Shown here: positions 1 through 18,146 of the stretch, piece by piece
Position numbering within the stretch: position 1 is the first letter of the stretch
Layout of the letters: the number at the start of each line of letters is the position of its first letter
From: a virus
Taxonomy: Duplodnaviria; Heunggongvirae; Uroviricota; Caudoviricetes
Virus record (IMG/VR): IMGVR_UViG_2534682222_000018
Coordinates: 1 to 18,146 of that record
Direction: 5' to 3' (one strand)
DNA length: 18,146 nt
Notes under the pieces: model-generated
The model's input: the letters and a program-made list of their open reading frames with translations, nothing else
Database searches by the model: none
What the model was told of the DNA's origin: nothing
Translations under genes and position numbers: made by a program

Positions 1-765
1 CTATCGCGTGACTTTGTTCAACATCTGGTTTGCGTACTCTTCCTGCTTGATGCACTCACCTACCAGACTTTCGAAAAAATCCTTGTAAGACCTGCGCCAC
101 GTGGTTTCAGGTATATCCATCACCGTTACGCAGATGTATTTACGGACGCTATCAGGTAGCAATCTGGCATAACCACGCCCATTGCAGCGCGTACAGGTTT
201 TATATGCAGGAACTCCGCGCTGTAGAATAGTTTTCTCTTTGTCTAATACTGTTCCTTTGCCATTGCACTGGCATGCGTTGGTCAGAGCACCCTTCCCTTT
301 GCATTTGTGGCAAAGCACCTTAACCATCTCTCTTTTTTCGCTAAGGTGTGGCTGTCCGATATGCTTCATCGTCATTACTTCAGCTTCGACAAACTTATTT
401 CCATTGCAGCAGTCGCACGTTCTGGTACTGGCGGCGCTCCGGGAGTAATCAGCAAAGGCGAAAGTTGCGAGAACTTGCATTACCTTTGGCTTAACATCGC
501 TCTCAAGCTTGCGTAAGGCGGCAACCTTATCGCAGTGCTCAATTGCATATTTGGTCAGCAGGTCAATTGCTCGCTCGCGATCGTAATCGCTGATATCCAT
601 CTTACCGAGGAATGCACTGAACCCGAGATCAGCCCGGCTCTGTGTCATTCCGATCGCCGCCATGACATCCGTCCCGGTCAGCGAATCTGAACCAGTGGCG
701 CGTGGAGAGTCGCTAATAAGCGTCGACTTGGCGAAGTGATATTTCACGGTGTTTTCGAGGTTCAT
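1..765 (-). CDS. Q: Late-gene antiterminator Q (Cys-rich, zinc-binding lambdoid Q family)
   Basis: 254-aa ORF; stop TAG at 1-3 and ATG at 765 preceded by AGGAG. Several CxxC pairs (CDCC, CHKC, CQC, CTRC). Last gene of the nin operon, as in lambdoid phages. Confidence 0.7.
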   Translation of the reverse strand: MNLENTVKYHFAKSTLISDSPRATGSDSLTGTDVMAAIGMTQSRADLGFSAFLGKMDISDYDRERAIDLLTKYAIEHCDKVAALRKLESDVKPKVMQVLATFAFADYSRSAASTRTCDCCNGNKFVEAEVMTMKHIGQPHLSEKREMVKVLCHKCKGKGALTNACQCNGKGTVLDKEKTILQRGVPAYKTCTRCNGRGYARLLPDSVRKYICVTVMDIPETTWRRSYKDFFESLVGECIKQEEYANQMLNKVTR

Positions 766-898
766 TAGGCTGCTCCTGCTGAATGATAGATACGAACAAA
801 ATTACGAAGAATGCGATAATCCACCAGCACCGATCCCCGGTAGCGATAAATGCGAAGGCGCTGCCAGCGCGCGCGGAGTATCTCAAGCGTTTCTGGCT

Positions 899-1255
899 TC
901 ATTTGGCCTCCTCAATAATGATTTGCCCGGTTTCTCCCCAGATTTTGGTAACCCGTCCGTCCCAGACATGGCTATCCTCGTCAAACACTGCATCCAGCAA
1001 AGCTTTTTCCAGGTTGTCTTTGTCCGGCTTTTGTCGATGTGGCTTGCCGACATATTGCGCCCGCTTTGCCTTACTCCAGCTCTTTGGCATGGGGATAACG
1101 AACGTGACGTGATATCCGGACTCAGGCAGACGGATGCCGAGCAACCTGACCTGTTCTTTGTAAGCCCAGTACTCTGCCGTTGCTGGCCGTTTATGCCATC
1201 GGTCACGCTGAGTCATCCTGGGCTTGCCAATCGGCGTAATTTCGTAAATTTTCAT
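899..1255 (-). CDS. rusA: RusA-like Holliday junction resolvase
   Basis: 118-aa ORF with acidic motif PDKDNLEKALLDAVFDEDSHVWDG resembling the RusA catalytic Asp cluster. Its ATG overlaps the upstream stop (ATGA). Sits just upstream of Q, the usual rusA position. Confidence 0.5.
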   Translation of the reverse strand: MKIYEITPIGKPRMTQRDRWHKRPATAEYWAYKEQVRLLGIRLPESGYHVTFVIPMPKSWSKAKRAQYVGKPHRQKPDKDNLEKALLDAVFDEDSHVWDGRVTKIWGETGQIIIEEAK

Positions 1256-1536
1256 GCGGGCACCACCAGCCCGCGGCGGGCAACTTCAATCACTGTCAGA
1301 ACAATCGCGCGATCCATAAGCTGCCGGCGCTCTTCCCTGTTCAGCTTATTCCCGTTATCAATGCTGTCATGACAGCAAACGCAGAGCGCAGCTGTCGCAC
1401 AGTCATCAGTTTTTAATCCCATGCCTTTCCCTTCGTTCCGGTGTGCCACCTGCGTTCCCCATGCGCCACAAAGAACACAACGTTCGATCTGCCCGACTGC
1501 GGCGAGCCACTTCTTGCTGCGGTAGGTTTTACTCAT
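1252..1536 (-). CDS. DUF1364 (YbcO-like) Cys/His-rich nin-region protein
   Basis: Internal ATG at 1536 with RBS AAGGTGGTGAC, placed 5 nt after the phosphatase stop. Motifs [14 protein letters not shown] and CVCCHDSID match recalled YbcO/DUF1364. The longer track ORF (to 1614) overlaps the phosphatase gene and is rejected. Confidence 0.45.
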
Positions 1537-2197
1537 GGTCACCACCTTGCACCTGAACCAGCGTGAGGTTTCCGCAAAACACCGCTCCTGTGTCGATGTA
1601 CATCTGGTTGGCATACTTCAGGGGCTGGCGCGCTGGGGTGTGGCCGAAGATAAACAGATCAGCACCGGCTATCGTCGATACAATGCCGTCCTGTGCGTCG
1701 CTAACCCTCTCACGATTCCAGATGACCATATCTTTCGGGATGGGCTTATCGAACGCATATTCGTTATGCGGGTAGTCAGCGTGGCAGATAACGATTTTAC
1801 GCTCAGCGGTAACCAGCTCGATGACGAGTGGCAGCTCAGCTGCTTTGTGAACCAGAGCCTTAGCCAGCACTTCTTTGTCATAGTCGAGATTGAAGAACCA
1901 GCCGCCACCATTTGCCAACCAGTGATTGACGTTCCCATACTCCGATAGCCCATCAATCATCATCTGCTCATGGTTTCCTCGCACAGCCCGGAACCAAGGC
2001 ATAGTAATCAGCTCCAGGCACTCGACGTTTTCCGCGCCGCGGTCAACAAGGTCTCCAACCGAAATCAGCAAATCACACGCAGGGTCGAACGAAACTTTTC
2101 CGAGCTCATTCATCAGCAGCGTGTAGCACCCATGCAGATCGCCGACGACGAAAATATTGCGCCAGTCAGCGCCATTAATGCGTTGATACATGCTCAT
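1529..2197 (-). CDS. ninI: Ser/Thr protein phosphatase, lambda NinI (PP-lambda)-like metallophosphoesterase
   Basis: Canonical calcineurin-like motifs GDLHG, GDLVDRG and GNHE. Near-colinear with recalled lambda phosphatase ([40 protein letters not shown]). Start ATG 2197 has RBS GAGGAG and overlaps the upstream stop (ATGA). Confidence 0.9.
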
Positions 2198-2364
2198 GCA
2201 GATTTTCTCCTCGCCGCGAGACGCAGCCATTTCTGATCCACCAGGCGGGCGGTGTAGTCTTTCAGGGTCGGGATATCGGACGGCTTAACCGCGGGCTTAG
2301 GCTTGCGGCGCGCCGGAACGCGAAAGATTTCGTTTGTGATGACGCGGGAAAGTGGAGTTGACAT
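2194..2364 (-). CDS. ninE: NinE-like small basic protein
   Basis: 56-aa ORF below the track size cutoff, translated by hand: [65 protein letters not shown]. The RKPKP and W.R...RRK motifs resemble recalled lambda NinE. Coupled to both neighbours. Confidence 0.45.
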
Positions 2365-2819
2365 CAGGCCTCCTGCTTATCGCGCAGCACCTGAAATTCG
2401 CTGCTTTGAGGGATTGTGAGCACCAGGCCAAACTGAGCGCACCAGCCTTCCACCTGGCACATGAAATGGTGCATGTCGCCAGTGTCCAGATCGGACGTGT
2501 GGCGGAGTTCTAATTCAATCGTCTTAATTCCGGTGACGAAATCGGTGTACTCAACCTCTTCATAACCCAGATAAGTTTTTTTGAGGTTTCGCTTTACCCA
2601 TGCAGGCGTTGCGTCAGTGCGCCCAGACTTGATCAGGTAGTCGCTTATTTCCTTGTACCAAACGTGGCTCAGACTATTTTGTGAAAGGCTTCTCTTCTCG
2701 CGCCAGTCTTTGAGTTGGAGCCGGAAGCACTCACCGTTTTCGAGAAGTGGCTTCAGATGCTGAGTGATAGCACCAAGATTTCCACGGTGTAGCTTGATGC
2801 CGTCTTTGGGGATAATCAT
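2364..2819 (-). CDS. ninB: NinB (Orf-family recombination mediator)
   Basis: Start taken at the internal ATG 2819 with RBS AAGGAGG; the longer track ORF runs to 2867. Contains RSLSQNS, similar to the recalled lambda NinB RSLDQNR region. Stop overlaps the NinE-like start (TGATG). Confidence 0.65.
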   Translation of the reverse strand: MIIPKDGIKLHRGNLGAITQHLKPLLENGECFRLQLKDWREKRSLSQNSLSHVWYKEISDYLIKSGRTDATPAWVKRNLKKTYLGYEEVEYTDFVTGIKTIELELRHTSDLDTGDMHHFMCQVEGWCAQFGLVLTIPQSSEFQVLRDKQEA

Positions 2820-3003
2820 ACGGCCTCCTTGACGGAAACCGCAGAATGCAGAAAATCGCAGGTGCATTTCTGCATCTGTGACAAGGTGAGGAGTTCAGAT
2901 TGTTGTCGCATTTAAGTCCCCTTAAATGCGAAGAAGTCATCGAAGTTGTTCAGGCTCCGATGACATGATTATAACATCACTTTTGAAAAATGATTATCAA
3001 GAA

Positions 3004-3672
3004 TCACTCTAACTTCGGCGCTGCTTCAATCATCCTGCGATAGACATTGTAAGTTCCGAATTGTTCATCACCAGCCTCAAGCATTTCATGGGTTGGATCT
3101 TCTGGCACCATCACCCAACCATCAGGAATCACCGGAGAGTTGCCACCCTGAACAGTAGGCATATCCGGACCTTTGCGAATCGCCCTGGCAAGATCGATTG
3201 GGTCATCGTACAACCAGTCACCTGTTTGCGGATGATTGGCTTCTGCCAATTGTGCAGCCCACTCCAGGCCGTCTTTGTGTCCTTGCAGATAGTCCAGCGG
3301 TAACTCATCACTATTACTTACAGGTTCGGCCTGAAGCATGGCGGCGCGATAGGCGTTCCAGCCGACAGCTTTTCCGTGTTCAAACGCGCTGTCAAAGTCA
3401 TCATCCATTTCCATCGCAGCGGGCACAGATACCGGCGCTGGCGGGGCGGTGTAAAGCGGCGTTACTTCTCGCAGCGGGTCGGCATAAGCATTGCCACTAT
3501 CGAAGCTGACGTTGTTTTTTGCCCCGCCTCCTGACAGCAACCACGCCACCGGCTCCGCTTCGAGCGATGCCAGCGCAATCCGTGCCAGTTCCATTTGTTC
3601 ACCACGGGTAAGCCCGTTTTCAAGCGGATTTTTAATGAACAATTCAATACGTTCTTTGGTAATAGTGCTCAT
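3004..3672 (-). CDS. Hypothetical protein (accessory insert in the nin region)
   Basis: 222-aa ORF; ATG 3672 with RBS GGTGAGGA, 3 nt after the upstream stop. Pro/Ala-rich linker (TAPPAPVSVPAA) and acidic C-terminal half. No family recognised. Confidence 0.6.
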   Translation of the reverse strand: MSTITKERIELFIKNPLENGLTRGEQMELARIALASLEAEPVAWLLSGGGAKNNVSFDSGNAYADPLREVTPLYTAPPAPVSVPAAMEMDDDFDSAFEHGKAVGWNAYRAAMLQAEPVSNSDELPLDYLQGHKDGLEWAAQLAEANHPQTGDWLYDDPIDLARAIRKGPDMPTVQGGNSPVIPDGWVMVPEDPTHEMLEAGDEQFGTYNVYRRMIEAAPKLE

Positions 3673-3675
3673 GGG

Positions 3676-4107
3676 TTAGTCCTCACCTTTCTGTTGCACT
3701 ACCGGAACCGATAAATCGACGCACCAGGAGATAACGCCGAATTGATCATCGTTCTGCGCTTCACCCCAAACGTAATATTTTGATCCTGGCCGACCCATTG
3801 CCGGGTCAAATACTTCTATGCCGCGTTCTGCCGTTAACGACATCAGAATCTGATGCAGGCCGCCTTTGATGTTCAGTGACGGAACGGTCAGGAAGTAAAT
3901 AAACCCGTAAAGCAATTCGGCCTTGCGCTGGCTTCCGTAAAAATACGGGATTTTGTAATAATCCAGCGCGTCGTCGAGCCAGTCTGTTTTGTCGTGGAAT
4001 TTCTGATGCCAGCGTTCCACTACCTCATCGACAGATTGACCGGCAACCATTGCAACGCAGGTAGCCATGCAGGTGTTAAATGTTGGCTGCATTTGATGTT
4101 GAAGCAT
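3676..4107 (-). CDS. Hypothetical protein, possible C39-like papain-fold cysteine peptidase
   Basis: 143 aa from ATG 4107 (the track starts at GTG 4110). Candidate Cys-His-Asp order: QMQPTFNTCMATCVAMVAG, GGLHQILM, VFDPAMG. Start overlaps the upstream stop (TGATG). Confidence 0.4.
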   Translation of the reverse strand: MLQHQMQPTFNTCMATCVAMVAGQSVDEVVERWHQKFHDKTDWLDDALDYYKIPYFYGSQRKAELLYGFIYFLTVPSLNIKGGLHQILMSLTAERGIEVFDPAMGRPGSKYYVWGEAQNDDQFGVISWCVDLSVPVVQQKGED

Positions 4108-4655
4108 CACTCCCCCTTACCGATGCCAGCGGCGCGGTCTATGCGTTCGATTTCAGCCAGAATTAAATCCCCTGCTTTTACCAGGTTGCGACGGCGGGCA
4201 TTTGGCTTCCACCATGAAGCATCCCAAGGCCACCCCCACGGCTTGCCACCATTGCGGTTAACAGTTCCTGTTTCGTTTATGTAACAAACCGCCGCCATTG
4301 CCAGTTCCCCGTTGCAGTGTTCGTCATCATGCTCTGGCATCCACCCCTCAACCGATTGTTGCCGCTGGCGCTCTGCTATCACATCCAGAATTGCAGGATT
4401 GAATGCACGCGCTTCCAGTTCTGCAATGCGCTTCTCTGCGGCTTCCAGCGATGCCAGCAGCGCCAGCACGGTGGCGGGGTTGGCTGCGGCGATAAATGCA
4501 GCATCACGCGCTTCGTTTTCACTGAATACCATGGCTATTTGCTCATGGTTCACGCCGTCAGTGGAGTAAATCTCATCGTCGAACTCAACAGCCCACCGGC
4601 CTTTCGTCGCCTTCTCCGCCGCTTCACGCAGAGCCTGGTAATTAATCTCGCTCAC
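4107..4655 (-). CDS. Ead/Ea22-like protein with C-terminal DUF550 (dATP/dGTP pyrophosphohydrolase-like) domain
   Basis: N-terminus MSEINYQALREAAEKAT plus coiled-coil AEKRIAELEAR is the recalled Ead/Ea22 signature. C-terminus has WMPEHDDEH, WGWPWD and ILAEIERIDR. GTG start 4655 with RBS AAAGGAGG overlaps the upstream stop (GTGA). Confidence 0.55.
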   Translation of the reverse strand: MSEINYQALREAAEKATKGRWAVEFDDEIYSTDGVNHEQIAMVFSENEARDAAFIAAANPATVLALLASLEAAEKRIAELEARAFNPAILDVIAERQRQQSVEGWMPEHDDEHCNGELAMAAVCYINETGTVNRNGGKPWGWPWDASWWKPNARRRNLVKAGDLILAEIERIDRAAGIGKGE

Positions 4656-5359
4656 TGGTTGCCTCCTTTGCGAAGCTGGGCGGCGATATCTTCGAGAACG
4701 CCATCAGAGAATGAGCGGTCAAAATCGCCTTCCGGCGCATTAGCCATAAACTCAGTAGAGGTAAGAATCATCCTGGCAATATCCGCGGCGTTCTTTGCAG
4801 TATCATCAATAAAACCAGCTTCCCAGGCAGCCAGCATTCTGTTCGCCACAAAGTAAGCTCCCTCCTTGCGTGCTTCAGTCTTCACTTCAGCCAGGAAGGC
4901 GTCGGTTGCTGGGGTTTCAGGAATAGTGTCTGGAATAACTTCTGAGTAAATGCGATCCATTGCTTCGAGCCATCCATATTCACAGGCGTTATAACCGTCA
5001 GTCTGAAGACCGTTATCCTCAACACCACAGCCCATTCCGATGCTTTGATAATCAGGCTCGTTACTGCGGTCAATCACTGCTGATAGAGTGCCTTTCAGCC
5101 CCGCATTCTCCGCCGCCAGCTCCCTGCACTTGCTCTCGGCGTTAGCGAGCTGTACTGCCATGTCTGTGACTTCGGCTTCAAGTTTTTCAGCATATTCAAT
5201 CAGGAGATCGATTCTTTCCGGCGTTACGGTTTTAACGTATTTGCAAATCGATGACGCATAATTATCATCCTGGAGTGTGCCAGCCAGGCCATTACAAAAT
5301 TTGCGGTTCCCTTTTGTCGCCTTGATATCGGCGATGATTTTTTTAACATCTGGTTTCAT
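4652..5359 (-). CDS. Hypothetical coiled-coil protein (accessory)
   Basis: 235 aa from the internal ATG 5359 with RBS GGGAGGG; overlaps the ren stop (ATGA). The upstream part of the track ORF overlaps ren in another frame and is rejected. Central coiled coil (EKLEAEVTDMAVQLANAESKCRELAAENAGLK). Confidence 0.5.
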   Translation of the reverse strand: MKPDVKKIIADIKATKGNRKFCNGLAGTLQDDNYASSICKYVKTVTPERIDLLIEYAEKLEAEVTDMAVQLANAESKCRELAAENAGLKGTLSAVIDRSNEPDYQSIGMGCGVEDNGLQTDGYNACEYGWLEAMDRIYSEVIPDTIPETPATDAFLAEVKTEARKEGAYFVANRMLAAWEAGFIDDTAKNAADIARMILTSTEFMANAPEGDFDRSFSDGVLEDIAAQLRKGGNQ

Positions 5360-5655
5360 GCTGACACCCTCCCGTAAAACGCCAGTACACGCTGCATCGC
5401 CGGGCTGTTCCGGCACTCCTGAAATATTCCGTTGGTGCAGCTGCGTGCGGTACCGGCCTGCTCTTCCTGCGTGGCCAGGCGATAAGTCACCGTTCGCCAG
5501 ACCTTGCTCACCCGGACAATCTTGCGGGCCCGCTCCAGATCGATAGCGTTCTTCGTGATGCAGTTGATGGTCATGCCGCACTCTGTGGCCACATCCTTCG
5601 CGGTAAAGGTCCTGTGCGTTTCGAGATAACGCAGAATTGCCTGTTTGCCTTTCAT
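5356..5655 (-). CDS. ren: Ren-like protein
   Basis: 99 aa (MKGKQAILRYLETH...). ATG 5655 overlaps the P stop (ATGA), as ren follows P in lambda. Resembles the recalled lambda Ren pattern (VWRTV.YR.AT.EE, ECR.S.AM.RVL). Confidence 0.45.
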   Translation of the reverse strand: MKGKQAILRYLETHRTFTAKDVATECGMTINCITKNAIDLERARKIVRVSKVWRTVTYRLATQEEQAGTARSCTNGIFQECRNSPAMQRVLAFYGRVSA

Positions 5656-6431
5656 TGGATAAGCCCTCTCTCTTTCCCGCGCTGATACTCTTCCCAAAGC
5701 CATTGGGCCGGGGTTAGAGCTCCGAGAGTCGCTGCGTTTGGCATGCACCCGAAGCTTTTTCCTTCCGGGTGATAACCGGCCTGACGGCTCACGTGATTTG
5801 TCGGGATCACTTCATCAGAATTCTCGAGCGCCAGGACGGGGGATGGTATTTTTTCCCCACCAGCAACTTTCAGCGCCCATTCCTCAAGTTTTTTTGACGC
5901 GTATTTTTCAGTTTCAGCCTCGCTCAGCTGGCGCTGGTACATCGCTCTGCGCGTATCGGTCACAATCCAGTACATGACGTCATGAGACCACGGGAAAGCT
6001 TCTGCTCCGCCGGTATGCAGCCCTTTTTCGCGGCTATACCGATGGAACTCATTCATCACATCAGCCAGGCCAATGCCAAGTACCGTGCCGCTATCCTTGC
6101 ACCATTTGATGAATTGCCCCGGAGAAGGCCAGAAGGGTGATTCACTGGCGCGGGCATGCCGTACACCTGCGGAAAGTTGTTCGCGGGTGCGGATCCCATT
6201 CTCTGAAAACGCTGCGATCCACTGACGCTTTGCCGTTTTCTCGTCTGCGTCAGTTTTCAGGTTTGTCTGCGTAGACGCAGGGAAAATCTGCTTCAGCTGC
6301 CGAAATAGAGAATCAACAAGCCCCTCAGCCTCAGGGTTGATAACCTTCTGCTGGTCGGTACTTCCGTTCGCCATTCTGGAAAGTAGCGCACCATCACGGC
6401 CGTTAACGGCTTGCATAATCTGATTATTCAC
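5652..6431 (-). CDS. P: Replication protein P-like (DnaB helicase loader)
   Basis: RQWIAAFSENGIRTREQLSAGVRHARASESPFWPSPGQFIKWC matches recalled lambda P (RRQWVLAFRENGITTMEQVNAGMRVARRQNRPFLPSPGQFVAWC). Start taken at GTG 6431 (SD GGGAGGA, 6-nt spacer, GTGA overlap with the O stop). The track ATG at 6446 has no usable spacer. Confidence 0.75.
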   Translation of the reverse strand: MNNQIMQAVNGRDGALLSRMANGSTDQQKVINPEAEGLVDSLFRQLKQIFPASTQTNLKTDADEKTAKRQWIAAFSENGIRTREQLSAGVRHARASESPFWPSPGQFIKWCKDSGTVLGIGLADVMNEFHRYSREKGLHTGGAEAFPWSHDVMYWIVTDTRRAMYQRQLSEAETEKYASKKLEEWALKVAGGEKIPSPVLALENSDEVIPTNHVSRQAGYHPEGKSFGCMPNAATLGALTPAQWLWEEYQRGKERGLIQ

Positions 6432-7162
6432 AGGAAGTCCTCCCATCCCTCGCGGCTGTTCCAGTGAGGCGTTTCCTGCTCGGCACGACCACGCTTAGCC
6501 AGCGGGTTAACCCTGGCATTCCGGATCCAGACTCTGAAAGCCGAATTCCAGTCGATTAGCTGCGTGCCACGGGAAAGGTGATAGTCCCGGAAGTTCAGCA
6601 GCTCAGTTTCAATGCTCACCCCCTTCTCGGCAGCCATAGCAATGTGATCTGCCGACGGCTTAAACAGGGGCGGGAATGGAATCTCCCCGTTTGGTGAAAT
6701 CCCGATCCGCCGCTTAGCGGCTTCGCTCATAAAACCATCGCGCCCAGAGAGAGAGTTAGGTTCAGTGACTGGTTCAAAAGAGTGACTGGTTCTGGTGCCA
6801 TCTGGTGGCACAGGGGGTGTGCAATCAGATGGCATAGGGTGTGCTTCTTCGTGGCATACCCCTGTGCAATTTAATGGCATAGGGGTGGCATCTAATTTCA
6901 GGTAATACACATTTGACGTGTTACCTTTTCCGTTGTTGACGCCAACACGGTTCTCACGCCTGATAAGCCCCATTTCTTCAAGCGCATCAATATGGTTACG
7001 AACAGCCGTTCTGCTGCATTCGCATTGGTCGGCGATATGTTGATACGAAGGCCAGCATTCGCCTTTATCGTTGGCGTTATCGGCCAACTTAATCAGGACG
7101 AGCTTACGCAGTGAGTTTCCCACTTTGACCCCCATTGCTTTCGCCATAAGTGACATGCTCAC
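6428..7162 (-). CDS. O: Replication initiator, O-like (N-terminal winged-HTH, Pro-rich linker)
   Basis: 244-aa ORF directly upstream of and coupled to P. N-terminal HTH region (LKLVLIKLADNANDKGECWPSYQHIADQCECSRTAVRNHIDALEEMGLI). Iteron-like repeats lie inside the gene. Start is GTG 7162 (RBS GGAGG, 6-nt spacer) or ATG 7156. Confidence 0.6.
   Translation of the reverse strand: MSMSLMAKAMGVKVGNSLRKLVLIKLADNANDKGECWPSYQHIADQCECSRTAVRNHIDALEEMGLIRRENRVGVNNGKGNTSNVYYLKLDATPMPLNCTGVCHEEAHPMPSDCTPPVPPDGTRTSHSFEPVTEPNSLSGRDGFMSEAAKRRIGISPNGEIPFPPLFKPSADHIAMAAEKGVSIETELLNFRDYHLSRGTQLIDWNSAFRVWIRNARVNPLAKRGRAEQETPHWNSREGWEDFL
6764..6893. repeat. Iteron-like repeat cluster inside the O gene (putative ori)
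   Basis: 12-bp direct repeat AGTGACTGGTTC at 6764-6775 and 6781-6792. Four or more TGGCA(C/T)A(G/C)GGG-type units at 6807, 6831, 6853 and 6876 (period 22-24 bp), followed by an A/T-rich stretch. Confidence 0.5.
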
Positions 7163-7286
7163 GTGCTACCTCCGGTTTGTTTACTCTCTTCGATTTACCT
7201 GGCATAATTGCCTCGCAATTGACTGACGTTTATTGCACCTGAAAGCCGTTGGTGTTAGCGCACCGCGGCTTTCGCCCTTTCTGCGT

Positions 7287-7508
7287 TCATGCTTCAAAAT
7301 CTCCCTTCACTCCATCCCTGTTCGAAATCAGGATGGCCAGCAGCAGCGACATGTTCGGTACCAGGTTTTCCCGCCACCGGCTGACTGTGGATTTGTTGAT
7401 GCCAGCTACTTCGGCTATCCGGGCGGTACCCAGATCAGCGATTTGACGCTGCACCCAGCTCTCAATTCGTCGTGCCTCCGCTTTGTTGCGTGTCGTTAAG
7501 GTCTCCAT
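7287..7508 (-). CDS. cII: CII-like transcriptional activator
   Basis: 73 aa. RNKAEARRIESWVQRQIADLGTARIAEVAGINKSTVSRWRENLVPNMSLLLAILI aligns with recalled lambda CII. ATG 7508 with RBS GAGGAA. Located just downstream of cro. Confidence 0.7.
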   Translation of the reverse strand: METLTTRNKAEARRIESWVQRQIADLGTARIAEVAGINKSTVSRWRENLVPNMSLLLAILISNRDGVKGDFEA

Positions 7509-7548
7509 TTGCGATAATTCCTCTGATTTAATTGGTTATGGCCGCCGG

Positions 7549-7794
7549 TCAGGCGGCATGTGAATCTTGTTTAATTCGGTCAGGGTTAGCTGCTTGACGG
7601 AGCCATTCAGCCGTAAACTGCCCATTTGATGCGTCAGCCAAAAGCTGCGAATAGTTGGTTTTCTCTGTGTACTCAGTACGAGGCAGCGCCGCGTTCTTCA
7701 CCCACTTGTGAATAGCAACGTTCGATAGGCCACACAGGCGAGCAGCAGCGGTTTGACCGCCTACAGCTTCGATTGCAAATTGCATTGGGTTCAT
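7549..7794 (-). CDS. cro: Cro-like HTH regulator (Cro/YdaS type)
   Basis: 81 aa with HTH GQTAAARLCGLSNVAIHKW. Transcribed divergently from the cI-like gene across an operator-rich 84-bp spacer. Confidence 0.6.
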   Translation of the reverse strand: MNPMQFAIEAVGGQTAAARLCGLSNVAIHKWVKNAALPRTEYTEKTNYSQLLADASNGQFTAEWLRQAANPDRIKQDSHAA

Positions 7795-7814
7795 AGTGTT
7801 TTCCGTTAACTATA

Positions 7815-18146: not shown

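Follow-up and report, generated by a model that had tools for sequence, protein, structure and literature searches.

The distal early-right operon of a mosaic lambdoid prophage reads as a chain of interlinked nin-region genes in two runs

The window, the whole stretch of 18,146 nt of viral DNA analyzed here, carries on its minus strand what we read, with a probability of roughly 85%, as the distal section of the early-right (pR) operon in a mosaic lambdoid prophage. The order is cro-cII-O-P-ren-four accessory ORFs-ylcH-like ORF-ninB/ybcN-ninE-ninI phosphatase-DUF1364/HNH-rusA-ylcG-Q, a typical lambdoid nin "chain of interlinked genes" in two runs. The first run would extend from O to the DUF551 gene (7156..3004) and the second from the ylcH-like ORF to Q (2911..1). 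Between them would lie a conserved non-coding module, about 150 nt long, made up of a promoter, a promoter-proximal hairpin and a leader ORF coupled to ninB.

Gene order and known relatives

All genes from O to Q lie on the minus strand, and genes for a cI-like repressor, a cro-like and a cII-like protein are found upstream of the chain. A pR-like TTGACA-17-GATATA site is visible at approximately 7830-7858 on the minus strand. The placement between the O/P replication genes and the antiterminator gene Q fits that of a nin region, and homologs of ninB/orf, ninE, ninI and rusA are present (phrog_72, PF05322, PF00149 and phrog_140). The genes, each with its junction to the next, are as follows.

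6428..7156, minus: O-like replication initiator, HTH_36 with a DnaT-like C-terminus (PF13730, 7.5e-14; 729 nt in PGAP-annotated relatives); stop TGA at 6428-6430 overlaps GTG 6431; junction to P is GTGA (-4) with P starting at GTG 6431, or -19 with ATG 6446
5652..6446, minus: replication protein P (PF06992, 4e-58); junction ATGA, 5652-5655
5356..5655, minus: Ren-like exclusion protein (phrog_142, 5.5e-35; PGAP "protein ren", 300 nt, in relatives); ATGA overlap at both ends, the second at 5356-5359
4652..5359, minus: accessory ORF 1 (orf235), 235 aa, unknown function (phrog_26126, aligned from residue 1); start in the ATGA overlap, Shine-Dalgarno (SD) GGGAGGG, -10.8 kcal/mol; junction GTGA, 4652-4655
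4107..4655, minus: accessory ORF 2 (ead), Ead/Ea22-like, 182 aa (PF13935, 4.8e-20, aligned from residue 2); junction TGATG (-1) with ATG 4107, or GTGA (-4) with GTG 4110
3676..4107 or 3676..4110, minus: accessory ORF 3 (orf143), 143/144 aa (phrog_4049); +3 gap
3004..3672, minus: accessory ORF 4, 222 aa (phrog_60 and others; DUF551 domain protein in PGAP-annotated relatives); SD GGTGAGGA, -8.5 kcal/mol; no tight junction, 184 nt (2820..3003) to ninB and 92 nt to the next ORF
2816..2911, minus: ylcH-like ORF, 31 codons; its stop overlaps the ninB start (ATGA)
2364..2819, minus: NinB/YbcN, Orf-family recombination mediator (phrog_72, 2.9e-40; "YbcN family protein" in relatives); junction TGATG
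2194..2364, minus: NinE (PF05322; phrog_288); junction ATGA
1529..2197, minus: NinI-type Ser/Thr protein phosphatase (PF00149; 669 nt annotated in phi80 and HK225); junction -8 (ATGAGTAA)
1252..1536, minus: DUF1364/HNH (YbcO-like) gene (phrog_131, 1e-31); SD -12.7 kcal/mol; junction ATGA
899..1255, minus: rusA, Holliday junction resolvase (phrog_140, 1.7e-28; annotated in relatives); ATGA overlap at both ends
765..902, minus: ylcG-like small ORF, 45 aa (phrog_2705, 6.2e-28; "YlcG family protein" in relatives); junction TAATG
1..765, minus: Q-type antiterminator, with which the chain ends (relatives have an "antitermination protein" annotated under the match)

A preliminary description of this DNA had labeled 1252..1614 as rusA and ended the chain there. 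That position belongs to the DUF1364/HNH gene, the true rusA is the next gene, and the chain continues to Q.

The ninR segment of lambda matches the window in its place in the pR operon, after the replication genes and before Q, in its successive small ORFs joined by ATGA or TGATG, and in its ninB, ninE and ninI. The window differs from lambda in having rusA and the DUF1364 gene in place of rap/ninG, and four Ead/DUF551-type accessory ORFs after ren. Lambda has the mapped terminators tR2-tR4, of which the window contains no recognizable counterpart. When the ylcH leader was used as a blastn query, the lambda-like matches were isolates only; J02459 and NC_001416 were not among the 37 records.

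The nin region of phage 82 (X92588) and the ylcH-ybcN-ninE-ybcO-rusA-ylcG-quuD segment of the K-12 prophage DLP12 have the same gene order as the window, with junctions of the same types (-4, -1, -8, -4, -4) and a homologous leader module (80.7% identity over 136 nt). The window differs from both by the ninI phosphatase gene inserted between ninE and the DUF1364 gene, by a DUF1364/HNH gene of the HK639/HK225 type, and by a TGnTATAAT variant of the module promoter that lacks the TTGATT -35 element. The best phage matches are HK225 and phi80, with 95-96% identity that starts at the DUF551 C-terminus or at the leader and continues through ninB-ninE-phosphatase; the HK225 match extends through HNH-rusA as well. 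In HK225 the 31-codon ORF is annotated, and in phi80 the second hairpin of the module is annotated as IR4. Both phages differ from the window in their replication genes and in the cargo between ren and the leader, and each covers less than half of the region. The whole region was matched at a coverage of at least 80% by no phage record and by none of 5,426 E. coli genomes.

Overlapping junctions, start codons and translational coupling

Stop and start codons overlap at 12 of the 14 junctions: eight at -4, three at -1 and one at -8. The other two are the +3 gap between orf143 and the DUF551 gene and the break after DUF551. Against a background of about 15% overlapping co-directional pairs (PMC6728339), the binomial probability of this count is 8.8e-9. 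TGA is the stop codon at 10 of the 14. The chain had previously been described as running from O to rusA by overlaps or gaps of 3-5 nt. The overlaps and the +3 gap bear this out, but the 184-nt gap had been missed, and the overlap types named, ATGA, GTGA and TGATG, leave out the -8 overlap between the phosphatase and HNH genes. All junction starts are served by an SD located inside the upstream gene, with anti-SD duplex energies of -6.6 to -12.7 kcal/mol, and in nearly every ORF this SD is the best candidate.

The same architecture is present in ten annotated relatives (phi80, HK225, HK639, phage 82, DLP12 and five E. coli prophages), where 74 of 96 junctions overlap, 46 at -4, 14 at -1 and 9 at -8. 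Junction types, and even homologous junction sequences, recur in relatives with different cargo. According to PMC8022706, which cites Kroger & Hobom 1982, tight packing with ATGA motifs is shared by the nin genes of all lambdoid phages, and the phrase "a chain of interlinked genes" stands for lambda ninR in Kroger & Hobom (1982, Gene 20:25). The junction pattern has therefore been known from lambdoid nin regions since 1982 and is a textbook feature.

The starts of P, orf143 and HNH were placed by homology and SD arguments. P probably starts at GTG 6431, not at the PGAP-style ATG 6446. A GGAGG lies 6 nt upstream of this GTG (-10.2 kcal/mol), and in Klebsiella phage RAH1 the homologous P begins at the equivalent codon, which there forms an ATGA, with no counterpart of the upstream ATG. 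Two GTG initiators had been noted among the accessory genes, of which the one at 4655 (ead) is secure: it has the SD AGGAGG (-11.6 kcal/mol), no alternative start, and an ATG at the same codon in relatives. The choice for orf143 is ambiguous because an in-frame ATG (4107) comes directly after GTG 4110 (GTGATG) and PGAP gives the ATG, with a 432-nt CDS, in relatives. ATG 1536 of the DUF1364/HNH gene aligns with the HK639 start codon.

Translational coupling of the chain genes, accessory ORFs included, is plausible and a reasonable inference from this layout. The genes are co-directional, most pairs overlap at -4 or -1, and each downstream SD sits within the 3' end of the gene before it, which is the geometry of termination-reinitiation. 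A ribosome ending one gene would re-initiate at the overlapping start or unmask the next SD, and the genes along one long transcript would be translated in a coupled manner. The overlaps could instead be a by-product of genome compaction and of start and stop codon turnover, with each gene translated independently. The strong SD at every downstream start, which may allow each gene to initiate independently, speaks for this. We consider it improbable, however: the junction geometry is kept across relatives with different genes, homologous junction sequences recur beside unrelated upstream genes, and 13 of 14 stop/start-overlapping pairs assayed in E. coli and Haloferax volcanii showed strict coupling (PMC6728339; Huber et al. 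2019).

The leader module upstream of ninB

The gap at 2820..3003 is occupied by a conserved module, in which a promoter-like site and a covarying hairpin are followed by the small ORF coupled by ATGA to ninB. Over half of the complete E. coli genomes have it, and it is kept in 108 unique sequences. The module has a first hairpin with the loop YCUGAACAM, a second with a GGGGA loop, and an ORF of 31-38 codons that ends in ATGA or GTGA on ninB/ybcN. Besides the ORF, its elements in the window are as follows.

2968..2976, minus: extended -10 promoter-like site TGTTATAAT, with transcription predicted to start near 2961
2936..2964, minus: hairpin 1, GUCAUCGGAG-CCUGAACAA-CUUCGAUGAC, then UUCUU; the stem covaries
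2906..2931, minus: hairpin 2 (the phi80 "IR4"), from the phi80 annotation and the fold, with GGGA in the loop and the AUG of the ylcH-like ORF in the 3' arm

The sequence TGNTATAAT occurs once in the window; chance readily yields one match of the TGnTATAAT type per 18 kb (62 of 200 shuffles). The window site, which has TGnTATAAT instead of a -35 element, occupies the position of the DLP12 ylcH promoter (TTGATT-17-CATAAT). Among the 108 unique relatives, 88 have TTGAT[TA]-17-[CA]ATA[AC]T and 10 have TGnTATAAT. A putative promoter is annotated at the same position in phage 82 (X92588). For the homologous DLP12 promoter, the supplement of PMC3415461 lists an experimentally mapped transcription start, which falls 7 nt past the -10 element; the third column of this entry reads 247, compared with 2 and 3 for the neighboring entries. 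The supplement of PMC7815308 gives a Term-seq RNA 3' end in K-12 DLP12 approximately 30 nt downstream of this start, just past the homologous hairpin. Among the rows retrieved for this part of DLP12 from RpoD holoenzyme SELEX data, no ybcM-ylcH promoter appears, which is weak negative evidence. Promoter activity and an RNA 3' end at the window's own module are predicted by analogy with its homologs.

The stem of hairpin 1 shows changes on both sides in 6 of 10 pairs across the 108 sequences, with 91.5% of cells paired, and the loop is conserved. Its loop was also compared with the boxB-like hairpin after cro (GCCGCCUGACCGGCGGC); only CCUGA is shared and the likeness is not convincing. Hairpin 2 has different stem sequences in relatives of the phage 82 type. 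The phage 82 annotation calls it a possible regulator-binding site, but a protein operator is disfavored: its asymmetric loop is conserved, whereas the two arms change in concert to unrelated sequences. A third hairpin at 2846..2875 shows G-U changes only, and its 5' arm was fixed by the search pattern, so these sequences say nothing about its covariation. The ylcH-like ORF is the counterpart of K-12 ylcH, phage 82 orf33 and HK225 gp59. The frame is open in 103 of the 108 unique relatives, with ATGA at its end in 75 and GTGA in 28. An Rfam scan of the whole window (E<=1) gave nothing in 1..7200 and an isrB-like match elsewhere only. Literature searches gave nothing useful for the phi80 "IR4" and nothing relevant for internal nin promoters.

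We tentatively suggest, at well below even odds, that the module (2820..2976) is dedicated to regulation and divides the early-right operon into its two runs by means of an internal promoter, the promoter-proximal hairpin, whose 9-nt loop is invariant, and the ylcH leader ORF coupled to ninB. Its promoter may fire constitutively, with transcripts that stop about 30 nt on, at the hairpin, as the start and 3' end listed for DLP12 in the two supplements suggest. The hairpin and leader may then gate ninB-to-Q by attenuation, by a nut/put-like modification of RNA polymerase, or by a loop-binding factor. The rival idea that the internal promoter drives the distal run, ylcH-like ORF to Q, as a transcription unit of its own would draw on the same mapped start, on the promoter geometry conserved in 88 plus 10 of the 108 relatives, and on the phage 82 annotation. 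We regard two operons as unlikely. In DLP12, adequate expression of rusA depends on a promoter supplied by an IS (PMC4118853), and with the listed 3' end only about 30 nt past the start, transcripts from the module promoter apparently end early. A lysogen would presumably be harmed by an unregulated promoter ahead of Q. No terminator is present between DUF551 and the module in the window, so read-through from pR is expected.

The accessory block

That the accessory genes use the junction types of the operon was confirmed: ATGA, GTGA, TGATG and the +3 gap link ren to the first of them and each to the next. Each of the four has a strong SD inside the preceding gene. A simple scan found no sigma-70-type promoter match on the minus strand in 1..8800, and its terminator-like matches did not exceed those of shuffled sequences. 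The scan requires a -35 hexamer, and for this reason it missed the extended -10 site of the module. The base composition of the accessory ORFs is like that of their neighbors (GC 0.46-0.57 throughout), and the window has no terminator-like hairpin after DUF551. From the SDs, the scan and the even composition, the accessory ORFs therefore depend on the signals of the operon. A promoter or transcript end mapped inside the cluster had been named as evidence against such integration. Both occur in the DLP12 homolog, at the edge of the accessory block and not within it.

The preliminary description had further suggested that the accessory genes are integrated rather than recently inserted. The junctions do not imply this, and other cargo is carried with the same junction types. 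As a cassette, the four genes were matched at a coverage of at least 80% in none of the 5,426 complete E. coli genomes and in no phage record. Homology to close relatives is a mosaic that breaks at gene junctions and also within the ead and DUF551 genes. The accessory block is the most mosaic part of the region. Modules would be swapped at gene boundaries without promoters or terminators of their own; tight junctions are the route of module exchange in these phages and not a sign of age.

A moron, a term attributed to Juhala et al. 2000, is an autonomous inserted gene with its own promoter and terminator, and deviant base composition is a further mark of it. That the four genes form a recently inserted cassette of this kind is highly improbable, even though they are unique among the genomes and phage records searched, the ren-ninB region is hypervariable in relatives, and an intrinsic-terminator-like hairpin directly precedes the ninB leader in 21 of 109 relatives: in the window, 3004..5655 has no coding-strand promoter-like match and no terminator-like excess, no terminator follows DUF551, the GC content is not deviant, and the first accessory gene begins in the ATGA overlap with ren.

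For annotation, the analysis relabels rusA, gives P a probable GTG start and adds the small ylcH-like ORF. The chain explains how accessory genes ride on operon signals, and in mosaic phages tight junctions are no evidence of ancient integration. The promoter, hairpin and leader module is the one element worth further work, as it lies upstream of the lysis-controlling gene Q in thousands of E. coli prophages.

The early-right region

All long ORFs of 1..7200 are carried by the minus strand. Their identities were assigned by Pfam and PHROG scans, and cII-like, cro-like and cI-like genes together with a pR-like promoter lie upstream of O. The region is the early-right operon of a lambdoid prophage.

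Features from O to Q, each with its junction to the next gene (ATGA or GTGA, 4-nt overlap; TGATG or TAATG, 1-nt overlap; negative numbers, overlaps in nt; positive numbers, gaps)
6428..7156, minus: O-like initiator; to P, GTGA (−19 with the ATG preferred by PGAP)
5652..6446, minus: replication protein P; to ren, ATGA
5356..5655, minus: Ren-like protein; to orf235, ATGA
4652..5359, minus: orf235, 235 aa, function not assigned; to ead, GTGA
4107..4655, minus: Ead/Ea22-like ORF (ead); to orf143, TGATG or GTGA
3676..4107/4110, minus: orf143, phrog_4049; to DUF551, +3
3004..3672, minus: 222-aa ORF, annotated DUF551 in relatives; to the ylcH-like ORF, +92, with ninB 184 nt away
2820..2976, minus: leader module, ~150 nt, conserved upstream of ninB/ybcN; from its ylcH-like ORF to ninB, ATGA
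2364..2819, minus: NinB/YbcN; to ninE, TGATG
2194..2364, minus: NinE; to the phosphatase gene, ATGA
1529..2197, minus: NinI-type phosphatase (ppp); to the HNH gene, −8, ATGAGTAA
1252..1536, minus: DUF1364/HNH protein; to rusA, ATGA
899..1255, minus: RusA; to ylcG, ATGA
765..902, minus: YlcG; to Q, TAATG
1..765, minus: Q-type antiterminator

The preliminary description followed a chain of overlapping genes from O to rusA (1252-6446). The overlaps are there, but the end was misplaced: the gene labeled rusA at 1252..1614 encodes the DUF1364/HNH protein, true rusA follows it directly, and the chain runs on beyond those coordinates to Q.

Elsewhere in the window, 11923..16436 on the plus strand encodes a 1129-aa RecE-like exonuclease and a 372-aa RecT-like annealing protein, with 5 nt between the two genes; 16953..18146 encodes an integrase. 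A Rac-type recombination module is thus paired in this prophage with nin genes of the phi80/HK225/phage 82 type. An Rfam match to isrB, an Hfq-binding sRNA (RF01386), adjoins the RecE-like gene just upstream (11784..11881, minus; 38.2 bits vs a gathering score of 35, E = 7.7e-4). At 7538..7556 (minus), a perfect 6-bp GC hairpin, GCCGCC-UGACC-GGCGGC, overlaps the cro-like stop codon; its position resembles that of a nutR boxB or a small terminator.

Junctions and start codons

We listed all in-frame start candidates with their upstream sequence and computed the anti-Shine-Dalgarno duplex energy for each. Overlaps were found at 12 of the 14 junctions. Huber et al. 2019 (PMC6728339) put co-directional overlapping pairs at about 15% of gene pairs for most prokaryotic groups, and against that background the binomial P is 8.8e-9. 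The reported overlaps thus exist and exceed chance expectation by a wide margin. At each junction the Shine-Dalgarno (SD) sequence of the overlapping start is strong (−6.6 to −12.7 kcal/mol) and lies within the upstream gene, and the overlap start is the best-scoring candidate in nearly every ORF. The stop/start chain thus holds in substance, with several details inexact.

Two GTG initiators had been assigned to the accessory genes. The first, GTG 4655 of ead, is well supported: AGGAGG precedes it by 5 nt, another in-frame start comes only 34 codons later, the Pfam domain starts at residue 2, and relatives have ATG at exactly this position in the homologous junction CAAGGAGGCAGCCCAATGAGC. The second, GTG 4110 of orf143, is ambiguous, as it belongs to GTGATG and adjoins ATG 4107. 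PGAP picks the ATG in four relatives, and the PHROG alignment starts with the residue that the GTG encodes. For P, ATG 6446 is directly abutted by GAGGG, and GTG 6431 has GGAGG at 6-nt spacing. In Klebsiella phage RAH1 (~80% identity), the homologous P begins at the codon equivalent to GTG 6431 in an ATGA overlap, with no upstream ATG. The start of P is therefore most likely GTG 6431, which makes O/P a further GTGA junction. The ATG 1536 of the HNH gene aligns with the HK639 start codon, giving the −8 overlap.

This pattern is a property of lambdoid phages that has already been described. We tabulated the annotated junctions in 10 relatives (phi80, HK225, HK639, phage 82, K-12 DLP12 and five E. 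coli prophages), and 74 of 96 overlap (46 at −4, 14 at −1 and 9 at −8). DLP12 and phage 82 have the order ylcH/orf33, ybcN, ninE, ybcO, rusA, ylcG, Q in common with the window, with identical junction types.

Where the genes overlap, their translation is probably coupled, judging from junction geometry, SD positions and the experimental coupling of 13 of 14 overlapping pairs (PMC6728339). The main rival takes the overlaps as compaction only, with ribosomes initiating independently at every strong SD.

The leader module between DUF551 and ninB

The chain had been described as unbroken. However, 184 nt with a conserved module separate the DUF551 stop (3004) from the ninB start (2819). This stretch folds far better than shuffles (z = −7.07) and is kept beside unrelated upstream genes and two downstream families, YbcN-type and NinB-type. 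A 20-mer from it matched at least 120 viral contigs, which gave 108 unique leader sequences. The promoter geometry TTGAT[TA]-17-[CA]ATA[AC]T is present in 88 of these; 10, the window included, carry an extended −10 element, TGnTATAAT, without a −35 element. The window's promoter-like site, TGTTATAAT at 2968..2976 (minus), is the sole such site in 18 kb; a lone TGnTATAAT match is not rare by chance.

The first hairpin begins 3-4 nt past the −10 element. Its stem covaries across the 108 leaders: six of its ten pairs are altered on both sides, and at one of them every one of the six standard pair types occurs. Pairing is kept in 91.5% of cells, vs 32-46% when the 3′ partners are slid. The 9-nt loop is conserved as YCUGAACAM, with CCUGAACAA as the invariant loop sequence. 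The second hairpin (IR4 in the phi80 annotation) carries an SD in its GGGGA loop and the ORF start codon in its 3′ arm; the stem sequences differ in relatives of the phage 82 type. The ylcH-like ORF (31-38 codons) is open in 103 of 108 leaders, its stop overlapping the ninB/ybcN start as ATGA in 75 and as GTGA in 28. Its counterparts are ylcH (K-12), orf33 (phage 82) and gp59 (HK225). The phage 82 record annotates a putative −35/−10 and a "possible regulator-binding site" at the module position. Of 5426 complete E. coli genomes, 2960 have a match to a 291-nt query made up of the phage 82 leader and the first part of ybcN. Rfam has no family for the module.

In 21 of 109 unique relatives (L001, L002, L014 and others), the leader promoter is immediately preceded by a canonical intrinsic-terminator-like hairpin, for example GGCCTCTTCGGAGGCC with TTTCTCTT, ~10-40 nt before the −35 element; the window has no such hairpin upstream of its leader. 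On the plus strand at 2829..2856, a promoter-like site, TTGACG-16-GAAAAT, lies antisense to the ylcH-like ORF; were it active, RNA antisense to the leader hairpins would result.

In the supplement of Kim et al. 2012 (PMC3415461), a K-12 primary transcription start assigned to ylcH is an A seven nt after CATAAT, with a third-column value of 247 vs 2 and 3 for the neighbouring entries. In Adams et al. 2021 (PMC7815308, supplements 1 and 3), the curated Term-seq 3′ ends, with low scores, are at 572349/572350; they fall just past hairpin 1 and 19 nt short of the start codon of ylcH. In the same coordinate system, start and 3′ end are ~31 nt apart. For rusA, farther downstream, Curtis et al. 2014 (PMC4118853) report that adequate expression depends on a promoter supplied by an IS. 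Together, these three results suggest that the DLP12 promoter is active and that its transcripts mostly stop at the first hairpin. Among the rows retrieved for the DLP12 part of an in vitro RpoD SELEX table, there is no ylcH promoter. The preliminary description stated that it would be refuted by independent promoters or transcript ends mapped inside the cluster; such a start and 3′ end are mapped in the homologue DLP12, at the boundary after the accessory block.

The early 3′ end and the silent DLP12 rusA make it unlikely that the distal run forms a fully separate operon. The best-supported reading is that a single pR-driven early transcript would carry two runs of stop/start-linked genes.

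The accessory block

A moron-type autonomous insertion of the four ORFs between ren and the leader module (orf235, ead, orf143 and DUF551) was rejected. A scan of 3004..5655 gave no coding-strand promoter-like hit, and terminator-like sites did not outnumber those in shuffles. GC content is uniform across these genes and their neighbours, and the first of them, orf235, begins in an ATGA overlap with ren. The accessory genes are therefore without expression signals of their own, as had been proposed.

The further claim that they are not a recent insertion is not borne out, and the tight junctions are no evidence of age. Neither the region nor the accessory cassette was matched over at least 80% of its length by any phage record or any of the 5,426 complete E. 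coli genomes, and relatives whose flanks are 95-99% identical differ in the cargo that separates ren from ninB. Homology breaks at ren/orf235 +8/+9 in three loci, and at the ninE/ppp, ppp/HNH, rusA/ylcG and ylcG/Q junctions. Homology to several relatives also breaks at shared positions inside ead (4489) and DUF551 (3112-3120 and 3543-3591), which suggests recurrent intragenic, domain-level recombination joints besides those at gene boundaries. Different gene combinations have junction sequence in common; thus, the tight junctions are the route of module exchange.

The preliminary description is a correct, imprecise account of an already known feature. The conserved module of promoter-like site, hairpins and ylcH-like ORF has never been functionally explained, and it is the only part of the finding worth follow-up.

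Follow-up and report, generated by a model that had tools for sequence, protein, structure and literature searches.

The four genes between ren and ninB in this prophage are an ordinary reshuffled block of ea-type genes, and the notable member of the block is gene C, which encodes a small uncharacterised peptidase. We consider it likely that the insert as a whole is a mosaic, non-essential ea-type block in which C is an independent C39-like peptidase and each product acts alone. As a cassette it is of little importance, other than as an illustration of lambdoid phages shuffling ea-type genes between two slots, apparently via linker joints. The useful residue is gene C, a compact predicted cysteine peptidase that is widespread in phages.

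The window (the whole 18,146-nt stretch of DNA that was analysed) is a Rac/lambda-like prophage of E. coli 541-15, with the gene order O, P, ren, A-D, ninB, ninE, NinI phosphatase, YbcO-like, RusA, Q. Four intact minus-strand ORFs fill the space between ren and ninB with the lengths that the first-pass annotation had given (Table 1), whereas in lambda ninB follows ren directly, also as stated there, with 73 nt between them. Reading the sequence directly gave ATGA at ren/A and reproduced the claimed junctions, namely GTGA at A/B, TGATG at B/C and a 3-nt gap at C/D, and a purine-rich Shine-Dalgarno sequence precedes each of the four starts. The upstream boundary gene matches the phrog_142 Ren-like exclusion protein (4e-35) and is also called, at 99 aa, in the identical contig L004. 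The downstream boundary gene was identified as ninB/YbcN through NCBIfam PRK09741 (2.8e-75) and phrog_72 NinB/Orf (1e-40), and its product is 100% identical to the HK225 NinB protein. Thus positioned between the replication genes/ren and Q and packed in the ATGA manner, A-D have the character of accessory genes of a lambdoid nin region. The acidity noted for D holds (pI 4.37), yet A, B and C are acidic too (pI 4.46–4.93). The spacer between D and ninB contains an 8-bp inverted repeat, TGCAGAAA / TTTCTGCA, at 2847-2874; the phi80 annotation marks a repeat, 'IR4', in the equivalent gp52–ninB-like spacer.

Table 1. Features of the ren–ninB interval, in window coordinates.
Feature	Position	Strand	Remarks
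ren-like gene, 99 aa	5356..5655	(-)	upstream boundary; TGA overlaps the ATG of A
Gene A, 235 aa	4652..5359	(-)	ATG start
Gene B, 182 aa	4107..4655	(-)	GTG start
B N-terminal half, residues 1-84	4404..4655	(-)	Ead/Ea22 N-segment and helical linker
Putative ~40-nt joint encoding LEAAEKRIAELEARAF	4408..4450	(-)	separates variable N-modules from variable C-terminal domains
B C-terminal domain, residues 85-182	4110..4403	(-)	conserved helical 'WPW' module
Gene C, 143 aa	3676..4107	(-)	ATG start
C predicted catalytic residues	Gln7 4089-4087, Cys13 4071-4069, His85 3855-3853, Asp101 3807-3805	(-)	
Gene D, 222 aa	3004..3672	(-)	ATG start
D–ninB intergenic spacer	2820..3003	(-)	98% identity with phi80 and HK225 as far as position 2955
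ninB/ybcN-type gene, 151 aa	2364..2819	(-)	downstream boundary

Genes A, B and D appear to be built on one plan, the Ea22 pattern, in which a helical linker joins a variable N-module to a C-terminal domain that can be swapped. Gene A has the annotated 235 aa and is a chimaera, in which an N-module (residues 1-86) is followed by a helical stretch and then by a C-terminal domain resembling P22 EaE (residues 93-232; 62% identity over 143 aa, E 3e-49). The N-module is identical to an L001 gene that is annotated 'HNH endonuclease' and has a different C-terminal part, while residues 149-232 are 90% identical to HK225_053. The helical stretch is probably a coiled coil, but this part of the original description of A is not confirmed, as the matches to a NudE-like coiled coil (E 0.064) and HAP1_N (E 0.058) are weak. 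Matches to phrog_26126 and phrog_14548, both of unknown function, were found, and a Pfam search of A gave none. The C-terminal 'LRKGG-NQ' of A was considered as a ubiquitin-like tail for C and rejected, as its GG is unconserved and both HK225_053 and L001 end in KGVQS.

Gene B had been described as an Ead/Ea22-like protein fused to a DUF550 domain, a description of which the first half stands. PF13935 (Ead_Ea22) matches residues 2-83 at 4.8e-20, with 73 bits against a cut-off of 27, and the N-terminus shares 30% identity with that of P22 EaD (E 0.001). The second half falls: PF04447 (DUF550) has no match at E ≤ 10 in B and none among 26 relatives, and when the profile of the domain was aligned by hhalign with L011:4737-5246, a bona fide PF04447 protein, the probability was 0.2%. 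The C-terminal part of B folds as a separate domain and is an unclassified helical module with the pattern AERxRQ…EGW..EHDD…WPW..WWKP…LAEIERxDR. One candidate considered for this module is the MazG-like group of all-alpha NTP pyrophosphatases, which have a four-helix-bundle fold and the metal-binding motifs EExxE…ExxD. The Ea22 proteins of lambda and Stx phages (PF13935) are described as pro-lysogenic tetramers in which an N-segment and a coiled coil precede a C-terminal domain of mosaic type (PMC10834534, PMC7093339). B resembles them in scoring above the Pfam threshold, in its three-part build of N-segment, coiled coil and exchangeable C-terminal domain (PMC10834534) and in having that domain swapped at a conserved linker. 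It differs in that its C-terminal domain is helical while that of lambda is mixed alpha-beta (PMC10834534), and in its location, which is the ren–ninB interval of the rightward operon and not the early-left region between exo and xis.

Gene D combines an EaA-like N-terminus with a variable middle and C-terminus. Its residues 1-80 are 61% identical to P22 EaA (E 5e-26), and the rest is unrelated to EaA apart from a 16-residue motif. Judged by sequence similarity, D is a homologue of phi80 gp52 (PHI80_52; 74.5% identity over 220 aa), which is also encoded just upstream of ninB. D matches phrog_60, phrog_12449 and others, whose function is unknown, and has no match in Pfam. PDB sequence searches with all four proteins, B among them, returned nothing significant. 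An unrecognised enzymatic domain could be hidden in A or D.

The P22 ea region (eaE–eaF–eaD–eaI–eaA), a set of non-essential early-left genes, is colinear with this block, as A corresponds to EaE, B with its Ead-type N-terminus to EaD, and D to EaA. However, the P22 genes lie between abc and xis, whereas the present block is part of the rightward operon and is flanked by ren and ninB. The block lacks eaF and eaI, with C in the eaI position, and in their C-terminal parts B and D show no relation to EaD and EaA. The same slot, between a P-like gene and ninB, is filled by gp52 in phi80 and by genes 53-59 in HK225, where parts of A, B and D are found again; between these phages and this prophage, identity is 98% across ninB, ninE and the spacer. 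The slot holds one gene in phi80 and seven in HK225, and in contrast to the present block neither has C. These genes occupy either of two accessory slots, exo–xis or ren–ninB.

While A-D occupy a single interval here, they do not travel together. The splitting of the genes in relatives is an outcome that the first-pass annotation had named as refuting its reading. A search of 5,426 complete E. coli genomes found none with at least 80% of the region and five with B plus C, and in L001 and L003 other genes take the place of A. Contigs of the E. coli 541-15 type are the sole ones on which A-D were found as annotated genes with exact protein identity (four contigs for A, B and C, one for D), and the E. 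coli 541-15 records contain all four proteins (EC54115_19853–19868). Stretches with 94-98% nucleotide identity to other prophages stop inside genes. Moreover, linker motifs are held in common (LEAAEKRIAELEARAF, AENxGLK and TPATDAFLAEV), and LEAAEKRIAELEARAF stands before the C-terminal domain of B behind many different N-termini. Most of 322 matching E. coli records share just query positions ~733-775, at 95-100% identity; on these sequence comparisons the LEAAEKRIAELEARAF stretch is a putative shared recombination joint. The block was probably assembled via recombination at such short conserved linker sequences.

These data bear directly on the functional reading first given to the insert, that a nucleotide-hydrolase-like domain in B and the peptidase C form one co-functional cassette for host takeover, anti-phage or anti-defence activity. 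The genes are translationally coupled and the predicted active site of C is intact, as this reading would have it. However, ATGA-type tight packing is a general trait of lambdoid nin regions (PMC8022706), so that tight coupling is little evidence of co-function. With DUF550 refuted in B, the unit missing from the complete genomes, A exchangeable and C found without B in relatives (see below), the co-functional cassette is very improbable. PADLOC-DB 2.0 also gave no convincing defence model: B, C and D had no match, and A had two weak ones, to Csm2 (E 0.002, coiled-coil part) and PDC-M54B (E 0.038).

The suggestion that C is a C39-like peptidase, by contrast, held up. C is a predicted cytoplasmic cysteine peptidase of the C39-like type (clan CA, papain fold), which stands alone and has its predicted active site intact. 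It has a papain-like alpha+beta fold and a catalytic Cys/His/Asp set with an oxyanion-hole Gln upstream of the Cys, and these four predicted residues (Table 1) are invariant in 55 diverse relatives, 25-59% identical to C, and also in 19 close relatives. Like family C39 (the domains of ComA, PCAT1 and HlyB-type ABC transporters that process bacteriocins; PF03412), C is about 140 aa in size, with the Gln 6 residues before the Cys and the His 16 residues before the Asp, which is the ComA spacing. Unlike C39, it is stand-alone, phage-borne and below the Pfam threshold. PF03412 had no match to C at E ≤ 10 and matched 11 of the 55 relatives, all of them short of its cut-off of 22 bits (scores up to 18.7 bits, best E 0.001); no Pfam model matches the C family above threshold, and PDB profile searches with C returned PfhB2 alone (E 0.37-0.93). 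C is a free-standing protein and not the N-terminal part of an ABC exporter that takes off double-glycine leaders, no transporter was present among the scanned window proteins or the gene tables of the fetched relatives, and there is no double-glycine peptide gene near C. The 'LLSGGG' of D was rejected as a double-glycine leader; it is a common EaA-type linker, which P22 EaA shares without the GG.

Two further architectures were examined and discarded. An apparent Ea22–peptidase fusion, formed by 226-229-aa members of the 90% cluster of C, dissolved on reading the sequences; these members are B-like proteins, and the fusion is thus probably a clustering artefact. A MazG-like N-extension of the C-family member P0402 rested on likeness by eye and found no support from Pfam, PDB or hhalign.

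The C family comprises about 860 clusters at 50% identity. Both temperate and virulent phages have members, and conservation reaches from prophages of E. coli to Vi01-like, Seurat-like, Vibrio and Pseudomonas phages. It is hardly conceivable that the block is mere filler, DNA decaying without a function in a defective prophage. In keeping with filler, A is alone in its 90% cluster (a singleton, on 4 contigs), D was left uncalled as a gene in one NCBI assembly, and the chimeric structures could be recombination debris. However, the four ORFs are intact with their Shine-Dalgarno sequences, and the catalytic residues are invariant across that diversity. Strong purifying selection also acts on C (compared with an Enterobacter homologue, dS is saturated and dN is 0.11) and on the C-terminal domain of A (dN/dS = 0.045), evidence from which we take all four genes to be coding.

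C has no conserved partner beyond near-identical copies of itself. It occurs in a ren–ninB or nin context (L001, L003, L023, L027, L030), in a P22-type ea context after erf/abc2 (L028), between recT and DUF4060 (L046-L050), beside zf-DksA/DUF4222/int in Enterobacter and after a DNA methylase in Serratia. Among 12 informative IMG/VR loci with C at least 98% identical, the C-terminal domain of B lies directly upstream in eight and an EaA/D-like gene directly downstream in all 12. These adjacencies would fit a smaller unit, in which the C-terminal domain of B, the EaA-like D or both would serve the peptidase C as its substrate, regulator or adaptor. EaA-like matches downstream of C at 84-90% identity (L035, L036, L038, L053) and at 57% (L019) also speak for it, as do two Serratia prophages in which a protein with the WPW domain is encoded 1.3 kb downstream of C. 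Against it, B-domain adjacency drops to none of 12 loci once C falls below 93% identity (78-93%). At ≤63% no B-type domain is adjacent (L018 and L051 have one 1.3 kb downstream), and the domain is absent next to C in all virulent-phage homologues examined. In addition, a block at 3543-4489 (947 bp, 98% identical) takes in residues 56-182 of B, the whole of C and residues 1-43 of D, which points to recent co-inheritance. Beside a constant C, the N-terminus of D ranges from 47% to 98% identity, which is mosaic behaviour and not co-evolution. Taken together, a smaller unit of this kind is decidedly unlikely.

We therefore return to a mosaic block whose products act singly. The variable ren–ninB slot that the block fills belongs to the rightward early operon (pR) of this lambdoid prophage, and that position suggests that A-D are delayed-early genes, transcribed by read-through from pR and silent in the lysogen. 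In a different reading, A-D would be superinfection-exclusion or defence genes expressed in the lysogen like rexAB or the neighbouring ren. In its favour, a Ren-like exclusion gene adjoins, and defence is a common contribution of prophage accessory genes. However, the pR operon that contains the block is repressed, neither promoter nor terminator signals within the block rose above chance, no promoter-like site lies on its coding strand, and the PADLOC search was unconvincing. Moreover, C homologues are common in strictly virulent phages, which fits a role in the lytic cycle better. Expression for defence in the lysogen is thus a highly improbable account.

Under the preferred account of independent ea-type products, each protein would act alone, on a target in the host or in a competing phage. 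Those of the Ea22-like kind may be oligomeric scaffolds that display variable binding domains, and C may cleave a peptide or isopeptide bond in some target. A host-modulating or counter-defence role is possible. Looking further, it is an attractive though doubtful idea that the C family is an active stand-alone C39/Josephin-like cysteine (iso)peptidase used early in infection by temperate and virulent phages, to cut one particular host protein or to take off a protein conjugate. If this is true, C might for example disable a defence system or strip ubiquitin-like tags, and would be a general phage counter-defence or host-takeover protease. Identifying the target of C would give a function to hundreds of phage 'hypothetical proteins'. 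Literature searches found no study of the C family and nothing relevant on phage C39/papain-like anti-defence proteases or a YopQ structure. We note that two phage records already annotate C homologues as papain-like or C39-type peptidase.

Between the Ren-like gene and ninB, where lambda has 73 nt, the window carries four ORFs (A to D), within a right arm whose every gene lies on the minus strand. The ORFs are joined by ATGA at ren/A, GTGA at A/B, TGATG at B/C and a 3-nt gap at C/D; each has a purine-rich ribosome-binding site at its start, and all four products are acidic (pI 4.4-4.9). After ninB/ybcN come, in order, ninE, a NinI-type phosphatase gene, a YbcO-like gene, RusA and Q. The exact A-D proteins are those of E. 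coli 541-15 (locus tags EC54115_19853–19868), with A, B and C recorded on 4 contigs and D on 1. No gene is called for D in an otherwise identical contig (GCA_050586945.1; L004 4436-5104, equal to window 3004-3672); the ORF is intact there and is listed as a protein in the original 541-15 record. The ORFs, junctions and 541-15 records thus bear out the four-gene anatomy described in the first-pass annotation. Comparison of C with an Enterobacter homologue (dN 0.11, dS saturated) and of the A C-terminal domain with HK225 gene 53 (dN/dS 0.045) shows that the genes are genuinely coding.

Right-arm genes from cro to ninB/ybcN
Gene	Position	Strand	Remark
cro	7549-7794	-	right arm
cII	7287-7508	-	right arm, after cro
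O-like initiator	6428-7162	-	after cII
P	5652-6446	-	after O-like initiator
Ren-like gene	5356-5655	-	after P, directly before A
A	5359→4652	-	235 aa
B	4655→4107	-	182 aa, GTG start
C	4107→3676	-	143 aa
D	3672→3004	-	222 aa
ninB/ybcN	2364-2819	-	first gene after the four ORFs

The four genes do not travel together. At least 80% of window 2300-5800 was found in none of 5,426 complete E. coli genomes and in no sequenced phage; the best coverage was 72%, with other genes replacing A and a DUF551-type relative replacing D, and B and C occurred together in five of the genomes. Of the 322 records that matched, the majority did so over no more than a ~40-nt linker-encoding stretch. On the nucleotide map, segments of 94-98% identity end within genes, and the block common to strain EC09 and 730V1 (3543/3650-4489) takes in B from residue 56 to 182, the whole of C and the first 43 residues of D. 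The neighbourhoods of C homologues were surveyed at 80 IMG/VR loci. Where C is 98-99% identical (13 loci), the B C-terminal domain immediately precedes C in 8 of 12 informative loci and an EaA/D-like gene immediately follows C in all 12. The domain was present at 0/12 loci with C at 78-93% identity, and no adjacent B-type domain was found at 63% or below, a partial exception being two Serratia prophages that encode a protein with this type of domain (WPW) 1.3 kb downstream. The earlier proposal of a cassette is not supported. PADLOC defence models gave no convincing match to A-D.

The sequence relationships of A indicate that it is a chimaera, since residues 1-86 are identical to the N-terminus of an EC09 gene annotated 'HNH endonuclease', which ends differently. 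Residues 93-232 share 62% identity with P22 EaE (E 3e-49) and residues 149-232 share 90% with HK225_053. D is 61% identical to P22 EaA over residues 1-80; along its entire length it shares 74.5% identity with phi80 gp52, found at the same position just upstream of a ninB-type gene. Neither A nor D has a Pfam match. B residues 2-83 match Ead_Ea22 (PF13935, 73 bits), and a second, helical and well-conserved domain spans residues 85-182 (AERxRQ…EGW..EHDD…WPW..WWKP…LAEIERxDR); this domain has 489 relatives and comes after the linker LEAAEKRIAELEARAF behind many unrelated N-termini. An Ea22 architecture of N-segment, coiled coil and exchangeable C-terminal domain, with mosaic evolution, has already been described (PMC10834534, PMC7093339).

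The one part of the earlier description that failed was a DUF550 domain in B: PF04447 has no match to B at E ≤ 10 and matches 0/26 relatives, and hhalign with a true PF04447 protein of a Serratia prophage as the target gave a probability of 0.2%. The nucleotide-hydrolase idea is not supported either. A genuine DUF550/PF04447 protein is encoded two genes downstream of the C homologue in Serratia prophage L011 (4737-5246), so DUF550 genes do belong to the same accessory pool, though B is not one.

The ~40-nt segment encoding LEAAEKRIAELEARAF (window 4408-4450, minus strand) recurs at 95-100% identity in ead/Ea22-like genes of hundreds of E. coli genomes, between unrelated flanks, and looks like a favoured site of recombination at which C-terminal domains are exchanged. 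Protein-level joints resembling it occur in A (AENxGLK, TPATDAFLAEV).

The annotation of C as a C39-like peptidase proved right. Gln7, Cys13, His85 and Asp101 are invariant in 19 close and 55 diverse (25-59% identical) relatives, with Gln 6 residues before Cys and His 16 residues before Asp; 11 of the 55 have sub-threshold PF03412 matches and two have C58 matches. C is predicted to work like a C39 or clan-CA peptidase. It differs from the C39 family proper in falling below the Pfam threshold and in lacking a transporter context: C is free-standing, has no obvious N-terminal signal peptide, and no transporter or double-glycine peptide gene lies near it. Its family comprises 859 representative clusters (among 1.84 billion representatives) and occurs in 184 sequenced phages, always at <60% identity to C, including Vi01-like, Seurat/9g-like, VP5-like Vibrio and Pseudomonas phages; two phage records annotate homologues as 'papain-like cysteine protease' and 'ABC-type bacteriocin transporter peptidase domain'. 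In P0402, a 272-aa metagenomic member, the N-terminal extension appeared MazG-like by eye (…QEELGEV…EAADLLVV…), without Pfam, PDB or hhalign support. This uncharacterised phage peptidase family is the one item worth following; the general interest of the A-D block is low.

The C gene family uses alternative slots: homologues 60-63% identical to C lie between recT and DUF4060 in the IMG/VR loci L046-L050, whose Rac-like recE/recT arm resembles that of the window, where this gap (16437-16474) is empty and C stands between ren and ninB. Other homologues have nin-region neighbours (P, cI-cro-cII, ninE, rusA or Q), follow erf and abc2 in a P22-type ea context (locus L028) or, in Enterobacter and Serratia prophages, adjoin zf-DksA/DUF4222/integrase or come after a DNA methylase.

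Because A (EaE-like), B (EaD-like), C and D (EaA-like) mirror the P22 order eaE–eaF–eaD–eaI–eaA, the best reading of the insert is that of an ea-type accessory block in a variable ren–ninB slot of the rightward operon. Lambdoid nin regions are in general tightly packed in this ATGA-type manner (PMC8022706); the packing says nothing about co-function. As no promoter-like or terminator-like site above chance was found within the block, A-D would be expressed as delayed-early genes by read-through from pR. In the favoured mechanism, A, B and D would act as independent oligomerising scaffolds showing variable binding domains to host targets, and C would be an active cytoplasmic cysteine (iso)peptidase that attacks, in the lytic phase, a protein of the host or of a competitor.

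The D–ninB spacer holds a perfect 8-bp inverted repeat, TGCAGAAA…TTTCTGCA (window 2847-2874, minus strand), and phi80 has a repeat annotated 'IR4' in the equivalent gp52–ninB-like spacer. Lambda has its tR2 terminator at about this position, to which the window repeat might be equivalent.

Elsewhere in the window, two ORFs (8772-9766, plus strand) lie directly downstream of a cI-like repressor (7879-8655): one of 194 aa, which matches nothing in Pfam or PHROG, and, overlapping it, one of 139 aa in the YafO-toxin family (PF13957, 3e-16; phrog_1651). Given their rexAB-like position, the two may form a toxin or defence module expressed in the lysogen. A RecE-like protein of unusual length (1129 aa; Exonuc_VIII N-terminus, PDDEXK/DUF3799 C-terminus) followed by a 372-aa RecT (11923-16436, plus strand) marks the left arm as Rac-like, not lambda Red-like. 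An Rfam match to the Hfq-binding sRNA isrB (11784-11881, minus strand; 38.2 bits, gathering score 35) lies on the strand opposite the recE-like gene and just upstream of it.

Follow-up and report, generated by a model that had tools for sequence, protein, structure and literature searches.

A predicted stand-alone C39-like cysteine peptidase encoded in the early operon of a lambdoid Escherichia coli prophage and in many other phages

The locus and its genomic setting

The stretch of DNA analyzed here (the window; 18,146 nucleotides, positions 1 to 18,146 of the IMG/VR record IMGVR_UViG_2534682222_000018) represents one arm of a Rac/lambda-like prophage of Escherichia coli, a reading on which Pfam matches, PHROG matches and the annotation of related prophages agree. 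On the minus strand, in window order, it encodes the Q antiterminator (1-765), RusA, YbcO and a metallophosphatase (these three between Q and NinB), NinB (2364-2867), a 222-aa protein (3004..3672) that matches phrog_60, and then the 143-aa protein of interest, a predicted stand-alone C39-like cysteine peptidase (3676..4107, stop codon included). The 222-aa protein, encoded downstream in the same operon, has no annotated function, and its counterpart is described as a DUF551-domain protein in the annotation of related prophages (L001 and L002; L numbers denote related loci). Upstream in the same operon is the gene for a 182-aa Ead/Ea22-like protein (4107..4655, minus strand; Pfam PF13935, E = 4.8e-20), a call that matches the RefSeq annotation of homologous prophages, and it is preceded by a 309-aa ORF with a GTG start (4652-5581, minus strand), by the gene for replication protein P (5652-6446, minus strand) and, beyond P in window order, by minus-strand genes for an O-like HTH protein, cII and a cro-like protein. 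The plus strand encodes an S24 repressor (7879-8655), a YafO-family type II toxin (9347-9766), an intact RecE-family exonuclease of 1129 aa, with an Exonuc_VIII N-terminus and a PDDEXK-like C-terminus (11923-15312), and RecT, which follows it (15318-16436), while an integrase gene on the minus strand occupies the far end of the window. With the replication gene P/ren on one side and NinB on the other, the gene of interest thus belongs to the variable portion of the nin region, within the delayed-early operon read from pR, so that its original placement in a phage early operon holds.

Some further features of the window deserve mention. The 309-aa ORF overlaps another minus-strand ORF (5356-5748), which sits where related prophages annotate 'protein ren', and its true start is probably an internal Met near 5359, because the PHROG matches to it begin only at residue 75. 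Just past the S24 repressor, a 194-aa plus-strand ORF without a Pfam or PHROG match (8772-9356) is overlapped by the YafO gene, and the two (8772-9766) look like a toxin-antitoxin or moron pair in the immunity region, with the partner of the toxin unrecognised; the pair is annotated likewise in the related prophages L001 and L002. In EC09, the closest complete genome, the genes corresponding to RecE and RecT are pseudogenes, either split or frameshifted.

The gene of interest is a rare cassette, being found in nine of 5,426 complete E. coli genomes, and no copy of more than 60% identity is present in sequenced phage records, though phages such as Dewey, HK140 and HK225 share its flanks. Of the peptidase, the chimeric database proteins P0027 and P0024-P0026 retain no more than the N-terminal 60-65 or the C-terminal 40-60 residues, and the copy H28 in E. 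coli EC2001 is truncated at 89% and adjoins a PD-(D/E)XK nuclease-like gene, pointing to breakpoints inside the gene and to ongoing mosaic recombination in the nin region. In the chimeras, the peptidase part is joined to unrelated sequence (Ea22-like; PF05322 in the case of P0025). The 90%-identity cluster of the exact protein also holds members of 226-229 aa named 'ead/Ea22-like' (P0254, P0257, P0259), for which a fusion was considered and rejected: P0254, the one tested, has no peptidase similarity, only N-terminal similarity to the neighboring Ea22-like gene, and the oddity is probably a clustering artefact that arose through the chimeric sequences.

The gene and its product

The 143-aa ORF starts with ATG at 4107-4105 and ends with TAA at 3678-3676 on the minus strand, and near-identical genes are annotated in RefSeq with the same start and the same 432-nt frame. 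A strong Shine-Dalgarno-like sequence, TAAGGGGGA, can be read off the minus strand at 4111..4119, 3 nt 5' of the start codon. This codon overlaps the TGA that ends the upstream gene (TGATG at 4109-4105), pointing to translational coupling to that gene, and only 3 nt separate the stop codon from the start of the next gene. As to a promoter or a terminator belonging to the gene itself, a consensus scan performed at chance level; from the immunity region to NinB it showed nothing promoter-like on the minus strand, and such elements were discounted. The lack of a promoter-like site and the overlapping stop and start codons together support co-transcription as well as coupling. Compared with nine homologues from viral contigs, of 51-89% amino acid identity, synonymous sites are saturated (pS 0.71-0.92) and pN is 0.06-0.32, a pattern that marks the ORF as a real gene under strong purifying selection. 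An identical protein from E. coli 541-15 (NCBI EIL48226.1) is labelled 'hypothetical protein'.

The original prediction rested on an N-terminal Gln and a Cys followed by two further motifs, in an order reminiscent of C39-type peptidases, and the ORF, its length and its motifs were all found as quoted: the protein reads MLQHQMQPTFNTCMATCVAMVAGQ...GGLHQILM...VFDPAMG or, in fuller form, MLQHQMQPTFNTCMATCVAMVAGQ...IKGGLHQILMSL...IEVFDPAMGRPG. The residues in question, all encoded on the minus strand, are Gln7 (codon 4087..4089), the predicted oxyanion-hole residue; Cys13 (4069..4071), the predicted catalytic nucleophile; His85 (3853..3855), the predicted general base; and Asp101 followed by Pro102 (3802..3807), Asp101 being the predicted third member of the triad. 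Gln7 precedes Cys13 by 6 residues, and His85 precedes Asp101-Pro102 by 16.

A widespread family of phage proteins

The protein matches PHROG 4049 (E = 2.5e-51) over nearly the entire profile, residues 1-140 aligning with positions 2-144 of 145, and this PHROG carries no functional annotation. A word-indexed search recovered 27 close relatives in prophages of Enterobacterales, in all of which C13, H85 and D101 are invariant, and an exhaustive profile search of 1.84 billion cluster representatives recovered at least 715 clusters (50% identity) at E<=1e-3, 359 of these at E<=1e-10. The best 150 of the 715 representatives measure 78-269 aa, nearly all being of about 130-160 aa. Conservation of the Cys, the His and the Asp among homologues was one of two points on which the original prediction could have failed, and these residues, together with the Gln, proved to be invariant: 102 diverse members, aligned at a mean column identity of 29%, agree without exception at Q7, C13, H85, D101 and P102 alone, with C17, A19, M20, V75, S77, N79 and Y112 conserved at 90% or above, and the Q-C-H-D-P motif is present in each of the 297 distinct full-coverage sequences examined, a degree of conservation that is far beyond chance.

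The family is found in 184 sequenced phage records (tblastn), including those of Kuttervirus (Ackermannviridae), Seuratvirus (Queuovirinae), Vibrio phages such as Enhodamvirus (VP5, H2), and phages of Pseudomonas, Erwinia, Pectobacterium, Klebsiella and Aeromonas, some of the carriers being strictly lytic; in IMG/VR, 115 contigs were confirmed through a single peptide pattern. Lambdoid prophages have the gene in the nin region; in a Mu-like prophage it directly follows MuB and is two genes before Kil, in Kuttervirus it is between the genes for the two topoisomerase II subunits, in Seurat (Seuratvirus) it is part of a long array of small genes, and in the early region of a Pseudomonas prophage it is next to a large DNA methylase gene. 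Judging by these arrangements, the genomic contexts are consistently early or accessory, in phages that are unrelated. The notion that a stand-alone domain of this type is unusual in phages was therefore overstated, given 184 phage records, at least 715 clusters, and members that already bear the name 'Peptidase C39 domain'.

Longer relatives were inspected for informative domain fusions, and these amount to only two zinc-ribbon-like segments, at the C-termini of P0082 and P0052, the remaining sequences scanned being without a Pfam match. Among the latter, P0164 shares with P0232 a conserved N-terminal extension of approximately 110 aa (32% identity over 247 aa).

Relationship to C39 peptidases

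By itself, the protein falls below detection by Pfam C39, and membership is suggested only at the level of profiles. A search of Pfam with the single sequence gave no match to Peptidase_C39 (PF03412, gathering score 22 bits) at E<=10 and only a spurious match to RhaT, which was also the only match in NCBIfam. When the 102 relatives were scanned individually, 36 matched Pfam Peptidase_C39 at E<=1, with a best value of 2.4e-6, and the next families were C58 (6 relatives), C39_2 (5) and DUF3335 (2). One relative has a precomputed PF03412 match, and some distant members are automatically named 'Peptidase C39 domain' in a few database sources. Alignment of the family profile with the peptidase domain of CvaB (the sequence used is 100% identical to the annotated cvaB) by hhalign gave a probability of 91% and an E value of 1e-6, with Q7, C13, H85 and D101 placed opposite Q26, C32, H105 and D121, of which C32 and H105 are the experimentally defined catalytic residues of CvaB. 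With 36 of 102 relatives reaching the Pfam family and with the catalytic residues in register, the original interpretation of the motif order as a C39-type Cys-His-Asp arrangement is supported. Searches against the sequences of the PDB were less telling: a profile of close homologues had no matches, and the broad family profile matched the C39 domain of 6mpz (LahT150) at E = 1.9, below two chance matches. The weak HMM alignment with 6mpz, used for the register only, follows the register of CvaB, with C13 opposite C27.

The resemblance extends beyond the catalytic residues. The catalytic helix reads C-M-A-T-C-V-A-M versus C-G-L-A-C-L-A-M in CvaB, the strand before the His has P-S-L versus P-C-I, and the Asp opens DPAMG, as compared to DPARG in CvaB (HDPARG) and DPAKG in LahT150 (NDPAKG), DPxxG being common to all. 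Other invariant or nearly invariant features, VPSLN before the His and Tyr112, are specific to the family. The C39 domains of the PCAT/AMS transporters (CvaB, ComA, PCAT1, LahT; MEROPS C39, PF03412) thus have in common with the phage protein the Gln-Cys-His-Asp set and its spacing (Q-6-C, H-16-D-P), the auxiliary motifs C-x3-C/S-L/V-A-M, P-[CS]-[IL] and DPxxG, and a size of about 140 aa. Unlike these domains, the phage protein is not fused to an ABC transporter, has no Gly-Gly-leader substrate gene nearby, and is encoded by phages in early operons, and unlike the members of PF03412 it is below Pfam detection, with about a third of its relatives touching that family. As there is no transporter, the protein falls outside the class of PCAT/AMS transporters, and as there is no substrate gene, the locus is not a bacteriocin-processing locus in the operational sense. 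We would class the family, which coincides with PHROG 4049, as a clade of its own among the C39-like peptidases of clan CA, stand-alone and carried by phages; the C39 assignment is what we infer in addition to what is recorded for this PHROG.

Predicted structure

An AlphaFold2 model built with the 102-sequence alignment is of high confidence (pLDDT 95.5, pTM 0.89), an earlier model from 19 close homologues (pLDDT 56.7) having been discarded. In the model, Cys13 opens a helix (13-22), His85 starts a strand (84-92) and Asp101 follows a strand (96-100), a predicted arrangement that is papain-like and that has the features defining the fold of MEROPS C39/PF03412, with the Cys at the N-terminus of a helix and the His and the Asp on adjacent beta-strands. 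Its closest structural neighbors are the ComA peptidase domain (score 9.6), PCAT1 (9.4), LahT150 (9.3), the pseudomurein isopeptidase PeiR (9.0), a C39-like peptidase of Bacillus anthracis (3erv; 8.8) and the NMR structure of the PCAT1 peptidase domain (8.7), followed at 6.5-8.1 by Staphopain, a CdiA-CT toxin, YopQ, a phytochelatin-synthase-like protein, Josephins, AvrPphB and UfSP. PCAT1 also provides the top Foldseek matches in the PDB, and the best matches in a library of viral structures are uncharacterised phage proteins and a Bacillus phage protein named 'Peptidase C39 domain-containing'. For another structural neighbor, 22oc, no functional study was found in the full-text literature. 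Structure prediction and fold comparison, the check proposed along with the original prediction, which a fold other than papain-like would have contradicted, therefore gave a papain-like fold with C39 domains as the closest relatives.

Neighboring genes and candidate substrates

Nearly all that is known of C39 peptidases concerns domains that head bacteriocin exporters and cleave leaders, and a co-encoded substrate with a Gly-Gly leader had been proposed as worth searching for. None was found: no ORF of 20 aa or more in the window has a strict double-glycine leader motif, and in 83 related loci only 12 sporadic, non-recurring matches to a leader regular expression were detected, half of them on the opposite strand, which is the level expected by chance. 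Neither the window nor the related loci inspected encode an ABC exporter near the gene, and no transporter is fused to it, the ORF being of 143 aa and flanked by unrelated phage genes, and none of the best 150 representatives of the family reaching the length of a transporter. No conserved neighbor emerged when ORFs within 4 kb were clustered across the 83 loci, representing 16 lineages: nothing real occurs in more than 3 of the 16, the clusters that ranked higher being very short ORFs or shadows on the opposite strand, and those that are real being ordinary lambdoid modules. No match to PADLOC-DB v2 was found for the protein itself, and only two marginal, unrelated matches were found among the 102 members. 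From a reading of the sequence, the protein seems to have neither a signal peptide nor a transmembrane segment, its first residues leading directly into the catalytic helix. No experimental or functional study of the family was found in the full-text literature searched, in which a single paper mentions phrog_4049 (PMC9409062).

Two observations were made on the related loci. One is that 14 of the 83 loci, from 6 of the 16 lineages, have, downstream of the gene for the C39-like protein, a gene for an HslV/proteasome-beta-like peptidase (N-terminal MTTIA.DG; phrog_1040, 'peptidase HslV family', E = 5e-32); it is absent from the window. Examples are at 4150-4614 in L003, 3290-3832 in L039, 5420-5962 in L040, 2603-3145 in L041, 6094-6504 in L054, 5401-5925 in L055 and 8914-9405 in L008, and in L051, L062, L071 and L079 the gene is 3.5-4 kb downstream. 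In the Seurat locus (L003) one 61-aa gene is positioned between the two, and in L039, L040, L041 and L055 the two ORFs abut or overlap. They could be a phage 'protease pair' or could reflect inherited synteny. The other observation comes from Salmonella phage Maynard (Kuttervirus; L004, locus 5895-7417), in which genes for a C-N hydrolase superfamily protein and a macro-domain ADP-ribose-binding protein are found approximately 2 kb downstream, as other candidate host-interaction or counter-defence genes of the same early block.

Possible functions

Taken with the fold predicted for it, the sequence of the 143-aa product makes it very probable that the gene encodes an active C39-type (bacteriocin-processing) cysteine protease, a single-domain enzyme of the C39-like branch of the papain-like clan. 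In the predicted model, Cys13 at the N-terminus of its helix would act as the nucleophile, His85 and Asp101 on neighboring beta-strands would complete the triad, and Gln7 would form the oxyanion hole. The gene would share the transcript of the rightward delayed-early operon (pR, nin region), and its translation would be coupled to that of its neighbors, from which it would follow that the protein is made early after induction or infection and not in the lysogen. A cytoplasmic location is suggested by the N-terminus, which has no signal peptide and leads directly into the catalytic helix. With no transporter, secretion signal, leader peptide or conserved neighbor found, the protein most likely acts in trans, cleaving a host protein or another phage protein, and the conserved C39 motifs make a site with small residues (Gly-Gly-like) the default expectation, the cut being made after this site by analogy with C39 enzymes. 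Its likely role would be that of an accessory factor in host takeover or counter-defence. While the enzyme class is well supported, it is the substrate that we infer, and the reading as a whole, of a competent cytoplasmic C39-like peptidase that is expressed early and acts in trans in host takeover or counter-defence, we consider reasonably probable. A role in defence that protects the lysogen is argued against by the strictly lytic carriers, by operons that are silent in lysogens, and by the lack of a match in PADLOC, all of which would tip the balance toward host takeover or counter-defence.

A number of other explanations need to be weighed against this reading. Deamidases, acyltransferases, ligases and small-molecule amidases also occur among the papain-fold enzymes that have this triad, and the phage protein might likewise employ its Cys-His-Asp for chemistry other than endoproteolysis, as a deamidase, an acyl- or amino-acyl transferase, a ligase or an amidase with a small substrate, for example a signalling molecule or a conjugate of the glutathione type. 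We regard this as unlikely, as true C39 endopeptidases provide both the nearest structures and the sole significant relationship in sequence, and the auxiliary motifs of C39 (the CxxxC helix, P-[SC]-[IL] before the His, DPxxG) are retained. A non-catalytic role is essentially excluded by the invariant tetrad: the CLDs of RTX exporters, that of HlyB among them, are binding modules without a catalytic Cys, and such a pseudo-enzyme would not be expected to keep four catalytic residues in all 297 sequences, nor to be matched much better by active C39 domains than by CLDs; with Cys13 and the tetrad invariant, the phage protein is not a CLD. Hydrolysis of the cell wall, by an endolysin-like or entry-associated peptidase, would be in line with the function of many phage papain-fold proteins, but it appears very unlikely for a protein that has neither a signal peptide nor a cell-wall-binding domain, whose genes belong to early operons remote from tail genes and lysis cassettes, and that is matched better by C39 domains than by any lysin.

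The remaining alternatives differ in the substrate. Homology to CvaB, ComA, PCAT1 and LahT, and the fact that the isolated LahT150 domain by itself acts on leader peptides, judging by the existence of the complex structure 6mpz, would be compatible with a maturase for a Gly-Gly-leader peptide (a bacteriocin, a microcin or a signalling peptide) that is encoded elsewhere and uncoupled from export. This possibility is distinctly unlikely in view of the absence of leader-type ORFs in the window and of recurring ones near the 83 homologues, the absence of an ABC exporter nearby, and the strictly lytic nature of many carriers, in which production of bacteriocins is not expected. By analogy, the protein might instead be an isopeptidase or protease specific for ubiquitin-like (Ubl) proteins, cutting after the C-terminal Gly-Gly of conjugates made by Bil or by Cap2 of type II CBASS and so disarming defence. 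Both enzyme classes read Gly-Gly, and folds of the Josephin and UfSP type are among the structural neighbors; however, the bacteriocin-type C39 domains score above any deubiquitinase, no Ubl, E1 or E2 gene is among conserved neighbors, and no phage enzyme of such kind was found in the literature searched, making this explanation improbable as well. Josephin and UfSP proteases, and the bacterial Josephin 'clippases', are less similar in structure to the phage protein than C39 domains are, they have no detectable sequence relationship to it, and the phage genes have no Ubl context.

The early protease acting in trans remains the reading we prefer. The family stands apart from other stand-alone C39-like proteins, such as FapD of the Pseudomonas Fap amyloid system, 3erv of B. 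anthracis, and the members of Pfam Peptidase_C39_2 and DUF3335. Proteins of the FapD/3erv type are secreted or periplasmic and belong to dedicated operons, whereas the phage family is phage-borne and has neither a signal peptide nor fixed partners. A bolder proposal would see in it a new class of small, cytoplasmic, Gly-Gly-directed early proteases serving counter-defence or host takeover, which remove Ubl conjugates (Bil, CBASS-Cap2) or else attack a specific host protein with an immunity or housekeeping function. Horizontal spread would have carried them to lambdoid and Mu-like phages, to Ackermannviridae and Queuovirinae, and to phages of Vibrio and Pseudomonas. We consider this proposal speculative and doubtful.

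Conclusions

Overall, the data point to a large family of C39-like proteins without transporters and with intact catalytic residues, which many unrelated phages that infect Gammaproteobacteria encode in their early regions. The kind of enzyme is already known and some members are annotated automatically as C39, so a protease specialist would not be surprised by the gene in itself; the novelty lies in recognising the transporter-less family as a recurrent early accessory gene across many phage groups. To our knowledge, proteolytic host takeover and anti-defence by phages have been little explored, and a protease made at the start of infection would be a plausible way of disabling a host protein. 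With clear catalytic residues and with tractable carriers, such as the lambdoid prophages of E. coli, the Queuovirinae of the BASEL collection and Kuttervirus, these proposals are directly testable. Even if the protein turns out to be an ordinary accessory peptidase, a functional annotation would be gained for PHROG 4049 and for hundreds of 'hypothetical proteins'.

Follow-up and report, generated by a model that had tools for sequence, protein, structure and literature searches.

We propose that positions 6759–6891 of the window, by which we mean the whole 18,146-nucleotide stretch of DNA that was analyzed, probably serve as replication origin to a lambdoid prophage of E. coli, and they lie inside the linker-coding part of the prophage's own initiator gene. 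The candidate origin consists of an array of four dyad iterons and an adjoining 37-bp block, and the initiator would bind the former, the duplex would unwind at the latter, and replication would begin there. The features on which this proposal is based are as follows.

5652–6446, minus strand: lambda-P-like helicase loader gene (Pfam Phage_lambda_P, E = 4e-58; phrog_109, E = 1e-77)
6428–7162, minus strand: O-like replication initiator gene, 244 aa (open reading frame and translation)
6428–6757, minus strand: coding region of the C-terminal module (aa 136–244)
6759–6795: family-invariant block CCAGAACCAGTCACTCTTTTGAACCAGTCAnnGAACC, 37 bp, including both 12-bp repeats
6759–6795, minus strand: the same block, CCAGAACCAGTCACTCTTTTGAACCAGTCACTGAACC, with three GAACC repeats
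6794–6812: iteron 4 (gene strand TGTGCCACCAGATGGCACC), the best palindrome, adjoining the 37-bp block; one mismatch to TRTGCCA-N5-TGGCAYA
6818–6836: iteron 3 (gene strand TATGCCATCTGATTGCACA); one mismatch to the same consensus
6840–6858: iteron 2 (gene strand TATGCCACGAAGAAGCACA); two mismatches
6863–6881: iteron 1 (gene strand TATGCCATTAAATTGCACA), promoter-proximal; one mismatch
6886–6891: extra half-site TGGCAT, upstream of iteron 1
6888–6929, minus strand: A/T-richer flank, coding for the wing (GKGNTSNVYYLKL)
6893–7162, minus strand: coding region of the N-terminal winged-helix DNA-binding domain (aa 1–90; AlphaFold2)
6974–7015, minus strand: recognition-helix codons (aa 50–63, SRTAVRNHIDALEE), assigned from the model and from covariation with iteron half-sites
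7287–7508, minus strand: cII-like gene (Pfam Phage_CII, E = 1e-12)
7549–7794, minus strand: cro-like gene (YdaS/cro-type HTH)
7879–8655: cI-like S24 repressor gene, divergent

These genes are arranged as in lambda (cI, cro, cII, O-like, P-like), with the loader gene directly downstream of the initiator gene and overlapping it by 19 nt. Since the cII-like and cro-like genes lie upstream and point in the same direction, transcription of the rightward-promoter type would cross the origin; no promoter or terminator was found inside the repeat array. The initiator gene begins with GTG, 7 nt downstream of a GGAGG, and E. coli chromosomes, among them those of ABWA45, 730V1 and KCJ3K291, carry it at 100% identity.

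The protein is laid out as an N-terminal winged helix, a disordered linker and a C-terminal, weakly DnaT-like domain. Over its length (aa 1–242) it matches phrog_1032, "replication initiation protein" (E = 1.2e-60), and Pfam places HTH_36 at aa 20–67 (E = 3.7e-14; 52.7 bits against a cut-off of 25). As Pfam gave HTH_36 and other generic HTH families but no match to Phage_rep_O, the lambda O family, the initial annotation was right that this O-like initiator has a different N-terminal HTH domain. Rep_3 was not matched either. In the AlphaFold2 model the N-domain (pLDDT 70–88) is a single winged helix, with helices at 5–11, 17–29, 40–47 and 51–63 and a β hairpin at 67–88, followed by the linker; the two-winged-helix fold of Rep_3 was not encountered. 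A PDB sequence search gave no significant match, and a fold search with the N-domain returned generic winged-helix proteins at E > 0.005, including, weakly (E > 0.01), the N-domain of a plasmid RepA; such matches are therefore uninformative on kinship. At the other end of the protein, DnaT (PF17948) scores below the Pfam cut-off (20.1 bits against 25, E = 5e-4) and over aa 167–219 only, so the label "primosomal protein I" in several phage records overstates kinship to DnaT, as judged from these profiles.

The array had been described initially as four or more TGGCA(C/T)A(G/C)GGG units with a period of 22–24 bp. Four TGGCA(C/T)A units do occur at this period, starting at 6806, 6830, 6852 and 6875 (24, 22 and 23 bp apart), and they lie within 80 bp. 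First-order Markov simulations of the window, 300 in all, never reached even three. The "(G/C)GGG" tail is present in only three of the four, the third unit having CCCC. A better description is four 19-bp imperfect palindromes, TRTGCCA-N5-TGGCAYA, spanning 6794–6881. As a single strand the region folds (z = −5.2), but only on account of its palindromes.

All of the repeat elements fall in codons 91–135, between the N-domain and the C-terminal domain, and this stretch is the Pro-rich linker (10 Pro in 45 residues) to which they had been assigned; its pLDDT is about 30 and it is predicted to be disordered. Could the repeats be a by-product of a repetitive peptide, generated by slippage or by selection on the protein, with no role in cis? 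They do encode PMP-, PVP- and DGT-like peptides, but the DNA motifs recur in two or three frames, yielding unrelated peptides (TATGCCA is read as CCT ATG CCA and, in iteron 2, as GTA TGC CAC), the motif sequence changes along with the protein's own recognition helix, and the synonymous sites of the block are frozen. We rejected this explanation on the reading-frame and codon evidence and consider it extremely improbable. Because several frames are used, the linker is disordered and its length varies with the number of units (3–8), the comparison indicates that the repeats act at the level of DNA, not of peptide.

The initiator family is large, comprising 4559 protein clusters (E ≤ 1e-10) and 250 phage records. 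Approximately 275 related genes have a common layout, in which a conserved winged-helix N-domain is followed by 3–8 dyad repeats and then by an invariant block; the window has the same succession of N-domain, dyad repeats, block (CCAGAACCAGTCA...GAACCAGTCA) and variable C terminus. The N-domain is invariant in the family outside the hypervariable specificity positions of the recognition helix (49, 51–53, 55 and 56), and among the 275 genes the class of the recognition helix maps nearly one-to-one onto the class of the iteron half-site:

CS[KR][ST]AV[RK] helix: half-site TGCC/GGCA
ISKRSVM helix: half-site GTGCA/TTCAC
IGRSTVK helix: half-site GGGCA/TGCCC
IDRSTVR helix: half-site TGTAGGC

Modular inheritance is evident from the mosaicism of related prophages. 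That of E. coli EC09 is 93–100% identical to the window from 6428 to approximately 6787 (100% up to 6697) and approximately 20–50% identical thereafter. It shares the C-terminal half and the block, but its N-domain differs and its iterons differ to match, with the crossover at 6788–6795; a second relative, L089, has the same pattern. By this comparison, iterons and N-domain are inherited together, and the C-terminal module is exchanged as a unit that travels with its P-like partner. The covariation with the recognition helix, the co-inheritance with the N-domain in EC09 and the use of several reading frames thus support the view that the dyads behave as initiator-binding iterons, and the TGGCAYA units earn the name given to them in the initial annotation. 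In two of the four a G has become T, giving TTGCACA where the closest relatives have TGGCACA, so the array may be weakened in the window copy.

The 12-bp direct repeat reported earlier, AGTGACTGGTTC, is exact at 6764–6775 and 6781–6792, 17 bp from start to start. On the opposite strand, GAACCAGTCAC gives two exact matches and, elsewhere, one match with a single mismatch, where 0.23 would be expected; none of 200 shuffled sequences gave three. Although the repeat is real, it is more than a simple direct repeat, being the core of the 37-bp element. Among 27 non-redundant relatives selected by protein, this block is nearly invariant from position −2 to +34, and the window has the consensus at all 37 positions save two variable ones. 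Selection on the DNA itself is apparent from the codons: synonymous codon identity is approximately 1.0 in the block versus 0.44 in the N-domain, and 11 consecutive block codons, the rare AGA among them, are fixed in hosts of 39–63% GC. The exact block is present in at least 120 IMG/VR contigs and in 85 species genomes (gene GC 0.39–0.63), always within this initiator gene family where the contig permits a check, with one apparent exception (L147). Whatever the iteron class, helicase partner or host, the block stays the same, and related prophages ranging from those of Haemophilus to those of Pseudomonas have it with almost no change. In the species genomes compared it always adjoins the last iteron, and the juxtaposition of iteron 4 and block is the same in all relatives. 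Among relatives the internal repeats number one to four and are spaced 12, 14 or 17 bp apart, with no loss of the motif; the motif therefore looks as though it is recognized.

The block is a local A/T maximum (0.55–0.63) following the G+C-rich iterons and, as single-stranded DNA, has no structure beyond that of shuffled sequences (z = +1.3 and +0.7, DNA parameters). Compared by eye with the consensus sequences for the DnaA box, IHF, Fis and the oriC 13-mer, it gave no convincing match, nor could a DnaA box or any site for another host factor be recognized. Variants of the block include ATAACCTGTCAC in phage S1249 and GATCC in a Morganella phage. A fluoride-riboswitch match at 6672–6722, outside the feature, was rejected (14.8 bits against a cut-off of 34, E = 0.93).

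It is highly improbable that the block acts instead as RNA, whether through a translational pause at the rare AGA, as a target for an sRNA or RNase, or by mRNA structure. It is transcribed within the mRNA, and the invariant AGA codon lies at a domain boundary. However, the last iteron and block are read in another frame, as WHQNQS, in several relatives (L077, L078 and L080–L082), so that AGA is not a codon there; GAACCAGTCA is translated in two ways, as RTSH and as EPV. An Rfam search found no match over the block, and the folding test described above also argues against an RNA structure.

Another possibility is that the block is a recombination joint for swapping N-terminal (specificity) and C-terminal (helicase-partner) modules and has no role in initiation. 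Megablast matches break exactly at the block (query 329–371), identity to EC09 falls from 93–100% to approximately 47% at 6788–6795, and L089 is similarly mosaic. Since the block coincides with a joint, part of its uniformity could reflect exchange and not function. Nonetheless, recombination uses identity and does not by itself purge mutations, synonymous sites elsewhere are saturated while those of the 11 block codons are fixed in hosts of widely differing GC content, and the repeats change in copy number and spacing while the motif persists. As a complete account the joint is thus unlikely, and the two roles can coexist. We infer that the block is the origin core, where the DNA would open or helicase would be loaded.

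Regarding the A/T-rich flank, a flank is present (GC 0.375–0.40 over 6880–6939), but it is modest. By nearest-neighbor calculation, no duplex close to the iterons of the window is less stable than 6888–6929, which borders the array; it ranks at the 95th–97th percentile for low stability and so is not extreme. One might therefore take the stretch at approximately 6888–6930 for the unwinding region and the 12-bp repeats for accessories. This reading has only a small chance of being right, since the flank codes for the conserved wing KGNTSNVYYL with synonymous sites that vary freely, its A/T content differs from relative to relative (0.44–0.69, with the window at the extreme), and in more distant relatives truly A/T-rich tracts are found on the side of the block, following GAACC-type repeats at the block site. 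Because of the free synonymous variation and the range in A/T content, the flank is probably not a cis element and not a conserved part of the origin. It also lies on the promoter-proximal side of the iterons, whereas lambda's A/T-rich tract is promoter-distal; the position of that tract, adjoining the last iteron, is filled here by the 37-bp block. The lambda-like arrangement proposed in the initial annotation thus holds for the iterons in the linker-coding part, but not for the flank.

The origins of lambda and the Stx phages are located inside the O gene, with four (lambda) or six (Stx phages) dyad iterons of approximately 19 bp bound by dimers of the N-terminal domain (PMC7466680). The window resembles these O-P replicons (lambda, 933W, P27) in having the candidate origin in the interdomain linker-coding part of the initiator gene, dyad iterons of about this length roughly two helical turns apart (four, 22–24 bp apart), a gene just downstream for a P-type loader, with which the initiator's C-terminal domain pairs in those replicons, the order cI-cro-cII-O-P, and iterons and N-domain that form a specificity unit. 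It differs in its N-domain (HTH_36 in place of Phage_rep_O), in iteron sequences that are unrelated, in the weakly DnaT-like C-terminal domain and in having the invariant element, 55–63% A/T and far from a classical DNA unwinding element, instead of a 40-bp strongly A/T-rich tract.

This layout bears on whether the dyads bind the initiator for autoregulation, copy control or incompatibility (by roadblock or handcuffing) while the true origin lies elsewhere. Binding within the gene could block the gene's own transcription, and plasmid iterons also have control functions (PMC5397158). However, a scan of the 18-kb window found no second repeat cluster or dyad match beyond the array, lambdoid origins established by experiment are likewise placed inside the initiator gene and just upstream of the loader gene (PMC7466680), and control functions would leave the invariant neighboring block unexplained. 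We consider this alternative improbable. Candidates for further iteron copies (operators) elsewhere in the window were rejected, being 3-mismatch matches at chance level, as was TGGCATA at 7200, which forms part of a −10-like hexamer.

Parallels to the block come from plasmids. Plasmid Rep proteins bind repeated DUE (DNA unwinding element) sequences as single strands beside their iterons, and in RK2 and F, where 13-mers next to the iterons require an exact sequence, the initiator holds one specific strand in a "loop-back" (PMC4081077, PMC10602881). By analogy, the GAACC(AGTCA) repeats adjoining the last iteron fit this logic. RK2 (TrfA/oriV) and F (RepE/ori2) share with the window winged-helix initiators, iterons and short adjoining repeats; the window differs in lacking Rep_3/WH1-WH2 homology, in a candidate origin inside a coding region and in repeats that are not A/T-rich. 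The basal unwinding system of oriC, credited to Richardson et al. in 2016, reportedly consists of DnaA boxes and adjacent DnaA-trios. It too sets a double-strand site beside a short-period repeat in fixed juxtaposition, the repeat determining where the initiator takes hold of single-stranded DNA, although AAA+ DnaA is unrelated to a small winged helix and the repeat unit is 3 nt rather than 11–12 bp. The pHW126-like plasmids have a winged-helix Rep, four iteron-like repeats of approximately 20 bp and, throughout the family, an origin that contains a "conserved region" (bioRxiv 10.1101/2022.12.05.519187). The likeness of these plasmids (pIGMS31, pIGRK) to the window in Rep fold, repeats and conserved region is one of description; their origin is intergenic and their Rep is reported to nick DNA, of which the window gives no sign.

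True homologues with the same architecture are the "O" genes of Stx phages phi24B and Min27, SfV orf39, ST64B sb42, their counterpart in mEp460 and the "primosomal protein I" genes of Klebsiella prophages. They differ from the window in iteron class and helicase partner. The phi24B O gene has three GGGGCAGGAGCTGCCC iterons followed by CCAGAACCTATCACTCTTTTGAACCAGTCAATGAACC, and its partner is a gp4-like primase-helicase; the SfV-type genes have no recognized loader or helicase gene adjoining. None of these records annotates an origin at the gene. Keyword searches of the literature found no paper describing an origin in this initiator family and no experiment on any of its members, a search with the block sequence returned unrelated papers only, and the Stx-phage replication literature found concerned lambda-type or Eru-type modules only.

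How might such an origin work? N-terminal winged-helix dimers would bind the four 19-bp dyads, roughly two helical turns apart, to form an O-some-like complex. Of the four, the iteron closest to the gene's 3′ end directly adjoins the 37-bp element with its three GAACC(AGTCA) repeats, an element that all relatives share whatever the iteron specificity, and the element would be the place of duplex opening and helicase delivery. The N-domain may grip it in single-stranded form through a conserved face. The exchangeable C-terminal domain would then recruit helicase, here via the lambda-P-like loader and host DnaB, and in relatives via a phage DnaB-like helicase or a primase-helicase.

We tentatively extend this idea, as a possibility and not an expectation, to the entire family. 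The block may be the universal origin core of a large gammaproteobacterial prophage initiator family: a sequence-specific, non-A/T-rich unwinding and loading element, probably engaged as single-stranded DNA by the invariant α1-loop-α2 face of the N-domain, while the hypervariable recognition helix reads phage-specific iterons. It would then be the phage counterpart of the DnaA-box/DnaA-trio or of the RepE loop-back. If true, this would explain how one initiator scaffold operates with P-type loaders, DnaB-like helicases, primase-helicases or no dedicated partner.

The family is common and includes medically relevant Shiga-toxin phages (phi24B, Min27 and several Stx2a/2c phages) as well as prophages of Klebsiella, Salmonella and Pseudomonas. 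Our comparison yields a testable recognition code relating helix residues to half-sites, natural specificity swaps and, whatever the route of helicase loading, a 37-bp candidate for the origin core. If the block is the site of opening or loading, it would show that a conserved element of specific sequence can take the place of an A/T-rich tract at a phage origin, and the block would provide a simple marker for finding origins in thousands of prophages.

A lambdoid (Rac-like) E. coli prophage occupies the window, and three complete E. coli chromosomes carry its initiator gene at 100% identity.

Genes of the window prophage (window positions)
16953-18146, integrase
11923-16436, plus strand, recE/recT-like genes
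7879-8655, plus strand, cI-like S24 repressor
7549-7794, minus strand, cro-like gene
7287-7508, minus strand, cII-like gene
6428-7162, minus strand, O-like initiator
5652-6446, minus strand, lambda-P-like loader

As in the Rac prophage, 11923-16436 encodes a RecE-like exonuclease VIII that is very long (1129 aa), together with a RecT homologue (372 aa). Just past cI lies a YafO-type toxin gene (9347-9766, plus strand; Pfam E=3e-16), preceded by an ORF without a family match (8772-9356, plus strand); the pair (8772-9766) may be toxin-antitoxin or defence cargo. Between the initiator gene and cII is an oop-like antisense unit (7180-7285, plus strand) with a sigma-70-like promoter (TTTACT-17-CATAAT, extended TG, 7180-7208) and a strong hairpin, GAAAGCCG...CGGCTTTC (~7240-7274, RNA fold z=-3.0) that leads into a U-rich tail; the end of the unit adjoins the cII stop codon (7287).

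The initial annotation described two sets of repeats in the linker-coding part of the initiator gene, and both are present. The 12-bp direct repeat, AGTGACTGGTTC, occurs exactly at 6764 and 6781 (chance expectation for an 11-mer of it, 0.23), and TGGCAYA units lie at 6806, 6830, 6852 and 6875, spaced by 24, 22 and 23 bp, a cluster that nothing in 300 simulated sequences came near. The best description of these units is a set of four imperfect palindromes of 19 bp, TRTGCCA-N5-TGGCAYA, with half-sites recurring approximately every 11 bp across the array.

Imperfect palindromes (iterons), numbered from the promoter-proximal side
6863-6881, iteron 1
6840-6858, iteron 2
6818-6836, iteron 3
6794-6812, iteron 4

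Every element falls within codons 91-135; AlphaFold2 predicts a confident winged helix for aa 1-90 and gives aa 99-146 a pLDDT of ~30. The N terminus does differ from that of lambda O, as had been proposed: it is an HTH_36 winged-helix domain (N-domain), the lambda-O domain being absent. The C-terminal domain has a weak, sub-threshold DnaT-like match. The repeats are signals at the DNA level rather than peptide repeats, since the same DNA motifs are read in different frames. The codons covering TATGCCA are CCT-ATG-CCA in three units but GTA-TGC-CAC in the remaining one, and the two copies of GAACCAGTCA are translated differently, one as R-T-S-H and the other as E-P-V. In the related records L077, L078 and L080-82, a different frame runs through the final iteron and the initial half of the adjoining element while the DNA is unchanged, giving CATRWHQNQS rather than PVPPDGTRTSH.

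Relatives were gathered through DNA similarity, a protein pattern in IMG/VR, exact matches to the 12-bp-repeat region (IMG/VR and species-representative genomes), tblastn searches of phage and plasmid records, and annotated records. All share a single architecture: a highly conserved N-domain, 3-8 dyad repeats with a period of 21-25 bp, an invariant block and a variable C-terminal module. Across 275 genes, the class of the block-adjacent half-site corresponds almost perfectly to the sequence that begins the recognition helix.

Recognition helices and iteron half-sites
CS[KR][ST]AV[RK], TGCC / GGCA (the window's class, 115 genes)
ISKRSVM, GTGCA / TTCAC
IGRSTVK, GGGCA / TGCCC
IDRSTVR, TGTAGGC / GCCTACA
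ISKRSVMR, GTGAC / GTCAC
M[ST]R.TAI, GTGTAA / TTACAC

The consensus of the window's class is TRTGCCR-YCARA-WRGCAYM (100 units, 23 non-redundant genes), in which the spacer is also conserved, although it lay outside the search pattern. Among 38 non-redundant N-domains, helices 1-2 and the intervening loop are invariant, whereas residues 49, 51-53, 55 and 56 each take 5-9 different amino acids. In these comparisons, the dyads behave as initiator-binding sites. Iterons 1 and 3 of the window contain TTGCACA (6863-6869 and 6818-6824) where the closest relatives (L005-L011) have TGGCACA; these G-to-T changes convert Gly to Cys in the protein and, since they move both sites further from the palindrome, may have weakened the putative origin of this prophage.

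A natural domain swap is found in the E. coli prophage EC09 (L307), which matches the window at 93-100% identity between 6428 and ~6787 and beyond this point pairs a different N-domain (ISKRSVMSHI) with GTGCA/TTCAC iterons. As judged from sequence, this swap confirms that N-domain and iterons are the unit of inheritance. The swap is recent; the P gene region and C-terminal half are nearly identical to those of the window, with the crossover inside the 37-bp block or at its edge.

In the alignments, the 12-bp repeats are part of this block, an invariant element at 6759-6795. In 27 relatives selected on protein similarity only (N-domain nucleotide identity <93%), positions -2 to +34 almost invariably read CCAGAACCAGTCACTCTTTTGAACCAGTCA(A/C)(T/A)GAACC. 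At synonymous codons, pairwise identity is 0.44 across the N-domain (37 conserved-residue columns) and 0.2-0.6 in the wing; for the block codons GGC ACC AGA ACC AGT CAC TCT TTT GAA CCA GTC it is 1.0 at 10 of 11, with CCA at 0.83. At least 120 IMG/VR contigs contain the exact pattern, within family genes wherever the contig permits a check, with one exception, L147 (IMGVR_UViG_2880183892_000004), where the upstream part of the ORF is without the N-domain; this ORF may be an initiator gene that has been truncated or frameshifted. Of 87 species genomes with the pattern, 85 carry it in family genes, always adjoining the last iteron, in Pseudomonas, Xenorhabdus, Photorhabdus, Shewanella, Marinomonas, Microbulbifer, Haemophilus, Providencia, Proteus, Enterobacter, Erwinia, Pantoea, Photobacterium and others (gene G+C, 0.39 to 0.63). 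The other two matches, in a Pirellulaceae MAG (L267) and a Pyrinomonadaceae MAG (L295), look like chance, since their spacers are unrelated and an initiator gene is absent. The theme persists, with drift, in more distant relatives: ATAACCTGTCACTCTTCTGAACCAGTCAATAAACC then an A-rich tract in Aggregatibacter phage S1249, AGAATCAGTCATGATCCAGTCATAGATCC then an A/T-rich tract in a Morganella phage, and (A)GAACC repeated four times, at 11-14 bp, in Pseudomonas phage MD8.

The alignments indicate that the block is also a recombination joint, which probably explains the shuffling of specificity and partner modules. However, a joint alone does not explain synonymous sites frozen across hosts of very different G+C. 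A folding check found no single-strand structure in the block, and an RNA-level role is unlikely. It is possible that the dyads are purely regulatory, but this would leave the block and the lambda-like placement unexplained.

The A/T-rich flank that had been noted beside the iterons (~6888-6930) is present but modest (GC 0.375-0.40). There is a low probability that unwinding in this phage nevertheless takes place at the flank: no duplex near the iterons is less stable (95th-97th percentile of low stability), but it encodes the conserved wing KGNTSNVYYL, its synonymous sites change freely, its A/T content among relatives (0.44-0.69) shows no conserved bias, and it is promoter-proximal. The promoter-distal neighbour, in lambda's orientation, is the block, a local A/T maximum (0.55-0.63) after G+C-rich iterons (A/T 0.33-0.45) in 47 non-redundant members.

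We favor a mechanism in which N-domain dimers would bind the four dyads and act on the adjoining block, where the duplex would open and helicase would be loaded, the C-terminal module delivering helicase via P. The closest mechanistic precedents are ori-lambda and Stx-phage origins (PMC7466680) and iteron plasmids, in which repeats beside the iterons are required intact and the same initiator molecule holds them as one single strand (PMC4081077, PMC10602881). By analogy, we speculate that the invariant N-domain face engages the block as a single strand. Sequence comparison establishes anatomy, DNA-level selection, covariation and modular inheritance; origin activity is a candidate function.

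The downstream partner gene is of four types.

Partner genes
lambda-P-like: window, Klebsiella phages, E. coli MDK9L1 and EC09, S1249
DnaB-like helicase: Vibrio and Stenotrophomonas phages
primase-helicase: Salmonella phage S107, Stx phage phi24B
no recognised loader/helicase gene: SfV, ST64B, mEp460

The "O" genes of phi24B (L211, HM208303) and Min27 are family members. That of phi24B contains three perfect GGGGCAGGAGCTGCCC iterons at 21 bp and the block (2780-2895), and its "P" is a gp4-like primase-helicase; HM208303 annotates operators and promoters, and no origin. In the more distant HTH_36 initiators of phiP27 (L17; L216) and SfII_41 (L217), at 36-40% identity, the linker instead holds TCAGAWTCTGA palindromes every 12-15 bp, which encode (D/E)PSKS repeats, and a separate invariant block is absent.

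Many phage-sized circular "plasmids" classed as non-mobilizable also carry family members (Arsenophonus nasoniae records H129-H138, 28-104 kb; others mostly 38-54 kb), which suggests that the initiator module also maintains extrachromosomal prophages (phage-plasmids). The literature searched, which covered few subscription-journal papers, contained no origin description for this family, and an earlier prediction is possible. An iteron origin inside the initiator gene is a known kind; here the initiator family is new, as are the lack of an A/T-rich tract and the invariant element of 37 bp.
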